Virus record (IMG/VR): IMGVR_UViG_3300028392_000038 | Location: 51,973 to 115,972 of that record | Length of the DNA: 64,000 nucleotides | Direction: 5' to 3' (one strand) | From: a virus | In this document: positions 1 to 64,000 of the stretch, in pieces | Numbering within the stretch: position 1 is the first letter of the stretch | Layout: every line of letters starts with the position of its first letter | The notes under the pieces: model-generated | Told to the model about the DNA's origin: nothing | The model's input: only the letters and a program-made list of their open reading frames with translations | Databases searched by the model: none | Position numbers and translations under genes: made by a program

Positions 1-2
1 AT

Positions 3-227
3 ATAGATAAGGTTAAACCGTATCAAAGGTTACAAGCGGTTTTATCAGATGGTAAATTTTCAAAAGATTTAAAACTAACTGATAGAGGATTATCTATAAT
101 AGATGATATATTAGATGGAGGTATAGAAAAAGAAACCTTTTGGATTAAAATTAAAAGCTTTTTTTTGAAAATAGACTCTAAGATATTTGTCAAACAAAAA
201 ATAGTTAATAATTTTCAAAAAAGATGA
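3..227 (+). CDS. hypothetical protein, 3' end only (runs off window)
   Basis: Open frame from position 3 (IDKVKPYQRL...) to TGA at 225-227. Confidence 0.6.
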   Translation: MDKVKPYQRLQAVLSDGKFSKDLKLTDRGLSIIDDILDGGIEKETFWIKIKSFFLKIDSKIFVKQKIVNNFQKR

Positions 228-247
228 GTAAATTCAAAAAAACAAAC

Positions 248-835
248 TCAAATGTCATAAACACCATTAAATTGGTGAAAATCTTCAAATCCATTAAGAG
301 AATCTCTGTGTCTTTGCCAATTTTCCCACATATTTAGTATAGGAGGTTTGGGTGGTAAATACTCACTCATTTGTCTTATTCTTTGATAATACATCATATC
401 TACATCTTTGAAAATATTATTCATTCTTTCCAAGGCAAATTTATTAGCGTCTTTTTCTAACTCAATATAAGATTTGAAAAATTCTTCTTTATCTTTTCTA
501 AATATTTCAGCATGAACATCATGACCTTCTCTTCTATATTGCATAACATGACCCATTTCATGAAATATTAAAAATATAACCATTGGGAATGTTTGTTCTG
601 TTAAGAACTGACTATTCACTACAACCGATTCATCTTTAAAATAATATCCAAAGAAATTTCTATTTAATTGTCTAAATTCAATTTTTACATCAGGATATTT
701 AGAAAGTTCCTCCAAGAAAGAAGGAATAAGTGTAGGGTATTTATTGGATATCCTATTTAAATAGACTTCTAACTCTTGTGGTATTTGATTATTATTCTCA
801 TTTTCAAAGATTTTATATCTTTTTAAGTATTTCAT
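248..835 (-). CDS. HExxH zinc metallopeptidase-like protein with N-terminal capsid-targeting-like tag
   Basis: HEMGH followed by E-x-x-A (ELEKDAN); N-terminus MKYLKRYKIFE. Confidence 0.65.
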   Translation of the reverse strand: MKYLKRYKIFENENNNQIPQELEVYLNRISNKYPTLIPSFLEELSKYPDVKIEFRQLNRNFFGYYFKDESVVVNSQFLTEQTFPMVIFLIFHEMGHVMQYRREGHDVHAEIFRKDKEEFFKSYIELEKDANKFALERMNNIFKDVDMMYYQRIRQMSEYLPPKPPILNMWENWQRHRDSLNGFEDFHQFNGVYDI

Positions 836-876
836 ATTAGTATTAATATTTAGAATATATCATGATGTTACATGTT

Positions 877-1584
877 TTAAGAAATCCAGATAAAATGATC
901 ATTTGATTCTTTTTCAAATTTATAATCACCTAAACAATCAGTTATTGTTTTAATTAGTTTTTCTTCAGTAAAAATATCAGACAATTTAGATTCAAATATA
1001 TCTTTATCTATTAATCTGGACAATTCAATAGAAATATCAGTAACTATTTCAAATTTACTTTTAGATATTTCATCATAAAGATGATCAAACATATTGTATT
1101 TAATTACATTTATTTCTTCTAAAGAATAAATTATAACATTACAATCTTGTTTTTCCCAATCAGAAATTTTGAATATGTGTTTATCAGAATCAACTGAATC
1201 AATATGACCTAAATTAGTATCAAAATAATCAGCCAAAACTTTTTCCATTTTTTGAGTTGATTTTTCAATTCCCTTATATAAACATTCTTTCATAGAATGA
1301 ATTTTGAATTCACTTGATTCAAATACTTTAAAAGATTCAAAAGTAATAACTCCATCTTTTTCCATAGCCTCTCTATCATCTAAAATATCTTTTAGAATTA
1401 CATCAGCTCTTTTAATATCTTTCATCTTGTTCTTTTCTAAAAATCTACTAAATCTTTCAGAACCAGGTTGTAAATATCTTTTAAGATTTGATGGTCTTAT
1501 TTTATGTTGTTCAGTATACTCATCAAGTAATCCATTTATTATTTGATAATACTTATTAACATCTTCTCTATTATTAATCGACAT
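877..1584 (-). CDS. hypothetical phage protein
   Basis: 235-aa ORF; internal ITFESFKVFES resembles the shared tag. Confidence 0.7.
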   Translation of the reverse strand: MSINNREDVNKYYQIINGLLDEYTEQHKIRPSNLKRYLQPGSERFSRFLEKNKMKDIKRADVILKDILDDREAMEKDGVITFESFKVFESSEFKIHSMKECLYKGIEKSTQKMEKVLADYFDTNLGHIDSVDSDKHIFKISDWEKQDCNVIIYSLEEINVIKYNMFDHLYDEISKSKFEIVTDISIELSRLIDKDIFESKLSDIFTEEKLIKTITDCLGDYKFEKESNDHFIWIS

Positions 1585-1870
1585 CTTGATTGTTATCTTT
1601 TTTCAAATCAAATAAGCTAACAGCTTCTTGATCCTCTTTTCTATCTTCTATATTAATACCTCTAACTTCAGCAATTTCATACCATTCATCTTCAGGTAAT
1701 TCTTCAATTTCAGTTGAACCACATTTACAAGATTTAGATTCTTTGTTAAATTCTTTCCAAATATTATCACACTCATCACATGAATAGTAACTAGTTAAAA
1801 AGTTTTTAGTAGTAACTGGAACCGTCTGTGAAAAGTCAAATGTTTCAAATTTTTTCAAATGTTTCATCAT
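1574..1870 (-). CDS. small Zn-ribbon protein with N-terminal tag
   Basis: CDEC...CKCGS; N-terminus MKHLKKFETF; TAATATATA upstream. Confidence 0.65.
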   Translation of the reverse strand: MMKHLKKFETFDFSQTVPVTTKNFLTSYYSCDECDNIWKEFNKESKSCKCGSTEIEELPEDEWYEIAEVRGINIEDRKEDQEAVSLFDLKKDNNQDVD

Positions 1871-2006
1871 TGTGAATATTATGTTTCATCTATATATTAA
1901 ATAATTTTTACTCTTTTTATTAAAAAACATTGGAAATTTTAAAACAAAGACATATATTTTTTATATATAATACTCAAATACAAAAAAAACAAAAAATAAA
2001 ATACCT

Positions 2007-2195
2007 ATGAAAAAAATCGCAATCGTATTATTCGCAGTAATCTCTTTAACATCTTGTGGTGGTGGAGAAGCTAAATGTGAAGGTAGTAACTGTGACTCAA
2101 CAGCAGTTGTAGCACCAGTAGCTGACTCTTTAGCTCCAGTAGCAGATACATTAGCAGTGGATACTACAGCAGTAGTTACTCCAACTGTTAAGTAA
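2007..2195 (+). CDS. small lipoprotein
   Basis: Signal peptide MKKIAIVLFAVISLTS-C (lipobox); Ala/Val/Pro/Thr-rich mature part with DST, DSL, DTL, DTT. Confidence 0.8.
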   Translation: MKKIAIVLFAVISLTSCGGGEAKCEGSNCDSTAVVAPVADSLAPVADTLAVDTTAVVTPTVK

Positions 2196-2220
2196 TTATT
2201 AACTACTTCCGAATGAAACT

Positions 2221-2249
2221 AAAAGAGAGAATTAAATTCTCTCTTTTTT
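2221..2249 (+). terminator. intrinsic terminator
   Basis: AAAAGAGAGAATT/AATTCTCTCTTTT inverted repeat with T-tract. Confidence 0.75.
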
Positions 2250-2287
2250 ATTTTTAAACTTATTCAAGTAAATTATAAATAATTAAT

Positions 2288-3013
2288 ATGAGAATTGAAT
2301 GCCAAGATAATTTAATATTTATGAAATCAATAGAAGATAATTCTATTGATGTTATTTATTGTGATATTCTATACGGAACCGGTAGAAAATTTTCAGACTA
2401 CCAAGATTTAAAACCAATCAAATCAGATATTGAAGAACACTATATACCTCGTATAAAAGAAATGCACCGTGTTCTAAAAGAAACAGGAACTATTTATCTT
2501 CAAATGGATACTAAAATAAATCATTGGATCCGTTGTATTATGGATGATATCTTTGGATATGAAATGATGAGAAATGAAATTATTTGGTTTTATAATACCG
2601 CACCAAGAAAGAAAATGGACTTTGGAAAAAGACATGATATAATTCTAAGATATACAAAATCAGATAATTATAAATTTAATCCACCAAGAGAACCTTATTC
2701 ACTATCAGCTCCAAGAGGATATGAAAAAGAAAAATACTACCATCCAGAAGGTAAAGTTATTGGTGATGTTTGGCAAATGAATATATTAGGTCAAAATGAT
2801 AAGAAAGAAAGAGTAGGGTATGATACTCAAAAACCTAAACAACTTATAGAAAGAATTATAACTTCATCTTCTGATGAAGGAGATACAATTGCTGATTTCT
2901 ACTTAGGAAGTGGAACAACAGCTTTAGTTGCTAAAGAATTAAATAGAGATTTTATTGGATGTGATATAAATCCAAAGGCAATTGAACTCACTAATCAAAG
3001 ATTAAATAAATAG
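2288..3013 (+). CDS. N4-C/N6-A DNA methyltransferase (beta class)
   Basis: IDVIYCDILY (DPPY position), RNEIIW, TQKP, SAM-binding DFYLGSGTT, GCDIN. Confidence 0.85.
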   Translation: MRIECQDNLIFMKSIEDNSIDVIYCDILYGTGRKFSDYQDLKPIKSDIEEHYIPRIKEMHRVLKETGTIYLQMDTKINHWIRCIMDDIFGYEMMRNEIIWFYNTAPRKKMDFGKRHDIILRYTKSDNYKFNPPREPYSLSAPRGYEKEKYYHPEGKVIGDVWQMNILGQNDKKERVGYDTQKPKQLIERIITSSSDEGDTIADFYLGSGTTALVAKELNRDFIGCDINPKAIELTNQRLNK

Positions 3014-3058
3014 ATTCTTCAATTTTATATATAGATTATATACTTTAATATATAATTT

Positions 3059-3961
3059 ATGAACTTAAAGCAAACAAGAGATTACTATAATAATAAACCC
3101 GTTGAATATGTGGTGAGAGAACATTATGAGTTAATTGAAGATAATGAGTATATTCCAAGATTTTCACTTAAAAATGTTAAAGACATCGCTGATATTCCTA
3201 TCAATGAGCCTATTAAATATACTGAAGAAGTTATAAAGAAGTGTATTAAGTATGGTATGGTTATATTAATAAACTATAAAGGTGAAAAAGATTCTCATTT
3301 TGCAGGACATGAAAGGGTTGTTTACCCTATGGTTCTTGGTAAATCAACACAAGGTAAAGTTCTTTTAAGAGGGTGGCACTTAAATGGTTGGTCTGTTTCA
3401 AATAAAAGACATATTAATAAAATCTGGCGTTTATTCAGAGCTGATAGAATTCTATCTGTTACTTTCACTGGTTCTTTTTACCGTTTACCTCCAGCTGGTT
3501 ATAATATGAATGACAAAGGAATGAGAGGTGGTATTATAGTAAAAGCTGACTTTGCTCAAATTAGAAAGAATCAACAAGATTTAGTTAATAAGAATAAAAT
3601 TCAAAATAGAGAAGAGGTTACTCTTGGAGATGAACAAAGAAAATTCATAACTATTAGAGTAAAAGAAACTGATACTAAATTAGATTTAATAAAACCATTT
3701 GAAAATGCTTATATCAATAATTCTAAAGATATGGCAAATGTTAGATTATCATTTCTTAAAAGTGTTTATGGAAATAAATATGTCGCTATATTAGGAGCAC
3801 TTGGTCAACCAGGTAATACTGTTAAAATATTAACAGATAAAGGTTCTCAATTAGGAGTTTATAAAGTATTAGATTCTATTACAGGTGAGGTACTAAAAAG
3901 CATTAAAAATGTAAAAGGAAACACTATTTATGATCTTTATCTGTTTGATAAAAAAGTTTAA
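3059..3961 (+). CDS. WYL-like domain protein
   Basis: Y...ERVVYPMVLG...LRGWH...WRLFRADRI pattern typical of WYL domains. Confidence 0.55.
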   Translation: MNLKQTRDYYNNKPVEYVVREHYELIEDNEYIPRFSLKNVKDIADIPINEPIKYTEEVIKKCIKYGMVILINYKGEKDSHFAGHERVVYPMVLGKSTQGKVLLRGWHLNGWSVSNKRHINKIWRLFRADRILSVTFTGSFYRLPPAGYNMNDKGMRGGIIVKADFAQIRKNQQDLVNKNKIQNREEVTLGDEQRKFITIRVKETDTKLDLIKPFENAYINNSKDMANVRLSFLKSVYGNKYVAILGALGQPGNTVKILTDKGSQLGVYKVLDSITGEVLKSIKNVKGNTIYDLYLFDKKV

Positions 3962-3983
3962 AAATAGAATTAATATATAGTTT

Positions 3984-5138
3984 ATGATACAGAATTTTAA
4001 TAATTTCATTAATGAGGAATTAAGAATAGATAAGTTAGATGATAAATCGCTTAATCAATTAAAGTTAAATTTAATGGATAGGTTATCAGAATATAGAACT
4101 TACATTCTTAATAACATAATTTATAATATGGCTACTAATAAAGTAGAGTATAAAGAATTTGAAAACATAGATATTGCAACTATATTAAGAGAACTTAATA
4201 ATGAATTCACAAATGAAGTTGTTCAAGATATGAACATAGAAACTTTTTTAAGAAAGTTAAATCAAATATTAGACCTTCAAAAAAGAAACACTAAAAGAAG
4301 AATAAGAGAAGAGTTTGATGAATATTATAATTCAATTGAACAAAGAGTTTCTAAAATATCTAGAGGTGAAGATGAAGAACATTTTGATGCGGTTGAAGGT
4401 GAAGACTCTTTAATAACTAGAAAACAATATGAAACTGAGAAGTTTGGACTACAAGTTGAATTGTTAAAATTACAAGAATGGGTAGTTAAAAATAAGAAAA
4501 AAGTGGCTATTGTATTTGAAGGAAGAGATGCTGCTGGTAAAGGATCTACTATTAAAAGATTTACAGAATACCTAAATCCAAGAGGATTTAAGATTGTAGC
4601 ACTTGGATTACCAACTGATGAAGAAAAGAAAAATTGGTTTGCGAGATATGAAAAATATATGCCTCAACCAGGTGAAATAGTTTTCTTTGACCGTTCTTGG
4701 CACAATCGATCAATTGTTGAGCCAGCGATGGGTTATTGTTCAGAAGAACAATATATTGACTTCATGAATAATGTAAATAAATGGGAGGATCACTTAGTGA
4801 AAGATGAAGATATTATCTTAATTAAGTTTTGGTTCTCTATCACTAAAGAAAAACAAGAGTTAAGATTTGATTTAAGAAAATCAAACCCATTAAAATATTG
4901 GAAGTTTTCTCCAAATGATGCTAAAGTAATTGATAAATGGGATATTATTGGTAAATATAAAAACCAAATGTTTAGTAAAAATTCAACACCTTTGTGTCCG
5001 TGGGTAATTATAAATAGTAACGATAAAAAGATAGGTAGATTAAATGCCATCAGATATGTACTGAGTGTTATTCCATATGATGGAAGAGATGAAAAATCTT
5101 GTGAATATTACCCAGAAGTTGTAAATATTTTAAAATAA
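3984..5138 (+). CDS. ppk2: polyphosphate kinase 2 with about 140-aa N-terminal extension
   Basis: FEGRDAAGKGSTIKR Walker A, LNPRG, FDRSWHNR, KYWKFSPND, PWVII. Confidence 0.93.
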   Translation: MIQNFNNFINEELRIDKLDDKSLNQLKLNLMDRLSEYRTYILNNIIYNMATNKVEYKEFENIDIATILRELNNEFTNEVVQDMNIETFLRKLNQILDLQKRNTKRRIREEFDEYYNSIEQRVSKISRGEDEEHFDAVEGEDSLITRKQYETEKFGLQVELLKLQEWVVKNKKKVAIVFEGRDAAGKGSTIKRFTEYLNPRGFKIVALGLPTDEEKKNWFARYEKYMPQPGEIVFFDRSWHNRSIVEPAMGYCSEEQYIDFMNNVNKWEDHLVKDEDIILIKFWFSITKEKQELRFDLRKSNPLKYWKFSPNDAKVIDKWDIIGKYKNQMFSKNSTPLCPWVIINSNDKKIGRLNAIRYVLSVIPYDGRDEKSCEYYPEVVNILK

Positions 5139-6046
5139 TGGATAAAAGAATATTATCATTTGATAAGTTCAAATTACATTGTAACGACATATTTAATAAT
5201 AAATATGATTATACTAAATCAGAGTATCTAGGGATGAAACACCCTATAGAAATAATATGTCCTATACATGGAGAGTTCACACAAAAGGCACATAGTCACT
5301 ATTTGGGACATCACTGTTTTAAATGCTCAGGTAATAAAAAGTTAAAAAATGAGGAAATAATAGAACAATTTGTTAAAAAACATGGAGGTAGATATGACTA
5401 CTCAAAAGTAAATTATGTAAATAATAAAACGAGAGTTGAAATAGTATGTAAAATACACGGATCTTTCTACCAATCACCATATGAACATAAAAATGGACAA
5501 GGTTGTCCAAATTGTATTAAAAATAGGAAATTAGATAATAACATGTTTATAGAATTGGCTAATGATGTACACGATTTTAAATATAAATATAGTGATGATT
5601 ATTTTAATAGTAAAACAAAGGTAAATATTATCTGTTCAAAACATGGTGAATTTAAGATGACGCCAAATCATCACATAAGGGGACAAGGTTGTCCAAATTG
5701 CAAAAGTTCATTAGGTGAACTACTGGTTAGAAAATATTTAACTGATAATAAGATTAATTATGAAAGACAGAAGCTCTTTAAAGATTTGGTTAATAGTAAT
5801 AAAAGACATTTATTTTTTGACTTCTATTTAACAGATCATAATATCTGTATAGAATATGATGGTATACAACACTTTCAACCAGTTGTCGCATTTGGTGGTC
5901 AAAATTCATTTAATAAAATTTTAAAAAATAATGAAATAAAAAATAAATATTGTCTAATTAATAATATAAAGCTAATAAGGATACCATATTTTAAAATAAA
6001 GGAGATTAAAAATATTCTAGATATAGAAATTAATATAAAAAATTAA
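5138..6046 (+). CDS. free-standing homing endonuclease (CxxHG/GCPxC Zn repeats plus Vsr-like domain)
   Basis: Three C-x-x-HG-x-F...H-x-x-G-x-x-C-x-x-C repeats; C-terminal FDFYL...IEYDGIQHF...LIRIPY. Confidence 0.8.
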   Translation: MDKRILSFDKFKLHCNDIFNNKYDYTKSEYLGMKHPIEIICPIHGEFTQKAHSHYLGHHCFKCSGNKKLKNEEIIEQFVKKHGGRYDYSKVNYVNNKTRVEIVCKIHGSFYQSPYEHKNGQGCPNCIKNRKLDNNMFIELANDVHDFKYKYSDDYFNSKTKVNIICSKHGEFKMTPNHHIRGQGCPNCKSSLGELLVRKYLTDNKINYERQKLFKDLVNSNKRHLFFDFYLTDHNICIEYDGIQHFQPVVAFGGQNSFNKILKNNEIKNKYCLINNIKLIRIPYFKIKEIKNILDIEINIKN

Positions 6047-6095
6047 TATATAATAAAATAAAGGTTATTAACCTAGAAAAAATAAATATAATAAA

Positions 6096-6680
6096 ATGAG
6101 TATTAAATCATTCGATTCATTTAATGAAAAAAAATGGATACAAGACGCGATTAAAAATCCAGGAGCATTGAAAAAGTCAATGGGTAAAGGTGAAGATGAG
6201 AAACTTACTAAAGCTGAAATAGAATCTGAGTTAAAAGAACTTAAAGCTAAAGATAAAGATCCTAAAAAACCAGGAGCTCAATTAGGTAAAAAAGATGCTA
6301 CTAAAAAAAGAAGATTAGAGTTAGCTAAAACCTTAAGATCATTCAAAGAACACCAAGAAACAGATAATTATATGTTCTTTGGTAATTTAGAAACTATGAA
6401 AAGATTAGTTGATGAGTTATTAGAAATGGATCATTCACAAATTGACTCTATCTTAAATGAACATGATTGGGCATCTGACCATATTTCAGTAGCTACTGAA
6501 AACCTAGAACAAGTATTTGATTTCTTAGCAGGACATAATTTACCAGATGGTGAAATGGAACATGAAATGGAAGAACATGAAGAAGAACACCACGAAGAAG
6601 AACACCACGAAGAAGAGGAAGAACACGAAGAGGAAGAAGAAAATGGTGGTTTAATGAAATTCGGAGAATTCGGATCTTAA
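6096..6680 (+). CDS. putative internal head protein with His/Glu-rich tail
   Basis: N-terminus MSIKSFDSFNE; KWIQDAIKNPGAL module; EHEEEHH repeats; C-terminus MKFGEFGS. Confidence 0.6.
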   Translation: MSIKSFDSFNEKKWIQDAIKNPGALKKSMGKGEDEKLTKAEIESELKELKAKDKDPKKPGAQLGKKDATKKRRLELAKTLRSFKEHQETDNYMFFGNLETMKRLVDELLEMDHSQIDSILNEHDWASDHISVATENLEQVFDFLAGHNLPDGEMEHEMEEHEEEHHEEEHHEEEEEHEEEEENGGLMKFGEFGS

Positions 6681-6699
6681 AAAAAAATAAATAAAACAA

Positions 6700-7287
6700 A
6701 TGTCATACACAAGAGAACAAATACAATCTGCTATTTTAGCAAAAGGATATCTTTGGTTTGAAGATGATTCAAAGGGTCCAAACATTGTTGGGGTCAGAAA
6801 CTCAGCAACTGGTCAAGTGGTAACAAACGCATTTGATGATACTTTAACAATATCTTATAAAGAAAATGGTGAATGGAAATTTAATTCTTGGCCAGCAACT
6901 ACTGACCCTGGTAAAAAAGGTGTTTTAGAATACCACAATGCTGCTGGTGTTGCTAGATTAGTTGAAGGTCAATATATCGGATCACATGGAATTGGATTAC
7001 ACCAAGGAAAATATGAAGCTCTTAGACAAGCAAAAAATGTTAAAGTTTATAGAGATGCTAATAAGGACTTAACTTATAATGAGGATAAAACACAAGAAGG
7101 TGTTTTTGGTATTAATATTCATAAGGCTGGAGCTGATTCTACCTATGTAGAAAACTGGTCAGAAGGATGTCAAGTATTCAAAAAATCTGCCGACTTTGAT
7201 GCGTTTATGATTATATGTAATAAGTTCAAATCTAAAAATGGTAACTCATTTACTTATACTTTAATTGAATCATCTGATATAAAATAA
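6700..7287 (+). CDS. L,D-transpeptidase/peptidase-like cell-wall enzyme (paralog of the gp5 C-terminal domain)
   Basis: GINIHKAG...NWSEGCQV (His...S-x-G-C); colinear with the end of ORF 33314-34918. Confidence 0.6.
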   Translation: MSYTREQIQSAILAKGYLWFEDDSKGPNIVGVRNSATGQVVTNAFDDTLTISYKENGEWKFNSWPATTDPGKKGVLEYHNAAGVARLVEGQYIGSHGIGLHQGKYEALRQAKNVKVYRDANKDLTYNEDKTQEGVFGINIHKAGADSTYVENWSEGCQVFKKSADFDAFMIICNKFKSKNGNSFTYTLIESSDIK

Positions 7288-7300
7288 TTAAAACATAATA

Positions 7301-7329
7301 AAAAAGACCTCTCATTTGGGAGGTTTTTT
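7301..7329 (+). terminator. intrinsic terminator
   Basis: GACCTCTC-ATTT-GGGAGGTT with T-tract. Confidence 0.7.
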
Positions 7330-7375
7330 GTTTTTAAATAACTAAACAAAAGTTGATATTTAAGATACAAAATAA

Positions 7376-7786
7376 ATGGAAGAGCTGGATAGATTTTTAC
7401 ATTTCTTATTAGAGAATATAGATGATAGAAGAGTGCATATTTCTAAGAAAGTAAAATATGGGTTCCAACATTTCTATCTAACATTTAATATAGACCAGGT
7501 AGATAAAGATGGACAAAAGTTGTATCACAATAACATACTATCTATTACAATAGATAACAGAAATAATTGTATTGATATAGATTCAGAGATAAATGGTAAG
7601 TCTATTGTTATAGAAGATGAAGAGTTTGTTAGAAGGTGGTCTACTATCTTAGATGAATTTTTAAGTAGAGAGATTACTCAAAAGATATCTGGTATTATAG
7701 ATATAACTCTAAGCTCTTGTGAGAATAAGAATTTACACAGAGATTATAAAATGAAAAAAATATTTAAAGACGATGAATCTATATAA
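7376..7786 (+). CDS. hypothetical protein with C-terminal RDYKMKKIF tag variant
   Basis: 136-aa ORF overlapping the next gene. Confidence 0.65.
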   Translation: MEELDRFLHFLLENIDDRRVHISKKVKYGFQHFYLTFNIDQVDKDGQKLYHNNILSITIDNRNNCIDIDSEINGKSIVIEDEEFVRRWSTILDEFLSREITQKISGIIDITLSSCENKNLHRDYKMKKIFKDDESI

Positions 7787-8267
7787 TCAAGAAGAAGTAG
7801 ATAGAATTAATAAAGTTAAAGATACCAATGATAAATTAGAAGATTTCTTTAATGGAAAAAGAGGAGAGTGGAATAAAATTGTTGAACCACTTTTTAAAGT
7901 TCTCACTACCGATTTATCTAATCCTTCAAATTCTAAACACATATTAGAAGCTCAGTCTTTAGCTCTAACACATAGACAACAGATTAATGAACAGATTAAT
8001 TTCTTCTTAAATAAAAGAAGTAAGGAGACTACTAAGATTAAGAAATTAAGACAAGATAAGTTTGTATTTTATGCTACTGGATTTGGAATCAAAACAAACT
8101 TGGGTGAAAAAGGAATTCTTATTGACGGTCACTTAGCAGAAAATGATAGATCATTGGAACTAATAGAATCTTATATTGAATTCCTAAGAGATACTGTGAG
8201 AAATTTAGAAAGTTTATCTTATTCAATTAAGAATATGATTGAGTTATTGAATTACTTAGGTAAGTAA
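7773..8267 (+). CDS. UvsY-like recombination mediator
   Basis: Helical protein ending IEFLRDTVRNLESLSYSIKNMIE, like the UvsY C-terminus. Confidence 0.55.
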   Translation: MNLYNQEEVDRINKVKDTNDKLEDFFNGKRGEWNKIVEPLFKVLTTDLSNPSNSKHILEAQSLALTHRQQINEQINFFLNKRSKETTKIKKLRQDKFVFYATGFGIKTNLGEKGILIDGHLAENDRSLELIESYIEFLRDTVRNLESLSYSIKNMIELLNYLGK

Positions 8268-9394
8268 TGCTTAACTTCTATTCCAAGCTTTTTAAGTTCT
8301 TCATGTCCTTGGCAACAATCATCACAAAGTTCATCTTTACCATATGAACCAGGATAAACTAAATTCATGTATAATTTACCGTTGCAACGATCACAAGGAT
8401 CACATTCACCTGTTACAGAATGTAACATATAATCACCCTCACTTGGTAGGTTAGAAAGTAGTTTTTTCTTTTCATCTAAGAAACACATAGTATCAATAAA
8501 TGGATAATGTTTAAAGTCACCATCTAATTTAACAGTTACCTCACCAAAGACATCTTTGCCCTTATATACAAATAAAACATTGTTTTCAATATATGAGTTC
8601 ATTTTCTTTTTATATAGGAACCCATTATCTTCAGCGAATTTCTTAAATCTTAATTCATCAGAATCACGATTAACATAAACTCTGTCCATGAAATACTTAG
8701 CCTCACAAGGAGAACTTTTTAATTTCCAAACAATAGCTCTTCCGTGTATCATATCATCTTTATCTACATAAATAAGCAATTGAACCTTTGATTCATTTTC
8801 TGTATAAATATCAAATGTTTTCTTACTCTCATCCGACATACAAGATCCACCTAAACTACCAGATCTACTAAAGTATTTTTTCTCATTATAATATTTTGCA
8901 ATATCAGATCCTTTAACTAATTTGAATGACATAGAAGTATCTATTTTAGATGCTTTGAAAGCATTAACAAAGTTTTCTATATCTTTATCTTTAACATCAT
9001 CAAGATCACCACTATCATCATTGATTAAATCAACAAGATATTTAATTATCTTTCCAATTTTAACCTCGTTTCTACCTTTCATTGTATATGGTAGGGAAGC
9101 ATCATCATCCGGATCCCAATCTTCAGGAACCTTAGTATTCATTATAAATGATAACTTATCATTTGAATCAGTTAGATCAAAATAGTTTTGTTTAACATCA
9201 GAATCATCAAAATAATTCTGATCATCAATAATATCAATAATAGCTTGTGATATTTCACCTACTTTACCTTTTTCTTTTGAAAGGTTTTGTAACTTAAACA
9301 TGAAATCGGATGACCCATAAATTTCAGCTTCTAAAAGTAATAATAAATTACTCTTGAAACTCTCTAACAAAAAACTATTGTATTTCTTAATCAT
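8252..9394 (-). CDS. conserved phage protein (SCM / GRAxxW / MDRxY family) with N-terminal tag
   Basis: GSCMS, GRAIVWKL, FMDRVY, YPFIDT shared with 23219-25108; C-terminal CxxC pairs; N-terminus MIKKYNSFLLE. Confidence 0.7.
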   Translation of the reverse strand: MIKKYNSFLLESFKSNLLLLLEAEIYGSSDFMFKLQNLSKEKGKVGEISQAIIDIIDDQNYFDDSDVKQNYFDLTDSNDKLSFIMNTKVPEDWDPDDDASLPYTMKGRNEVKIGKIIKYLVDLINDDSGDLDDVKDKDIENFVNAFKASKIDTSMSFKLVKGSDIAKYYNEKKYFSRSGSLGGSCMSDESKKTFDIYTENESKVQLLIYVDKDDMIHGRAIVWKLKSSPCEAKYFMDRVYVNRDSDELRFKKFAEDNGFLYKKKMNSYIENNVLFVYKGKDVFGEVTVKLDGDFKHYPFIDTMCFLDEKKKLLSNLPSEGDYMLHSVTGECDPCDRCNGKLYMNLVYPGSYGKDELCDDCCQGHEELKKLGIEVKHYLPK

Positions 9395-9443
9395 ATAACT
9401 AAATAATTTTGATTACATATATATAAAAAATTAAATATCATAA

Positions 9444-9818
9444 ATGAAATTACCAAAATTTATTCTTAAAAAAGATTGGAATATAGAACCTGAATTTGCC
9501 GGTATAAAAAATAAAATACTAATATTTAGTAAAGGTAAAGTATTTGAGGCGGATGATAATGGTGATTACATTATTGAATCACTTTATGGTAGAATGGTAT
9601 CAGATGTTGAAGGTATGAAATCAGCTAATGATAATGGTGATATTCTTTTTGATATAATAGAAGAAAAGAAAGATATTGAAATTAAAGTTGAAGAAGTATC
9701 TGATAATGATGAAGAAATAATTAAAAACTGGAGGATCCAATTAGATGTTAAGACTTCAAGAAAGAAGTTAAAGGAAATTGAAAAAATCATCAATGAAAAA
9801 GTAAAAGAAATATTATAA
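9444..9818 (+). CDS. hypothetical protein
   Basis: 124-aa ORF. Confidence 0.65.
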   Translation: MKLPKFILKKDWNIEPEFAGIKNKILIFSKGKVFEADDNGDYIIESLYGRMVSDVEGMKSANDNGDILFDIIEEKKDIEIKVEEVSDNDEEIIKNWRIQLDVKTSRKKLKEIEKIINEKVKEIL

Positions 9819-9826
9819 TTTATCCG

Positions 9827-9834
9827 TATATTTG
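9827..9834 (+). promoter_or_regulatory. Bacteroidota-type -7 promoter element TATATTTG
   Basis: Matches TAnnTTTG; 3 nt before ATG at 9838. Confidence 0.65.
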
Positions 9835-9837
9835 TAT

Positions 9838-10188
9838 ATGAATCTATCTCTTATATTTATAAGTATATTACCAGTAGTAATAATCATCTATCTATTTTTT
9901 AAAATGTATTTAAATAGTAGAAAGAGAGAACAGCAATTAGATATAATAGACCATTGGTCAGAGTTTAATCAAACATTAATAGATTGGGGAGAAGAAATAT
10001 CAGATATTCATATGAAACATGAGTATACACACTTTTGTGCGTCCGAAATTTCTAGAGGATTTAAAAATGAGGATAACCATGAATGGGATAAGAGAATTAG
10101 AAAAGAAGTGATTGATAAGTTTATAAATCACATACCTTCACTTAAACAAGAAGTAAGAGAAGAAAAAATAAACAAAATATTAAAATAA
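9838..10188 (+). CDS. membrane-anchored protein with C-terminal REEKINKIL tag
   Basis: N-terminal TM helix; ATG at 9838 preferred over TTG at 9832. Confidence 0.7.
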   Translation: MNLSLIFISILPVVIIIYLFFKMYLNSRKREQQLDIIDHWSEFNQTLIDWGEEISDIHMKHEYTHFCASEISRGFKNEDNHEWDKRIRKEVIDKFINHIPSLKQEVREEKINKILK

Positions 10189-10198
10189 CTAAAAATAT

Positions 10199-11278
10199 AT
10201 GAAAGTAAACACCTCTCCAGTAACTTATTCATCCATCGTTGAGATTGGAGAATTAGCAGCAAAATTAGAAAAAGAAACCGGTGACAAATATCTTAAACTT
10301 CATCGTGGAGTTATGGATGTCACAACAATAGACTTGAACTCGTTTTCTCAAAAAATTGATTTCAATCAAAAGAAAATCCAACAATATGGTGGCAATGATG
10401 GTGATGCCAACCTTATTGAAACTATAAAAGATAAATTTCATCTTAAAGACCATTATGTAATGACTGTTCCTGGTGGAATGGCTACATTAGACGTAGTTAT
10501 CAACTCACTATCAGATAAAACATTCTGGGTTCCTAAATATCATTGGGGTTCTTGGAATAAGATTCTTACTATTCACGGTAAAGACATCAAAACATTTAAT
10601 GACTTTGATATTAGAAATGCTGCAGTTGGTGAAGGTGTTGTAATGTTATGTTACCCTTCAAATCCAACAGGTTATGCTCCTAAATTTGAAGACTTAAAAG
10701 CATTTGCTGATGTTTGTAAAGAAAGAAATCAAACTCTTATTCTAGACTTACCATACTATTACTTATTCAATGAAATGTCTGATAAAATCTATGAACTTTA
10801 TTCAGATAATGTTATTGTTATTTCTTCATTTTCTAAATCAGTTGGTTTATCGGGATTAAGAGTTGGTTATATCGCTACTAAGAATAAAGAATTATATGAT
10901 ACTATGAAGATTCGTTCTTTATATAAGTATAACTCTATCTCAACAATTCCTCAAGAAATTATCAATCAGTTACTTACTTCTAATCAAGGTCAAACGGCAT
11001 TTGATAATTACAGAATGAAAACAAAAGAACATGTTACAAAGAACATTCAATATTTATCAGAGAATGGTTTGTTATTTGATGAATATACGGATATTCCAAC
11101 CGGTCCATTTGCTATTATCAATAAAACTTTTGATGAATTACTTTCAGTTAAAATTTCAAGTGTTCCCCTAAATAAATTCACATTCAAAAATACTGAAGAA
11201 CATTTAAAAAACTTATCAAGAATTTCTGTATCAGTAGACCATGATTTGTTTGTGGAGTATTTTGATAGACTGAAATGA
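10199..11278 (+). CDS. PLP-dependent aminotransferase class I/II
   Basis: CYPSNPTG, ILDLPY, SFSKSVGLSGLRVG (PLP lysine). Confidence 0.88.
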   Translation: MKVNTSPVTYSSIVEIGELAAKLEKETGDKYLKLHRGVMDVTTIDLNSFSQKIDFNQKKIQQYGGNDGDANLIETIKDKFHLKDHYVMTVPGGMATLDVVINSLSDKTFWVPKYHWGSWNKILTIHGKDIKTFNDFDIRNAAVGEGVVMLCYPSNPTGYAPKFEDLKAFADVCKERNQTLILDLPYYYLFNEMSDKIYELYSDNVIVISSFSKSVGLSGLRVGYIATKNKELYDTMKIRSLYKYNSISTIPQEIINQLLTSNQGQTAFDNYRMKTKEHVTKNIQYLSENGLLFDEYTDIPTGPFAIINKTFDELLSVKISSVPLNKFTFKNTEEHLKNLSRISVSVDHDLFVEYFDRLK

Positions 11279-11287
11279 ATTAAAACT

Positions 11288-11319
11288 AAAAACCCTCTGA
11301 TTAATCAGAGGGTTTTTTT
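11288..11319. terminator. bidirectional intrinsic terminator
   Basis: AAAAACCCTCTGATT/AATCAGAGGGTTTTT between convergent genes. Confidence 0.8.
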
Positions 11320-12091
11320 ATTTTTTAAAATTATCTGAATAGGTAAAATTAGCATTTAAGTTTGGCTGAGTAGGTTTATCATTCACAGGAACCTCAATAT
11401 TTTTAAATTTTTCTTCAACTTCTTTTGGGTTACAGTATTTAGGATTCATTACTACAACCATATCATAATTCAAAGGTTCTGAGCTTAATATCTTTGGGTC
11501 TCCTGTTTTTATCCAAATATAATCACTTTCTTTGAATAAATGTTGATATACACTTTTTTTAACTTCTGGACTAGACCCGCTCTCACTTACTATATATCCA
11601 ACATTTGGATCATCTAATAAAGCTCTATAAACTTTATAACCAAAATGCTCAATGTCTAATGTCGGTAGATTTTCACCTTTTGAACCTTCAAATCCTGTTT
11701 CTTGATTTGGTTCGTATTTTTGACCACCTGGTTTTTTCCCATGATACCAATGTATTTGATTTTTAGGAGTCAATATAATATAGTTCATATTCTTCCAAAC
11801 TTCCCAAGCAGTTGTATCAGCAGTCCATTCATACTTAGTGTATTGATTATCGCGGTTAGTCTCTAATCCTTTGTACCAGAATGATTGCATAGAACCAGGT
11901 TCACCCATTTTATGATCTTTCATTTTTTTCATAACACTGATACCTTCCTCGTCATTAAAAAATATATCAAAAGATTTTGCACCAGGTTCACTTACACCAC
12001 GTTTATCTTTTGATAACAAAACAGATACCTCCTTATATTTAGCTTCTGTAATTAATATAAATTGTTCATATAACTTTAAGTATTTCATCAC
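11318..12091 (-). CDS. hypothetical protein with N-terminal tag
   Basis: MMKYLKLYEQFILITE. Confidence 0.7.
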   Translation of the reverse strand: MMKYLKLYEQFILITEAKYKEVSVLLSKDKRGVSEPGAKSFDIFFNDEEGISVMKKMKDHKMGEPGSMQSFWYKGLETNRDNQYTKYEWTADTTAWEVWKNMNYIILTPKNQIHWYHGKKPGGQKYEPNQETGFEGSKGENLPTLDIEHFGYKVYRALLDDPNVGYIVSESGSSPEVKKSVYQHLFKESDYIWIKTGDPKILSSEPLNYDMVVVMNPKYCNPKEVEEKFKNIEVPVNDKPTQPNLNANFTYSDNFKK

Positions 12092-12480
12092 TACTTTTTC
12101 TTTTTTCTTGCCTTAGCAGCCTTCGCTTTAGTCCATAGGTTAGCATCTGCTTTTCTAGCACCACCAGCGCCAGTAATAAATGAATTTACTCTTCCAAAGG
12201 CCCATTGATGTTGAGCCACACCAGGTCTATGACCAGCGTTCCAAGCTTGCATTCCTTTAGCAAAAACTTTTCTTAAAATCCCCATAGGAATTCCAGATGC
12301 CTTTGATTTTTTACGAAGAGAAGCAGTAACTCCTGATTTTTTATTTTCATATAACTCATCGGTTTCATCTAAATCATCAACCATTTCATTTGTGAAATCA
12401 TTTGTTAATTCATAATCTTCGCTTTCAAGATAAACTGAAAAATCTTCAGTTAAATCTGTAAAATTCAATAAGTGTTTCAT
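12091..12480 (-). CDS. DUF5824-like virion-associated protein
   Basis: KKSKASGIPMGILRKVFAKGMQAWNAGHRPGVAQHQWAFGRVNSF; N-terminus MKHLLNFTDLTE. Confidence 0.6.
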   Translation of the reverse strand: MKHLLNFTDLTEDFSVYLESEDYELTNDFTNEMVDDLDETDELYENKKSGVTASLRKKSKASGIPMGILRKVFAKGMQAWNAGHRPGVAQHQWAFGRVNSFITGAGGARKADANLWTKAKAAKARKKKK

Positions 12481-12486
12481 AATATA

Positions 12487-13407
12487 TTAATCTTTTTTTC
12501 CAAACATTCTTTGGTAGGCTTTAGTTGCTGCGGACTTTTTAGTTTTAACTCTTTTCCCTTCACCACCTTTACCAGATGTGTAATCAGCATCCCAATCTTT
12601 TTTGTATTCTTTCTTGCCAACAAATCTATCAATTTCTTTTTTCATTTTACCTGGATTTTTAGTTAGATACTTACCAGGTATTTTACGACCCTTATATCTC
12701 TGTGACTTAACTCGTTCTTCTACAATCTCTTCATCTTCTTTCCAATTAAAATTTCTCCTTAAATAATTGAACGCCGTATCATAAGCATTTAAAACTTGCA
12801 TTGGCTCAGTTCCATATTTACTCATAATTTTATCACCAACTCTTATAACCTCTTTAATTACCCATTCTTTCCAAGACTTATCATCTTCTCCAAATAAAAT
12901 AGTATCAATTACTAAATCTATTGTTTCTTTATCAAACATGGAAAGATCTTTCTCCATATCTTCTATAATACCATCGGTATCTGCCGTGTTATCCATAACA
13001 CCAATTTTAGAAAAACTTACAATTCTTTTAATGACATCTTCAGCCTCTGATTCTTTTATAGAAGAACTATACTCACTTGATTCAGAAACACCTAATATCA
13101 TTTGAATATCTTTTTCAATCATATCTAACCCTTCATCAATTGATTCAACATCTTCTGTAAAATCTATAGTTTCACCAACTACTTTTGTTAGTATTAAATC
13201 ATCTATGTCAAACTCATATCTAATTGATAACTCACCTGTTGAAAAGTTAACTAGTAACTGATGGTCATTTTTATTTTCCCACTCATAGATAAAATTCTGA
13301 CCAGATGAAATACCTTCAACAAGGTCTTTTAATTCTTGCATTTTAACATCTATGATGCTATCATTCTCAACAAACTCTCTTATAAATTGATCCCACTTTT
13401 TTATCAT
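12487..13407 (-). CDS. multi-module protein with N-terminal tag and basic C-terminal module
   Basis: Probable start MIKKWDQFIRE at 13407, just after TAATATATA; ends KTKKSAATKAYQRMFG. Confidence 0.65.
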   Translation of the reverse strand: MIKKWDQFIREFVENDSIIDVKMQELKDLVEGISSGQNFIYEWENKNDHQLLVNFSTGELSIRYEFDIDDLILTKVVGETIDFTEDVESIDEGLDMIEKDIQMILGVSESSEYSSSIKESEAEDVIKRIVSFSKIGVMDNTADTDGIIEDMEKDLSMFDKETIDLVIDTILFGEDDKSWKEWVIKEVIRVGDKIMSKYGTEPMQVLNAYDTAFNYLRRNFNWKEDEEIVEERVKSQRYKGRKIPGKYLTKNPGKMKKEIDRFVGKKEYKKDWDADYTSGKGGEGKRVKTKKSAATKAYQRMFGKKD

Positions 13408-13475
13408 AGGTTTATATATTAAATAAACAAAATCTATTTTTTTCAATATATCATGTAGTAAAAACTATACCAAAA

Positions 13476-14258
13476 ATGGCAAATAAAGTTAAGTTCAAAA
13501 TTAAATCTGAAAAATTCACAGACTTCATCTCTAAGCTAGATGATCTAACCAAGATAGAAGATACTATCAAATTAAAAATTGATAATGATAATATCTTAAT
13601 GTACTCTATGATGGGTGGTAATGTGATGCTAGCATTCAAAAACTATCTAATAAACACAAGAGATTACTTTGACTATACTGATGATTTAGAATACTCAATT
13701 GATATTATTATCGCTAATGCTAAAAAGTTTGTGAAAAATCTTAACTTCATTAAAGACTCTGATAAAGTTACTATGGAGATTTCTTATAAAGAATCACCAG
13801 ATGATGAAAATATTATGAATGGTAGATCCTTACAAGTTGTTGGTGGTAAGTTAAAAGTAAATTGGATGGCAGCTGAGCATTTTGAAATGAGAGATATTAA
13901 CAAAGTAGCTCTTAAACAAAGATTAGATTTAAAAGGTAGAAAGTGGAACTTCTCAATTAGTAAGTCAGATTTTTCAGATGTTAAGAAATTATCTAATATT
14001 AATGGTGAAAGAATTATCAATATCAATATTATAGATGGTAAAGTACTTCTATCAGAAAATGCTGCCTGGGAATTAGAAATAGATTCAATTGATGTAGATA
14101 GAAATGCAAATCTAATGTTAAACAAGAAATTCCTTTCTTGTATTAGTGATGAAATGGAGAATATAGAATTTAATATATTTGAAACATTTATGTTAATCAA
14201 AGATGATATATCAAATTTGATGCTTTCGTTCGAACAAGATTTCTCAGAAGATGAATAA
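13476..14258 (+). CDS. putative DNA sliding clamp (gp45/PCNA-like)
   Basis: 260 aa with two-repeat beta-alpha-beta pattern (FKIKSEKFTDFISKL / FSISKSDFSDVKKL), acidic C-terminus, near the polymerase. Confidence 0.5.
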   Translation: MANKVKFKIKSEKFTDFISKLDDLTKIEDTIKLKIDNDNILMYSMMGGNVMLAFKNYLINTRDYFDYTDDLEYSIDIIIANAKKFVKNLNFIKDSDKVTMEISYKESPDDENIMNGRSLQVVGGKLKVNWMAAEHFEMRDINKVALKQRLDLKGRKWNFSISKSDFSDVKKLSNINGERIININIIDGKVLLSENAAWELEIDSIDVDRNANLMLNKKFLSCISDEMENIEFNIFETFMLIKDDISNLMLSFEQDFSEDE

Positions 14259-14266
14259 TTTTTCCT

Positions 14267-14274
14267 TATATTTG
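14267..14274 (+). promoter_or_regulatory. Bacteroidota-type -7 promoter element TATATTTG
   Basis: 4 nt before ATG 14279. Confidence 0.65.
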
Positions 14275-14278
14275 TATA

Positions 14279-14692
14279 ATGAATTCAGAAGACGCTTTTT
14301 ACAAAAATAAATTTTTATTAGTAGAACACAATGCTCAATTATTATATGATGATTCCAACCACAATATCAAAGAAGTAAGAAGAATAAGATTAATATATGA
14401 TCACAGATCATGTATCATGTATCTTGATGAGAGATTTAATGATTTAGAATTTCGAGGATTCAGCGGCAGGTTGAGCCCCAATAAAACAGTTGAGATATTT
14501 TTTAAAAATAGAGAAGATAAATTAATTGACTATCTAAAAGATAAATATCAAGAATTAAAAAATTCAGACTTTAGATATAAAAGAGGTGATGGATATGAAG
14601 GTGATAAAACATTATACTTAGAAGACTTTATAGAATATCTAAAAATAGAAAACAGAGATAAAAAAATTGAAAAAATATTAGAAAATGAATAG
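14279..14692 (+). CDS. hypothetical early protein with C-terminal RDKKIEKIL tag
   Basis: 137-aa ORF. Confidence 0.7.
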   Translation: MNSEDAFYKNKFLLVEHNAQLLYDDSNHNIKEVRRIRLIYDHRSCIMYLDERFNDLEFRGFSGRLSPNKTVEIFFKNREDKLIDYLKDKYQELKNSDFRYKRGDGYEGDKTLYLEDFIEYLKIENRDKKIEKILENE

Positions 14693-15038
14693 AAAAGAAA
14701 GAGTTGATTTAAATAGAGCTAGAAGAAGAGTAGCTTGTTTATTTTTATTTTTAATGTGCTCACTTTATTGGATTAAAGGATTATATGAGGATATAGACTC
14801 TATTAAAGTAGATAAATCATTTATACAAATCTCAATTAATAATAAAGATACTACTATATCTAGATTGACTAAAAAGATAGATTCTCTTAAGGAATTAACT
14901 AAACCTATAGAAGTTGTTCTTCCACCAAAACCAAAATGGATTAAAAAAGACACAACACATGTTTTTGATAGTTTGAAAATTAAAATAAATCCAGATACTA
15001 TTGAGTTAAAACCAGATACATTAAACACCTCTAATTAG
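14685..15038 (+). CDS. single-pass membrane protein rich in D-[S/T]-hydrophobic sequons
   Basis: Arg-rich N-terminus, TM helix, then DSI, DTT, DSL, DTT, DSL, DTI, DTL. Confidence 0.7.
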   Translation: MNRKERVDLNRARRRVACLFLFLMCSLYWIKGLYEDIDSIKVDKSFIQISINNKDTTISRLTKKIDSLKELTKPIEVVLPPKPKWIKKDTTHVFDSLKIKINPDTIELKPDTLNTSN

Positions 15039-15048
15039 AGGGGTTTTT
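15023..15048 (+). terminator. intrinsic terminator
   Basis: CCTCTAA/TTAGAGG hairpin with T-tract. Confidence 0.6.
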
Positions 15049-15091
15049 ATTTTAAATCATTAAACTTTTTTTAATAGATATTATACAAATC

Positions 15092-15610
15092 ATGATTTTG
15101 AAAGAAAAAAGAAAACATAAAATAAACGGAGAAGTTCGCTTTCCTCAAGTTAGAGTTATAGGTGATGATGAACCAATACTGATGAGTTCATATGATGCAT
15201 TTCAATTAGCCAAATCACAAAATAAAGATATTATTTTAATAAATGAAAATCAAACAATACCTATTGTTAAAATAGAACAGTATAATAAATTCCTTTATAA
15301 CTTAGAAAAATCCGAAAAAGAAAAGAAAAAGAATTCAGTAAAGTCTGTTACTAAAGAAATTCAATTAAGTCCTGAAATATCTGACAATGACCTGGGTACC
15401 AAATCCAGAAAAAGTAAAGAGTTTTTAGAAGATGGTAATAAGGTTAAAGTTGTTTTACAATTAAAAGGTAGACAAAAGGCTTCTCCAGAAAGAGGTCAAA
15501 TAGTTATGCTTAAATTTTTTACATTAGTTGAAGAACTTGGTGTTGCTGAAAGTCTTCCTAAATTAGAAGGAAGTAAATGGCATATGATGATTAAGCCAAA
15601 GAAGAAGTAG
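15092..15610 (+). CDS. infC: translation initiation factor IF-3
   Basis: INGEVRFPQVRVI, KEIQLSPEISDNDL, FLEDGNKVKVVLQLKGRQ, PKLEG. Confidence 0.93.
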   Translation: MILKEKRKHKINGEVRFPQVRVIGDDEPILMSSYDAFQLAKSQNKDIILINENQTIPIVKIEQYNKFLYNLEKSEKEKKKNSVKSVTKEIQLSPEISDNDLGTKSRKSKEFLEDGNKVKVVLQLKGRQKASPERGQIVMLKFFTLVEELGVAESLPKLEGSKWHMMIKPKKK

Positions 15611-15653
15611 ATTTTAATTTCAAAACTTTCTTTTTTTATTTTATATAAAATGT

Positions 15654-15779
15654 ATGACTAAAGAAGAAAAAATTAAAAAGATAGAGTCATTAAGGAAACA
15701 AGCGACAGAGTTAAAAAAAGAGGTAGACTATTTTAATGCCCTCCAATTAGCCTTGAAGTTGGTACTTAATGGTTCTTAT
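15654..15779 (+). CDS. family B DNA polymerase C-terminal subunit, 5' segment (fingers helix up to motif B Tyr)
   Basis: QLALKLVLNGSY = motif B KxxxNSxYG lacking the final G. Confidence 0.85.
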
Positions 15780-15820
15780 TTTTTACCCCCTATTTTGAAA
15801 AGAATAGGGGGGAAGATTAA
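15780..15820 (+). other. 41-nt hairpin insertion (coding gap) inside polymerase motif B
   Basis: TTTTTACCCCCTATTTT-GAAA-AGAATAGGGGGGAAGATTAA between TAT (Y) and GGA (G); its removal restores NGSY-GAFATSYF in frame. Confidence 0.85.
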
Positions 15821-17131
15821 GGAGCATTTGCAACAAGCTACTTCATATTATATAATAATCACGTAGCAGGTACAATCACAGCACAAGGCCGTGACCTTAC
15901 CAAAACAATGGATAAGGTTAATGAAGACTATTGGTATAATCAATGGCAAAATGACCATGAACTTCACTATAAAATGGGTATTAAAAACATAACACCTATT
16001 TCAAAAGATGAACATGTTTCTATTTATGCTGATACAGATTCATTATTTGTTTCATTCAAACCAGCAGTAGATCATTGTGACTGGACCAATCTTATATTCA
16101 ATGATGATTATCTTAATTCAGTAGATAAAAAGTTCATCATCCTTTCTAAAGAACTTCCAAAATTCAACAATACTAATTGTGTAGGAACTGCGCATAATAT
16201 TAAAGAGTTTAGTGAACTATTAAACGCAGAACATGAGTTAGTTTTAATATGTGGTAACTTTGTTAAAGATAGAGATTTAGTAAAGATGATTAAATCTGGT
16301 TCTGTAAAGAATGAGATAAAATGGAATTGGTCTAATGAAATAGATTTCATACAAGGATTAGACCATTATAGATATGGTGGTTATTTTAAAAAGTGTTTAG
16401 AAGATTATGCTGGATCTTTTGGTGTAGAGAACAAAGAAGACTTTGAGTTAGAAAGAATATCAGAATCTATTATCAATATTGCTAAAAAGAAATACATTCA
16501 ACATATCTTATTTGAAGATGGTATTCCTTATGATAGATTAAGTTATATCTATCCTAAAGGTGTAGAACTTGTTAGGTCATCTACTCCAGCTTTTGCTAGA
16601 GATAAAATTGTTGGTATTGTTAAATATTTATTCACACATCCTGATACTTTTAATATTAAAGATTTACTAAAACTAGTTAAAGGACTAAGAAAAGAATTTG
16701 AATTGGCGGATATAGATGATATTTGTATGCAATCTTCTGTTTCTAACTATGAAATAAAAGTTCTTAATGATAAGTCATTGCCTTTAAACTTTATAAGTGG
16801 TGCTCACTTTGCGGTTAAGTCAGCAGCTCATCATAACTATCTTTTACTAAAGAGTAAAGAATATCAACAGAAATATGAGTTTATAAAATCAGGTAATAAG
16901 ATTAAATATTATTGTTGTAAAGATAAATCTATAACTGATATGTTTGCTTATACTCGTGGTTCTTTTCCGGTTGAGTTTGCTCCACCTATTGATTATGATG
17001 AACAGTTCTCTAAGTCTATCTTATCTCCTATCAATTCAATTATTGAACCATTAGGAATGCCTGAGATTACTAAAAGGTTGTCGGTGGTGATGGATATTTT
17101 CTCAGGTATGGGTGGAAAAGGAGCTTTTTAA
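15821..17131 (+). CDS. family B DNA polymerase C-terminal subunit, 3' segment (palm/thumb)
   Basis: Frame opens at GGA 15821: GAFATSYFILYNNHVAGTITAQGR, then YADTDS (motif C), AKKKY, KGVELVRSSTP. Confidence 0.9.
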   Translation, partial: GAFATSYFILYNNHVAGTITAQGRDLTKTMDKVNEDYWYNQWQNDHELHYKMGIKNITPISKDEHVSIYADTDSLFVSFKPAVDHCDWTNLIFNDDYLNSVDKKFIILSKELPKFNNTNCVGTAHNIKEFSELLNAEHELVLICGNFVKDRDLVKMIKSGSVKNEIKWNWSNEIDFIQGLDHYRYGGYFKKCLEDYAGSFGVENKEDFELERISESIINIAKKKYIQHILFEDGIPYDRLSYIYPKGVELVRSSTPAFARDKIVGIVKYLFTHPDTFNIKDLLKLVKGLRKEFELADIDDICMQSSVSNYEIKVLNDKSLPLNFISGAHFAVKSAAHHNYLLLKSKEYQQKYEFIKSGNKIKYYCCKDKSITDMFAYTRGSFPVEFAPPIDYDEQFSKSILSPINSIIEPLGMPEITKRLSVVMDIFSGMGGKGAF

Positions 17132-17934
17132 TCTTCTTTATAAACAAAGTTTTTATCCGGTATTAAATAATAATTAACTCCATTTTCATCTAATTGAGTT
17201 TTGATATCTTTTCCTTTGAAAATCCAATTACCTAGTTTTTTATTCACATCTGATATTAAAACTAAGTAGTGTGTTTTGATTTCTGTAAAATAACCGCTTA
17301 TATAAACTTTATAAAATTCACCTTCTTTATTAATAGAAGAAAGTGTTTTTGTTTGTATAGTGTATGTATTTCCTTTATAGTTAAAAGTACCATCAATACC
17401 AGCGATATCAACTTTATGAGAAGATGGTTTATCAATTGATATATCTGTTTTAAGTATTTGAGTTGCGAACTTAGAGAAAAATGTATTTGCTATTTCTTCT
17501 TGTGATTGACCTTTATCAGATGCTCCTTCTAAAGTTTTATAGATTCTCTCAAACCATTTCCCACCTGGTTCAAATAGTTTTAACTTATTAGTCTCAATCC
17601 AATCAATCATACTATCTGGTGTTGAAAATGTAGATCGCCCGTTATCAATTTCATTAGCTATCTTAATCATTTCCCAAAGTATAGCAATGTTCTTTTGAGC
17701 TTTTGTTAATAATTCAGCTCTAACTTCTCTTCCGTTACGGATTAGAATTTCATTACCACTGAAACTACCATAAATATCTCTTAATATTCTTTTAATAGCT
17801 AGTTCTTTTTTCTCTGCTTTTTCTTCAGTGAATAAGATAGGTTTACCCGCCATAAATAACTTAACTGGCTTATATGAAGCTTTGTACTTATCTTGGTAAG
17901 CCTCATTTATAAAATTTGAATACTTTTTAATCAT
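17128..17934 (-). CDS. tagged protein with possible PD-(D/E)XK nuclease C-domain
   Basis: N-terminus MIKKYSNFINE; VDIAGIDG...TIQTK. Confidence 0.5.
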   Translation of the reverse strand: MIKKYSNFINEAYQDKYKASYKPVKLFMAGKPILFTEEKAEKKELAIKRILRDIYGSFSGNEILIRNGREVRAELLTKAQKNIAILWEMIKIANEIDNGRSTFSTPDSMIDWIETNKLKLFEPGGKWFERIYKTLEGASDKGQSQEEIANTFFSKFATQILKTDISIDKPSSHKVDIAGIDGTFNYKGNTYTIQTKTLSSINKEGEFYKVYISGYFTEIKTHYLVLISDVNKKLGNWIFKGKDIKTQLDENGVNYYLIPDKNFVYKED

Positions 17935-17965
17935 GATGTATATATAAAATAAGGATATATAAATT

Positions 17966-18196
17966 ATGAAAAATGATGAATTATATCCAGAATTTATTAC
18001 TTATTTAGATAGTCAAGTAAATGAAGGAAGAATTAGTAGAAATAAGTTTGCTCTTTTGAAAATAAGTCATTCTTATTTTCAAACATTTAAAACAAAGTTT
18101 GAAATAGATGAACTTTTTAGAGAAAGAGTTATAAAACTACATAAATCCGAGATAAGGGATAGAAAAATTGATGATATATTAGATGATATTGATTGA
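17966..18196 (+). CDS. small protein with C-terminal RDRKIDDIL tag
   Basis: 76-aa ORF. Confidence 0.7.
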   Translation: MKNDELYPEFITYLDSQVNEGRISRNKFALLKISHSYFQTFKTKFEIDELFRERVIKLHKSEIRDRKIDDILDDID

Positions 18197-18575
18197 TGAA
18201 ACAATTATAGATAATATAGAGGTTGGTTTCTATGACGGAATGGATATTGATAAACTTTTAAATCATCCAAAAGATGGATCTAATGGTTTTATTTACTGTT
18301 TCATAGAGAATTGGATAAATGAAATTAAATCATATAATAGACAAAGAAAAATATCATCAGTGATTGATGGTGTTGTATATGAGGAATTTGAATGGGATAA
18401 TATAAATAATAATTATATATGTGTTTATCAAACAGAGGGTATGTTGATTAAAGATGTTTACGAGACAATAAGAAAGAAGTTAGAAATAAACCGATTAGAT
18501 ATTCAACCTTGGATTCCAGTTAGTGGAATAGACAAAGGAGCAATTAAGATAGAAAATAAAAAAATAGATGATTAG
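18183..18575 (+). CDS. hypothetical protein (internal RQRKISSVI tag variant)
   Basis: 130-aa ORF overlapping the previous gene. Confidence 0.65.
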   Translation: MILIDETIIDNIEVGFYDGMDIDKLLNHPKDGSNGFIYCFIENWINEIKSYNRQRKISSVIDGVVYEEFEWDNINNNYICVYQTEGMLIKDVYETIRKKLEINRLDIQPWIPVSGIDKGAIKIENKKIDD

Positions 18576-18593
18576 GAATAAATATATATCATA

Positions 18594-19070
18594 ATGATTA
18601 TGAAACATCTAATGAGATATGAGGGATATACTTCCAAAGAAAGAACTGATGATATTTTAGATAAAATATCTAAGTATGGTATTGTATCACTAACTCAAGC
18701 TGAAAAGGATTTTTTAGATTCTCATTCTTCTGGTGAAGAAGAAGATTTTCATGATAAAATAGCAAAGAAAGAACAAGAAACAGTATTTGAAGATGATAGC
18801 GGTTACTTCAAGTTTGAACACAGGGAAACTGAAGTATTTGATGATGAAATACATTATATAGGAACTATTTATGTTCCGGATTTAGAACTACCAAATGGTA
18901 AAAGAATTGAAGGTAGATTAGATGGTAAAATAATAGTCTATAAAAGTGGACAAAACTCACCTGATTTTGAGAGAGATGATTATGATATATTTGAATTCTG
19001 TAATGGGTTGGAATATGAACTTGATAATTTCATTGACTATGTTGTTGGTGAATTAGAAGAAAAAAACTAA
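18594..19070 (+). CDS. tagged protein with DUF6576-like helical domain
   Basis: DDILDKISKYGIVSLTQAEKDFL; N-terminus MKHLMRYEGY. Confidence 0.6.
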   Translation: MIMKHLMRYEGYTSKERTDDILDKISKYGIVSLTQAEKDFLDSHSSGEEEDFHDKIAKKEQETVFEDDSGYFKFEHRETEVFDDEIHYIGTIYVPDLELPNGKRIEGRLDGKIIVYKSGQNSPDFERDDYDIFEFCNGLEYELDNFIDYVVGELEEKN

Positions 19071-19120
19071 TATTTAAATTTTAATATATATAATCTATAA
19101 TAAAAAAATAATTTAATATC

Positions 19121-19690
19121 ATGATTAAAAAATATAACGCTTTTGTTGAAGGTAAAGTAAATGAAGAGTTTGTAATGGCTGAGCCTAGACCAGGAACTAC
19201 TGAAGTATCTCCAGGTACAATTGAAAAACCAGGTACAATGCCTGAGCCTCCAACTCCTATCAGAAAAGATAGAACTTCTCCAGTTCCAGCACCTGCTAAA
19301 GCAGAACTTGAACCTAAGGAGGTAGAAGGAGGTGATGTTTATTCTGACAATTTAAATACTTTATCAGAATTATTACCAGGATCAACAGTGTCAAATAATT
19401 CAGTTATTTACAAAGCTGAAAATGGCGAAGAAAAAACAATACTATTTCCATCTGAGACATTTAATGACGAGACAGGTGAAGGTATATTTCATGTTGATAA
19501 AAAGAAGTTTAAAACCGCTCAAGAAGTTGCTGACTATTTATTAGCAAGTGAATCTACAGAAGAAATTTCAGACGAGCGAGAAGTGTCTGACCAACAGGCA
19601 GTTGAGGACTTAGAGATGACAATGCAAAAAGAATCTAAGAGTTACAAATCAACAAGAAAATTTGAAAGTTTTAAGAATAAAAAGAAATAA
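19121..19690 (+). CDS. putative internal head protein, Pro/Glu-rich
   Basis: N-terminus MIKKYNAFVE; C-terminus RKFESFKNKKK. Confidence 0.65.
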   Translation: MIKKYNAFVEGKVNEEFVMAEPRPGTTEVSPGTIEKPGTMPEPPTPIRKDRTSPVPAPAKAELEPKEVEGGDVYSDNLNTLSELLPGSTVSNNSVIYKAENGEEKTILFPSETFNDETGEGIFHVDKKKFKTAQEVADYLLASESTEEISDEREVSDQQAVEDLEMTMQKESKSYKSTRKFESFKNKKK

Positions 19691-19720
19691 AAAAAACCCA
19701 CTCAATTGAGTGGGTTTTTT
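19691..19720. terminator. bidirectional intrinsic terminator
   Basis: AAAAAACCCACTCAA/TTGAGTGGGTTTTTT perfect inverted repeat. Confidence 0.8.
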
Positions 19721-19732
19721 AATTTAAGTAAA

Positions 19733-20050
19733 TTACTTATCAGTTGGTTCATCAGTAGTTGTTGTATTTCCAGCTTCTGCATTATGTTTAGCTACACTAA
19801 CTTTACTTCCTGTAAAATTCTTATAACCAATTAGGGCGGCACCAATCATTGTAAAAGCAACAGCTTGATTAATTACATCCATACTTTTATCAATAAACAT
19901 TCTGTCAATTACTCCAAGTAAAAAAGATAGGCTACCAATAGTTACAATCATAAATCCAGATGTAGATGTTACTGATGTTTTTCCATCAGGATTAGAAGTC
20001 ATTTCACCAAATGACCATTTTTTAATGTCTCCAATTTTAGGTAAATTCAT
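19733..20050 (-). CDS. two-TM membrane protein (holin-like)
   Basis: Two hydrophobic segments, 105 aa, late-type TATATA upstream. Confidence 0.5.
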   Translation of the reverse strand: MNLPKIGDIKKWSFGEMTSNPDGKTSVTSTSGFMIVTIGSLSFLLGVIDRMFIDKSMDVINQAVAFTMIGAALIGYKNFTGSKVSVAKHNAEAGNTTTTDEPTDK

Positions 20051-20130
20051 AGTAATATTATTATTTTTTATAAGATATATATAATTTTAGGAAAGTAACA
20101 TTTTTCAATATATAACTTATTGAAAAAATT

Positions 20131-20604
20131 ATGAGATTAATAAGAATACTAAAATTTCTATATACATCAGAACATCCACACTTCTTATCAGTAGATAAAG
20201 ACTTTTACTCCAGGTGGAAATTGATTATCAGAGGAACAGTAACACTAAATAAAAATTATAAATCATGTGAGATTTATAGAAAGAAATACAAAATGATGGA
20301 AGATTTTGTAGTTATTGGACTTAAATACAATGGTAAAAATGTTAAAAGAAGAACTAGCGGATACGCTAAAGAATTTATAGAACAACACAAAGACGCGAAA
20401 TGTCTTTACTGTGAAACTAAACTAAATGATAGAAATGCTACAGCAGACCATATAGTTCCAATATCTGATGGTGGTAATAACTGTCAAGTTAACTTAATAG
20501 TTTGTTGTAAGGATTGTAATAATGAAAGAGGTAATATAGAATTCAAAACTTATATTTCAATGAAAAATAAGAAATATAAAAATATAAATAAATTGTTTAT
20601 TTAA
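20131..20604 (+). CDS. HNH endonuclease
   Basis: CLYC...TADHIVPISDGG...NLIVCCKDCNNERG. Confidence 0.88.
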   Translation: MRLIRILKFLYTSEHPHFLSVDKDFYSRWKLIIRGTVTLNKNYKSCEIYRKKYKMMEDFVVIGLKYNGKNVKRRTSGYAKEFIEQHKDAKCLYCETKLNDRNATADHIVPISDGGNNCQVNLIVCCKDCNNERGNIEFKTYISMKNKKYKNINKLFI

Positions 20605-20799
20605 TTATCTCCAAGTAAGATGTTTATACTTATCTCTAAATGTATCTGAAGTAGTTACTGAGGTTAGGTTTTTATATTCCTTTTCAGAATAAATTCTATT
20701 AGCACCTTTTAATTTATAGTAGATTCTACCATTTGATCCTTCTCGGTATAACCAACGACCATCTATATTTGTCCAACCTGTATCTGGTAAAATTATCAT
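20605..20799 (-). CDS. small hypothetical protein
   Basis: 64 aa; TAATATATA 4 nt before ATG. Confidence 0.6.
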   Translation of the reverse strand: MIILPDTGWTNIDGRWLYREGSNGRIYYKLKGANRIYSEKEYKNLTSVTTSDTFRDKYKHLTWR

Positions 20800-20819
20800 A
20801 ATCTATATATTAATATAAA

Positions 20820-22010
20820 TTAAAGATTTTTTATAGAATCAAACTTTTTATTATAATCAGCAACTTCTACATCTCTTTTCTTTCTCCTGAACTTTGGAAT
20901 CCATTTGATGTCTAATACATCTTTACTAAAAAAGTCTTCCAGATTCAATTTCTTATAGGGATCCGGTACTAATTCAGCTAGCTTATTAATATCTTTTACT
21001 TTACTTATTCTATGTAATAATCTAAAAGGATCTTCTACATTCTTTTTATCAACTATATCTTCAAATAACTTTTTCCACAAAAATACAGAGAATCCCTCCT
21101 TTACCTTTTCTTCAGACTTTTTATAACCAGCTTCATCATTATCAAAGAAGTATTGAATATCTAAATTATTATCTTCTAAGAATCTATAATCAGTATTCAC
21201 ACCAACCAATCCAATTGAATTAGGAAAGAATAAAGAATCTAAATATCCTTCAAATACAGTTATTTTTTCTCCTAAATCAACATTTAAAATGTTAAAGTAG
21301 TAAGATAATTTATTATAAATAACCAATTCAGTAATATCTTGTTCTGGTAAGTCTTTACCAAGACTTACCCATTCAAGTAGATTCTCATAGTTATAAATTT
21401 TGAAACTACGGCGCTTACCTTCTTTTAGATTACGTGTTTGCATTCCTAAAACTTTATTACCTCTTCTGTTTAATGAAACTATAATCCATTCAGATTCATC
21501 TTCATTTTTCCAATACTTAGCTTGATAAATATTTGTATGATATTCAGGTGGTATTCCTCTACCAACTAAATACTTATAAACTCCACCATTAACTTGAATA
21601 GGTTTGAAATCAGATATAGGTGTTAAATCAGCACTAAAAACCCTTTCAAGTTCTGTTAAATCAATTAAATTTTCAAACTTAGCATCAACAAAATCACCTT
21701 CATAATCAGAATAAGTCATAACACTATTTAAGTGTTCAATCATTTCTAATTTTTTATCAGGATCTAATTGTTCATTGAAATCCTTACACATTCTATCAAA
21801 TGTAGTTTTCTTATCACAGTTGAAACAAATAAAGATTAAACGGTTATAGTAAAAGTTACCTCTCTTTTTGTGTTCAGATTTCCCATCACCACAATACGGA
21901 CAGCATATATTTAAACGATCCGAGTAAGAAACTATCTTCCTTCTATGATTGGAAGTAAACTCCTTATTAAGGATTTTTTGAAATATGTCATTTATGTAAT
22001 TCTTATCCAT
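20820..22010 (-). CDS. DNA primase (T4 gp61-like)
   Basis: Zn finger CPYCGD...CFNC; TOPRIM VFEGYLDS and FFDNDEAG; probable start MDKNY at 22010. Confidence 0.88.
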   Translation of the reverse strand: MDKNYINDIFQKILNKEFTSNHRRKIVSYSDRLNICCPYCGDGKSEHKKRGNFYYNRLIFICFNCDKKTTFDRMCKDFNEQLDPDKKLEMIEHLNSVMTYSDYEGDFVDAKFENLIDLTELERVFSADLTPISDFKPIQVNGGVYKYLVGRGIPPEYHTNIYQAKYWKNEDESEWIIVSLNRRGNKVLGMQTRNLKEGKRRSFKIYNYENLLEWVSLGKDLPEQDITELVIYNKLSYYFNILNVDLGEKITVFEGYLDSLFFPNSIGLVGVNTDYRFLEDNNLDIQYFFDNDEAGYKKSEEKVKEGFSVFLWKKLFEDIVDKKNVEDPFRLLHRISKVKDINKLAELVPDPYKKLNLEDFFSKDVLDIKWIPKFRRKKRDVEVADYNKKFDSIKNL

Positions 22011-22069
22011 TTGTGTTTTTTCTAACAATAAGGGCAATCAATTTTAATATATATTATAAAATAGATATA

Positions 22070-22981
22070 ATGTTTATGTATTTATCATTTAATGATGCTA
22101 GAATAATTGTAAGAGAACAGAGGTTAAGAAATACAATCGACTGGTATAATTGGATAAAGGGTAAGTCTGATATTTATAATATACCATCCAATCCAAATAA
22201 AACATATTCTAAAGAATGGGTTTCATTATCAGACTGGTTAGGATCTGATAATGAATCATTTAATAATAGAGTGTATTATGATTATGAATACTGTAAGATT
22301 TTTGTTAAAAAATTAAATTTTAATAATAGAAAGGAATTTTACGAATTTGCTAAGAATAACCTTGATAAAAAAATTCCAAATAGACCAGACCATGTATATA
22401 AAAAACAAAATAAATGGGAAGGTTGGCAGAAGTTCCTATCTATTGAAAAAACACCACCTATACACAAGTGTAATTTATTTTTAACATATGAAGAGGCTAA
22501 AAAATTTATAAGTGATATAAAATTCACACAACAATCCGAGTATATAAATTACATAGAGAATAATAATATAGAGTTTTTGCCAAAAAGACCAGACTATGTT
22601 TATAGAAATAATTGGATTGGATATTTAGATTTTTTAGGATGTGAGACTAATAGAAAATCCTTTGGTGAAAAAAAAATAAAAGAATTTTTAGATCAAAATT
22701 CAATCAATTATATAAGAGAAAAGAAATTTGAAACTTGTAAAAACATCAAAGAGTTACCATTTGATTTTTATTTACCTGATTATAAAATATGTATAGAATA
22801 TGATGGAGAATTACATTATAGATCATCTAAAATATTTGGTGGTGAATCAACATTAAAAAGAATCAAAAAAAATGATGATATAAAAAGCAAATGGTGTTCG
22901 GAAAATAATATTAAATTATTAAGAATACCATATAAAAAGAAAAATAAAATATTTAAAATACTAATTTCGGAAATTATTTAG
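22070..22981 (+). CDS. homing endonuclease (IPxxPxxxY..W repeats plus Vsr-like domain)
   Basis: Repeats IPSNPNKTYSKEWVSLSDWLG / IPNRPDHVY / LPKRPDYVY; FDFYLPDYKICIEYDGELHY...LLRIPY. Confidence 0.8.
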   Translation: MFMYLSFNDARIIVREQRLRNTIDWYNWIKGKSDIYNIPSNPNKTYSKEWVSLSDWLGSDNESFNNRVYYDYEYCKIFVKKLNFNNRKEFYEFAKNNLDKKIPNRPDHVYKKQNKWEGWQKFLSIEKTPPIHKCNLFLTYEEAKKFISDIKFTQQSEYINYIENNNIEFLPKRPDYVYRNNWIGYLDFLGCETNRKSFGEKKIKEFLDQNSINYIREKKFETCKNIKELPFDFYLPDYKICIEYDGELHYRSSKIFGGESTLKRIKKNDDIKSKWCSENNIKLLRIPYKKKNKIFKILISEII

Positions 22982-22989
22982 TATATTTG
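22982..22989 (+). promoter_or_regulatory. Bacteroidota-type -7 promoter element TATATTTG
   Basis: 4 nt before ATG 22994. Confidence 0.65.
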
Positions 22990-22993
22990 TATT

Positions 22994-23236
22994 ATGAATT
23001 TAAAAGAAGTGCACGAAAGTAAAAGAGATGTTAGAGATTCTGATATTCCAAATGAATGGAAAGAAAGTTTTAATCAATTTATGATGGGTCAGACCTGTCA
23101 AGCAGAAACTAATGAAGATGGTTCTATAAAAGAATTCATTTACTACTTTCACGACTTCAGTAGATGGTATTATATGAATCAGAAGGTAATTGAAAGAGAT
23201 ATTAAAATCAATGATGTGTTAAAAAGTAAGAAATAA
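22994..23236 (+). CDS. small early protein with C-terminal RDIKINDVL tag
   Basis: 80-aa ORF. Confidence 0.7.
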   Translation: MNLKEVHESKRDVRDSDIPNEWKESFNQFMMGQTCQAETNEDGSIKEFIYYFHDFSRWYYMNQKVIERDIKINDVLKSKK

Positions 23237-25108
23237 ATATCTCTTATAAACATCAGTACCAAATAATTCATAATCAAATGTATTACATATTTTTGATATG
23301 ATTTTAATTATTCTTGTATCTGTTCCAAACCAGATATGGTATTTTTTTTGTAATTCTTCATCTATTTTGTCACCGCTAACGCAAAATGTTTTTATATTAT
23401 CTTTGAATCCACTAAGAGCTAAACCTGATACATTATAGTTAGGATTGAATCCATTTTTCTGCGTCATCCAAGCAAAAAGAGCAGGTATGATATCTTCAGC
23501 TACCGGTATATTATCTTTACTCAATCCCCAATAAACACCTCTTAATTGTTTTCTAAACATATCATTAGATTCTATTTCTCTTATAACATCTTCTTTATTG
23601 AATTTACCTTCTCTATTAATTGTTCTTACTTGTTCTACAACAATAGGTCTTACTATAATTCTGTAGTCTAAACCTCTTTTTTCTTTATCAATTAGTTCTT
23701 CTTCTAATTTATCATAAAGTTTATCATGATTATCATCATCATATAAAAAAGTATACTCGTTTGTATATGGATCTTTTATATACTTTTTTCTACTATAATA
23801 CTTACCATCTATTTCAATGTAAAGATCTTTTCTATCTTTTACACAATAATCAACACCATCGGTAGATATCCTGACTCTAATAACTGATTCATCTTTGGGA
23901 TATAACCAATCACCTAACATCTCTGAATAAATAACATCTACAGAGAAAAACCATTCATTATGATATTGCGATTGAACAACATCATCGGTTGGAGCAGCAT
24001 ACTCATCTTTATATTCTAAGTATTTAGCATCATCTCTATATAGAAAGTCATTTACATTTTCACAATAAACAGCACTATTTTTTGATATATATTCACTATA
24101 CCATTCTGACCAAACAACATTATCTGATATATAACCACCGTCAGTTTCTTGAATTTTAATATAACCACCTTCCGGCCAAAGAGATTCATCATTACATAGG
24201 AGTAGACTTTCATTATTATAACAAATAAATGTATCCATATAAGGATAATATTCAAAATCATTATTATCTAATTTAACATACATAATCCAATCTGTTTTAG
24301 ATTGACCATAATATCTCATTCCTTTTTTATCAGCCCACTCTTGAAATAATATTTTATCAGAATCATTATTTGTATAAATTCTATCCATGTAGTAATCTTC
24401 TTTACAAAATTGTCTACCTTCTTTATGATGATATAGTTTCCAAATAAGAGCTCTTCCAGTTATCTTATCATCGTCACCTTTTAGAATTAGTATTTGACAA
24501 ACTTTAGGATTTTTAACATAGATATCTAAATAGTTTTGACAGCTTTTATATCTCATACAAGAAGCACCTAACTGGCCTTTTCTATTTTCATAATTATCTT
24601 CTAAATACCAGTGTCTAATATCTTCACCAGATAATAATTGTAAATTAGAATTATCTTCATCTTTACTATCAAATGTTGCTTTATATAAATTAACAAATTT
24701 TTCAATGTCTGAATCTGGAATAGATTTACCAGCTTCTGAGAATGTTCTTCTAGACCATCTACCAACATTCATTTCAGTTCTAGATTCATTCCAGAACTCA
24801 GATCCATCCATTTTTATATAAGCACCTTTTGTAAATAACTCTTTATCAATATCCATTTCAGGATATTTTCTCAATATTCTATTTACCTGAACAAATGAAA
24901 TAGTATCATTCTTATCAGTTATGTCTATTAATGTATATTGTGTAAGAACTTGATTGGATCTTTCAGCTTGTAGAAGTAATTTAGCAACTTCTGATCTATT
25001 TTCTATTTTTTTAAGTAAACTTCTGAATTTTTCAGAATAATATAATTGAGAGGTATTACTTTTAACAGTCTCTAAAATATAGTCTAAATAATCTGATAAA
25101 TATCTCAT
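23219..25108 (-). CDS. conserved phage protein, paralog of 8252-9394
   Basis: ASCMR, GRALIWKL, YMDRIY, YPYMDT; probable start MRYLSDYLDYILE at 25108. Confidence 0.7.
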   Translation of the reverse strand: MRYLSDYLDYILETVKSNTSQLYYSEKFRSLLKKIENRSEVAKLLLQAERSNQVLTQYTLIDITDKNDTISFVQVNRILRKYPEMDIDKELFTKGAYIKMDGSEFWNESRTEMNVGRWSRRTFSEAGKSIPDSDIEKFVNLYKATFDSKDEDNSNLQLLSGEDIRHWYLEDNYENRKGQLGASCMRYKSCQNYLDIYVKNPKVCQILILKGDDDKITGRALIWKLYHHKEGRQFCKEDYYMDRIYTNNDSDKILFQEWADKKGMRYYGQSKTDWIMYVKLDNNDFEYYPYMDTFICYNNESLLLCNDESLWPEGGYIKIQETDGGYISDNVVWSEWYSEYISKNSAVYCENVNDFLYRDDAKYLEYKDEYAAPTDDVVQSQYHNEWFFSVDVIYSEMLGDWLYPKDESVIRVRISTDGVDYCVKDRKDLYIEIDGKYYSRKKYIKDPYTNEYTFLYDDDNHDKLYDKLEEELIDKEKRGLDYRIIVRPIVVEQVRTINREGKFNKEDVIREIESNDMFRKQLRGVYWGLSKDNIPVAEDIIPALFAWMTQKNGFNPNYNVSGLALSGFKDNIKTFCVSGDKIDEELQKKYHIWFGTDTRIIKIISKICNTFDYELFGTDVYKRYLFLTF

Positions 25109-25129
25109 AAAAGTATATATAAAAAAATC

Positions 25130-25336
25130 ATGGAAGAAATGCAAGCATTTGATAAAAAAATTAAAATAGTAAAGTGTAGCTATGATACATTTTGGTATAA
25201 AGACCTAGTGGGTCAAACTTTAACATTTGAGGATTATTCACCAAGAGATTATTATGTTAGAATGAATGATGGTATACTGCGTAGTATATTAGTAAATGAT
25301 GTAGAATTTGTAGATAAAAAAAGTCCTCTTATTTAG
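25130..25336 (+). CDS. small hypothetical protein
   Basis: 68-aa ORF. Confidence 0.55.
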   Translation: MEEMQAFDKKIKIVKCSYDTFWYKDLVGQTLTFEDYSPRDYYVRMNDGILRSILVNDVEFVDKKSPLI

Positions 25337-25346
25337 AGGACTTTTT
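25318..25346. terminator. bidirectional intrinsic terminator
   Basis: AAAAAGTCCTCT...AGAGGACTTTTT. Confidence 0.75.
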
Positions 25347-26457
25347 ATTTAATCTTTTTTTTACGATTCTTAAAAATTTCTTTTGTTGTTTTTGTTAAAA
25401 ATCTTGTTTGAGCTTTTAATCTATCTCTAAAAGGATTATTCTCAGAACCTCCTTGTAGAGTGTTACTAGAAAGTTCTCCTGTTGCTAGTGTGTTAAAATT
25501 AGTAAAAGGCATAATTGAAGATGACATTGGATCACCTGCTCCTCCACCAAAATTAGATTGAGTTTCTACAACTGTATTAGTTGAATTTAATTCAGTATTT
25601 AAATCTGAAGGAAATGTTCTAACTTTTTTAGTTATATTTAAAGGATCCTTAGTACCCTTAACAACAACCTCCTTAATATTAGGAAACCTTTCATTGTGTA
25701 GGTTATCAACTAAGTCTTCAATGTGTTTAACATTTTTTAAATCATCATCTGAAAAACCTATTTTAGCATTCATTCCTAATGATCCAGCAAAATTATTAAT
25801 CTTATCATTGAACTCTAAAAGAACTTCTTCTTTAGCTTTTTCAGGATTTGAAGGAGATCCACCTCTTGAAGGAGAAGAAACACCAACAAAATCACATGTG
25901 TCTAAATACATTTTAACCAATTCGTTTTTTGATGGTTGACCTCTAAGTATTCTTTCTTGTGTTATATCTTGTTTAAATAAGTAAGCAAATTTCAAAAGAT
26001 TATTATACATAGAATATAATTGATCCTCTGTTAAAATATTATCAATTATCCAATCAATACCTAACCTCATTCCTTCTGATTCATGTCCTCTTGCCGTTAT
26101 AATAGCAAATACCGATCCATTTGAAAGACATTCAATAAAATCATTCCAAGCTGGTCCAAATCTTTTCATAGATATTGATTTTTTAACATCATCTAAAAAA
26201 GCATTTATACCTTTGGGTCCATCATCTCTAAAATCAGAGAAAGCATCTTCTTGTGTTCTCCAATTTTCTTTGTCTCCTCTGACTTCCGCAAACTCAGCCG
26301 TAGAAACATCAGTTGGTATCCACTCACCATCTACTTTTTTATCCATGTGTATGACAGTAGTCATATTAAGAATATTATCATCCCAATCAAAGGCATAATA
26401 AAGTAAATAGTCAGAATCTTTATTTTCTGAGATGTATTGATTAAATCTTTTAATCAT
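25345..26457 (-). CDS. HAD-superfamily hydrolase-like protein with N-terminal tag
   Basis: YAFDWDDNIL (DxD), IITARGH, GFSDDDLKN; N-terminus MIKRFNQYISE. Confidence 0.7.
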   Translation of the reverse strand: MIKRFNQYISENKDSDYLLYYAFDWDDNILNMTTVIHMDKKVDGEWIPTDVSTAEFAEVRGDKENWRTQEDAFSDFRDDGPKGINAFLDDVKKSISMKRFGPAWNDFIECLSNGSVFAIITARGHESEGMRLGIDWIIDNILTEDQLYSMYNNLLKFAYLFKQDITQERILRGQPSKNELVKMYLDTCDFVGVSSPSRGGSPSNPEKAKEEVLLEFNDKINNFAGSLGMNAKIGFSDDDLKNVKHIEDLVDNLHNERFPNIKEVVVKGTKDPLNITKKVRTFPSDLNTELNSTNTVVETQSNFGGGAGDPMSSSIMPFTNFNTLATGELSSNTLQGGSENNPFRDRLKAQTRFLTKTTKEIFKNRKKKIK

Positions 26458-26463
26458 ATAAAA

Positions 26464-26835
26464 TTATTTCTTTTTATTTAAAAAAGATTCGAAAGTCTTT
26501 AATGATTCCATTTTTTCTTCCTCTTCTTCGTCTTGAGATTCTTCTTCGTCTTGAGATTCTTCTTCGTCTTGAGATTCTTCTTCGTCTTGTAACTCATCTT
26601 CTAAGTCTTCAGATCCTTCTTCACCACCAAAATCTTCTTCTTCACCACCAAAATCACCGAATGATTTTACTTCTTCTCCGCCTTCTTCGGTTTCAGTTTC
26701 TTCAGCTCCTTGAGCATCAGTTTCAAGAGAAAATTCTTCAACAGTCTCACCGTCTTTCATAGCAGTAACTGATAACATACCAGCTGTCTCTTCAATAACG
26801 ATTTCGTAACCGTTCATTTCTATTGTAGTTTTCAT
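26464..26835 (-). CDS. highly acidic protein (scaffold/core-like) with C-terminal tag copy
   Basis: QDEEES repeats; ends LKTFESFLNKKK; probable start MKTTIE. Confidence 0.65.
   Translation of the reverse strand: MKTTIEMNGYEIVIEETAGMLSVTAMKDGETVEEFSLETDAQGAEETETEEGGEEVKSFGDFGGEEEDFGGEEGSEDLEDELQDEEESQDEEESQDEEESQDEEEEEKMESLKTFESFLNKKK
26522..26589. repeat. 18-bp coding tandem repeat (about 3.8 copies)
   Basis: TCTTCTTCGTCTTGAGAT x3 plus a partial copy; encodes SQDEEE. Confidence 0.9.
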
Positions 26836-26954
26836 ATAAATAGTTATTTTTTTGTATATATTAATTATCAAATATTAAAATTCGACAGTACTAATATCTT
26901 TTATATATTAAACTTTTACTCCTATTATTTATAAAAAACAAAAACAATCAAAGA

Positions 26955-27632
26955 ATGAACGATTTTAGAAAATTTGCAAATGATAAAATGGTGAGCACCA
27001 CTTACCTTAATGACTACTTTAAAAAACTAAATATAAGAAATAACACAACTCAATTAATTGAAAGTAACGGAATGTCTGTAGATATATTCTCAAAGCTTCT
27101 GGATGATAGAATAATATTTCTATGTACTGAAATAGATTCAGATATATGTAATATCATTAAAGCTCAGTTAATGTATCTTGAGACACAAAATGATGATGAT
27201 ATTAAAATCTATATTGATTCTCCTGGTGGATCTGTTTATAGTGGATTAGGTTTATTAGATGTTATGGATTATGTTAGTCCAGATATCATTACAGTCAATA
27301 CGGGACTAGCTGCGTCAATGGCAGCAGTTATATTATGTTCTGGTTCAAAAGGTAAAAGAAGAGCTCTTAGAAGAAGTAGAACAATGATTCACCAGCCGAT
27401 GACTGGATTTGGATCTTATGCTCAAGCAACTGATATAGAAATTGAATCAAGAGAGATTAACTCTCTAAAAAGAGAACTTTATGAAATTATATCAGAGAAG
27501 ACCGGACAAAACTACGATAAGGTATTTAAGGATGGTGATAGAGACTATTGGATGTCCGCCCAAGATGCTAAGAAATATGGAATGGTTGATGAGATAATAC
27601 AAAAGAGAGATAGTAAAAAGACCAAAAAATAA
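26955..27632 (+). CDS. clpP: ATP-dependent Clp protease proteolytic subunit
   Basis: DIFSKLLDDRIIFL, YIDSPGG, GLAASMA (Ser), MIHQP (His), DRDYWMSAQDA (Asp). Confidence 0.95.
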   Translation: MNDFRKFANDKMVSTTYLNDYFKKLNIRNNTTQLIESNGMSVDIFSKLLDDRIIFLCTEIDSDICNIIKAQLMYLETQNDDDIKIYIDSPGGSVYSGLGLLDVMDYVSPDIITVNTGLAASMAAVILCSGSKGKRRALRRSRTMIHQPMTGFGSYAQATDIEIESREINSLKRELYEIISEKTGQNYDKVFKDGDRDYWMSAQDAKKYGMVDEIIQKRDSKKTKK

Positions 27633-27674
27633 ATCACATATCCAAGGGGTTGATGTATATTTTATATATACAAT

Positions 27675-28631
27675 ATGGAAAATTATATAAACGATGATGA
27701 GAAGGAGTATAACTCTTTTATCTATCAATGGGAAGATATTAAATTGAATAAATTTTATATTGGGTCACATTATGGTAGTATTAATGATGGTTATCTATTT
27801 GGTGGTATAGACATCAAAAAGGAGTATAAAGAGAGACCAAATGATTTTAAAAGGAAAATATTATCATATCATTTGGTTTCTGAATATTTGGAGATAAGAA
27901 AAATAGAAAAAGAATATCTTATAAAAAATGACGTTGAAAATAATGATTTTTTTTATAATAGAACTAATGAATCATATGGTGGGTATCATAAAAAATCTGT
28001 TGAAAGGAGACTAAATGATATTGATGAAAATGGCTTAAATCATTTTCAGAGATCTGCCTTAAAAATGGTCAAGACTAGAAAAGAAAACGGTAGCTATAAG
28101 ACGTCAAAAATAAAGGAGTATATTACTAAGAATGATATAATGTCTGATATAAAAAATAAAATATCAAAAACTTTGATGGGTAGAAAGTGGGTCAATAAAG
28201 ATGGAGAAATAAGATATATTAGAGAAGAAGAATTCTTAACATATCTAAAAGATGGATGGAGTGATGGATTGAAATATAATATATCATATGATGAATGTAA
28301 AAAAATAGCAATTGATAATAATATAAAATCAGCATCAGAATGGTATAAATACTCAAGTGAAGTAGATTTACCGACACATCCAGAAAGAAGGTATAAAGAA
28401 TGGATAAGTTGGAATAGTTTTCTTGATAAGAAAATTATAAATTATATATCATATGATGAGTGTAAAAAAATAGCAATTGATAATAATATAAAATCAGCAT
28501 CTGAGTGGAAAAAATTAACAAAGTATATAAAGAATATACCATCTAATCCAAGTAGAAAATATAAAGAATGGATAAATTGGTATAGATTCTTAGATAAAGA
28601 ACATTTTGATATTTCTATTTCTCTTCTTTAA
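27675..28631 (+). CDS. GIY-YIG (Seg-like) homing endonuclease with C-terminal repeats
   Basis: FIYQW...FYIGSH...YLFGG, E...FYN; two ISYDECKKIAIDNNIKSASEW repeats. Confidence 0.8.
   Translation: MENYINDDEKEYNSFIYQWEDIKLNKFYIGSHYGSINDGYLFGGIDIKKEYKERPNDFKRKILSYHLVSEYLEIRKIEKEYLIKNDVENNDFFYNRTNESYGGYHKKSVERRLNDIDENGLNHFQRSALKMVKTRKENGSYKTSKIKEYITKNDIMSDIKNKISKTLMGRKWVNKDGEIRYIREEEFLTYLKDGWSDGLKYNISYDECKKIAIDNNIKSASEWYKYSSEVDLPTHPERRYKEWISWNSFLDKKIINYISYDECKKIAIDNNIKSASEWKKLTKYIKNIPSNPSRKYKEWINWYRFLDKEHFDISISLL
28280..28508. repeat. near-identical 64-bp internal duplication (28280-28343 and 28445-28508)
   Basis: TATATCATATGATGA(A/G)TGTAAAAAAATAGCAATTGATAATAATATAAAATCAGCATC(A/T)GA(A/G)TGG, 165 nt apart. 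Confidence 0.9.
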
Positions 28632-28636
28632 GACAC

Positions 28637-29149
28637 CTATTCTCCTAATAAAAAATATTGGAACTTACTAGATATCATATCTAATTCATATTCCAAATCT
28701 TTTTTATCAATTATTTTAATAATATCACTATTAGGACAAAATACATAATCTTCTGATTGGAGTTCTGCCATAAACTCTACTTTCTTTTCAATAGGTAGTC
28801 GCTTAAACTTTCCAAATACCTTATGAAATTTGGGAAATAAATCTTTGGAAAGAAAAACTTCCTCATCATATTCTTGTCCTAATCTCATAGGTCCAATTCC
28901 TCTTACTCTTATTTGATTAGCAATCTCATTATTAGATAAGTTTCTAACCGAAATTGGAATTCTTGTTAGTTTATTTAACATAGGATAAAGTGACCATGAA
29001 CTAGCACCTCTTTTAATCACATCAGATACATTAGGATAATCTATCCATCTTTCAGGACTAATTTGTGAATTAGCTGAGCTAAGATTCAATAGGTATTTAT
29101 CATTATCATCAGCAGATTCAAATATTTTGTATTTTTTTAAGTATTTCAC
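28637..29149 (-). CDS. hypothetical protein with N-terminal tag
   Basis: (GTG) MKYLKKYKIFES. Confidence 0.7.
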   Translation of the reverse strand: MKYLKKYKIFESADDNDKYLLNLSSANSQISPERWIDYPNVSDVIKRGASSWSLYPMLNKLTRIPISVRNLSNNEIANQIRVRGIGPMRLGQEYDEEVFLSKDLFPKFHKVFGKFKRLPIEKKVEFMAELQSEDYVFCPNSDIIKIIDKKDLEYELDMISSKFQYFLLGE

Positions 29150-29172
29150 TTCTTATATATAATATATAAGAA

Positions 29173-29838
29173 ATGAAAAAGTTTTCTAAATTAATAACAG
29201 AATCAAAACAAGAAACATGGACAAAACATCCATTAGTCAATCCTGTTGATTGGGATGAGATATTCAAACCTTTGATAGAACACATTGAAAGTAATCTTAT
29301 ATCAAAAGTTCCACCTCCGGGTGAAGGAATTTTTAGTAGTAAAACTAAAGGAGCTTTAGATAATCTAATAGATTCAATTTCTGAAGACTACTCTCAATAT
29401 TTTCAAAATGTTGTTGCTGATGGATCACAAGAATCATTCTTTAGTGCGTATGATATAAAAGTATCTTATAATGATATTATGGATTGTATTCAACCTATTT
29501 TAGACCAAACAAATGATATTGAGGATTATCCAAATTGGGATGGTGGTTATCTTTACATAGGTGCCAAAAATTTGAACTATAGAAATTTAGAAGAATTTAT
29601 AGAAGATATAGAAGATATTCATTTAAAGTTAAAAATGTTGAATGTTGATTATAAAATCCAAATACATACCGATAATACAGATGTGAATCTAATCAAAACA
29701 TCTACAGATATAACTAAGAAAATAAAAGATGTAACTGATTTACCTGGATCATCTTCCGAGAAGGCGGTTAAATCAATTAAGGAAGTTTCAATTTTCATTT
29801 TCAATAAAGAAACGGTTCAAGTCGGAGATTTAGACTAA
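29173..29838 (+). CDS. hypothetical protein with N-terminal tag
   Basis: MKKFSKLITES; TAATATATA upstream. Confidence 0.7.
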   Translation: MKKFSKLITESKQETWTKHPLVNPVDWDEIFKPLIEHIESNLISKVPPPGEGIFSSKTKGALDNLIDSISEDYSQYFQNVVADGSQESFFSAYDIKVSYNDIMDCIQPILDQTNDIEDYPNWDGGYLYIGAKNLNYRNLEEFIEDIEDIHLKLKMLNVDYKIQIHTDNTDVNLIKTSTDITKKIKDVTDLPGSSSEKAVKSIKEVSIFIFNKETVQVGDLD

Positions 29839-29842
29839 TAAA

Positions 29843-29865
29843 AAAACCCACTAAAAAGTGGGTTT
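29843..29865. terminator. intrinsic terminator between convergent genes
   Basis: AAACCCACT-AAAA-AGTGGGTTT. Confidence 0.7.
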
Positions 29866-29888
29866 AATTTTTTTACAAAAAAATCTAA

Positions 29889-30242
29889 TTATTTCTTTTC
29901 AGAAGGTTTAGCTTTTTTCACAGCTGGTTTAGCAGAAGGTTTAGCAACTGTTTTTGTAGCTGGTTTAACTTGCTTCGCAGCAGGCTTAGCAACTGGTTTT
30001 TCAGTCTTAGGTTCAGTCTTTGCTTTAGACTTAATATCTTTAGCAGTAACTTTTTTCTCTTCTTTCTTTTCAGCAGCTATTTCAGCTAATCTGTTTTCAA
30101 TTACTTTAGTTGGTTCTTCAACTTTAGCTTTCTCAACTTTAGGAGCCTCAGTTTTTTCAACTGTTACAACTGGCTTTTCGGCTATAGTAATAGCTTCTTC
30201 TTTCTTTCCAAATAGATTTTTAAAGAATGATAATATACTCAT
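29889..30242 (-). CDS. Lys/Ala/Pro-rich (histone H1-like) protein
   Basis: KPVAKPAAKQVKPATKTVAKPSAKPAVKKAK; amphipathic N-terminus MSILSFFKNLFG. Confidence 0.65.
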   Translation of the reverse strand: MSILSFFKNLFGKKEEAITIAEKPVVTVEKTEAPKVEKAKVEEPTKVIENRLAEIAAEKKEEKKVTAKDIKSKAKTEPKTEKPVAKPAAKQVKPATKTVAKPSAKPAVKKAKPSEKK

Positions 30243-30352
30243 AATTTAGTTTATTTTTTATTATATATCTATTTCTTTATCTTCCCTCTATAAAAAACCT
30301 CAAAAATTCCACAAATTTAAACACTTAGTATTATTTTATATATAACAATGAG

Positions 30353-31084
30353 ATGAAATTTAGATATGATAAAGAAACTGAAGAAATAGTTGTTACGTCA
30401 GCAACTAGAATTGAATACCACCAAGTTGGTCTTTGGTTAACTCGTCATGTCAAAGGATATAGATATATGCCAGCATTTAAAATGGGTGTTTGGAATGGAC
30501 AACAAACCTATTTCAAAAATGGTAGAGTAAATATAGGTCTTTGGAAAGAAGCTATGAGGGGATGTAAAGAAATTGATGCTCCTTTTATTTTAGAAAATAA
30601 AGAAGACTTTCCACTAAACAAAGATGTAACATTAGAAAAGGTTAAAAACTTCTGTAATGAATTCTTTAAGGATCATAAAGTTAAAACTAAAGATGGTCAA
30701 TGGGTTCCTTTTACACCCTATGAACATCAAATAGAATCAGCATTTAAAATACTTAAAAATAGATTCTGTATGGCAGAGGTTGCTACATCTGGTGGTAAGT
30801 CACTAATCATATCTATAGTAATGTTTTATACATTAAAGAATATGAATCCAGATGCTAAGTTTCTTATCATAGTTCCATCAATTACTTTAGTTACTCAGTT
30901 CTATGATGATTTATTAAAAAATTTCCACGGAGAGAACAATATTACTAATATATATAATAATTATTATTTGGAGATAGAATTGGTTGATAATACTATTTTA
31001 AAATTAAAACCAAATGATAAAATAATAACAAAAAATAGAGGAGAAATTTTTGCAAAAGATTTAACTGAGCTAGACGAAATATGA
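30353..31084 (+). CDS. uvsW: UvsW-like SF2 helicase, N-terminal half, with intein-like tail
   Basis: Q-motif PYEHQ, Walker A ATSGGKS, motif Ia IVPSITLVTQ; last 40 aa resemble the end of an IntN fragment. Confidence 0.85.
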   Translation: MKFRYDKETEEIVVTSATRIEYHQVGLWLTRHVKGYRYMPAFKMGVWNGQQTYFKNGRVNIGLWKEAMRGCKEIDAPFILENKEDFPLNKDVTLEKVKNFCNEFFKDHKVKTKDGQWVPFTPYEHQIESAFKILKNRFCMAEVATSGGKSLIISIVMFYTLKNMNPDAKFLIIVPSITLVTQFYDDLLKNFHGENNITNIYNNYYLEIELVDNTILKLKPNDKIITKNRGEIFAKDLTELDEI

Positions 31085-32322
31085 GAAAACTGGAGAAAAA
31101 TGAGATTTTAGAAAAATTCAAAGAAAAGCACAGTAATAATTATGACTACTCAAAGTTTGAGTATGTCGGTTATCACAAAAAAACAATAATAATATGTAAA
31201 ATACATGGTGGATTTTTACAAACTCCATCTAAGCATATAATAGGACAAGGATGTAAAATATGTAATATTAAATATTCTATTGGTGAGATAAAAGATAAGT
31301 TATATAAAATACACGGAGATAAATATGATTTTATTTTTGATGATGATGTAATAGATACTAGATCGAAAATAAAAATAAAATGTAATCATGGAATAAAAGA
31401 ATTACAAATACGATCTTTATTACAAGGACAAGGATGTATTTCTTGTAAGGGTAAAAAATGGACAGAGTTTGACCTGAAGAATTATCTAATTAAAATTCAT
31501 AGTGAATTAGTATATGAAGATGGATTTATGAATGGTCAATTTCTAAAAGTTATTTGTAAAGAACATGGTGATTTTAATATTAAAAAGGATAGACATTTAA
31601 GTGGACAGGGTTGTCCAAAATGTTCTAAAAGAAAAAAATATGACCAAACATTTTTTATAGATTCTATTAGTAAAAAATTTAATAATTTAAGTTATGATAA
31701 TTGTATTTTTATTTCTTTTAATAAAAAGGTTATAATAACTTGTACAAAACATGGAGATTTTGAAACGTATCCTAGTTATCTATTAAATGGTAATGGTTGT
31801 AAAATATGTAGAAATGAAAATAATTCACATTCCAAAGAATATTTTTTACAAAAATGTTTAGAAAGACATCCAGAAATAGATCATAGTATTTTAGAATATA
31901 ATGGTGTTAATAATAATATTAAATTGATTTGTAAGAAACATGGTATATTTGAACAAAAGGCGGGGTATTATTTGAATTATAGCAAAGGTTGTAAATATTG
32001 TAATGAGACAAAGGGAGAGAAACAAATTAGAATTTATTTAGAAAATAACAACCTAAAATATAAACAACAATATAAAAATCATGGATTTATTTTTGATTTT
32101 TATATACCAGATTACAATACATATATAGAGTTTAATGGTAGACAACATTATGAACCTATAGAATTTTTTGGTGGTGTTAAGTCATATAATAAACAATTAT
32201 CAAAAGATAAATTAAAAGATCAAATTTTAAAAAATGAGAATATAAAATTGATAAAAATAGGATATTGGCAAATAAATAAAGTTGATTGTATTTTAAAAAA
32301 AGAATTAATAAATGAAAATTAA
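31081..32322 (+). mobile_element. homing endonuclease gene fracturing the helicase (five Zn repeats plus Vsr-like domain)
   Basis: Repeated CKxHG...GxGCxxC; FDFYIPDYNTYIEFNGRQHY; overlaps both helicase halves. Confidence 0.85.
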
Positions 32323-33313
32323 AAGAATATCTAAAATAAAAATAGATGATGAAATAAGAGTAGAAGAAATAATGTCAGATAGACCAAGAAAATTCTCAGG
32401 TACTGAAAATCCTAACTTTTATATTGGCACTTATCAATCTTTAGAAAAGTGGCCTAAAACATTTTTTCAGCAATTTCACACGGTGGCTTGTGATGAGGCA
32501 CATGGTTCAAAAAGTAAGACAATAACATCTATTCTAGAAAATACTTTTAAACATGCTTATTCAAGATTTGGAGTCTCTGGTACTTTTCCGGAAGATGATA
32601 CTTGTGAAATACTAACCATACAATCTGTATTAGGTCCAAAGATTACAGAGGTTTCCGCAAATGAATTAAAAGAAAAGGGTATCATCACACCAATGGATAT
32701 TAAAGTTGTGATAATGAATCATAATGACTCTGAATTTGCTGAAAGAATTAATATAATAAAGAAAAGTGGAAATGGTAAAGACGCATTTGATTTAGAAAAA
32801 GATTATATTCATATCTCTGAAAGAAGATTAGACTTCATTAAAAAGATAGTAGATAAATGTGACTCAAATACATTACTACTATTTCATACAATTGAATATG
32901 GTCAAAGTATTTTTAATAAGTTACAGAAAGAATGCTCTGATAAGGAATTTTATTATATTGATGGTGAGATATCTGGTAAGAAAAGAGAAGTTATTAAAAA
33001 AGAAATGGATAAAACCGATGGTAAAACCAAAGTATTATGTGCGAGTTTTGGGACATTATCTACAGGTGTCTCGATTAATGCCATCTTCAATGTTATATTT
33101 GCTGATTCATTTAAGTCAGAACAAATTATTATACAATCAATAGGTCGTGCTCTTCGTTTACATGATGATAAAAAGAAAGCTAATATATTTGACTTAGTTG
33201 ATGTTTTCTCATCAGGTGAGATGTCTAATATTTTGTACAGACATTTTAAAGAAAGAGAGAAGTTTTATATTAAAAGACAGTATCCTTATAAAATTACTAA
33301 AATTAATCTATAA
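32312..33313 (+). CDS. uvsW: UvsW-like SF2 helicase, C-terminal half
   Basis: GTYQSL, CDEAH (motif II), SGT (III), STGVSI (V), QSIGRALR (VI); starts MKIKRISKIK. Confidence 0.88.
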   Translation: MKIKRISKIKIDDEIRVEEIMSDRPRKFSGTENPNFYIGTYQSLEKWPKTFFQQFHTVACDEAHGSKSKTITSILENTFKHAYSRFGVSGTFPEDDTCEILTIQSVLGPKITEVSANELKEKGIITPMDIKVVIMNHNDSEFAERINIIKKSGNGKDAFDLEKDYIHISERRLDFIKKIVDKCDSNTLLLFHTIEYGQSIFNKLQKECSDKEFYYIDGEISGKKREVIKKEMDKTDGKTKVLCASFGTLSTGVSINAIFNVIFADSFKSEQIIIQSIGRALRLHDDKKKANIFDLVDVFSSGEMSNILYRHFKEREKFYIKRQYPYKITKINL

Positions 33314-34918
33314 TTACTTACTAGATTGAGCATCTTCTACATCCTTAGATGTTATTAAAGTGTAAGTAAATTTATTACCATACTTAGCTTTATGTTTATC
33401 TAATAGTCCAAATATTTGATCTAAGTGAGATGGATCTGGTATAACTTGACATCCTTCTGACCAATTATAAACACCATATGTATTTTTACCTTGAGCTCTA
33501 TTAAATGCTTTATGTATTAACATACCTGCTGATCCAGAACCTTCCTTACTAAAGGTTAATTTATCATCACCATTTGCAGCATCTCTATAAAACTTTTGAA
33601 CACCTGGTCTTAAACATTTTTCACCATGATACTCACCAATTTGCCAAGAGTCAACATACTGAGCCGGTTTCAATATTCCTAATCCCCCTCTTTCTTTAAT
33701 TTTAGGTATATCTTTGTGTAGAATAGAGTACTTACCACCAACCTGAGAATCTCCTTTACTTCCATATTTACCTGGTATAGTAGAGATAGGAAACCAAACA
33801 ACTTTTGATGCTCCTTCATCATTTTTATAAACAAGATAAATTCTATCTTTGAATTGGTTTGAATATCCTTGGCCAGGATATTGATATCTAACTCCAATTA
33901 TATTCATTTGCCATGCTTTATCATAAACAACATATCCTTTTTTCCTAAGAGCTTTCAAAATTGTTTCAGCATCAGCATTTACTTCTTTTGATGCAGGTGG
34001 AATATTATCAGCAGTTATAGGTGGCCCACCTGGAGTACCTGGTTCGGTGGTGGGTTGATTAACATTACCATTGGTGTCACCAGCAGCAGTAGTTAAAGTA
34101 CCTTCAATCGGAGTGGCTGACTTAGGTGTGAAAGTAATAGGTTCTTTCATAACCAACTCATTCTTCTGAATTGTTGATTTCCAAGTATCACCAACTTGAC
34201 CATCTGTTACTCTATTATCCTGTGTAGGTATAATAGATGAATCTATATAACCATTGTCATTTAAATTAACATTCTTAGAAAGAAATTTAGGATCTTTAAG
34301 AGCTTTATACTTTGCAAGAACATCTATAAATGATGAATTAGCAACAACCGGAGCTAATAGATTACCTAAGTAAGGTCCATTTAATAAGTTATCTACAAAC
34401 TCATCAAACCAATTTAAGAAGTTAGTACCAAGTATAGCTTGTTGATTTGCATTACCAGAACCAATATTAATAGTACCCATATTATCTTTTAGATTCATAT
34501 CAATACCACCATCTCTTAAATTTATTTGAGTTATCTTATAATCTAAAACAACACCCTCTTTATCATTAACAAAAAATTGAGTTTTATGATCAAAGAAAAT
34601 AGACTTCATTGAAGTATAATCTTTACCATCTAAATTTTGTAACTTCTTTTCTAAATTTATATTATAATGTTCAGAATATAAAAATTCAGGTTTGTATATA
34701 TTTCCTTGATCAAAAACAATAGTAACTATTTTACCCTTTTCAGGAACATTAAATCCATTACCATTCAAGTCTTTCCAAGGATTAGCCCAGGGTATATCCT
34801 CTGTAGGTATTTCATCAAATATATCCAATGCTCTAACTTTAACCCTTCCGAGTTTTTTAGGATCATCATTATCTTCGACTACACCAATATAAGTTTTATT
34901 AGCTTCAACTTGAATCAT
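33314..34918 (-). CDS. baseplate hub/spike protein (gp5-like OB fold) with L,D-peptidase-like C-terminal domain
   Basis: YIGVVEDNDDPKKLGRVKVR...IPWA...VPEKG; C-terminal LIHKAF...NWSEGCQV. Confidence 0.8.
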   Translation of the reverse strand: MIQVEANKTYIGVVEDNDDPKKLGRVKVRALDIFDEIPTEDIPWANPWKDLNGNGFNVPEKGKIVTIVFDQGNIYKPEFLYSEHYNINLEKKLQNLDGKDYTSMKSIFFDHKTQFFVNDKEGVVLDYKITQINLRDGGIDMNLKDNMGTINIGSGNANQQAILGTNFLNWFDEFVDNLLNGPYLGNLLAPVVANSSFIDVLAKYKALKDPKFLSKNVNLNDNGYIDSSIIPTQDNRVTDGQVGDTWKSTIQKNELVMKEPITFTPKSATPIEGTLTTAAGDTNGNVNQPTTEPGTPGGPPITADNIPPASKEVNADAETILKALRKKGYVVYDKAWQMNIIGVRYQYPGQGYSNQFKDRIYLVYKNDEGASKVVWFPISTIPGKYGSKGDSQVGGKYSILHKDIPKIKERGGLGILKPAQYVDSWQIGEYHGEKCLRPGVQKFYRDAANGDDKLTFSKEGSGSAGMLIHKAFNRAQGKNTYGVYNWSEGCQVIPDPSHLDQIFGLLDKHKAKYGNKFTYTLITSKDVEDAQSSK

Positions 34919-34957
34919 AAAATTATATATTAATAAAAAGTTCCTCTTATAATAATT

Positions 34958-36967
34958 TTATAAAGGTCTTTTGGCTTTATTAAATAAATTTGAAATTGAC
35001 TCACCAACAAAGTTTTCAAAAGCATCTCTAACCAATTTAGATGATAAATATAATTCACCATTAAATTGTGAGTCATATATATTCTTAGGTGGTAACATAG
35101 AATTATACCCGGCACTACTAGCCATAGTATTTAGAGTCTTAGTTAAAAGAGCTGTTCTTTTTGCTATAACTTGATTAACAGCAGCAATTCCAGTATTAAC
35201 AATTCTTTTTGCAAATCTAGCACCAGCACTATCAGAGTTTAACCATGATTCTTTTGGTGCTCTGGATTTTTCAGAATCTAGTTCTTTCTTACTTAATTCA
35301 TCATTCTTTTTCTTAAACTCAGTAGTAACTGAATTATCATAGATAAGTTTAAGATTGGATTCTTCTTCCTTACTCATGGACGCATTTTTTTCTTTGAATG
35401 TCTCTCCGGGTGGAACAGGTTCATATAATAGAGCTGAATTTTCTATTATATTATCACTACTGGCTGATTTTATTCTTGCTATATTAATAGACTTCTTTTC
35501 TGTAGAGTTTTTGTCTAGTTCCATTTGAGATTTTTCATAATCAAAAAAAGATTTTTTCATATCTTCAACAGATCCAACATTTTGCAATGATGAAAATCTT
35601 GGATTATTTGATAAATTGGGTTTATCTTGTCCAGAAGTTTTAACAGCATTTATATCATTTCCTTTATTTGGCGGACCAGATGGGTCTCCTTCACCAGCAC
35701 CATTAGCGGATGTTTTGTCTTTAAGAGCACCATTAGAGTCAGTTCCCATACCATCAGAGTTTTTATTACTTGATTGACTCTGATTTGAGTTATTTTGAGT
35801 GTTTGGATCATTTGATACGGTTTGAACATCATTATACCTAACAATATCAACAATTGCTTGTGGTACACTGGCAGATACCGCCTCACCAATTGTTGAATTA
35901 GTTGAACTAATAGGAACAGTATATTCTAAAAATCTATCAAAGGGGGTTACTGTAAATGGATTATATGAACCATTATTTAAACTACCATATGCTTCGGATA
36001 TTGGATCAAAAGCATCTACCCTCATAGTTGAGTGTTTATATGTAAATCCTACACTATATCCCTCATATGCAGCTGGTTGAGTCGCTAAATCAATAACATC
36101 ACCGTGTGGCATCTTATCAAAGAATAGTTGACAATCATATAAAGTATAAACATATCTATTAACATTATCTCTTAATGTTTGTAAACCAGATAATGGATCA
36201 TCTCCTAAAACATTTTGCAACTTCACAAAGTTTCTAACTTCCGAAACTATTATATCACAATCAAACCTTAATAGGTTCTCCGGAATCATAGTTTTTCCAG
36301 ACATTCTAGACCAATAAAGTGATTTGTAAAGGGCAGCCATTCTACCTACTCTTAAAGTAACATCTTCTGTGAAATCCAACTTAATCATATCTTTACCATA
36401 ATCAACAAATGAGTTTGGTGTCTCCATAGTATTTGCTTCTACTAATCCATCTAACCCAGTTACTTTAGTTAGATAATAATAGAATCTAGAATTAACTGGG
36501 TTATCAGGATCTGCTGATTGACCAAGTGGTTGTGTATCTAAATTAGATCTAAAAAATTGAAAAAATGTTTTCTTAAAACTTTCCCAAACAACCCTTCTTG
36601 ATACCATTTCATCACTTGTTACAATATTACTATCAAAAAAACTCTGAACACTTTCTTGAATAACTGATGAAAAAAGAGGAGACTCTTGAGTTCTGATTAT
36701 CAAATCAAATCCAAACATTACGGGATCTTCCTTAGCCGCTCTATTACCAGTATCTGGTCCAAATGGTGAATAATCTACAGTATTCTTAAATAAGTCTAAT
36801 GGTATTTGACTAACCTCTGATAAGCCATGTCTGAAAAGATCTTGACCACCATCATTGAAAAGAGCATATAAATTTCTAGTTGGTATGGGTTTAGGACCAC
36901 CTCTTTCAAATGGTGATGTTGTAAGATTCTTATCAAATCTTTCTTTGGTTGTTAGAAATTTTGCCAT
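34958..36967 (-). CDS. putative tail/baseplate structural protein
   Basis: 669 aa within the baseplate cluster; IPENLLRFDCDIIVSEVR; low-complexity C-half; late promoter. Confidence 0.5.
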   Translation of the reverse strand: MAKFLTTKERFDKNLTTSPFERGGPKPIPTRNLYALFNDGGQDLFRHGLSEVSQIPLDLFKNTVDYSPFGPDTGNRAAKEDPVMFGFDLIIRTQESPLFSSVIQESVQSFFDSNIVTSDEMVSRRVVWESFKKTFFQFFRSNLDTQPLGQSADPDNPVNSRFYYYLTKVTGLDGLVEANTMETPNSFVDYGKDMIKLDFTEDVTLRVGRMAALYKSLYWSRMSGKTMIPENLLRFDCDIIVSEVRNFVKLQNVLGDDPLSGLQTLRDNVNRYVYTLYDCQLFFDKMPHGDVIDLATQPAAYEGYSVGFTYKHSTMRVDAFDPISEAYGSLNNGSYNPFTVTPFDRFLEYTVPISSTNSTIGEAVSASVPQAIVDIVRYNDVQTVSNDPNTQNNSNQSQSSNKNSDGMGTDSNGALKDKTSANGAGEGDPSGPPNKGNDINAVKTSGQDKPNLSNNPRFSSLQNVGSVEDMKKSFFDYEKSQMELDKNSTEKKSINIARIKSASSDNIIENSALLYEPVPPGETFKEKNASMSKEEESNLKLIYDNSVTTEFKKKNDELSKKELDSEKSRAPKESWLNSDSAGARFAKRIVNTGIAAVNQVIAKRTALLTKTLNTMASSAGYNSMLPPKNIYDSQFNGELYLSSKLVRDAFENFVGESISNLFNKAKRPL

Positions 36968-36986
36968 AGTGTTCTATATATTAATT

Positions 36987-39900
36987 TTATGCAGTACTAT
37001 CTAGTTTAGTATAAAGTTTACCAAGTTCTGTAGTTGTAATTAAATCCTTAGCATTAAATCCTAAATTAGATAATTCACTATTAAATGGAGACCAATAGTT
37101 AGGTATAAGACTCTTCTTAATCTCAAAGTGATGATATTCAACAACACCGTGTCCTTTGACAACACCATTCGCTGGATCACTACCACCCCATTCAGCACCC
37201 CAAGTTATATCACCTTGTGACTTAACCCATGTCCATATAGCCTTGGTTAATTGAGGATCCGCCGCTAGATTTTTGTTATCTCCTATTCCTAACCAGTTAA
37301 GTTTAACACCTTGTTTGTTATAAACATAATAATCTCTCTTATATGCTGGTCCAAATAATATATCAATAGCTAATCCTGATCCGTGTAATGATCCTGCAGC
37401 TCTTGCTCCTCCACCTTTTAATGAAGCAGCTAAATCTCTACAAATACCATTATTTCCTAACTTAGTTTTAAATCCTTGTGAAGTAAGATAAGCACCCAAA
37501 TCATCAACTATCTTTATCAATCTATGTCCAGCGACACCTTGTCCACTACTAGCGATATATTTTAAACCACTTTTAGTTTTTACTAAAAGTTTTCCAGCTT
37601 TAAGTGGCTCCGTTGGTTTTGGAGCAACTACAGTAGGTTGAGGAGTAGATGCAGTACTAGTTACTGGTTGAACTAAAGGAGGAGCATCTGTATTTGTCAA
37701 ATCAGTTGGATTTGTTGTTTTCTCAACTTGATTATTTGGTGGAATAGCACCGTCCGCAGCTTCTTCAGCTAATATTTGTTCTTCATCAAATTCTTCTTTT
37801 GACACTTCTAACTCTCTCTTAATTAAAGAAACCTCTTGATTATAGGATCCTCCACTATAAATAAATTTTATCTCAGTTATAAACCAATCACCTGATATTC
37901 TTTCATTTTTAATTTTAGCAGATGGTGAAGATCCTTTATTTGTAAGTAGCAATACAACTTTTTGAAATCTATATAAATTATAATTTGGACTTGGTAATGT
38001 TAATTTAATTCCTATCTTTTGTAAGTCATCTATATTTTGTGAGTTATGCACATATGAATAATTATAATTCGCATGTGCGTTATCAGGATCTAATTTACCA
38101 ACATAAGTAGTATTAACATTTTCCTTATAAAAATTTTCGTCCTGAGGAGATCCTTTCATAATAATTGATTTACTACCTTCTGATGTTATAGAGTCTATAT
38201 CAAATATTAAATATTCCTTTTTAAAAGAATCATAATATTTTGAGACATTCAAATAACCCTTTTCTAAAGAAACAGATGTTGAATTATTTAAAATTTTATA
38301 TTCACTCACATATGAATCAGTCTCTTGAACTGATCTATCATTACTTAATGATATTCTTTGAACTCTTTTATCATCACCTGTAACATCTTTACCAAATCCA
38401 GATGAATCAACTCCCTTATCTTCTGAAGCATCTCTTGATAATTCTTTTTCAATATCTACATAGTTAAAGTTATAGAAAAAGTCAATGTAACCATATGAAA
38501 ACCCTTCATCAGAAATATATGAGTAAGATAAAATTTCATCCATGAAATCATATACTTTCTGTCCTGTATTTATCCAAGTCATTTGATCTTTTGAATCGGT
38601 TATATTTGAATTGAATCCTAGACCAACTTCCTTACAAATATCTTGAAGAGCAAAAAAGCTAGTTTTTTTACTATATGATTTGAACTTACGTAAATGCAAA
38701 CCATTAACATTTAAAACTCCTTTGATTGTATATACATCTCCGTTTACAGAAAAATTAGATATTTTAAATTCTAATAAAATATGTCTAATATTTTTTGTTC
38801 TAGATGATAAGAATATTTTTATTTTAGTATCATCTAAAGGAAAACCCTTATCTTTCATCAAGTTCATACTATCTTTAAAAGATAAAGTTAGTGTTGGTAA
38901 AAGGCCACTATGATAAAGAGCAAAGTATTCTATATCTCTATCATCAATTTGATAGGCATTATACCAAACAAAAGGTCTTGTACCGATATCAGATGCCCAT
39001 TCTTTTAAGAATTTCTTAGACTCTCCTTTATGTTTTATTTTAATAGGTTCAACTTTAATAGTTGGAGGGAAAATGTTACTTAAACCAGGAGTTACCTCAT
39101 CAATTTTTTGAGGATTATCTTCATTTTCATCACCCTTAGAACTCTCTTGAGCTACCGGTTCATTAGATGGTGTAGTTGTAGTATCAACTGGAGAAGAAGC
39201 AGTCGCAGTTTGCACACCAGTGGTAGTTGGTGGAGTAACAGGAGTTGGTGGTATATTTGGATTTGGTGGTAAACTACCACCAGTTATCAGCTTATAAAAA
39301 AGAGGAGCTCTATTTCTAGCCTTTGTGAACCCACCTAAAGTATCCTTAGGAAATACTATATCTCCATCACCACCAGTATAAATACCTTCTTCATAATGAA
39401 GAGCCACTGGTTTACCACCTTCAGTTTTACCAGGACCAGCAGTTGATTGATATAAAATTCTTACAGCTGCTGCTATATCTTTTATACTATTCATAGTATC
39501 AATAGAACTATTACCTTTAGTAATACCATATTGACTAAATAAAGTGGCTTTCATTGAACTAAAACTATTAATATAGTATTGGACAAGAGCTTTAGCTGCT
39601 GTATCCAAATTTTCCATTAACTCTGGTTTGGCATTTAAGTCTAAGTTTAATCCTTTTCCTATATTTTGATAGTTACCTCTAAAGGTTAACTGATTAAATC
39701 CTCTACCTCTGAATGTCCATCCATCTTGTGTTGGTGGAGCACCATTACCGTAGTTATCACCATATACAATACTAAAAAATTGTTTCTGGTCTGTCTTAAT
39801 AACATCTATTTGAGCATCTGTATAAGATTTAAATCTTTTTCCAAAAATAGTTCTAATTCTAGCAGCCGAAGTTGTAGCATATGAACCTTCTCCCTTTGGA

Positions 39901-40055
39901 ACAAAATCAGATTCTTTAGAAACTATACCACATAACCCAGCTTGAAATATTGCATTAGTAATACCTTTTTGCTTGCATGCGTTAACTACAAGAGAAATAG
40001 TATTCTTCTTAGTAAGTGATATGTTATTAAAATATTGTTGAGATTTAGATGCCAT
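36987..40055 (-). CDS. tail-associated lysin / baseplate hub: GH19 glycosidase, hub domain, M15-like peptidase
   Basis: KES...DGWTFRGRGFNQLTFRGNY (GH19); SLHGSGLAIDI...WGAEW...EYHHFE (M15); Pro/Thr linkers. Confidence 0.75.
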   Translation of the reverse strand: MASKSQQYFNNISLTKKNTISLVVNACKQKGITNAIFQAGLCGIVSKESDFVPKGEGSYATTSAARIRTIFGKRFKSYTDAQIDVIKTDQKQFFSIVYGDNYGNGAPPTQDGWTFRGRGFNQLTFRGNYQNIGKGLNLDLNAKPELMENLDTAAKALVQYYINSFSSMKATLFSQYGITKGNSSIDTMNSIKDIAAAVRILYQSTAGPGKTEGGKPVALHYEEGIYTGGDGDIVFPKDTLGGFTKARNRAPLFYKLITGGSLPPNPNIPPTPVTPPTTTGVQTATASSPVDTTTTPSNEPVAQESSKGDENEDNPQKIDEVTPGLSNIFPPTIKVEPIKIKHKGESKKFLKEWASDIGTRPFVWYNAYQIDDRDIEYFALYHSGLLPTLTLSFKDSMNLMKDKGFPLDDTKIKIFLSSRTKNIRHILLEFKISNFSVNGDVYTIKGVLNVNGLHLRKFKSYSKKTSFFALQDICKEVGLGFNSNITDSKDQMTWINTGQKVYDFMDEILSYSYISDEGFSYGYIDFFYNFNYVDIEKELSRDASEDKGVDSSGFGKDVTGDDKRVQRISLSNDRSVQETDSYVSEYKILNNSTSVSLEKGYLNVSKYYDSFKKEYLIFDIDSITSEGSKSIIMKGSPQDENFYKENVNTTYVGKLDPDNAHANYNYSYVHNSQNIDDLQKIGIKLTLPSPNYNLYRFQKVVLLLTNKGSSPSAKIKNERISGDWFITEIKFIYSGGSYNQEVSLIKRELEVSKEEFDEEQILAEEAADGAIPPNNQVEKTTNPTDLTNTDAPPLVQPVTSTASTPQPTVVAPKPTEPLKAGKLLVKTKSGLKYIASSGQGVAGHRLIKIVDDLGAYLTSQGFKTKLGNNGICRDLAASLKGGGARAAGSLHGSGLAIDILFGPAYKRDYYVYNKQGVKLNWLGIGDNKNLAADPQLTKAIWTWVKSQGDITWGAEWGGSDPANGVVKGHGVVEYHHFEIKKSLIPNYWSPFNSELSNLGFNAKDLITTTELGKLYTKLDSTA

Positions 40056-40079
40056 TAATTATATATAATTTTAGATAGG

Positions 40080-40574
40080 TTATGATGGAAGTAAGCCACC
40101 ACCTATAACAATATCTGGGCCAGTAATACTAACAGCATTGGTCGGTGTTGATAACACGGTTGGTGGTAATGAATAATTCTGTTCAAGATAGTTCTTTCTA
40201 TTATTATCTTTTCTAGTAGATTTATTTCTATTTAGTAGTCTTTGAACTACTTGTTTTTGTGTTTCTTCTACTCTGAATAAATTGATATCATCTTTTCCCG
40301 GATATTTAATAATATCTCCGTTTTTGATATTCAATGGGTTATCAATTCTATTAACATTTAATAAAATATCAACATATTCAGTAGTGCCATATATTCTATA
40401 ACAAAGAATATCTATTCTCATCTCTTCATCTGGTTGAACATACCAATAATTAAGATTAACATCTCTTCTACTAATAAAAGTACTTTGAGTTAGATCAAAA
40501 AAATACTCTTGACCTAATTCCTTGTCTAACTTTTGTTTGACTCTTCTTACATTATCTAAATCATAAATTTTCAT
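40080..40574 (-). CDS. baseplate wedge protein (gp53/LysM-like)
   Basis: YVQPDEEMRIDILCYRIYG...ILLNVNRIDNPLNIKNGDIIKYP. Confidence 0.75.
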   Translation of the reverse strand: MKIYDLDNVRRVKQKLDKELGQEYFFDLTQSTFISRRDVNLNYWYVQPDEEMRIDILCYRIYGTTEYVDILLNVNRIDNPLNIKNGDIIKYPGKDDINLFRVEETQKQVVQRLLNRNKSTRKDNNRKNYLEQNYSLPPTVLSTPTNAVSITGPDIVIGGGLLPS

Positions 40575-40591
40575 GTTATAAAATTATTTTA

Positions 40592-42619
40592 TTAAACAAG
40601 ACCTTCATCTTCTCTATTTTGTAACTCACTATTAATAGAAGCTTTTTCTTCTGTAAGAGATGTATATTTTGGATTTATTGTCGAGTATTGATATGTTGAT
40701 CCAAAAGCATTAGTTCCTTTGTTAGTAACAGTCTCAGATGTGTTTTTCAATTCATCATCTATTTTATTATTTCTATATTTTAAATCTTCATTAGAAGCTG
40801 CCCTTATTTGAGAATCTGTTAATGGTTTTGACTGACCTGTTTTACCAACATCAGGTAGACCACCAGTAGTGGGAACATTACCTTGTAGTTGAGGACCAAT
40901 AACTGGATTTGGTTTAACATCATTAACAGCTGGTGTAGCAGGAGTACTTAACTCATTTGTATTTTTAACTTTATCTGGATCAATTTTAGAATTAGTATTT
41001 GATTCTTGACCAGAACCAACTGCAAATGTTTGATTAGATTGAGTTCCACCGGTATTTTGTGTTCCATCTGCAGTACTACCAGCATCAGCAGGTCCACCAA
41101 TTGGTGTATTATCAGATGATTGTGTTGATCCTGGAGGGGCAGGTGCTGTGTTATCAAGAGCAGCTGGTGTAAAATCTCCACCAGCAGTTTCCTGCCATGA
41201 TGAAGGACCAGCTTTATAAGATCTTCCTTGACCTTGTGCAAATCTAGCCATTATTTCTTGAAGGCCTAGTGGTCTAGCATTGGTCATAGTAAACTCAGCA
41301 GTTATTCTAGATGGTAAATCATTGAATGCTAATGTTTCTCCAAATTTTATAGTTACTTCCTTCACAATCATATCACCTGAACAAAAAAGAGGTCTTTTAG
41401 GATTGCCTATAGTAACATGATATGTACCAGATGATTGACCAGTTAAAGCATTTATAATACCAAATATTCTAACCTCAAATTTCTTAACAATTCCAGTAAT
41501 CACAGATAGTAGAGAATTGATAAATTTATCAAAAATAGCACCACCATCAGGTTCCTCACTTTTTTCTGCATCATCTGTATCTTTTTTCTTACCAAGACCT
41601 AAAGCATCTAAAATAGTATTTTTTATTGCTTTTAGAGCTTTTACCGCGCCTTCTATTAAATCTGATATAGCTTGTTTCGGGTTATTTTTCATTTTTGTTA
41701 AAAACTCCTTAGCTTTTGTGCCAGCTTTTTCACCACCATTTAAAAAAAATACAGATTCTTGTGTACCAAATTTAGCAATATTACCTATAATATCATAAAA
41801 TGCTTTAGTTGGATCTAACCCACCTATAAATTTTTGCTCATACTCAGCTACAACTTTTACTGATATAGAGCATTGTAAACCAGATCCAGTTTCATCATCA
41901 GCAATTGTTTTTCTCATCATAGCTTCTTTAATTAAATTTGGACTACCAGAAGGTATTGTATCAGCTCCTTTTTCATCAATAAGTCCAATATCTTTCATAA
42001 TCTGTCTTTGCCATATTTCAGTAAATCCAGGAAGTGGAGTAATACCAAATCCACCAGCCGCGGCATCACCAGTACCACTTAGTCTAAATTGATCACCTAT
42101 ATCACTTAAAACTTTTTTAAATCCACTTTCTGCTGCTACCCATTCTTCACCAAATGATATATCAAAAAAATCTTCTCCTGGTTTTCTCCAAGTAACTATA
42201 GTAGAAACTGGAGTGGTTGCTTTAGATAAATCATTACCTACGGCAGCACCAAACTTTCTACAAACTATAAGTCTGTTGTTTGGATAAACGCCTAAAAATC
42301 TTAAATAAGCAAAATCCGCAGCTTTTAATTGTACATTAGTTAGTGAATTTTTTGACCAATCAATTATTGATTGTGTTCTAACATCATATATGTCATTAGT
42401 ATGTGGTTTTGGATCTACTTCTGATATTTGCTTTTCAAATTGACCATCTTCCGAATCTGGTTTGATTGGAAAATAAGCAACAGAATCACTACCATACATT
42501 GAATTTTCGTAATTAGTATTAGACTCAGGTTCACTTTTTTTTGAAATTCTATTATATTGAGTAGTTGCCTTATTCTTTTTAAAGTTAGGACTTGATACTA
42601 ATCCAAGAGGTGATGACAT
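40592..42619 (-). CDS. putative baseplate/tail-tube-associated protein
   Basis: HVTIGNPKRPLFCSGDMIVKEVTIKFG...DLPS; position in the baseplate cluster. Confidence 0.5.
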   Translation of the reverse strand: MSSPLGLVSSPNFKKNKATTQYNRISKKSEPESNTNYENSMYGSDSVAYFPIKPDSEDGQFEKQISEVDPKPHTNDIYDVRTQSIIDWSKNSLTNVQLKAADFAYLRFLGVYPNNRLIVCRKFGAAVGNDLSKATTPVSTIVTWRKPGEDFFDISFGEEWVAAESGFKKVLSDIGDQFRLSGTGDAAAGGFGITPLPGFTEIWQRQIMKDIGLIDEKGADTIPSGSPNLIKEAMMRKTIADDETGSGLQCSISVKVVAEYEQKFIGGLDPTKAFYDIIGNIAKFGTQESVFFLNGGEKAGTKAKEFLTKMKNNPKQAISDLIEGAVKALKAIKNTILDALGLGKKKDTDDAEKSEEPDGGAIFDKFINSLLSVITGIVKKFEVRIFGIINALTGQSSGTYHVTIGNPKRPLFCSGDMIVKEVTIKFGETLAFNDLPSRITAEFTMTNARPLGLQEIMARFAQGQGRSYKAGPSSWQETAGGDFTPAALDNTAPAPPGSTQSSDNTPIGGPADAGSTADGTQNTGGTQSNQTFAVGSGQESNTNSKIDPDKVKNTNELSTPATPAVNDVKPNPVIGPQLQGNVPTTGGLPDVGKTGQSKPLTDSQIRAASNEDLKYRNNKIDDELKNTSETVTNKGTNAFGSTYQYSTINPKYTSLTEEKASINSELQNREDEGLV

Positions 42620-42685
42620 TATATTAATTAATTTTTATTATATATTAATTAATTATTAATCTCTATTAAATCTTATGTCTGATTA

Positions 42686-43075
42686 TTAATAATCACGAAT
42701 AATTTGAGAATTACTGAACTTAGATAAGTTACCAAATACATCATCTATGTATTCTGGATTTTTTCTAAATTCATTATAAAATATCAAAACATTGAAGTTA
42801 TTTTGACCGAGGATTTTTTTAAGGTTGAGAAGTTTTTCTATTGAGAATTCATTATCAAAGTCAGGTATGTAATAAATATCTTTCTTTTTATCTATGGCTT
42901 GTTGTATCTTTTGGAATATTAAAATCTTAAGATATGTTCTATCATTGGAAAAGTCTACCTGTTCCTCGTCTATAATCTTTTTAATATCAATTATATACTT
43001 ATTCTTTACTCTATTAATTTTGATATACTTATCAAACTTCTTTCTTGTTTTGCAATAGACGCAGAAAAACTCCAT
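42686..43075 (-). CDS. hypothetical protein
   Basis: Probable start MEFFCVYCK. Confidence 0.6.
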   Translation of the reverse strand: MEFFCVYCKTRKKFDKYIKINRVKNKYIIDIKKIIDEEQVDFSNDRTYLKILIFQKIQQAIDKKKDIYYIPDFDNEFSIEKLLNLKKILGQNNFNVLIFYNEFRKNPEYIDDVFGNLSKFSNSQIIRDY

Positions 43076-43184
43076 TAATACCCATATTTTTTGTATAATT
43101 AAAAATATATATAAAAATAAAATCTTCTCCTGGACATTTTTATTATAATTTGATTTTGATAAAAGGATTTTAATATATACAAAC

Positions 43185-44564
43185 ATGAAGAAGTACTCAG
43201 ATAAGTTTTTAAACCAAACAAATAAATTAAAGAAAGCAAAGGTTGGCTTTGAGTTTGAATTTTATATGAAAGATATATCTTTCTATAAGACTTTAGAATT
43301 ATTAAACCAAGAACTAAGTCCTGTTAAAGTTTGGGGTTTCAGACAATATCACTCTGATTTCACTCCAGATGAAAAGAATTTCAAAATTGAACCAGATTTA
43401 TCAGGTGGATCTAACATGGTTGAATTAGTTACTGGTCCATTAGATTATTATGATGCTAAATATTATTTAATTAAAATAGTTAAATTTATTCAAAATTATG
43501 GATACACAAATGAAAAATCATCTGTGCATTTTAACTTATCATTCAATGGTGATAAAAATCTTAATGACTTAAACACTCTTAAATTAATATTAAACACTGA
43601 TGAAGATGAAATCTATAGAGTTTATCCATCTAGAAAAGATAATGTTTACGCAAAATCTGTTAAGAAAATGATACCATTCAAAGAATATGATTTCTTTAAT
43701 ATATCAATTGATGTTGTTAAAAATAATTTAAGATTACCAAATGATAAGTATTATGGTATAAACTTCTTACACATTAACAATGAAAAAGAATCTCAAAGAT
43801 TAGAGTTAAGATATATTGGCGGTAAAGATTATGAAAAGAATATTGGTAACTTAATTTATTTTATGGATAGATTTATTATCAATGTTTATGATTCAATCGA
43901 TGTGTCATTCAACTCAGAAGATATTATTAAATTAGAAGAACACTTAGAAAAAAATATTTCTCAGTTTAAAAATATTTCTAAGTATGATAACTTTATAGTA
44001 GATTTCCCAACTATTCAAATTCAAATAGATCAAAATAATAATTATGATATGGTATCTGCTTACTATAATAAAATATTTAATAAGATATTTAATTTAGTAG
44101 ATGGGTGTGATAATCTAACTGAATGTATAATAAACTATGTAACAGCTACACAAGTTATGGAAGTAGTTGATGCAACTATTAAAACAACTTCAATAATTAA
44201 AAATTATGACTTATTAAATTGTAGAGCAGAAGGAATATTTGAAGACTGTTTATTAGTTGGAACTGAAATAACAAACTCACAATTAACTAAATGTAAATTA
44301 CAATATGCTGAGGCAACTAAAACTAAAGTTTTAAATTGTAAAGTAGAAGGAAGTCAACTAACTGATTGTTACTTCCAAGATGGGTATTTAAATGGTGATA
44401 TGTTTGGTGGAGTTTACCGTTCTGGTAAATTAGGACCTTATGCTACTATGGATTCAGATGTTAAAGTTGTTACTGATTCAGAAAACTTCTTTGCTACTAA
44501 GTATGAGGAAGAAGATCAGAAAGGAACTGATAAAGGAGTAATGAAAAACTACGGTAAAAAGTAA
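43185..44564 (+). CDS. putative amidoligase (COOH-NH2 ligase type 2) with beta-helix-like C-terminus
   Basis: VGFEFEF, IEPDLS, VELVTGP, SVHFNLS, KYYGINF, LELRY. Confidence 0.7.
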   Translation: MKKYSDKFLNQTNKLKKAKVGFEFEFYMKDISFYKTLELLNQELSPVKVWGFRQYHSDFTPDEKNFKIEPDLSGGSNMVELVTGPLDYYDAKYYLIKIVKFIQNYGYTNEKSSVHFNLSFNGDKNLNDLNTLKLILNTDEDEIYRVYPSRKDNVYAKSVKKMIPFKEYDFFNISIDVVKNNLRLPNDKYYGINFLHINNEKESQRLELRYIGGKDYEKNIGNLIYFMDRFIINVYDSIDVSFNSEDIIKLEEHLEKNISQFKNISKYDNFIVDFPTIQIQIDQNNNYDMVSAYYNKIFNKIFNLVDGCDNLTECIINYVTATQVMEVVDATIKTTSIIKNYDLLNCRAEGIFEDCLLVGTEITNSQLTKCKLQYAEATKTKVLNCKVEGSQLTDCYFQDGYLNGDMFGGVYRSGKLGPYATMDSDVKVVTDSENFFATKYEEEDQKGTDKGVMKNYGKK

Positions 44565-44956
44565 TGAAACATCTTAAAAAATTCTTTGAGAACCAAGAAG
44601 AAGATTATATTAAATACTATGGTCTTTATCCAGAGGATATTAAAGATATGTTTATTGACTTAGTAGATGATGGTTGGATGATCAATGTAGATTTTAAGAA
44701 AAAGTTATTTAGTCATTTAGTTGATAAAGATATAACATTAAAACTTCAACCAGTTATAGAAGTTAAAATTAAAAAGAACCTTTTTGGATTCATGACAAGA
44801 AGTGAGATAGAAAGTGAATTACATAAATTAGTACAATCTGAAGAAATGAAAGAAATTATTGATGTAGCTAGTAGTAGACTAAAAGACTATGGTTTATTCA
44901 TCAGTATGTATAATATGGAATTAGACTACTTAAAAATATTGATTTATAAAATATAA
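44564..44956 (+). CDS. hypothetical protein with N-terminal tag
   Basis: MKHLKKFFEN. Confidence 0.7.
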   Translation: MKHLKKFFENQEEDYIKYYGLYPEDIKDMFIDLVDDGWMINVDFKKKLFSHLVDKDITLKLQPVIEVKIKKNLFGFMTRSEIESELHKLVQSEEMKEIIDVASSRLKDYGLFISMYNMELDYLKILIYKI

Positions 44957-44967
44957 TATATACCATT

Positions 44968-46596
44968 GTGATAATTAAGAAATTTAACGATTGGTCGCCT
45001 GTTAATGAAGAGGCATCTCCTAGACTCCCAGTTAGTGAAGAGTTCTGGACTAGAAAAGGCAAAAGTAAGAAAGTTGCCTTATATACTCATGATGATATGG
45101 ATGGAATATTCTGTGCTATTGAGATGAAAAAGTGGTTACTTAACAAAGGTTTCACAATTGAAAAATACGGTATTCTTAATTATTCAGAAGGTTGGAAATA
45201 TACAACTTTAGACCCTACCCTAATTAATATAGTATTAGACTTTGCAAATATGCCTGGTGATGAAAGAGATGAACAGATTGATTATTATTTAGATCATCAT
45301 GGTTTATTCTCAGCAGAAGATTTAGAAAAATATAAAAGTTCTCCAGTTCAAAAGAAAAAAACAAACTCAGCTTATGAAGCAGTTTGTCAAGCACTGGGAG
45401 TACCACAAGATGAATTAACTTTATCAGTTATTGATATGATTGACTCAGCTAGATATCAAGATTATGGTGTTAGTTGGCAAAGACTACTTGACTTTAATTT
45501 ATCAGATATTAAGAAGTCAGACAAAACAAGATTAGAATTTGGAGCGGCTTTCAATCAATTCTTAAAAAGAGGAGATACTAAGACTTTGATATCTGTTATT
45601 CACAATTGTAAAGACGCTTCTATCTATTCAATATTCAATACAATGAAACAAGTTTATGGTGAGCATAATGTTCATACTGGTTATAGAAAAGGACAACCTA
45701 AAGATTTTGAAGAAGATTCAAGATGGAGATTGGCTACAATGCAACAAAGAACTAGAGGAAAAGGAACTAAAAAGATTTATAACACTCAAGAAGAATTCTT
45801 AAAGGATTTTCAATTTGGTGGATTAATAAGATTAGATGGTTATGTTTTAATTGGTGAATTAGCTTTCATACCAACAGGAACTTGGGCAAATGCTTTAAGA
45901 GCAAGAACAATCATTGAAAAGGATTTCAATGATGGTTTAATATCTAAAGAACCTAAATTTATATTATTACAATATGGTGGAACTCTACAAGTATGTTCTT
46001 ATAAAAAGATAGCTGAAACAGAAGAACTTCCTACATTAAAAGGTGGTGGATTTGTTGATGATTTAGGTAAGTATATGACCGGTCTACTAGATAATTTCAA
46101 ATTACATTTAGGATATTATGATCCAGATACATCAATTGGGCAAGATGAAATAACTGTTTCTGGTGGACACGGTGGTATTGGTTCTATCTCTAATGTATTT
46201 GGAACTTGTGATGTTGATCCATATAAAGGATTTAGATTTATTGATATTTTCAAAAATAAGATTATCTCAGATTTATCAGGGGTTAAATTAAATATGGGGT
46301 TAAAATGGAGTGAACCATCAGAAGGAAAACAAACTGAACCAGCTGTTGATAACAAAGTTATACCAACTGAAAATGTAACTAAACTTGATAAATATGGTAA
46401 AGCTATTAAGACCGAAGAAAGCTATGAATATCAATTAGTTAATAAAGAAGGTAGACCAACTACAGTTTCTAAAGAAGATTTTATAAAAGCAGGATCTACT
46501 AAAGCAATGAAAACTGATAGAAAATCTTTAATGACTATTGATCACAATAATAAGAAAGTGATTGCTAAGTTTGAAGGTTTTAAGTATAAAGGTTAA
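44968..46596 (+). CDS. DHH-family phosphoesterase with N- and C-terminal tags
   Basis: THDDMDG, VLDF, LDHH, SGGHGG; N-terminus MIIKKFNDW..VNE; C-terminus AKFEGFKYKG. Confidence 0.75.
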   Translation: MIIKKFNDWSPVNEEASPRLPVSEEFWTRKGKSKKVALYTHDDMDGIFCAIEMKKWLLNKGFTIEKYGILNYSEGWKYTTLDPTLINIVLDFANMPGDERDEQIDYYLDHHGLFSAEDLEKYKSSPVQKKKTNSAYEAVCQALGVPQDELTLSVIDMIDSARYQDYGVSWQRLLDFNLSDIKKSDKTRLEFGAAFNQFLKRGDTKTLISVIHNCKDASIYSIFNTMKQVYGEHNVHTGYRKGQPKDFEEDSRWRLATMQQRTRGKGTKKIYNTQEEFLKDFQFGGLIRLDGYVLIGELAFIPTGTWANALRARTIIEKDFNDGLISKEPKFILLQYGGTLQVCSYKKIAETEELPTLKGGGFVDDLGKYMTGLLDNFKLHLGYYDPDTSIGQDEITVSGGHGGIGSISNVFGTCDVDPYKGFRFIDIFKNKIISDLSGVKLNMGLKWSEPSEGKQTEPAVDNKVIPTENVTKLDKYGKAIKTEESYEYQLVNKEGRPTTVSKEDFIKAGSTKAMKTDRKSLMTIDHNNKKVIAKFEGFKYKG

Positions 46597-46985
46597 TTGA
46601 TAATTGTTATATCAACTTTAGTTTCTGGAATTATTCTCCCTTCTAATATAGAATCTATTTTTAAATCTCTAGCGATTTGTTTATTATAATAAACCGATAT
46701 TTGATCAGGAGACATATGCATGTCTAAATAGCATTCATATCCAAAGATAGTTCCAACATTCCATAAACCATCAGGTTCCGATTCTTTTATTTTTCTATTT
46801 AAAAATGCGGGGTGGTGTTCAAGTATATTATAAACAGTCATTGGAATAATCATATAATTATATTTAATCTCACAAGACTCATTTAACTTATTTATATCTT
46901 TCATTATATACCCAGCCTTCATTCTGTCTAAATCATATAAACTATCTACCTGACCTAATGGCATTCTACTTAAATCAATTTCCAT
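46593..46985 (-). CDS. hypothetical protein with RDLKIDSIL tag
   Basis: 130-aa ORF. Confidence 0.65.
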   Translation of the reverse strand: MEIDLSRMPLGQVDSLYDLDRMKAGYIMKDINKLNESCEIKYNYMIIPMTVYNILEHHPAFLNRKIKESEPDGLWNVGTIFGYECYLDMHMSPDQISVYYNKQIARDLKIDSILEGRIIPETKVDITIIN

Positions 46986-47697
46986 CTAATATCTGATTAA
47001 TTTTATCTTGTCTTATTTTAGAAACATTTTTTATAATAATTTTATATGAGTTATAATTACAATCATATAATTTATAATCTAAAGTATGCAACCATTCAAT
47101 TTCATTATATGGTTTATCACCATTAATTTCATTTTGAGGTATTATTTTATAATCCATATTTTGTACGGAATAAACAAGACTTTGAAATGATTTATCAGTT
47201 ACATATAAAACAGATTCACCATCTTCTTCTTCTATTAGCGGAGAATAAAAAATATCTAAATGTAATCCAATAAATCTCTCTATATTATAGAAGTATCCAG
47301 GAAATGCTCTGTTTATTTCTGGTTTTTTAGTAATTCCAAATAGTTTAGATCCTTTTTTAGATGCAAAAATATAAAGAGGTTTAATACCCATCTCAGTTAA
47401 CTTATCTAAAATATTCCCACCAAAAACTGTACTCTTTGTAATAGACTCTTCAGGAATTATGATTTCTTTAGACTTGGAAATCATGTTTTTAATACTCTCA
47501 TTATATATCTTAATAATAGTGGTAATAATGAAAGTGGGTGATGTGAGAGGTGTTGTTTTTATTTCTGAGTAAGATTCATCAGTTGATGAAATAGCATCAC
47601 CATCATATAGATATGTAATTCCCATTAGATTTAACTCTAATGTTTTTTTATACTCATTAAAAGATTCTCTCACATATATTGGTATAATAATAATCAT
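46975..47697 (-). CDS. hypothetical protein with C-terminal RQDKINQIL tag
   Basis: 240-aa ORF. Confidence 0.65.
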   Translation of the reverse strand: MIIIIPIYVRESFNEYKKTLELNLMGITYLYDGDAISSTDESYSEIKTTPLTSPTFIITTIIKIYNESIKNMISKSKEIIIPEESITKSTVFGGNILDKLTEMGIKPLYIFASKKGSKLFGITKKPEINRAFPGYFYNIERFIGLHLDIFYSPLIEEEDGESVLYVTDKSFQSLVYSVQNMDYKIIPQNEINGDKPYNEIEWLHTLDYKLYDCNYNSYKIIIKNVSKIRQDKINQILDGN

Positions 47698-47718
47698 AAA
47701 AAGTTTAATATATAGAAT

Positions 47719-48312
47719 ATGAAATACATTAAAATCTTTGAAGACTTCAATCCTAATCTAATTAACACAGTTGAAGAATTAACAAATAAACTCAAAGAAT
47801 ATTCTATCCCGGTTGAAGAGTGGGGAACCGGAGAAGCAAAAAATGTTGAGCATCTTTTAGATGAAATAAGAGGTGAAGAATGTAATTTAGAAGATAGAGG
47901 TGGATATTTGATTAGAAGTATCGAATTTGTTGGAGTTAGAATATATCATAAAGATAAAGATAATGTAACCTGGGTCTTAAAAGAAGATAAACAAGAGTTT
48001 AAAGATGGTAGGGTTAGAAGAAGAAATATGCCATCATCTGTTTCTGAAAAGATGAAATTTGGAGAAGATTCACTAATATCAGCAATAAGAGGAATAAAAG
48101 AAGAGTTGGGTATTAATGTAGAAGGACATCAATTAATAAAAATGAGAGACTTATTTTATAATGGCGGGTCTCAATCATATCCTGGTTTAAGAACAAGATA
48201 TAAAGGACATCAATTTACTTGCTTACTAGATACTGATCAATTTAATATGAATGGTTATATAGAAGTTCAAAAAGATAAAAGCACATTCTTTAAATGGTTT
48301 AAGAAAGATTAA
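47719..48312 (+). CDS. Nudix-like hydrolase with N-terminal tag
   Basis: EKMKFGEDSLISAIRGIKEELGI (degenerate Nudix box); MKYIKIFEDF. Confidence 0.6.
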   Translation: MKYIKIFEDFNPNLINTVEELTNKLKEYSIPVEEWGTGEAKNVEHLLDEIRGEECNLEDRGGYLIRSIEFVGVRIYHKDKDNVTWVLKEDKQEFKDGRVRRRNMPSSVSEKMKFGEDSLISAIRGIKEELGINVEGHQLIKMRDLFYNGGSQSYPGLRTRYKGHQFTCLLDTDQFNMNGYIEVQKDKSTFFKWFKKD

Positions 48313-48356
48313 ACTTTTTAATTTATAGTTATATAAATTAAAAATATAGATTAATC

Positions 48357-48779
48357 ATGATTATAAAAGGAAGTACCGTGGGTGTTCACTACACTGGTAA
48401 ACTAACAACAGGAGAGGTTTTTGATTCCTCAGAAGGCAGAGAACCTTTGAAATTTCAAGTAGGTTCAGGTCAAATAATTCCTGGATTTGAAGAAGCGGTA
48501 CTTGGTAAACAACCAGGTGATAAAGTAACTATAAACATTCAACCGGAAAATGCATATGGTGAAGTTAGAGAAGATCTTTTTGTTAAAGTACCTTTGGATA
48601 AAATGCCAGGTGAAGTTCAAGTAGGTCAATCATTACAAGCTGTTGGTGCTGATAACAGACCAGTACAGGTTGTTGTGAAAGAAGTTAATGAAGACCATAT
48701 TGTAATAGATGGTAATCATCCATTAGCTGGTAAAGAATTAGTATTTGATATTGAAGTTGTTGATGTTCAATTCGCATAA
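48357..48779 (+). CDS. FKBP-type peptidyl-prolyl isomerase (SlyD/FkpB-like, no His tail)
   Basis: VHYTGKL...FDSS..REPL.F.VG.GQIIPGFEEA...DGNHPLAGKELVFDIEV. Confidence 0.93.
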   Translation: MIIKGSTVGVHYTGKLTTGEVFDSSEGREPLKFQVGSGQIIPGFEEAVLGKQPGDKVTINIQPENAYGEVREDLFVKVPLDKMPGEVQVGQSLQAVGADNRPVQVVVKEVNEDHIVIDGNHPLAGKELVFDIEVVDVQFA

Positions 48780-48800
48780 TTTTTATACAATTAAAAAATT

Positions 48801-48832
48801 AAAACCCATTAGATTAGTCTGATGGGTTTTTT
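48801..48832 (+). terminator. intrinsic terminator
   Basis: AAAACCCATTAGA/TCTGATGGGTTTT. Confidence 0.75.
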
Positions 48833-48846
48833 ATTATATATAACTT

Positions 48847-49383
48847 ATGTCAAGAAAATCATCAATCAAAAAGATTAAGAGAAATAACTCTCAATCTAAA
48901 AATATAGAAGCCGCTCTTTCTATGCATCTATATGAGAAACAACATTCACCAATCACAACAAGATTTACAGGATATGGTTTATCAGAATGTGATGTTATAT
49001 CAATTAGTAAATCGGATTATATCTATGAATATGAAGTTAAGATTTCAAGATCTGATTTTAAAGCAGATTTCAATAAAGAAAAGCATAAACTAATGTTAGA
49101 AAGAAAATGCACAAAAGAAAGAATGATTAAAGAGAATAATCAAATGATTAAAGATACTTTATATCTAACATCAAATTACTTTCATTTTGTTACTCCAACT
49201 GGATTAGTTAGTATAGATGAGATACCGGAATATGCTGGTTTAATTTATATGGATGAAAATTTGAATTTTGAAATAATAAAAAAGGCTCCTCTTTTACACA
49301 AAGAAAAAGCCAGTTATAATTTCATCAGACAATTATCACATAACTTAACTTGTAAGTTAGTGTTCAATAAAGTTACTACTTAG
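48847..49383 (+). CDS. PD-(D/E)XK nuclease-like (MmcB-like) protein
   Basis: ECDVI...YEYEVKISRSDFKAD...NYFHFVTP...IPEYAGL. Confidence 0.7.
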   Translation: MSRKSSIKKIKRNNSQSKNIEAALSMHLYEKQHSPITTRFTGYGLSECDVISISKSDYIYEYEVKISRSDFKADFNKEKHKLMLERKCTKERMIKENNQMIKDTLYLTSNYFHFVTPTGLVSIDEIPEYAGLIYMDENLNFEIIKKAPLLHKEKASYNFIRQLSHNLTCKLVFNKVTT

Positions 49384-49670
49384 GATTCTAAATTGTTATT
49401 AAATATAATATCAGAGCATTGAAATTCTGTTTTTAACATCTCAACAACTGATGTGTTATTTTTCAAAGTATTATATTCTTTATTCATAGAAGGTAGATTT
49501 ATATTATCATCACATCTACATCCATTTATATATCTATCAGCTATATACATAAACATATTAATATTTGGTCTATTGTGATAAAACTCTTCTTTATTCTTAA
49601 GTAAAGTCCATAGATGTACGGGTGAGTTAATCACCATTGTTCTAGATATTTGTGCTTTATTGATAGACAT
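49380..49670 (-). CDS. hypothetical protein
   Basis: 96-aa ORF. Confidence 0.55.
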   Translation of the reverse strand: MSINKAQISRTMVINSPVHLWTLLKNKEEFYHNRPNINMFMYIADRYINGCRCDDNINLPSMNKEYNTLKNNTSVVEMLKTEFQCSDIIFNNNLES

Positions 49671-49998
49671 ATTTATTTAATATTTTATATGATATGTATG
49701 ATAAAAGATAAATTGTGGCTAAATTGATTAAACTACTAAACAATAGTATATCAATTAGAACAACCCAAAAACAAAAACATGGTTTACAAGTAAATAGTTC
49801 TACTATAAAACTTGTATGTTTTATTCTTAGAAAATTTAAATAATCCGCCTTGGGGTTATTTATCTTATAATCATCAAAATCATTTAATTTGAATAATTTA
49901 TTTAATCTAAATAGTTTACAGTAGCTTATAAAAGCGTCTGTGTTAAACCATAAAAATAAAATTAGGTTTATCCAAAAAATTTGACTTACAAAACTCAT
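49657..49998 (-). CDS. membrane protein with CxxCxxxW motif (DUF1360-like)
   Basis: LFTCKPCFCFW; hydrophobic segments. Confidence 0.5.
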   Translation of the reverse strand: MSFVSQIFWINLILFLWFNTDAFISYCKLFRLNKLFKLNDFDDYKINNPKADYLNFLRIKHTSFIVELFTCKPCFCFWVVLIDILLFSSLINLATIYLLSYISYKILNKYVYQ

Positions 49999-50028
49999 AC
50001 CAATTATATGATAAGATTAGATAATAGT

Positions 50029-50175
50029 TTATCTACCTTGTCCTCTATAAACCTTCTTATAGTTCTTAGCTTTTCTATTTTTAGAAGTTTTAGTTTTAGC
50101 GTGTACTCCAGATCTTCTTATTTTTGGTTTACTTAAAAATGATCTTTCATTGGATGTTTGTTTTGCCTTAGCCAT
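50029..50175 (-). CDS. small very basic protein (48 aa) ending YRGQGR
   Basis: MAKAKQ...RRSGVHAKTKTSKNRKAKNYKKVYRGQGR; ATG at 50175. Confidence 0.65.
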   Translation of the reverse strand: MAKAKQTSNERSFLSKPKIRRSGVHAKTKTSKNRKAKNYKKVYRGQGR

Positions 50176-50243
50176 AGTGGTTAAATTATTTTTCTTATAT
50201 ATAAAAAATAATATATAATTTTTACAAAAATTAATCACTACAT

Positions 50244-50948
50244 ATGAATAAATTAATAATTTTATTATCATCTCTACTCTTATCAATATCAATTAATGCT
50301 CAAAAAGAAATCTCTTTAGATAATAGTTTATCAGGTAGTTTAAACCAAGGTAAATCCGGAAATATAATTGGTCTAAACTTTACAGGCAACAATTATTTTG
50401 ACTTTGGGAAACATATAGCATTAGATTTAGGCACAAACTACAACATACAATACATACCGGAACTTTCACAAAATGAACTAATTCAAAAAGCCAACTTTGG
50501 TTATAATAAAGAACACTGGGATTTATTCACAACTTATCAATATAACTACTCATTAATAAGAGAAATTCAAGCAGATAACTGGCTAGGTATTGGCGGTGGA
50601 TTTAAAGAAAAGTTTAGTTGGGGTAAAGCTTCTTTATCATACGCTTTTCTTTATCAGAACACAGATTATATGGTTGATCCTAATACAAATAAATTAAGAC
50701 ACTCTATCAGAGTTAAAATAAAAATAGAAAAGAAATTATTTGGATTTTCAACTGAATATTATTATCAACCAAATATTAAAGACTTCAATGATTGTATAAT
50801 TTATGGTACTACTAAATTGACTTTATTTCCTGGTAAACCTCTTAACTTTATTATGCAAGATCAGATGAACTTCAGAAGCACCAGTGATGTTAAAATGATG
50901 AACAATTTAACTTTTGGTGTTGCTTATAAATTTAATAAAAAAATGTAA
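50244..50948 (+). CDS. outer-membrane beta-barrel protein (DUF481-like)
   Basis: Sec signal ending INA-Q; alternating beta strands; terminal strand LTFGVAYKF. Confidence 0.7.
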   Translation: MNKLIILLSSLLLSISINAQKEISLDNSLSGSLNQGKSGNIIGLNFTGNNYFDFGKHIALDLGTNYNIQYIPELSQNELIQKANFGYNKEHWDLFTTYQYNYSLIREIQADNWLGIGGGFKEKFSWGKASLSYAFLYQNTDYMVDPNTNKLRHSIRVKIKIEKKLFGFSTEYYYQPNIKDFNDCIIYGTTKLTLFPGKPLNFIMQDQMNFRSTSDVKMMNNLTFGVAYKFNKKM

Positions 50949-51040
50949 TTTTTTACTAAACAAAGCAATATAAATTCGATATATAGAAAGATAATAATTT
51001 TTGAGTAGGATTAATTTCTTACTCAAAAAAAAAATTCTAT

Positions 51041-51871
51041 ATGAAAAACACATTAGCTTACAATTCTCTCGTACAAAAAATGAGAGACTTTTTTTTGCAA
51101 AAAAACTTCGTTGAAGTACCAACACAATCAAGACTGTCTATTTTAGCAGCTTGTGAAAATCCACATTCAGTAACAACATTTGAATACAGTGGAGAAACAT
51201 GGCCTTTACCACAAACTGGTCAAATGCACTTAGAATTTGAACTTTTAAAAAATCCAGAATGGGAAGGATGTTTTTGTATCTCAACATCTTATCGTCAAGA
51301 GAAAGATCCAATTCCTGGTAGACACGAATTAATATTTCCTATGTTTGAGTTTGAATCAAAAGGTGGTATGAATGAATTGAAAAAATTAGAATCTGAATTA
51401 TTAGAATTCTTAGGTTTTGATTCTCCAATTGAAAGAAACTATGAAGACCTATGTAGGGAATATGGAGGTGTTCAAATACTTGAAGATGAACATGAATCTA
51501 GAATGTGGAAGGAATTAGGACATTGTATTTCATTACAAAATTTCCCAATAAGAACTTCACCATTTTACAATATGCGTAGAAGTGATAAAGGAACTTTCAA
51601 TAAGATTGATGTTATCCTTTTTGGTCAAGAAACAATTGGATCAGCTGAGAGAAGTTCAGATGTTAAAACTATGAGAGAGTTATTCTACACTATTTCAGAT
51701 GGTGGATATGCTGGTAAGTTATTTGAACTATTTGGTAAGGAAAGAGTAGAGAAAGAACTTGACGAATTTCTAAGTTTAGATTTCTTTCCAAGATTCGGTG
51801 GAGGAATTGGTTTAACAAGAATGGCGAGAGCTATGGAACTGCTACAACAAGAGAAAATGGAATTAGTATAA
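51041..51871 (+). CDS. class IIb aminoacyl-tRNA synthetase catalytic-domain-only paralog (AsnRS2/EpmA-like)
   Basis: Motif 1 FVEVPT, motif 2 SYRQE...RH..FPMFEFE, motif 3 GGGIGLTRM; no anticodon-binding OB domain. Confidence 0.85.
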   Translation: MKNTLAYNSLVQKMRDFFLQKNFVEVPTQSRLSILAACENPHSVTTFEYSGETWPLPQTGQMHLEFELLKNPEWEGCFCISTSYRQEKDPIPGRHELIFPMFEFESKGGMNELKKLESELLEFLGFDSPIERNYEDLCREYGGVQILEDEHESRMWKELGHCISLQNFPIRTSPFYNMRRSDKGTFNKIDVILFGQETIGSAERSSDVKTMRELFYTISDGGYAGKLFELFGKERVEKELDEFLSLDFFPRFGGGIGLTRMARAMELLQQEKMELV

Positions 51872-51873
51872 TT

Positions 51874-51897
51874 AAAAGAGGAGAAATCCTCTTTTTT
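51874..51897 (+). terminator. intrinsic terminator
   Basis: AAAAGAGGA-GAAA-TCCTCTTTTTT. Confidence 0.8.
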
Positions 51898-51970
51898 ATT
51901 TTTCCTTTCCCCATGATATAAAAATTCAATTTTAATATATAATATATACATTATAAAAATTAAAATAATT

Positions 51971-52399
51971 ATGAAATACGTTAAAACATTCGAACAGTAC
52001 TCAGTTGTAAATGAGGAAGAAATACTTGGACTTGGTAAGCTTTTCAATAAATCCACTGCTACTGAGGTAGACTTATCAAAAACTGATGATGTTAAATTAG
52101 CAGAAGCTGTTAAAAAATATTTAGACTCTACTTATGAGGGTGGTAAAATTACCAAATCTAGTAGATGGGAAATTGTTAAAAGCAATAGAAAATTAATCAC
52201 CGAATCTGGTGTACCTGCTGAGTTAGTTGATAAAGTACTTGCTGTAATAGCAATGATTCAAAAAGGATTACCTTTATTTTCATTCATTCCCGAAGTTGCT
52301 GAAAAAAATCAAAAAGGACATTTATTAACATATAATAAAGAAACTAATATGTTAAAATTTACCGCAGCTTCAGAAAAAACTGTTAATCCAAACGGATAA
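51971..52399 (+). CDS. hypothetical protein with N-terminal tag
   Basis: MKYVKTFEQYSVVNEE. Confidence 0.7.
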   Translation: MKYVKTFEQYSVVNEEEILGLGKLFNKSTATEVDLSKTDDVKLAEAVKKYLDSTYEGGKITKSSRWEIVKSNRKLITESGVPAELVDKVLAVIAMIQKGLPLFSFIPEVAEKNQKGHLLTYNKETNMLKFTAASEKTVNPNG

Positions 52400-52404
52400 T
52401 AATT

Positions 52405-52433
52405 AAACCCCCACTTATTTAGTGGGGGTTTTT
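52405..52433. terminator. intrinsic terminator between convergent genes
   Basis: AAACCCCCACT/AGTGGGGGTTT. Confidence 0.8.
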
Positions 52434-52436
52434 ATT

Positions 52437-52874
52437 TTAAACATTTTCTAAAATTAACTTATCAAAATCATTGATAGAGGTAACACCCTTAACTAAAATT
52501 TTATCTAAGATATCATCAACCTCAACATTATTCTTATAAAAGTTAGTAACTAATTCATTAATCATATCAGTCATATCAATATCATCATCACCTAAGAAAT
52601 CAGTTTTAATATCATTACACAAAAAAACATCTTTTGTTAAATCTTCAAAAGAGAAATCAATAGATAAATTAATGTAGTTTTCAACTAAGTCTTTGATTGT
52701 GTAGTCATCAACAACACAGAACATAGAAACCATTTTATTCTCATCTACAAATTCAACATACTCGAATTTTGAGTAAATCTTTTCTAGGATTTGAAGTTGA
52801 GCAGGATTAGCAACTGATGCAATATTTTCAATTTCATCTTGTGTATGTTTTGTTGTTACTTTAACTAATTTCAT
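52437..52874 (-). CDS. hypothetical protein with C-terminal DUF6576-like domain
   Basis: VDDILDKILVKGVTSINDFDKLIL. Confidence 0.6.
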   Translation of the reverse strand: MKLVKVTTKHTQDEIENIASVANPAQLQILEKIYSKFEYVEFVDENKMVSMFCVVDDYTIKDLVENYINLSIDFSFEDLTKDVFLCNDIKTDFLGDDDIDMTDMINELVTNFYKNNVEVDDILDKILVKGVTSINDFDKLILENV

Positions 52875-52903
52875 AATTCGTAGTGTTAATTATTTATTCT
52901 ATA

Positions 52904-52935
52904 CAAATATAAAGCAAGATTTTTCATTTACCAAA
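52904..52935 (-). promoter_or_regulatory. Bacteroidota-type promoter (-33 TTTG and -7 TATATTTG)
   Basis: Minus strand reads TTTGgtaaatgaaaaatcttgcttTATATTTG. Confidence 0.7.
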
Positions 52936-52947
52936 TTTATTTTGATA

Positions 52948-53142
52948 TTAACTAACATATGATTTTAATATTTCTACTGAACCATTTTGATATCCTCCAA
53001 ATAAATCTTTCCTATCTAGTGATGCTCTACTAACACCTAACTCACTATTATTATATTTAGTGAATACTTTACCTAAATTAACAAAGACTTCAATTCTACC
53101 AGATAACTTCCAACGAATACATATTACGGTTTGACTTCTCAT
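52948..53142 (-). CDS. small hypothetical protein
   Basis: 64-aa ORF following the phosphoesterase. Confidence 0.55.
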   Translation of the reverse strand: MRSQTVICIRWKLSGRIEVFVNLGKVFTKYNNSELGVSRASLDRKDLFGGYQNGSVEILKSYVS

Positions 53143-53145
53143 AGT

Positions 53146-53895
53146 TTAATCTCTTTCATTCCAAAGTTCACCAACATTTAACAATCTGTGTTTAGTACCA
53201 TACATATTAAGAACATCGCTTTTGTGAAAGTGTCCATAATAGTGATGTTCAATATCATTATTTAGTTTAACAATTTGAAAAGCATGTGTCATTTGATTTC
53301 TCTCATACATCAAATCTGTTTTTAAATTAACATCACCAGTATCTTTTATAATTCCATTTACGAAAGGACCTAATCCCATTTTATTATCAGGAAAACAATA
53401 ATCAGGAGCTGTGTGAGTTACCATAATATTAATATCCTTTAAATCTTTTAATTTATCAATATCAAGTTCAAATACCTCATCAGGCCACCAGCTTTCTTGA
53501 CCCATAGTTGGAGTTGTATAAGTTCCAAGTTTTTGAGCCTTAGTATATCTCCACATACGATCTACGCTGACTGCTCCACCAATACAAAGAATATTTTTTC
53601 CTTCTAAATTAAGAACAGTATAGTCTTTTACTAATTTAATATTAGTGAATTCAAATGGATCATTATCAAAGTAAGGTTTGTAATCATGGTTACCACGAAT
53701 AGCCCAAACAATGATATTATTCTTAACGAGAACATCATGTGTCATTTGTAGTAATCTTTTTTCTTTTTCAAAGGTATTAAACCCAACTCCGAAATCACCT
53801 ACTTGAATTATATGAGCATCTTTTAAGCCATACATTTTAATGTATTGATTGATAAGATTGAAATTACCGTGTATATCACCGAGATAGAATATCAT
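53146..53895 (-). CDS. calcineurin-like metallophosphoesterase
   Basis: GDIHG, VGDFG, RGNHD, THTAP, YGHFH. Confidence 0.9.
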   Translation of the reverse strand: MIFYLGDIHGNFNLINQYIKMYGLKDAHIIQVGDFGVGFNTFEKEKRLLQMTHDVLVKNNIIVWAIRGNHDYKPYFDNDPFEFTNIKLVKDYTVLNLEGKNILCIGGAVSVDRMWRYTKAQKLGTYTTPTMGQESWWPDEVFELDIDKLKDLKDINIMVTHTAPDYCFPDNKMGLGPFVNGIIKDTGDVNLKTDLMYERNQMTHAFQIVKLNNDIEHHYYGHFHKSDVLNMYGTKHRLLNVGELWNERD

Positions 53896-53925
53896 AATTT
53901 TATATAGTTTCTAACTAATTATATA

Positions 53926-53957
53926 CAAATATACTAAATATTTTCATAAGTAACAAA
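53926..53957 (-). promoter_or_regulatory. Bacteroidota-type promoter (-33 TTTG and -7 TATATTTG)
   Basis: Minus strand reads TTTGttacttatgaaaatatttagTATATTTG. Confidence 0.7.
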
Positions 53958-54084
53958 TTTGTTTTTAATATTATGTAAATAACAGAGAAGGTAAATAAAA
54001 TTCATACTTTGTTTTTAATATATACAAAAAAATGCAGAATTAATATAATAAGCATTAAAATGCTAGAACAAAAAAAGAAACAAA

Positions 54085-54513
54085 ATGATAGATTCAATTT
54101 TATTAGTAGATGATGAAGACTTATTTCACTTAGTATTTGAAGACGCATGTAGTCTTCTAGATATTACATTATCACTACAAAGTTTAAAAAGTTCAGATGA
54201 AGCTGAAATTCTTTTCAAAAAGTGGCTTAAAGAAGGAACAGGAAAACCAGAATGTGTATTTGTTGACTTGAATATTATTGGATCTTTTGATGGTATAGAA
54301 TTAATTAGAAAGATTAATTTTGAATATGGTAATAGTGTTGTTATTGGTATTATATCTTCATCAAATCAATCCGATGATCAAGCCAAGGCAATTAAAGCCG
54401 GTGCTCAATTCTGGATTATAAAATCAGATGAGATAGAACCAAGATTAGAAGAATTTAAAAAAGATTATGAAGGGTATAAAAAAAGAACTGCTCCTTTTAA
54501 AGTTTATAAATAA
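54085..54513 (+). CDS. stand-alone response regulator receiver domain
   Basis: ILLVDDE, FVDLNI (phospho-Asp), DGIELI, ISSS, WIIKS. Confidence 0.88.
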   Translation: MIDSILLVDDEDLFHLVFEDACSLLDITLSLQSLKSSDEAEILFKKWLKEGTGKPECVFVDLNIIGSFDGIELIRKINFEYGNSVVIGIISSSNQSDDQAKAIKAGAQFWIIKSDEIEPRLEEFKKDYEGYKKRTAPFKVYK

Positions 54514-54517
54514 TTAA

Positions 54518-55258
54518 ATGATTAAAATAGATAAAAAAACCAAGGACCAATTACTTGATATGCACAAGACTAAAAAAATTAGTCTTGAAGGAAATATTTT
54601 AAAGGTAATTGATACTGATGGTGATGTAGAATTTGAATCCTACATCAAAGAATCTATTGAAAAAGATAAAGATAATCGTAGAAAAAGATTAGATATAACA
54701 AAACAAATTCAAAGTAGAAATACTGATTTACTTAAATCAGAAAAAGAAAATGAAAGAGTAAATAGACAATTACAAAAAGCAGTAGATGAAGCGGAAGCAC
54801 AAAAAAATAAAGCCGAAGAACTTTTACTTGTTAGTAAACAACATTTCCGAAATGCTGAGAAAAAAGAAAAAGAACAAAATGTTGCTTTACAAAAAGCATT
54901 AGATGATGCCACATTAGCACATCAAGAGGCATATAGTTTAAGATTAACTGCAGAAAAAGCAAAAGAAGAAGCTGAGAACGCAAAGAAAGTAGCGATTGAT
55001 GATTTAGAATTAATGCAAAAGAAAACTCAATTTGAGTTAATTGGTAGTATAGTTAAAGTAGCTCTTTGGGTTATTTTAGGGGTTGGAATAACCACAACAA
55101 TTGTTTATGTTATAACCTTATTTGCTGGATTCAAAACAGATGTAATTGGATCTTCATGGGTAAATATAATGAGTATCTTATTAACAAACGCATTCAGTAT
55201 CATTGGTACCTTAATGGGTATGAAAACAATGAGTGATAATAAAGACAAATCTAATTAA
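54518..55258 (+). CDS. coiled-coil protein with two C-terminal TM helices
   Basis: Long heptad region, then two hydrophobic segments. Confidence 0.7.
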   Translation: MIKIDKKTKDQLLDMHKTKKISLEGNILKVIDTDGDVEFESYIKESIEKDKDNRRKRLDITKQIQSRNTDLLKSEKENERVNRQLQKAVDEAEAQKNKAEELLLVSKQHFRNAEKKEKEQNVALQKALDDATLAHQEAYSLRLTAEKAKEEAENAKKVAIDDLELMQKKTQFELIGSIVKVALWVILGVGITTTIVYVITLFAGFKTDVIGSSWVNIMSILLTNAFSIIGTLMGMKTMSDNKDKSN

Positions 55259-55473
55259 TCATTCCACAATTCAAATCTCTTCTGACCATCTTCAGTTAAT
55301 CCATTCCAAGATTCTAATGGTCTAGCATAGTAAGATCCAAATAAAACAGACTTATAAATAACTAAAATCTCTTTACTTTCTGTATGAGGAGCCATAAATA
55401 GGAATTCATAAATACCACCTTTATAATGTTTATATAAGGCACTAGGTATAGGATATTCTAATTTTTCATTCAT
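55255..55473 (-). CDS. DUF1653 protein
   Basis: YKHYKGGIY...HTES.E.LVIYKS....YARP. Confidence 0.85.
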   Translation of the reverse strand: MNEKLEYPIPSALYKHYKGGIYEFLFMAPHTESKEILVIYKSVLFGSYYARPLESWNGLTEDGQKRFELWND

Positions 55474-55474
55474 A

Positions 55475-55927
55475 TTATTTATTCATTAAATATTCAACAA
55501 CAGTTTCCCAATTGGGGAACTTTTCTGTTTTAAAGTGAATCCATTCTCCTTCAAATTCTTCTTGACCAGCATTACCCATATCATCAATAAGATAATCACC
55601 TTTTAAGAAAGATTTATTAGGAGCCATAATTGTTTTCTCTACAATATCAAAACCTAAGTGATCCCAAATCCATTGAGCTTTCTCAGTATAACAATTTACA
55701 TTTTTGAAAGAAGGTCTTGTAAGAATCCACAAATCATATTTTTCTTCAAGTTTTCTGAATCCTTCAATAGCACCTGGGATTTCTTCTAGTTTCAAAAAGA
55801 ATCCCCATTGTGATTGTGGATATTTTTGATTTGGATTTTCTATAAGAGCTTGTTTAGCGGCTTTGTAGAAGTTACAAAGAACACCATCCATATCCACGAA
55901 CACTCTTTTTTTATCTGACGTTTTCAT
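55475..55927 (-). CDS. 5'(3')-deoxyribonucleotidase (HAD, NT5C-like)
   Basis: VFVDMDGVL, EKAQWI, NKSFLKGDYLIDD. Confidence 0.88.
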   Translation of the reverse strand: MKTSDKKRVFVDMDGVLCNFYKAAKQALIENPNQKYPQSQWGFFLKLEEIPGAIEGFRKLEEKYDLWILTRPSFKNVNCYTEKAQWIWDHLGFDIVEKTIMAPNKSFLKGDYLIDDMGNAGQEEFEGEWIHFKTEKFPNWETVVEYLMNK

Positions 55928-55931
55928 ACTA

Positions 55932-55939
55932 CAAATATA
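55932..55939 (-). promoter_or_regulatory. -7 promoter element TATATTTG
   Basis: 4 nt before ATG 55927. Confidence 0.65.
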
Positions 55940-55944
55940 CGGAT

Positions 55945-56166
55945 TTAATTTAGAATTTTATCTATTTTTTCATCTCTTCTTGATTGTAACCAGTCTTCAT
56001 ATCTTCCTTTACTAACAAACTCACCACCTCCGTTATTAAATGTAAGGTGGATATCAATACCTTCAGATCCGGAAAAATTGTTTAAGGTGTAATAAAGAAC
56101 ATTTATATCCTCTTTATATCTTAGAGATTCGTGTGAAAATTTATTTAACAATTCCAAAGTTATCAT
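55945..56166 (-). CDS. small protein with C-terminal RDEKIDKIL tag
   Basis: 73-aa ORF. Confidence 0.7.
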   Translation of the reverse strand: MITLELLNKFSHESLRYKEDINVLYYTLNNFSGSEGIDIHLTFNNGGGEFVSKGRYEDWLQSRRDEKIDKILN

Positions 56167-56504
56167 TATCTCACTATTTTATTTAATTTGACATCTCTAT
56201 CTCTTCTTAGTATCTCACTATTAAAAGGTATCCAATTCTCATCAAATCTATACTTATAAATTTTATCATCATCTTGCCAAATTACATAAGAAGAAAAATT
56301 AACTTGATTACCAAGATAATCTATACCTGTAAAGGCTCCTTTATGTATATTTTTACCAAAACCGTCTCTTTTAAGTTCGATTTCTGATATTATATCTAAT
56401 AGTTGATTAAAGTCTATATCAATTTCTATAATCTCTTCCCCGGTGGTTGATATATAATCACCTGATTTAAGAAACTTGGCTTTAATTATTTTTTCGATTT
56501 TCAT
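56166..56504 (-). CDS. small protein with C-terminal RDVKLNKIV tag
   Basis: 112-aa ORF. Confidence 0.7.
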   Translation of the reverse strand: MKIEKIIKAKFLKSGDYISTTGEEIIEIDIDFNQLLDIISEIELKRDGFGKNIHKGAFTGIDYLGNQVNFSSYVIWQDDDKIYKYRFDENWIPFNSEILRRDRDVKLNKIVR

Positions 56505-56505
56505 A

Positions 56506-56968
56506 CTATCTCATTATTGTTTGTAATCTATCCGGTCCAACAGATACTCTTGTTATTGGGCAATTTGTTTCTAATTGAATAAAAGCAATATAATCTTTAG
56601 CTTCTTTTGGAAGTTCTTCAAATACTTTACAATCAGAAATATCTTTATTCCAACCTTTCAACTCAACATAAATTGGTTCAATTGGAACTGAAACATCAAA
56701 TGGAATAGTATCTTTATAAAAATCACCATCAACATTATAACCAACACAAACTTTGACAGTCTCAAACTCACTTAGAATGTCTAATTTCATTATATTAAGT
56801 TCAGTGACACCATTTATCATACAAGAGTATTTAAGAGCAGGTAAGTCAAGCCAACCACATCTGCGAGGTCTTCCTGTTGTAGCACCAAACTCAGAACCAA
56901 TCTTTCTCATTTTCTCGCCAATTTCATTATCCAATTCAGTTGGAAAAGGATAATACGTCTACTTTCAT
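56506..56968 (-). pseudogene. purA: adenylosuccinate synthetase with large internal deletion and frameshift
   Basis: ATG at 56968 gives MKVDVL, joined out of frame to PFPTEL...EFGATTGRPRRCGWLD...KLDIL...SVGPDR. Confidence 0.85.
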
Positions 56969-57364
56969 TTATTTTATTATTTTTTCTAATTTATAATTTC
57001 TATCCCATTGAGTCATTAGACTCAGAAGGTGTTCATTTACAAATGAGTCCTCTAAAGCTCTATCTTTATTTAATTCAAACTCTTCAATAACAATTTCTCT
57101 AAAGTTCAATATATCATTATATTTAGCATGTCGGTGTGAGTATTCTTCTGACTCTTCCCATTCATCACCATATTCTAAATCTGTTTCACTTGGAACCCAG
57201 TCTTTTGGTTTGTTGAAAACACTATACATCTTTTCTTCATAGAAGTCTTTCCATTTTTTAGCAACATCTTCTGCTAATTTTTTATCAGTAAATAGACCAA
57301 TAATTTTCCAGCTTGTTGAATCGTAGTTCTCGAAGTGAGAACGAACTATATAAATACTATCCAT
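56969..57364 (-). CDS. hypothetical protein with C-terminal RNYKLEKII tag
   Basis: 131-aa ORF. Confidence 0.7.
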   Translation of the reverse strand: MDSIYIVRSHFENYDSTSWKIIGLFTDKKLAEDVAKKWKDFYEEKMYSVFNKPKDWVPSETDLEYGDEWEESEEYSHRHAKYNDILNFREIVIEEFELNKDRALEDSFVNEHLLSLMTQWDRNYKLEKIIK

Positions 57365-57854
57365 TTAGTAAATCATCTAAGTTAGAATCTCTGATAACAC
57401 CTGATTCTTTCATAACATCATCCCATATTTCTATGAAATTCTCAGAGTTAATTTTCTTAGTAATATCTTTAATATCATCAATTAAGTCATTATACATATT
57501 ATCATCTTTATAAAATGATCTTTTGTTGTATCCGTGATTTACACTAAACCCATCTTTAAATACCTCAATTCTTAAATAGTTTTCTTCATTAAATAGTTGA
57601 TTCGGTTTTAACTTACTACTCTTGATTAAAGTAAGGTCTTCAGTGGATATAGATATTCTAGAATCACTTACATCAAATCTTAAATTGTTTTTATAATTTG
57701 ATAATGATAAAATCATTTTTTTGAATTTAGAACTAACCTCCGAATCATATTCACACCAAGTATACTCATCTATTTTTTCAGCCATTGGTGAATTATAATT
57801 CCTAATTTCATCAGTAATTATTTTAGCTATTTTTTTTAAATCTTTCTTTTTCAT
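57357..57854 (-). CDS. hypothetical protein with C-terminal RDSNLDDLL tag
   Basis: 165-aa ORF. Confidence 0.7.
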   Translation of the reverse strand: MKKKDLKKIAKIITDEIRNYNSPMAEKIDEYTWCEYDSEVSSKFKKMILSLSNYKNNLRFDVSDSRISISTEDLTLIKSSKLKPNQLFNEENYLRIEVFKDGFSVNHGYNKRSFYKDDNMYNDLIDDIKDITKKINSENFIEIWDDVMKESGVIRDSNLDDLLNG

Positions 57855-58303
57855 TTCTTTTCAATTGGGTTATAGTTATAGGTAACTATAATTTTATATC
57901 TTACTTTATACTTAAGTCTAAAAATATTAAACCTAATCCAATATCTTTTTATATCAATGGTAATTAAAACATCTTTGAACACTATATTTTTCTTTTTCAA
58001 GAATTTTATATAACTAGTCATAAAATGATTTACATCTTCATCATATATATAATCATTTAATAAAAGAGTGTCTATATAACTTGACCTAATAAACTTATTA
58101 TCAGTTTTATCTAAAGTGATAAAGATATCACTAAAAGATTGTAATTCACAATCACAGTTTGATTTTGATTCCATTTTTTTAGAACCTAAGCCTTCAAAAT
58201 AATGATATAAACCATCTTCAATACTCATAGCAAAATAACTATCACTGTTTTGTGAAATAAGATTTGTAGTTATAAGGGAGAGGATAATAATTAGTTTTTT
58301 CAT
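57851..58303 (-). CDS. putative secreted protein
   Basis: Signal-like MKKLIIILSLITTNLIS-Q. Confidence 0.55.
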   Translation of the reverse strand: MKKLIIILSLITTNLISQNSDSYFAMSIEDGLYHYFEGLGSKKMESKSNCDCELQSFSDIFITLDKTDNKFIRSSYIDTLLLNDYIYDEDVNHFMTSYIKFLKKKNIVFKDVLITIDIKRYWIRFNIFRLKYKVRYKIIVTYNYNPIEKK

Positions 58304-58611
58304 AATAATTTTTCTAAGTTATAATTTCTTAATTCAATTTTTGACCATTGTATAAATTTCGGATCAAATCCATATATCTTATTCAATTCTTGATACAAAG
58401 TTGTAAAATCTAAATCTTTTAATTTATGACAAGCAAACAAATTAACACCACCGAATGTAAATTCAACCCATTGTTCTTGTTCGCCGTGTTTATATCTAAC
58501 TATATCAACTTCAACCTTACCCATACTAAATCCTTTATATGAAGTTCCTAATGCTTGAACTTTGAAAAGCCCAGATGTTATTAAATAATCTTGTAATTCT
58601 TTCTGACTCAT
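58300..58611 (-). CDS. hypothetical protein with C-terminal RNYNLEKLL tag
   Basis: 103-aa ORF. Confidence 0.7.
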   Translation of the reverse strand: MSQKELQDYLITSGLFKVQALGTSYKGFSMGKVEVDIVRYKHGEQEQWVEFTFGGVNLFACHKLKDLDFTTLYQELNKIYGFDPKFIQWSKIELRNYNLEKLL

Positions 58612-59096
58612 TTATTAAGTATTTGAATAGCTTTGTCGGTGCAAATATTAGTTAACCCATAACCTATATCAACACAATCAGGATGGTCCTTATTATCACT
58701 TGTTTTTACAAAGTTATCTTGTTGAGTTGAAAGCATATCATTATCATCATCTAAGATTACATAATTAGTAACTTCTGGGTGTTCATCCAACCATTGTTGT
58801 ATCTCATTACCTCTTTCACATCTTTCATAGAAATCTAATCCTTCCTCATCTGGTTCCCAAGTTAAAGTAGTTATATCAATAACTTCACCAGGTATACTTC
58901 TTTTAGACCACATTTCTTTCATTATATCTAAACCAGAAGCTCTCCAAGTGCTACTAATAACTATTTTAGCACCTGTTTCATCTATAATCCTTTTCAGATT
59001 ATCTTCAAAGTTCTTATGGAATAGTGAACCATACTCATCATGTCCTTGAGGATAAACATTAAGCACTCCGTCTATATCTAAAAATATTACTTTCAT
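58608..59096 (-). CDS. HAD domain protein (Swiss-army-knife RNA-repair type)
   Basis: IFLDIDGVLN, IVISSTWR, RGNEIQQWL, YVILDD. Confidence 0.85.
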   Translation of the reverse strand: MKVIFLDIDGVLNVYPQGHDEYGSLFHKNFEDNLKRIIDETGAKIVISSTWRASGLDIMKEMWSKRSIPGEVIDITTLTWEPDEEGLDFYERCERGNEIQQWLDEHPEVTNYVILDDDNDMLSTQQDNFVKTSDNKDHPDCVDIGYGLTNICTDKAIQILNK

Positions 59097-59101
59097 AGGT
59101 A

Positions 59102-59109
59102 CAAATATA
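59102..59109 (-). promoter_or_regulatory. -7 promoter element TATATTTG heading the leftward early operon
   Basis: 5 nt before ATG 59096. Confidence 0.65.
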
Positions 59110-59149
59110 TAAAATATAATTAATATATAGTTTATAAATAAAACATTTT

Positions 59150-59983
59150 ATGAGGTTAGTAAAAACATATAATTCTTTTAATGAAGAAAAAATAGTTAAT
59201 GATATAATTAACTATATTGATTATTCAATTAATGAAGGAGTAGACATAGAATCTATCTGGAACAAGGCTATTGATAAGATTAAGAATCTTTCAAAAGAAG
59301 CTAAAAGTAAAGTAATTAAATATGTTTTAGTTTCTCTATTGGCATTTAACACAGTTGTTAATGTTTCTAATTTAGTTAAAGGATCAAATGCTGATCCAGA
59401 AACAAAAGAAATCGCAGCTTCTATTTTATCTCAAAAGGATATTGAAAAAGCAGACTCTATAAAAGTTGAAGAAAGTAAATGGAAAAAAGGATATGAGTTT
59501 ACACTTTCTCAAAAAGGATGGGATCATATTAAAACAGAAGAAGGTGATCCAAGACATCCAGGAGAACCTGTTTTAAAAGCCTATAAATTAGGAGACGGTA
59601 AGATAACCGTTGGTTGGGGACATGCTGAGTCAGTTAGAAAATCTAAATTCAAAGTTGGGCAAAAGATAACAAAAAGTGATGCGGATGATCTACTTAAAAT
59701 GGATTTAGCCAATGCTTCTGATGGTGTTAGAAGAATATTTAAAGATTGGGAAGAAAAAGGATTAGATGTTAAAATTAATCAAGATATGTTTGATGCCTTA
59801 GTTTCTATATCTTTCAATACTGGTATTAATGGATTAAGAAAATCAATGATGATACAGGATATTAAAAAGGGTAAATTTGAAGAGGCTGGTGAGAAGATTA
59901 AAACACTCAATGTTAGTAAGAAATTTCCAGGACTTCAAGATAGAAGAGAAAAAGAAAGTGAAATGTTTTTAGCATCATTATGA
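59150..59983 (+). CDS. GH24 (T4-type) lysozyme with N-terminal tag and extension
   Basis: IKTEEG...AYKLGDGKITVGWGH...QDMFDALVSISFNTG...GLQDRREKE. Confidence 0.85.
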   Translation: MRLVKTYNSFNEEKIVNDIINYIDYSINEGVDIESIWNKAIDKIKNLSKEAKSKVIKYVLVSLLAFNTVVNVSNLVKGSNADPETKEIAASILSQKDIEKADSIKVEESKWKKGYEFTLSQKGWDHIKTEEGDPRHPGEPVLKAYKLGDGKITVGWGHAESVRKSKFKVGQKITKSDADDLLKMDLANASDGVRRIFKDWEEKGLDVKINQDMFDALVSISFNTGINGLRKSMMIQDIKKGKFEEAGEKIKTLNVSKKFPGLQDRREKESEMFLASL

Positions 59984-60972
59984 AATACTTAAAGACATAT
60001 AAACTATTTGAATCAATTGATAAGATAGCTGGAGTTTGGGACACCAATGAGAAATTTGAAGATGGTGGTGATTTCAAAATCAAATTTAGGGTAAGTGATA
60101 TCATCGAACTAGCTAAAGATAAACCGGTTGAAGAAGTAGATCCAAAATCTATAAACTATGATTTTAGTGGAAGAGAAGAGGACAAATTAGAAACAAAAGA
60201 AAGAGTTTTTCTTGCAGACTTATCTTACCCAATAATAGTTGTACAGAATGAACAAGGTAGAATATTTGCAATGTTAGATGGTACACATAGGTTAGAAAAG
60301 GCTTTAATTTTAGGACTGGATAAAATACAAGTTAAAGTAATGAGTAAAGAAGAATTGGTGCAATTTAAAGTTGATGATTTTGATAAATTAATTGAGATGA
60401 TTAAAGTTCCTATTAAAGTTGGTGATACTTTATTAGGTGGTCGTTTTAAAAATAAGAAAACTGTTGTTAAAAAGATTGGTAAGAATGATAAAGGAGATAT
60501 TACTATAAATGATAAACCACTTCTTAAATACAGAATTGTAAAGGAGTCTAATTCTTATGATAGATTAAAAGAAGATGTTGATTCTTATTTAGCACATCTT
60601 ACAGATGATTTCAAAATAGAAATTGCAGGAAGTCAACTTATTGGTAAACCTATTAGAAATAACTACTACATTAGAATTTGGAAACAAAAAGACACAAGTA
60701 AACCATATGCGTTTAGTAACTGTGTTGAATTTAAATGGTCTGATATAGAAGAAGAAGTTTTAAGATTTATTTCTATAATAGAAGAAAGTTGGGGAATTGA
60801 CTACTTATATAAAATTTATCAACTTAATTCTTCTGATTGGTTTAAGGGCAACCAAGCTCATGAACATAGAACTATGTTTACTAAGAACGAATTATCAAAT
60901 ATAAATGGTAATTCAGAGTTAAAATCCTTTGTAATTGGTTTATTCAAAGAAGTGGAAAAAATAACCGATTAA
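59980..60972 (+). CDS. ParB/Srx-like domain multi-module protein with N-terminal tag
   Basis: ADLSYPIIVV...MLDGTHRLEKA; MKYLKTYKLFES. Confidence 0.65.
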   Translation: MKYLKTYKLFESIDKIAGVWDTNEKFEDGGDFKIKFRVSDIIELAKDKPVEEVDPKSINYDFSGREEDKLETKERVFLADLSYPIIVVQNEQGRIFAMLDGTHRLEKALILGLDKIQVKVMSKEELVQFKVDDFDKLIEMIKVPIKVGDTLLGGRFKNKKTVVKKIGKNDKGDITINDKPLLKYRIVKESNSYDRLKEDVDSYLAHLTDDFKIEIAGSQLIGKPIRNNYYIRIWKQKDTSKPYAFSNCVEFKWSDIEEEVLRFISIIEESWGIDYLYKIYQLNSSDWFKGNQAHEHRTMFTKNELSNINGNSELKSFVIGLFKEVEKITD

Positions 60973-60987
60973 AATAATATATACTAA

Positions 60988-61338
60988 ATGAAACACTTAC
61001 AATCAATAAATGAATATCAAAGAACTGTTGGATTTAGATATTCTGACCCAACGGAAAAATTTAATATCAAAGTTTATATAAATGGTGAATTAACTGAAGA
61101 AGAAATTAAAAACACTTTAAATGATATTGATGTTATTGTGTTCGGTGATATTCAATTTGAAGAAACTCCAAATGATTATATACCTGAAGAAGAGGATGAT
61201 GTAAATGTTATATCATTTGATATTAGTGTTTATAATGAAAAAGAAATAGAAAGAATAATGGAAGATTTTACTAAAATTATTTATCTAGACTATAAAATTA
61301 AAACACTGGATGTTTCAATAAATCCTAAAAGAAATTAA
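60988..61338 (+). CDS. hypothetical protein with N-terminal tag
   Basis: MKHLQSINEY; TAATATATA 4 nt upstream. Confidence 0.7.
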   Translation: MKHLQSINEYQRTVGFRYSDPTEKFNIKVYINGELTEEEIKNTLNDIDVIVFGDIQFEETPNDYIPEEEDDVNVISFDISVYNEKEIERIMEDFTKIIYLDYKIKTLDVSINPKRN

Positions 61339-61388
61339 AAACTTTAATACATTTCAATAATATAAACTACCAATTAAAAACATTAAAA

Positions 61389-61916
61389 ATGAAAATATCA
61401 ATTGGTTGTGACCACGCTGCTTGGGAACTTAAAGAAAAAGTAAAGCAGTATCTTTCCACAAAATCTGGAATTGAAGTAAATGACAAGGGATGTTACTCAT
61501 CTGAAAGATGTGATTACCCTGACTTCGGACATGCTGTTGCAAAAGATGTAACAGAAAATAAATGCGATTTTGGTATTCTAATGTGTGGTTCCGGAAACGG
61601 AATTAATATGACTGCTAATAAATGGTCTGGTGTCCGTTCAGCTCTTTGTTGGAATTCAGAAATTGCTAATATGGCTCGCCTACATAATGATGCTAATATA
61701 TTAACCTTACCAGGTAGATATATTTCAGAAGAAGAAGCATTCAAATGTGTTGATGAATTTATTAATACAGGATTTGAAGGTGGTAGACATACAGACAGAA
61801 TAAATAAAATTCCAAAATATTTTAAAAATATTTTTAGAAGTACCAAAACTCACCTAAATGAGGTTTGGAGAGGATTGCAAGATATCCAAGATAAAGGATT
61901 AGGCCCAAAGTCATAA
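61389..61916 (+). CDS. rpiB: ribose-5-phosphate isomerase B with C-terminal extension
   Basis: IGCDHA, DYPD, CGSGNG, ANK..GVR.A, ARLHNDANIL, FEGGRH. Confidence 0.95.
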   Translation: MKISIGCDHAAWELKEKVKQYLSTKSGIEVNDKGCYSSERCDYPDFGHAVAKDVTENKCDFGILMCGSGNGINMTANKWSGVRSALCWNSEIANMARLHNDANILTLPGRYISEEEAFKCVDEFINTGFEGGRHTDRINKIPKYFKNIFRSTKTHLNEVWRGLQDIQDKGLGPKS

Positions 61917-61959
61917 CCTAAACTTAATAAATACTTTACAAAAAAATAGCCTTAATTTT

Positions 61960-62184
61960 ATGATACCAGTAAATTTTAGAGAACTCACGAACAAAGTGCT
62001 TTGTGGAGAAAAGATTCATGTTGATAATGAAAACATTATAAATGATTTCGCTGATTATATAAAAGCGTATTGTGCTGACTTAAAATGTACAGAACATGAT
62101 GTTATTTTTGATGATAAATTATATGAAAGAGTTTATGGCTTATTTGATAATATTATTTTGAAAAGAAAGTATCAAATAGCTTAA
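61960..62184 (+). CDS. small hypothetical protein
   Basis: 74-aa ORF. Confidence 0.55.
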   Translation: MIPVNFRELTNKVLCGEKIHVDNENIINDFADYIKAYCADLKCTEHDVIFDDKLYERVYGLFDNIILKRKYQIA

Positions 62185-62228
62185 ATCTAAAAATTAATTT
62201 TAATATATACTTAAAATTAAATCTATTA

Positions 62229-62573
62229 ATGGAAAAGTTTAGTGCTATAAATGAAAGAAAGATTTTCATAACAGATCCAAGTATAATTAAAAAATATGCT
62301 TCTTTTATTATCCCTTTTTATATAACAGGTGAAATAACTTGTGATACAAAATTAATAGATGAATATCTTGAGATGAATAAAACTTCACAAAGAGTTAAAA
62401 GTGCAAATTTAATTTGTGACTTAGAAGTTCTTGCTGTTAAACAAATCTTAGATAATCCACTTACACCAAGAGGATACGAACAATTAAGACAAGATATAGA
62501 AAAAGGTTGTATCAAATTAGAAAGATTCTTAAAGAAGAAACTACAACAAAAAATGGGTAACCAAATTATATAA
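62229..62573 (+). CDS. hypothetical protein with N-terminal tag
   Basis: MEKFSAINE; TAATATATA upstream. Confidence 0.65.
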   Translation: MEKFSAINERKIFITDPSIIKKYASFIIPFYITGEITCDTKLIDEYLEMNKTSQRVKSANLICDLEVLAVKQILDNPLTPRGYEQLRQDIEKGCIKLERFLKKKLQQKMGNQII

Positions 62574-62578
62574 TTATT

Positions 62579-62603
62579 AACACCACTTTTAAGTGGTGTT
62601 TTT
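62579..62603 (+). terminator. intrinsic terminator
   Basis: AACACCACTT-TT-AAGTGGTGTT with T-tract. Confidence 0.75.
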
Positions 62604-62629
62604 GTTTTAAATAGTTTAATATATACTAA

Positions 62630-63298
62630 ATGAATCACATCAAACCATATAGGCTATTTGAATCTGTTGAGAAAGAATCAATTGGACTAATAGATAAATT
62701 TAAAAGAGATTATGGTACTGATTTAGATATGAAGTTGAAACCATATCAAATTGAAATAATAAATAAAGCTTTCTCACACTTTGATAAAAAATTCATTAAG
62801 AATAGAATACAAAAGATAAAATTAAAGGATTTAGGTGGTGTTCATGGTAAGTGGACTGATACAGAGAAGAAACATCAAATGACACTTAATCCAACTATCT
62901 TTGATTTTAAAAGACAGTTTGATAGTTATGTTCCTTATAAAATATTTGTAATAGTTCATGAAATTGGTCATTGTATAGACCATATTGAAAAAATATCATA
63001 TTCTAAAAAGTGGCAAGCAATATCAGGCTGGAAAAAGTGTGATATCAATGATAGAATACCAGAGGGTTATGATAGGTACATCGAGAAAAGAAAAGGTAGA
63101 GAAGAAGCGGGTCCTAAAAAGTCAGATTGGGTTTATAAAGAAGGATCTAATTTTTGTAGAAAATATTCTTCAAGAAATCCAAGAGAAGATTTTGCGGATT
63201 CATTTGCATTTGCGGTATTCAAAGACTATGATAAGTTTGAAGGAGAAGGTGGAAAAGAAAAGTTACAAATTATAAAAGAATTACTTTCAAAAATTTAA
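62630..63298 (+). CDS. zincin metallopeptidase-like protein with N-terminal tag
   Basis: VHEIGH...YSSRNPREDFADSF; MNHIKPYRLFES. Confidence 0.7.
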   Translation: MNHIKPYRLFESVEKESIGLIDKFKRDYGTDLDMKLKPYQIEIINKAFSHFDKKFIKNRIQKIKLKDLGGVHGKWTDTEKKHQMTLNPTIFDFKRQFDSYVPYKIFVIVHEIGHCIDHIEKISYSKKWQAISGWKKCDINDRIPEGYDRYIEKRKGREEAGPKKSDWVYKEGSNFCRKYSSRNPREDFADSFAFAVFKDYDKFEGEGGKEKLQIIKELLSKI

Positions 63299-63301
63299 AA
63301 T

Positions 63302-63563
63302 AAAAAAACCGAAAAATGAATTTTGCGACTAATTCATTATTTCGGATTTCTTAACAAGATTTCAGAATTCGCGGTTCATTCATCTTTATCATACACCTTT
63401 TAATTCAATTGTGTCGGTATGACAGACACTAATCTACTGCGGGACCAACAGATTTTTCATCCCATAACCTCGGTAAAGGTTATCTCATTTTTCACCACGA
63501 GTTACCGCAAGTGACTTATATGAGAATATTTATTAGTTTGGTTTCGGTAAAACTTAATTACCT
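63302..63563 (-). ncRNA. candidate structured ncRNA (about 260 nt) with pseudoknots
   Basis: No ORF; upstream TACATTTG promoter (63569-63576, minus strand); several helices with G-U pairs; loop-distal complementarities; terminal hairpin with U-tract. Confidence 0.6.
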
Positions 63564-63644
63564 TATAACAAATGTAAGAATAATTTTTTAAATAACAAGG
63601 TATTTTTTTATATATAACTCACAAAAAAAATAAATATAAAAGAA

Positions 63645-64000
63645 ATGGAAGAATCATTTGGACCACACATCACTATTGACCTTAAAGGTTGCCCTAAAGA
63701 AATTTTATCAAACTACAATTTACACTTTGATTACCTTAAAATGTTACCAGGATTAATCCAAATGACACCAATTACACAACCTTATGTTTTCCCATATGCT
63801 GGTTTAATTCCAAGTGATAGAGGAATAACAGGAATCGTAATTATTGCTGAAAGTCATTTATCAGTTCACTCTTTTGAAGAAAAAGGATATTCATTTATTG
63901 ATATATTTTCTTGTAAAGATTTTGATGTTGAAAAGGCAATTGAGATAACTTTAGAGATATTTAAACCAGAAAGCCATGAGGTTAATGTAGTTAAAAGAGG
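63645..64000 (+). CDS. speD: S-adenosylmethionine decarboxylase proenzyme (truncated by window end)
   Basis: Read from sequence: MEESFGPHITIDLKGC...GITGIVIIAESHLSVHSFEEKGYSFIDIFSCK. Confidence 0.92.
   Translation, partial: MEESFGPHITIDLKGCPKEILSNYNLHFDYLKMLPGLIQMTPITQPYVFPYAGLIPSDRGITGIVIIAESHLSVHSFEEKGYSFIDIFSCKDFDVEKAIEITLEIFKPESHEVNVVKR

Follow-up and report, generated by a model that had tools for sequence, protein, structure and literature searches.

A UvsW-like SF2 repair helicase encoded in a 64,000-nucleotide stretch of DNA from a large phage (IMGVR_UViG_3300028392_000038, positions 51,973 to 115,972; hereafter the window) is split over two open reading frames (ORF analysis; Table 1), between which lies a free-standing homing endonuclease gene. 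The N-half ends with a tail and the C-half begins with a head that together correspond to the middle of an NrdJ-1-type split intein. On balance, we consider it probable that a mobile endonuclease cassette with this middle half-intein as its flanks has split the helicase, and that tail and head clasp the two chains non-covalently.

The Pfam DEAD profile was divided by the break, residues 124-198 of the N-half matching profile positions 2-77 (34.2 bits, cut-off 26) and residues 10-95 of the C-half matching positions 69-162, which places the break after motif Ia and before Ib and II. ResIII also matched the native part of the N-half, and Helicase_C the C-half (38.2 bits, cut-off 23.5). The match of UvsW_N to the N-half fell under its cut-off (21 bits vs 25.3), and 'UvsW-like' is therefore used broadly here; annotated uvsW genes matched the helicase at 29-36% identity (tblastn). 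In alignments with uninterrupted orthologues, to which the native part of the C-half is 77-85% identical, helicase homology stopped at about residue 196 of the N-half and restarted at residue 15 of the C-half, native helicase following directly on the 14-residue head with an Ile at the junction. The first-pass annotation had described a helicase cut between motifs Ia and Ib by a 413-aa ORF overlapping both halves, and the ORFs and the DEAD profile agree with this. The non-helicase residues that it noticed at the end of the N-half and the start of the C-half were both borne out by the orthologue alignment, the tail measuring 47 residues rather than 40.

Table 1. Features of the split helicase locus, in window coordinates
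Feature	Position	Strand	Description
Helicase N-half ORF	30353-31084	+	243 aa
N-half native part, aa 1-196	30353..30940	+	UvsW_N-like domain and RecA1 motifs I and Ia (Pfam); collinear with uninterrupted orthologues
N-half tail and stop codon	30941..31084	+	47-aa non-helicase tail (30941-31081) plus stop codon; orthologue alignment, N-intein homology
Endonuclease ORF	31081-32322	+	413 aa, free-standing, between the helicase halves
Helicase C-half ORF	32312-33313	+	333 aa
C-half head	32312..32353	+	Basic, 14 aa, begins MKIKR, lies where a C-intein has its first strand; absent from cassette-free orthologues
C-half native part	32354..33313	+	Remainder of RecA1 (Ib, II DEAH, III) and RecA2; Pfam Helicase_C, DEAD
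Tract differing from nearest relative (L011)	~30895..32595	+	Cassette with helicase flank on both sides (left ~45 nt, right ~240 nt)

The last 41 residues of the tail (30959-31081) were homologous to the last 41 N-intein residues of NrdJ-1-type fractured genes, with helicase homology reaching up to seven residues ahead of this aligned part. A tail profile aligned with columns 53-93 of a 100-column profile of genuine N-inteins (hhalign, 97.3%, E 2e-11), a search of 1.8 billion proteins matched the tail to the N-intein P0003 (phmmer, E 5e-6), and the best PDB sequence match was the NrdJ-1 intein (E 0.01 and 0.0034). These matches identify the tail as the C-terminal half of an N-intein, the Hint similarity for which the first-pass annotation had proposed a check. 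The head, too short on its own, gave no significant match to C-inteins (BLASTP, 8/15 identities, E 32); in alignment it falls on the strand that ends the contiguous insert of relatives described below, and that strand is part of a Hint-like model. Pfam and NCBIfam Hint and intein models matched neither tail nor head at E<=10, in the case of the tail because the conserved blocks are missing; Pfam Hint and Intein_splicing did detect the genuine L011 split intein, which served as positive control. A word-based search found no longer proteins containing the tail, which is weak evidence.

About the first 52 N-intein residues and the last 25 C-intein residues are missing from the window. Block A has no counterpart, there being no Cys/Ser start and no match to N-intein columns 1-52, and the same is true of blocks F/G with their terminal His-Asn and of the +1 nucleophile. 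At the block B position the tail reads KPND where inteins have TxxH; every relative, split or contiguous, has xPx[D/E] here, and genuine inteins have T(P/G)xH. The absence of block A, TxxH, blocks F/G and the +1 nucleophile excludes protein splicing. The KPND and the lack of a Cys/Ser block A and of the block F/G His-Asn had been noticed at first pass, and the loss of the splicing chemistry and of about half of the Hint fold is confirmed by the missing residues and by the confinement of the tail to columns 53-93. The window retains two strands of opposite charge, the pair by which split inteins find each other.

Trans-splicing is the rule among fractured genes, and group I introns are a frequent home of phage endonuclease genes. 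We nevertheless regard it as extremely improbable that the helicase halves are joined covalently, be it by unconventional protein splicing or at the RNA level, through intron splicing or ribosomal bypass. About 60 residues are too few for a Hint active site, and they offer no residue-1 nucleophile in addition to the residues already listed as absent. A group I or II intron with a nested endonuclease ORF was rejected, as the first-pass annotation had anticipated: in an Rfam scan of 30000-33600, nothing matched an intron family at E<=10, and overlaps between the ORFs at both junctions (4 nt shared as ATGA between the N-half stop and the endonuclease start, 11 nt between the endonuclease 3' end and the C-half start) leave no non-coding RNA. 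A 1.2-kb bypass would be far beyond known hops (discussion in Dassa 2009, PMC2677866). We found no support for covalent joining.

The relatives of this helicase were informative. A single uninterrupted gene was present in 114 of 124 related loci. In five relatives (L041, L060-L063) tail and head formed one in-frame insert of ~60 aa, without endonuclease, the two segments being joined by 1-3 residues; P0023 and P0024 are further contiguous in-frame versions, and the insert was kept in frame across ~50% sequence divergence. The possibility raised at first pass, that uninterrupted orthologues contain these segments as native helicase sequence, was thus realized in part: the segments occur in these five relatives, but they are intein-derived and missing from 114 of the 124 orthologues, and we rejected a native origin. 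Simple decay in place of a full intein in this gene, as initially supposed, was not upheld either, since the same tail and head are contiguous in relatives, the cassette was acquired horizontally (see below) and no complete intein occurs at this site among the 124 loci.

The split form, with intact ORFs, was found in at least 15 sequence clusters. The same tail was present in N-halves of 242-243 aa that form 13 clusters, drawn from assemblies of JGI, ENA and Logan, and two diverged split copies, L016 and L059, lie on other contigs; since these come from separate assemblies and contigs, the split arrangement is not an assembly artefact. The L016 and L059 cassettes are diverged from that of the window (tail ~50-60% identical, endonuclease 39% identical). 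L059 is a short contig with the N-half only, and L016 shows the same overlap geometry at both junctions. The helicase family offers a natural series made up of empty sites, half-Hint inserts that are either contiguous or split around an endonuclease gene, and a genuine split intein.

Relatives without the cassette share 99%/96% identity with the window, and the breakpoints, near 30895 and 32595, are sharp. On the left, no mismatch with L011 was observed over 30533-30892, followed by 6 and then 18 mismatches per 30 nt; on the right, 4-10 mismatches per 30 nt persisted to ~32594 and then fell to mostly 0-3. From these alignments, we read the tract as a gene-conversion (homing) tract, and the comparison indicates that the cassette entered the window in its entirety by horizontal transfer, bringing adjoining helicase sequence with it. 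This acquisition is recent in the window lineage. The cassette-free close relatives have instead a genuine split intein at motif II, 50 codons downstream; in L011 its C-intein matches Pfam Intein_splicing and ends in Asn, followed by Cys.

We considered the possibility that the endonuclease insertion inactivated the helicase and that the ORFs are young pseudogene halves that have yet to decay. The recent arrival of the cassette would fit such a scenario, and UvsW is dispensable in T4, so that a dead helicase gene would be tolerable for some time. Yet, L016 and L059 carry diverged cassettes, both halves of L016 are intact, with all motifs and a dN/dS of ~0.1 versus the window, and intact N-halves recur in the 13 further clusters, which makes this explanation improbable.

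The endonuclease comprises repeated zinc-ribbon-like modules followed by a C-terminal Vsr/DUF559-like nuclease domain (~31978-32319). It matched PHROG 559, 681 and 9084, with Pfam matches below cut-off (RAP, 8.7e-4; DUF559, E 0.068), and two paralogues lie elsewhere in the window. A pattern FDF...IE(F/Y)(D/N)G..H is common to the endonuclease and three paralogues or orthologues, and its D / E..G..H residues fit the description of the EDxHD family (PMC3239194). No PDB match was obtained with the single sequence or a four-sequence profile, and no significant sequence match to a solved EDxHD structure or to Vsr; judged by its motifs, the protein is likely a member of the EDxHD/Vsr-like family. 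We rejected the change of D to N in the motif as a sign of inactivation, I-Bth0305I having an Asn at about that position (PMC3239194). The endonuclease shares with I-Bth0305I, the prototype of this family, a C-terminal nuclease with the Asp, Glu, His pattern, N-terminal repeated DNA-binding modules and a free-standing gene within phage replication/repair genes (Taylor et al. 2011, PMC3239194); unlike the NUMODs described there, its N-terminal modules resemble zinc ribbons.

The fold of the insert was modelled on a contiguous relative (50-65% identical) as one chain, the window having two. AlphaFold2 predicted five strands, with a pLDDT of 94-95 when the insert was folded alone and 82-86 within the whole helicase. 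The best matches of this model were all Hint domains, both with Foldseek (about the top 32) and with VIA-align (ranks 1-28, Z 7.2-3.3; unrelated folds below Z 3). The model spans the split site in the middle of inteins, corresponding for example to residues 36-104 of 127 in gp41-1 and 52-128 of 150 in NrdJ-1. In split, contiguous and genuine-intein forms alike, the net charge is -2 to -4 for the tail strand and +4 to +5 for the head strand, which agrees with the beta3/beta6 charge network seen in split inteins, whose N part is acidic and C part basic (Dassa 2009, PMC2677866). For the insert, three diverged split cassettes gave a dN/dS of ~0.3 and a close contiguous trio one of 0.08-0.14; for both helicase halves it was ~0.1, values limited by a dS close to saturation in the informative pairs. 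These ratios indicate that the insert is under purifying selection. Among the 13 close clusters, the tail is more conserved (90%) than the N-terminus of the helicase (76%), a difference for which recent spread, and not constraint, is the best explanation.

The locus has the geometry of fractured genes, in which the halves carry a split intein and enclose a free-standing, often Vsr-like, homing endonuclease whose 3' end overlaps the downstream half by 6-69 bp (Dassa 2009, PMC2677866). As in those phage DNA-metabolism genes, the halves in the window and in L016 are adjacent, with the endonuclease ORF between them and overlapping the downstream half, and the window flanks are homologous to NrdJ-1-type N and C parts, acidic and basic, respectively. 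Unlike them, the window lacks a full split intein that could restore the parent protein; it has the intein middle only, with no catalytic residue, so that there is no restoration by trans-splicing, and the insertion lies in a variable surface loop, not in a conserved motif with a nucleophile. In the naturally split inteins NrdJ-1 and gp41-1, association proceeds through an electrostatic capture step (Beyer et al., bioRxiv 10.1101/546465). The break in the window is at the same canonical endonuclease-insertion and split site, but the first symmetry unit and the terminal strands are absent, and association would for that reason not be followed by splicing.

Intein-less fractured genes also figure in the account of PMC2677866, namely Aeh1 nrdA-a/mobE/nrdA-b and Aeromonas phage 25 gp43, as does an intein-less SbcD-like GOS locus with a Vsr-like ORF. 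There too the gene is split by a free-standing endonuclease, and its product has to function in two chains. A further resemblance to the window lies in the SbcD-like locus, whose upstream ORF carries 25 extra residues and whose downstream ORF carries 9; no intein origin was reported for these (PMC2677866), whereas the extra residues of the window demonstrably stem from an intein and are found again as a unit that can fold.

Such genes raise the possibility that the half-intein pieces are passive hitch-hikers of the endonuclease, carrying the signals for its expression along with the C-half start codon, and that any assembly of the chains occurs through the split RecA1 itself. Aeh1 nrdA is cited as functional in Dassa 2009 (PMC2677866), the extra residues at the SbcD-like break are unexplained, L016 preserves both junction overlaps, and the tail conservation among close relatives fits recent spread. 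We consider this explanation rather unlikely, because the contiguous forms keep a confidently predicted fold in frame across their divergence without any endonuclease, the dN/dS of the insert is below 1 and the charge pattern is conserved. The flanks are also needed at the DNA level, for the stop, the coupled endonuclease start and the C-half start codon, and their presence alone is for that reason no proof of a role at the protein level.

We propose that a cassette consisting of a Vsr-like free-standing endonuclease gene, flanked by coding sequence for the non-catalytic middle half of an NrdJ-1-type split intein, was copied into the helicase loop between motifs Ia and Ib. The helicase would then be made in two polypeptides, probably through translational coupling on a single mRNA, as suggested by the ATGA and 11-nt overlaps. 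The remaining pieces, the acidic strand region that ends the N-intein (tail) and the basic first C-intein strand (head), are those that split inteins use for mutual capture, and in related helicases the joined segments are predicted to fold as one small Hint-like beta unit. Tail and head may complement each other in trans, tying the helicase chains without a covalent bond. The conserved acidic/basic strand pair and the dN/dS of ~0.3 make this docking role plausible, and the intact motifs of both halves, their dN/dS of ~0.1 and the predicted fold of the joined insert are consistent with a two-chain helicase, whose association and activity are predictions. A bolder proposal, towards which we are slightly less inclined than not, is that the retained piece is an autonomous Hint half (one C2-symmetry-related unit plus a partner strand) that the endonuclease carries as a repair kit.

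If so, the cassette would supply a stop, a start and a high-affinity non-covalent docking pair wherever it lands, and genes could be fractured, not killed, at sites closed to true inteins, such as a variable loop lacking a nucleophile. The contiguous versions would represent a half-Hint domain that stands alone in nature, with a bearing on the idea that Hint originated by duplication of a unit of this kind. They would also offer a natural test of whether half a Hint fold can fold alone. Clasping by tail and head would add a third fate of intein/endonuclease elements besides splicing and loss, that of a splicing-free association module that keeps the gene usable, and would widen the range of sites open to selfish endonucleases. 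It would also provide natural small scar-tolerant heterodimerisation tags, kin of the ultrafast NrdJ-1 and gp41-1 inteins.

A UvsW-like SF2 helicase is encoded in the window as two successive parts, identified with Pfam, on either side of an endonuclease ORF. The stop codon of the first ORF and the start codon of the second share an ATGA, and the final 11 nt of the endonuclease ORF are the initial 11 nt of the C-half ORF. This bears out the first-pass annotation, in which the endonuclease ORF overlapped both helicase halves. The window belongs to a 116-kb IMG/VR record; the named entries closest to it, assemblies of uncultured phages, are 462-735 kb long.

Helicase interruptions, split inteins and accessory insertions in the window and in related loci (L-numbers)
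Feature	Position	Strand	Assignment
Helicase N-half, 243 aa	30353-31084	+	Pfam DEAD profile positions 2-77
Endonuclease ORF, 413 aa	31081-32322	+	PHROGs: endonuclease or homing endonuclease
Helicase C-half, 333 aa	32312-33313	+	Pfam DEAD profile positions 69-162 plus Helicase_C
Endonuclease paralogue 1	5138-6046		
Endonuclease paralogue 2	22013-22981		
Region near-absent from L011	27609-29141		
318-aa ORF in that region	27675-28631		no Pfam match
Site-B interruption	L011:4001-6858		genuine split intein
Site-C interruption	L049:4001-6786		
Site-C interruption	L056:4001-7176		
Reductase split intein	L140:872-4045		NrdJ-1 type
Reductase split intein	L142:1809-4132		NrdJ-1 type

Alignment with orthologues showed that helicase homology stops near N-half residue 196 and restarts at C-half residue 15. 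The 47-aa tail and 14-aa basic head thus delimited are missing from cassette-free orthologues, where the loop at this position, between motifs Ia and Ib (site A), is short and variable; all four large-phage records encode a continuous helicase of 520-536 aa. Site A was scored over 124 related loci, the window included, drawn from metagenomes in IMG/VR and JGI/ENA. The first-pass annotation implied that uninterrupted orthologues would lack the extra segments as native helicase sequence: 114 loci are uninterrupted at site A, but five carry the same sequence in frame. Three others, among them the window, are split, and the state of two is unclear.

Among PDB sequences, the best match to the tail is the split intein NrdJ-1 (phmmer, E 0.01), the alignment stopping where the natural N-fragment of NrdJ-1 ends; with a tail-plus-head profile, the NrdJ-1 match (E 0.0034) crosses the split point. 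The sole non-repetitive strong match among 1.84 billion representative proteins was P0003 (E 5e-6, 59% identity), which is the N-fragment of a different helicase and carries at its end a complete N-intein placed after DE of motif II. The other matches, to TPR-like repeats, which have a KPND-like motif in common with the tail, were treated as noise. The relationship of the tail to Hint domains suspected at first pass was recovered by hhalign: profiles of six tails and of six genuine N-inteins (L011, L025, L044, L048, L140 and L142) aligned at 97.3% (E 2e-11, 44% identity), the tail spanning N-intein columns 53-93 of 100 and none earlier. Pfam gave no match to the window's tail and head; as a control, it detected the genuine N- and C-inteins of L011, the window's nearest relative (Hint, 4e-11; Intein_splicing, 9e-9 and 1e-5). 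The head shares 8 of 15 residues with the start of genuine C-inteins, which is not significant alone. Genuine split inteins also occur in the IMG/VR contigs L140 and L142, within two genes for ribonucleotide reductase. The tails share 39-55% identity with the ends of these N-inteins, and the remnant probably derives from this NrdJ-1-type family.

The retained insert also matches the charged strand pair of split inteins, formed by the N-intein end and the C-intein start, which is thought to initiate fragment association (Beyer et al., bioRxiv 10.1101/546465). Split, contiguous and genuine forms all keep the strand charges (tail, -2 to -4; head, +4 to +5), with the polarity reported for NrdJ-1-type inteins by Dassa et al. 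(PMC2677866).

The sequence excludes protein splicing. Residue 1 of the intein and the 52 N-terminal columns of the N-intein are missing from the window, as are blocks F and G and the +1 nucleophile, and block B lacks its Thr and His (KPND in the window, xPx[D/E] in every relative). About 60 residues are left of the approximately 125 that the fold needs, so the proposed loss of splicing chemistry and of half the fold stands.

In the five loci with the in-frame insert (L041, L060, L061, L062 and L063), tail and head are linked by 1-3 residues within uninterrupted helicases of 575-577 aa; the protein database holds two further contiguous clusters. AlphaFold2 models were made of these relatives of the window. 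The insert reached pLDDT 82-86 in the L060 helicase (32-row alignment); the 74-aa insert region alone (10-row alignment) was predicted as five strands, with pLDDT 94-95 at residues 11-60. A Foldseek search of the PDB with this contiguous insert, rather than with the window's own tail and head, did place Hint domains first, as anticipated: the approximately 30 best rows were all inteins, Hedgehog or BIL domains (probability 0.99-1.0, rmsd down to 1.6 Å over 58 columns), with E-values of 0.07-0.3, weak because the query is so small. VIA-align, which is independent of Foldseek, ranked Hint domains 1-28 (Z 7.2 to 3.3; unrelated folds, Z <3), with matched ranges lying mid-intein across the split site (gp41-1, 36-104 of 127; NrdJ-1, 52-128 of 150).

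Trees built on the N-terminal 170 and the central 160 residues of the helicase place the window with L011 and L015 (99% and 96% identity), neither of which has the insert. The contiguous forms, together with L059 (split), make up a separate, well-supported basal clade; 4-5 changes in insert presence are required. Window and L011 DNA show no mismatch over 30533-30892, then diverge suddenly; on the right they differ by approximately 18% up to about 32594 and are similar thereafter. Across 13 close clusters, the tail averages 90% identity and the helicase N-terminus 76%. This mosaic is as expected of homing with co-conversion of flanks, and these comparisons indicate that the cassette (tail, endonuclease and head) is horizontally acquired. 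The arrangement is old as well as mobile, since both junction overlaps are also present in the diverged L016 cassette, whose tail is 54% identical and whose 296-aa endonuclease is 39% identical. Invasion of a pre-existing contiguous half-Hint by the endonuclease is slightly favoured over repeated precise endonuclease loss, because contiguous inserts diverge more among themselves than split ones do and L059 lies nearest L060.

Both endonuclease paralogues in the window are free-standing between genes (35-41% identity in the nuclease domain), the start of the first overlapping a PPK2-like gene by the final base of that gene's stop codon. The region with only 42 nt of counterpart in L011 may be another mobile insertion; its 318-aa ORF carries at the C-terminus two nearly identical repeats, each about 45 aa long, and a 170-aa ORF lies on the opposite strand.

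The helicase is also interrupted elsewhere. In the window's nearest relatives (L011, L012-L015, L025, L044, L045 and L048), a genuine split intein fractures it at motif II (DE/AH; site B), 50 codons further downstream. The 100-aa N-intein begins CLHPD and has TGNH in block B, the C-intein ends in Asn followed by Cys, and a different, 277-aa ORF with weak TnsA-like or restriction-fold matches separates the halves. None of these loci carries the site-A cassette, and, as the window's converted tract covers site B, each element may displace the other. A third site, near helicase residue 450-470 (site C), is interrupted in L049 and L056 and, at the same place, in L018, L031, L035, L048 and L057. 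In both L049 and L056, the ORF before the break ends in a tail that resembles intein block B but has no TxxH, and the piece that follows the break has a start of its own, with a basic head in L056; the 319-aa intervening ORF of L049 looks HNH-like by eye, without a Pfam match. The site-C element would thus give this gene family a second degenerate half-Hint cassette, independent of the first.

Fractured genes whose split inteins are complete were described by Dassa et al. 2009 (PMC2677866), together with one SbcD-like locus that a Vsr-like ORF interrupts and that has extra residues, left unexplained, at the break. We found no description of natural non-splicing half-inteins in the literature searched, which is incomplete.

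The main alternative to a structural role is that the flanks are retained only because they supply the endonuclease with its coupled start and the downstream half with its start codon. The contiguous forms keep tail and head without an endonuclease. Nei-Gojobori dN/dS values, rough because dS is close to saturation, were approximately 0.3 for the insert in three diverged split cassettes (dS ~1), 0.08-0.14 in a close contiguous trio with few changes, and 0.3 for the endonuclease. For the helicase, they were ~0.1-0.25 in the N-terminal core (several pairs, window versus L016 among them) and 0.02-0.17 in the C-terminal core (pairs with estimable dS, window versus L016 being saturated). The three ORFs are probably translated from one message by coupling. 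We infer that, under a structural role, tail and head would rebuild in trans the small beta unit that contiguous relatives form in cis, joining the two parts of RecA1 into a presumably active helicase with no peptide bond made.

Follow-up and report, generated by a model that had tools for sequence, protein, structure and literature searches.

A candidate non-coding RNA gene with two pseudoknots and two loop-loop contacts in large, mostly freshwater phages

Does a gap without recognizable genes, close to the end of a phage contig, encode a structured RNA and, if so, of which kind? The window (the whole stretch of 64,000 nucleotides that was analysed) comprises the final 64 kb of an IMG/VR phage contig of 115,972 bp, and the gap, at 63299-63644, is bordered by two plus-strand reading frames (table 1). 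A first-pass annotation had described the gap as free of ORFs and GC-rich, and as the site of a compact folded RNA on the minus strand, with up to three pseudoknots, its own promoter and terminator and early expression, distinct from tRNA, tmRNA, RNase P and known ribozymes.

The locus, its relatives and its transcription signals

The description of the gap itself holds. No ORF in it exceeds 31 aa, all the minus-strand elements that had been named are found at their positions, and the GC content is 33.5% in the RNA and 38.4% in the RNA core, compared with 28.1% in the window, a median of 22.8% in the other ORF-free gaps and 12.5% in the promoter spacer. The predicted minus-strand fold has a free energy of -63.3 kcal/mol, with z = -2.56 against shuffles (z = -1.65 for the plus strand).

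With Rfam 15 at gathering threshold, 0 matches were obtained in the 64-kb window, and a permissive scan (E up to 10) of positions 63200-63750 returned three chance-level matches with E values of 0.55-5.5. Extension of the Rfam scan to 14 homologous loci revealed no family recurring on the RNA, and the chance-level matches, to snoRNAs, a group II intron fragment and a miRNA, were not recurrent. ARAGORN detected no tRNA or tmRNA in the window and none at the RNA in 43 homologous loci, so that a tRNA or tRNA-like RNA was discarded. The RNA is not a tRNA, a tmRNA, RNase P or a catalogued ribozyme by these searches, and, with no family at threshold, its novelty stands. Among further candidates, an SD-like AAAGGUG followed by a mini-ORF proved not to be conserved, and a 6S-like promoter mimic, group I intron P/Q-like boxes and an SRP Alu domain were dropped as no supporting feature was found for them.

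Relatives of the RNA are present in other phages. Comparison with phage records by blastn yielded matches of 78-82% identity that do not extend beyond the RNA, in LR745206 (635 kb) and LR756502 (642 kb), the former a megaphage from a subsurface sample in Japan and the latter from a lake in France, with only approximately 31% of their genes in common (PMC9723777). Scans with exact patterns added 7 more IMG/VR contigs and 90 metagenome contigs, mostly from lakes, as judged by name; the IMG/VR phage contigs that carry the RNA are 26-436 kb long. A covariance model (R1) was built from nine sequences and confirmed the pattern-scan matches at 120-290 bits. The family obtained with the pattern scans and the model amounts to 99 matches, 83 of them distinct, and the recurrence of the element in 83 distinct sequences with compensatory changes is far beyond chance. 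The model also discriminates: the looser pattern AACCTCGGYAAN{18,36}TTRCCG fetched more than 117 viral loci, of which the covariance model accepted a single one, already known (L003), and rejected approx. 115. The family was sampled through fixed sequence patterns and, therefore, divergent members are missing from it.

A single copy per genome was found in 5 of the 5 genomes or records examined. The sole match in a cellular genome lies on a 4.8-kb contig of a Bacteroidetes MAG of 551 contigs, and the RNA was not found in the other 67 genomes of the order of that MAG; the contig is therefore read as phage DNA binned with the cell, and a cellular homologue was rejected. As far as the search extended, the carriers appear to form a clade of large, AT-rich, mostly freshwater phages with one RNA copy each, and the RNA appears to be limited to this one clade of large aquatic phages.

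The genes that flank the RNA in the 99 loci occur in at least two arrangements, between which the RNA is inverted relative to its neighbours. In the first (62 of the 99 loci) the RNA is preceded on the same strand, at approximately 33 nt, by the end of a gene for a membrane protein of approximately 83 aa, and is followed by convergent genes. In the second (26 loci, including the window) speD lies upstream in divergent orientation, and the orientation of the RNA to the rpiB side is reversed. The downstream gene families differ between the arrangements, the next gene downstream is convergent in the window and in LR745206, and no same-strand gene consistently adjoins the RNA across the 99 loci. 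At the level of gene order, the element is shown to be mobile relative to its neighbour genes, with position and orientation changing between lineages. Synteny around the RNA is conserved, which may reflect mere relatedness. The neighbourhood points to no partner protein and to no RNA-related family, the Pfam assignments being AdoMet decarboxylase, RpiB, a sub-threshold Zn-peptidase and a borderline Smr, and no link to packaging genes was seen in the flanking genes. No tRNA gene adjoins the RNA in 43 loci; the nearest ones, in 5 of these, lie at a distance of over 1.6 kb.

The transcription signals are conserved in position. In 70 of 72 distinct upstream regions the octamer TAnnTTTG occupies a fixed position that directly precedes the model start, and a TTG is found at the matching spacing in 64 of the 72 (TTTG in 57). 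In most relatives this TTTG lies approximately 19-20 nt above the -7 box and is preceded by an A-rich run. TAnnTTTG is the -7 box of Bacteroidota sigma-A promoters, in which it occupies positions -12 to -5 (PMC9723704), leading to a predicted start near 63564, at the base of P1. In DNA this AT-rich the motif arises often by chance, and over the whole window it is not enriched (103 found versus 109 expected); thus, the promoter evidence is the positional conservation of the box and not its frequency, and no genome-wide promoter claim is made. The box is retained where the upstream membrane-protein gene is absent, as in the window, and the terminal hairpin P8 with its U tract is present in all members, with changing sequence and length. 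An own promoter and terminator, as proposed initially, are supported by these comparisons, both signals being positionally conserved while the flanking genes differ. Host RNA polymerase with sigma-A would transcribe the RNA from approximately 63564 and end at the U7 tract and, by taking into account the host sigma-A-type promoter, the RNA would probably appear as soon as infection starts. The existence of the transcript, its ends and the time of its expression are predictions from these signals. The promoters of the carrier phages also point to Bacteroidota hosts.

Table 1. Coordinates of the candidate RNA gene, its predicted elements and the bordering genes in the window.
Feature	Position	Strand	Remarks
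Candidate RNA gene	~63564-63302	minus	promoter, ~260-nt RNA, hairpin and U7 terminator
Predicted promoter, TTG-N19-TACATTTG		minus	Bacteroidota-type
-33-like TTG	63596..63598	minus	19 nt upstream of the -7 box
-7 box, TACATTTG	63569..63576	minus	Bacteroidota sigma-A consensus TAnnTTTG
P1 hairpin, GGUAA/UUACC	63546..63562	minus	7-nt loop; 100% paired, 5/5 pairs changed on both sides
Single-stranded joiner, CGAAACC...AAYAAAUAU	63526..63545	minus	near-invariant unpaired columns
P2 arm	63484..63524	minus	P2a (CUCAU/AUGAG), A-rich internal loop, P2b (GUCAC/GUGGU), apical hexaloop
UCUCAU/AUGAGA	63525-63520 / 63488-63483	minus	helix as given in the first-pass annotation
P2 hexaloop, CGGUAA	63507-63502	minus	closing pair 63/70 covaries, 96% paired
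P3 hairpin, AUAACCU/AGGUUAU	63464..63483	minus	97.4% paired, 7/7 pairs covary
P3 hexaloop, UUACCG	63476-63471	minus	pairs with the P2 hexaloop (KLa)
Invariant core	63433..63463	minus	31 nt in 76/76 full-length sequences
GGGAU, 5' strand of PKb	63463-63459	minus	pairs with GUCCC
GUCCC, in the P4 loop (GUCCCG)	63445-63441	minus	PKb, H-type pseudoknot
P4, AAUCUGUUG/CAGUAGAUU (UCUGUUG/CAGUAGA)		minus	invariant tandem G-U/U-G pairs
P5 hairpin, GUGUC/GACAC	63411..63429	minus	97.6% paired, 6/6 pairs changed on both sides
P5 loop, GUCAUAC(C), 5' strand of PKc	63423-63417	minus	GUCAUACC
Conserved single-stranded GAAUUAAAAGG	63396..63406	minus	near-invariant unpaired columns
GUAUGAU, 3' strand of PKc	63388..63394	minus	pairs with the P5 loop
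P6 (AAGAU/AUCUU) around P7 (GAAU/AUUC)	63356..63386	minus	both with changes on both sides
P7 loop, GCGA, 5' strand of KLd	63372-63369	minus	pairs with the P8 loop
P8 long terminal hairpin, loop AGUCGCAA, then U7	63302..63346	minus	predicted intrinsic terminator
P8 loop, UCGC	63328-63325	minus	3' strand of KLd
ORF with weak (sub-threshold) Pfam Zn-peptidase match	62630-63298	plus	borders the gap
AdoMet decarboxylase gene	63645 onward	plus	borders the gap on the other side

Architecture of the RNA

By comparative evidence, the RNA is shown to consist of eight predicted helices (P1-P8), two pseudoknots (PKb and PKc) and two hexaloop-type kissing contacts (KLa and KLd). An RNAalifold fold of nine sequences was found to be partly wrong in its long-range nesting, with the P2 region paired with the 3' strand of PKc, and was replaced by a hand-derived model. 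In an alignment of 83 sequences, itself fitted to a model built from the hand-derived structure, the final 86 pairs, five of which were selected post hoc by a covariation scan of the same alignment, form a standard pair in 93.0% of the cells. The corresponding value is 32-42% when the 3' partners are slid by 1-3 columns. Both sides changed at 64 of the 86 pairs, the observed values were attained in 0 of 500 shuffles, and the tertiary pairs switched independently several times on the tree. The pairing is also strand specific, the same model being 85.5% paired on the complement, with 9% of the cells occupied by G-U pairs, in agreement with the original choice of the minus strand. The changes on both sides at 64 of the 86 pairs, along with the strand preference derived from G-U pairs, indicate selection on RNA pairing rather than on DNA or protein.

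The compact fold with several pseudoknots that had been drawn from a single sequence is thus borne out by the family, whose helices hold on the 83 sequences. The exact set of three pseudoknots is not. Two of them, formed by GGGAU with GUCCC and by the P5 loop with GUAUGA, correspond to PKb and PKc, whereas the third, UUGCGG with CCGCGA, is paired in 63.5% of the cells of the family alignment versus 62.4% in shuffles, and was therefore rejected as a coincidence of the window sequence. The two segments belong instead to KLa and KLd, respectively, contacts that had been missed.

The 5' part of the molecule is the most constrained in length, the segments of the first 200 nt varying by at most 1-2 nt. 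After P1, the joiner of near-invariant unpaired nucleotides is 20-21 nt long in 72 of 76 sequences. In the P2 arm, P2a is paired in 89% of the cells, all 6 of its pairs have changed on both sides, and its register (MAFFT/CM) is one base apart between two subgroups; P2b is 77% paired. The apical loop of P2 (CGGYAA) is complementary to that of P3 (UURCCG), and this contact, KLa, is 100% paired in 82 sequences in spite of changes from C-G to U-A (8 sequences), from G-C to A-U (2 sequences) and, at a further pair, from C-G to U-A (1 sequence). These correspond to at least six independent switches on the tree, and both loops have a covarying closing pair of their own.

Next comes the 31-nt core, in which the order GGGAU...CUGUUG-GUCCC-G-CAGUAG is nearly invariant. 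PKb is 100% paired, and the only changes in it, one from A-U to G-U and one from U-G to C-G, affect one side each and leave the pairing intact; these values are to be read by considering that the P4 sequence and GUCCC, being fixed in the metagenome search pattern, were unable to vary, while GGGAU was not fixed. From our own geometric reasoning, the single nucleotide that parts GUCCC from the 3' strand of P4 may leave the pseudoknot strained when both helices are fully formed. The second pseudoknot, PKc, between the P5 loop (GUCAUACC) and G-GUAUGAU, is 98.6% paired; of its 8 pairs, 7 have changed on both sides, with many independent switches on the tree. The joiner that contains GAAUUAAAAGG is 12 nt long in 75 of 76 sequences. 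Overall, the conserved unpaired stretches are CGAAACC, AAYAAAUAU, GAAUUAAAAGG and UUCUGAAAC.

The 3' part is more variable. P6 and P7 are 71.5% and 80.9% paired, respectively, and their register is ambiguous due to the tandem repeat GAAYGAAR. In P8 all 8 pairs of the outer stem covary and 97.1% of its cells are paired, compared with 82.6% for the inner stem. Overall, P1, P3, P5 and the outer stem of P8 are the best-supported helices, P2a holds as well, and pairing is lower in P2b, P6, P7 and the inner stem of P8. The length of P8 ranges from 27 to 44 nt and that of the P6-P8 linker from 0 to 11 nt, with the complementarity of the P8 loop to the P7 loop always kept. This contact, KLd, between UGYGA(AU) of P7 and (AU)UCRCA of P8, is 98.5% paired, and its U-A pair is replaced by C-G in 19 sequences, through at least four independent switches on the tree. 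Thus, we infer an RNA made of a rigid 5' body and a variable 3' arm, the loop of which always matches that of P7.

Comparison of the longest sense ORFs revealed no conserved ORF in the RNA family, the median longest ATG-started sense ORF being 11 aa. Compensatory changes, strand-specific G-U pairs, the absence of a conserved ORF and the transcription signals are the general marks by which a structured non-coding RNA gene would be recognized from sequence, and that the locus is a real structured RNA gene is held with high confidence.

Possible modes of action

By taking into account the conserved features, we lean towards a free-standing gene for a compact, trans-acting non-coding RNA of approximately 260 nt that would serve as a ribonucleoprotein scaffold or decoy, an assignment that we consider somewhat better than even. 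The length-invariant 5' 200 nt, with the 31-nt pseudoknot and the A-rich single-stranded joiners, would form a rigid body that probably offers a conserved host or phage partner a specific binding surface or, possibly, an active site. The RNA would then act in trans as a scaffold or decoy, and not by antisense regulation or as a leader in cis. Such a role is favoured because the invariant pseudoknot and the conserved unpaired stretches resemble a recognition or active surface.

The kissing contacts lend themselves to a different proposal, namely that the RNA self-assembles, with one or both loop-loop contacts formed between molecules and with dimers, rings or cages as the functional unit. In both contacts the apical loops are fully complementary, and the hairpins that bear them follow one another in sequence. 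P2 and P3 are 0 nt apart, each hexaloop being closed by its own covarying pair, and, by our own reasoning, P2 would have to bend sharply for a straight coaxial kiss to form with so close a neighbour. Moreover, the length variation of P8 and of the linker, with loop pairing kept, is a poor fit to a fixed intramolecular geometry. By analogy, a precedent may be seen in the kissing loops of ROOL and GOLLD, which were first read as tertiary contacts from covariation and turned out to be bridges between subunits (PMC12286853). However, covariation of the kissing contacts fits pairing within and between molecules alike. In the lysine riboswitch, loop-loop contacts between neighbouring arms are intramolecular, and a geometry of this type may also accommodate the contacts of the phage RNA. 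The loops are not palindromic, which makes a simple symmetric self-pairing of one loop impossible, and no tRNA islands are found nearby, unlike at many GOLLD and ROOL loci. On balance, self-assembly is regarded as unlikely. The specific version in which the P2/P3 and P7/P8 loop pairs are intermolecular 'hands' that build a ring, lattice or cage in the Bacteroidota cell, with the pseudoknot as the working surface, is given slightly less credit; if true, it would amount to a small quaternary RNA machine, encoded by the phage and without relation to pRNA, ROOL or GOLLD.

A catalytic role, with the invariant core as an active site that cleaves, ligates or otherwise acts upon either the RNA itself or a substrate, is quite improbable. 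It would account for a 31-nt core that is invariant in sequence and length and for a body held by several pseudoknots, such conservation and tertiary complexity being typical of ribozymes and riboswitches. However, none of the self-cleaving, RNase P or intron families of Rfam matches the RNA, flanking exons are absent, and an own promoter and terminator leave no obvious reason for self-cleavage.

A shade more doubtful than catalysis is a cis-acting sensor, that is, a riboswitch-like aptamer controlling the P8 terminator and read-through into the downstream region. The RNA does end in a predicted intrinsic terminator whose loop is paired with an upstream loop, and the invariant pseudoknot and unpaired A-rich stretches are reminiscent of the ligand pockets of pseudoknotted riboswitches. 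What disfavours this proposal is the lack of a conserved downstream gene on the same strand: in both the window and LR745206 the gene that follows is convergent, none is consistently on the same strand across the 99 loci, and the downstream families differ between the two arrangements. Furthermore, the riboswitch families of Rfam gave no match, and the P8 contact engages the terminator loop and not its stem, so that no antiterminator alternative is visible. The RNA lacks the location that marks a riboswitch or other cis-regulatory leader, upstream of a gene or gene class under its control and on the strand of that gene.

That the locus is not an RNA gene at all, and that its conservation stems from an element acting in the DNA, from a gene for a small peptide or from the 3' UTR of the upstream gene with its terminator, is hardly credible: the same-strand membrane-protein gene that ends approximately 33 nt upstream in 62 of the 99 loci implies that read-through transcripts may exist, and short ORFs of up to 31 aa are found in the gap of the window, but this reading is largely refuted by covariation (the 64 of 86 pairs changed on both sides and the G-U strand preference), by a median longest sense ORF of 11 aa with none conserved, and by the promoter box kept in loci without the upstream gene, the window included.

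With the trans-acting scaffold or decoy as the preferred reading, the interest of the RNA lies in its complexity. Folds with so many covarying long-range contacts usually turn out to be ribozymes, riboswitches or cores of RNA-protein machines, and new RNA classes of such complexity are rare and have often led to new biochemistry. At approximately 260 nt the RNA is small enough for cryo-EM, crystallography and complete mutagenesis, and the 83 distinct sequences already make a deep alignment, in which each contact is backed by multiple independent compensatory events. The carriers are uncultured megaphages of almost unknown biology, for which the Bacteroidota-type promoter offers a concrete handle on host assignment.

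Comparison with known RNAs

A pseudoknot-rich RNA of a few hundred nucleotides brings tmRNA to mind, and huge phages have been reported to carry tmRNA genes. However, the RNA described here has neither an acceptor stem formed by its ends nor a CCA end. Its 5' end is the local hairpin P1 and its 3' end the terminator, no tag ORF is conserved and ARAGORN is negative, so that tmRNA was discarded.

The packaging RNA (pRNA) of phi29 is also phage-encoded, is expressed from its own promoter and contains two complementary, covarying hairpin loops that pair loop to loop. It is built around a three-way junction with 4-nt interlocking loops and, to our knowledge, is known only in phi29-like podophages. 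In contrast, the present RNA combines two H-type pseudoknots with two loop pairs of 5-7 bp, and its carriers range from approximately 155 kb to over 600 kb. A phi29-type pRNA was set aside by considering that there is no match to RF00044 and no helix joining the 5' and 3' ends.

The lysine and purine riboswitches have adjoining arms with paired apical loops, a compact body and conserved unpaired nucleotides, and the phage RNA also pairs the apical loops of adjacent hairpins. It differs from them in its predicted own promoter, its constitutive-looking terminator and the lack of a same-strand downstream gene to control.

The closest likeness is to the stand-alone, often phage-borne RNAs of unknown function GOLLD, ROOL, OLE and the raiA motif, for which comparative analysis also revealed many covarying helices and long-range loop contacts. 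ROOL and OLE are several hundred nucleotides long. Many GOLLD RNAs exceed 800 nt, and kissing loops are prominent in such ornate orphan RNAs (PMC12286853). At approximately 260 nt the phage RNA is much smaller than GOLLD, ROOL and OLE, and it does not adjoin tRNA genes. The Rfam models of GOLLD, ROOL, OLE and raiA match it in neither sequence nor structure, and its assignment to GOLLD or ROOL was rejected, by taking into account also the 43 loci in which tRNA genes do not adjoin the RNA. The RNA offers a test case of whether RNA-only quaternary assemblies, as in GOLLD, ROOL and OLE, extend to smaller phage RNAs. It is rated here as a new family within a known general kind, that of the orphan 'ornate' phage RNAs, and it may already be listed, unnamed, in the existing catalogue of 10,006 unnamed viral candidate RNAs (PMC10690425).

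Genes flanking the RNA

On both sides of the RNA there are phage auxiliary metabolic genes, encoding ribose-5-phosphate isomerase B and S-adenosylmethionine decarboxylase, the latter incomplete as it is truncated at the contig end. In most relatives the gene of a small membrane protein ends approximately 33 nt before the RNA start, so that the RNA promoter overlaps the 3' end of this gene. Odd tRNA-like calls were also returned for two related contigs, L143 and L201, approximately 1.6 kb away from the RNA.

Features of the window and of related contigs
Feature	Location	Strand	Details
Ribose-5-phosphate isomerase B	window 61389-61916		PF02502, E = 8e-57
Pyruvoyl-type S-adenosylmethionine decarboxylase	window 63645-63998		PF02675, E = 8e-25
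Two-helix membrane protein, ~83 aa	L001 2741-3007	+	WSWWWV motif; homologues in 62 loci
tRNA-like gene	L143 6019-6092		ARAGORN; 2-base 'anticodon (tt)'
tRNA-like gene	L201 2306-2379		ARAGORN; 2-base 'anticodon (tt)'
ORF start with N-terminal signature	window 62630-62680
ORFs with N-terminal signature	L001 3620-3874, 4095-4466	-
ORFs with N-terminal signature	L002 2173-2568, 4265-4702	-
GC-richer ORF-free gaps	window 1871-2287, 15611-15907, 44957-45096		140-417 nt

Shared N-terminal signature and other ORF-free gaps

Many otherwise unrelated small and medium ORFs of these phages have in common an N-terminal signature, approximately M-[KRN]-[YH]-[LIV]-K-x-[FY]-x-x-F (for example, MNHIKPYRLFES, MRYLKPYKKFIE, MRHVKTFESFNY and MKYLKIFEDFVE), which may be a common targeting or processing signal. 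The GC content of three ORF-free gaps of the window is 26-36%, versus a gap median of 22.8%, and these gaps could be sites of more RNA genes or of regulatory elements.

The contig binned with a Bacteroidetes genome

A 4.8 kb contig bearing the phage RNA (L221, contig 57 of G003) was found binned in an 'uncultured Bacteroidetes' metagenome-assembled genome of 3.7 Mb and 551 contigs. The contig is probably phage DNA, either co-binned with that of the host or mis-binned, and its placement is, therefore, a weak hint of the host, which agrees with the Bacteroidota-like promoter type of the RNA.
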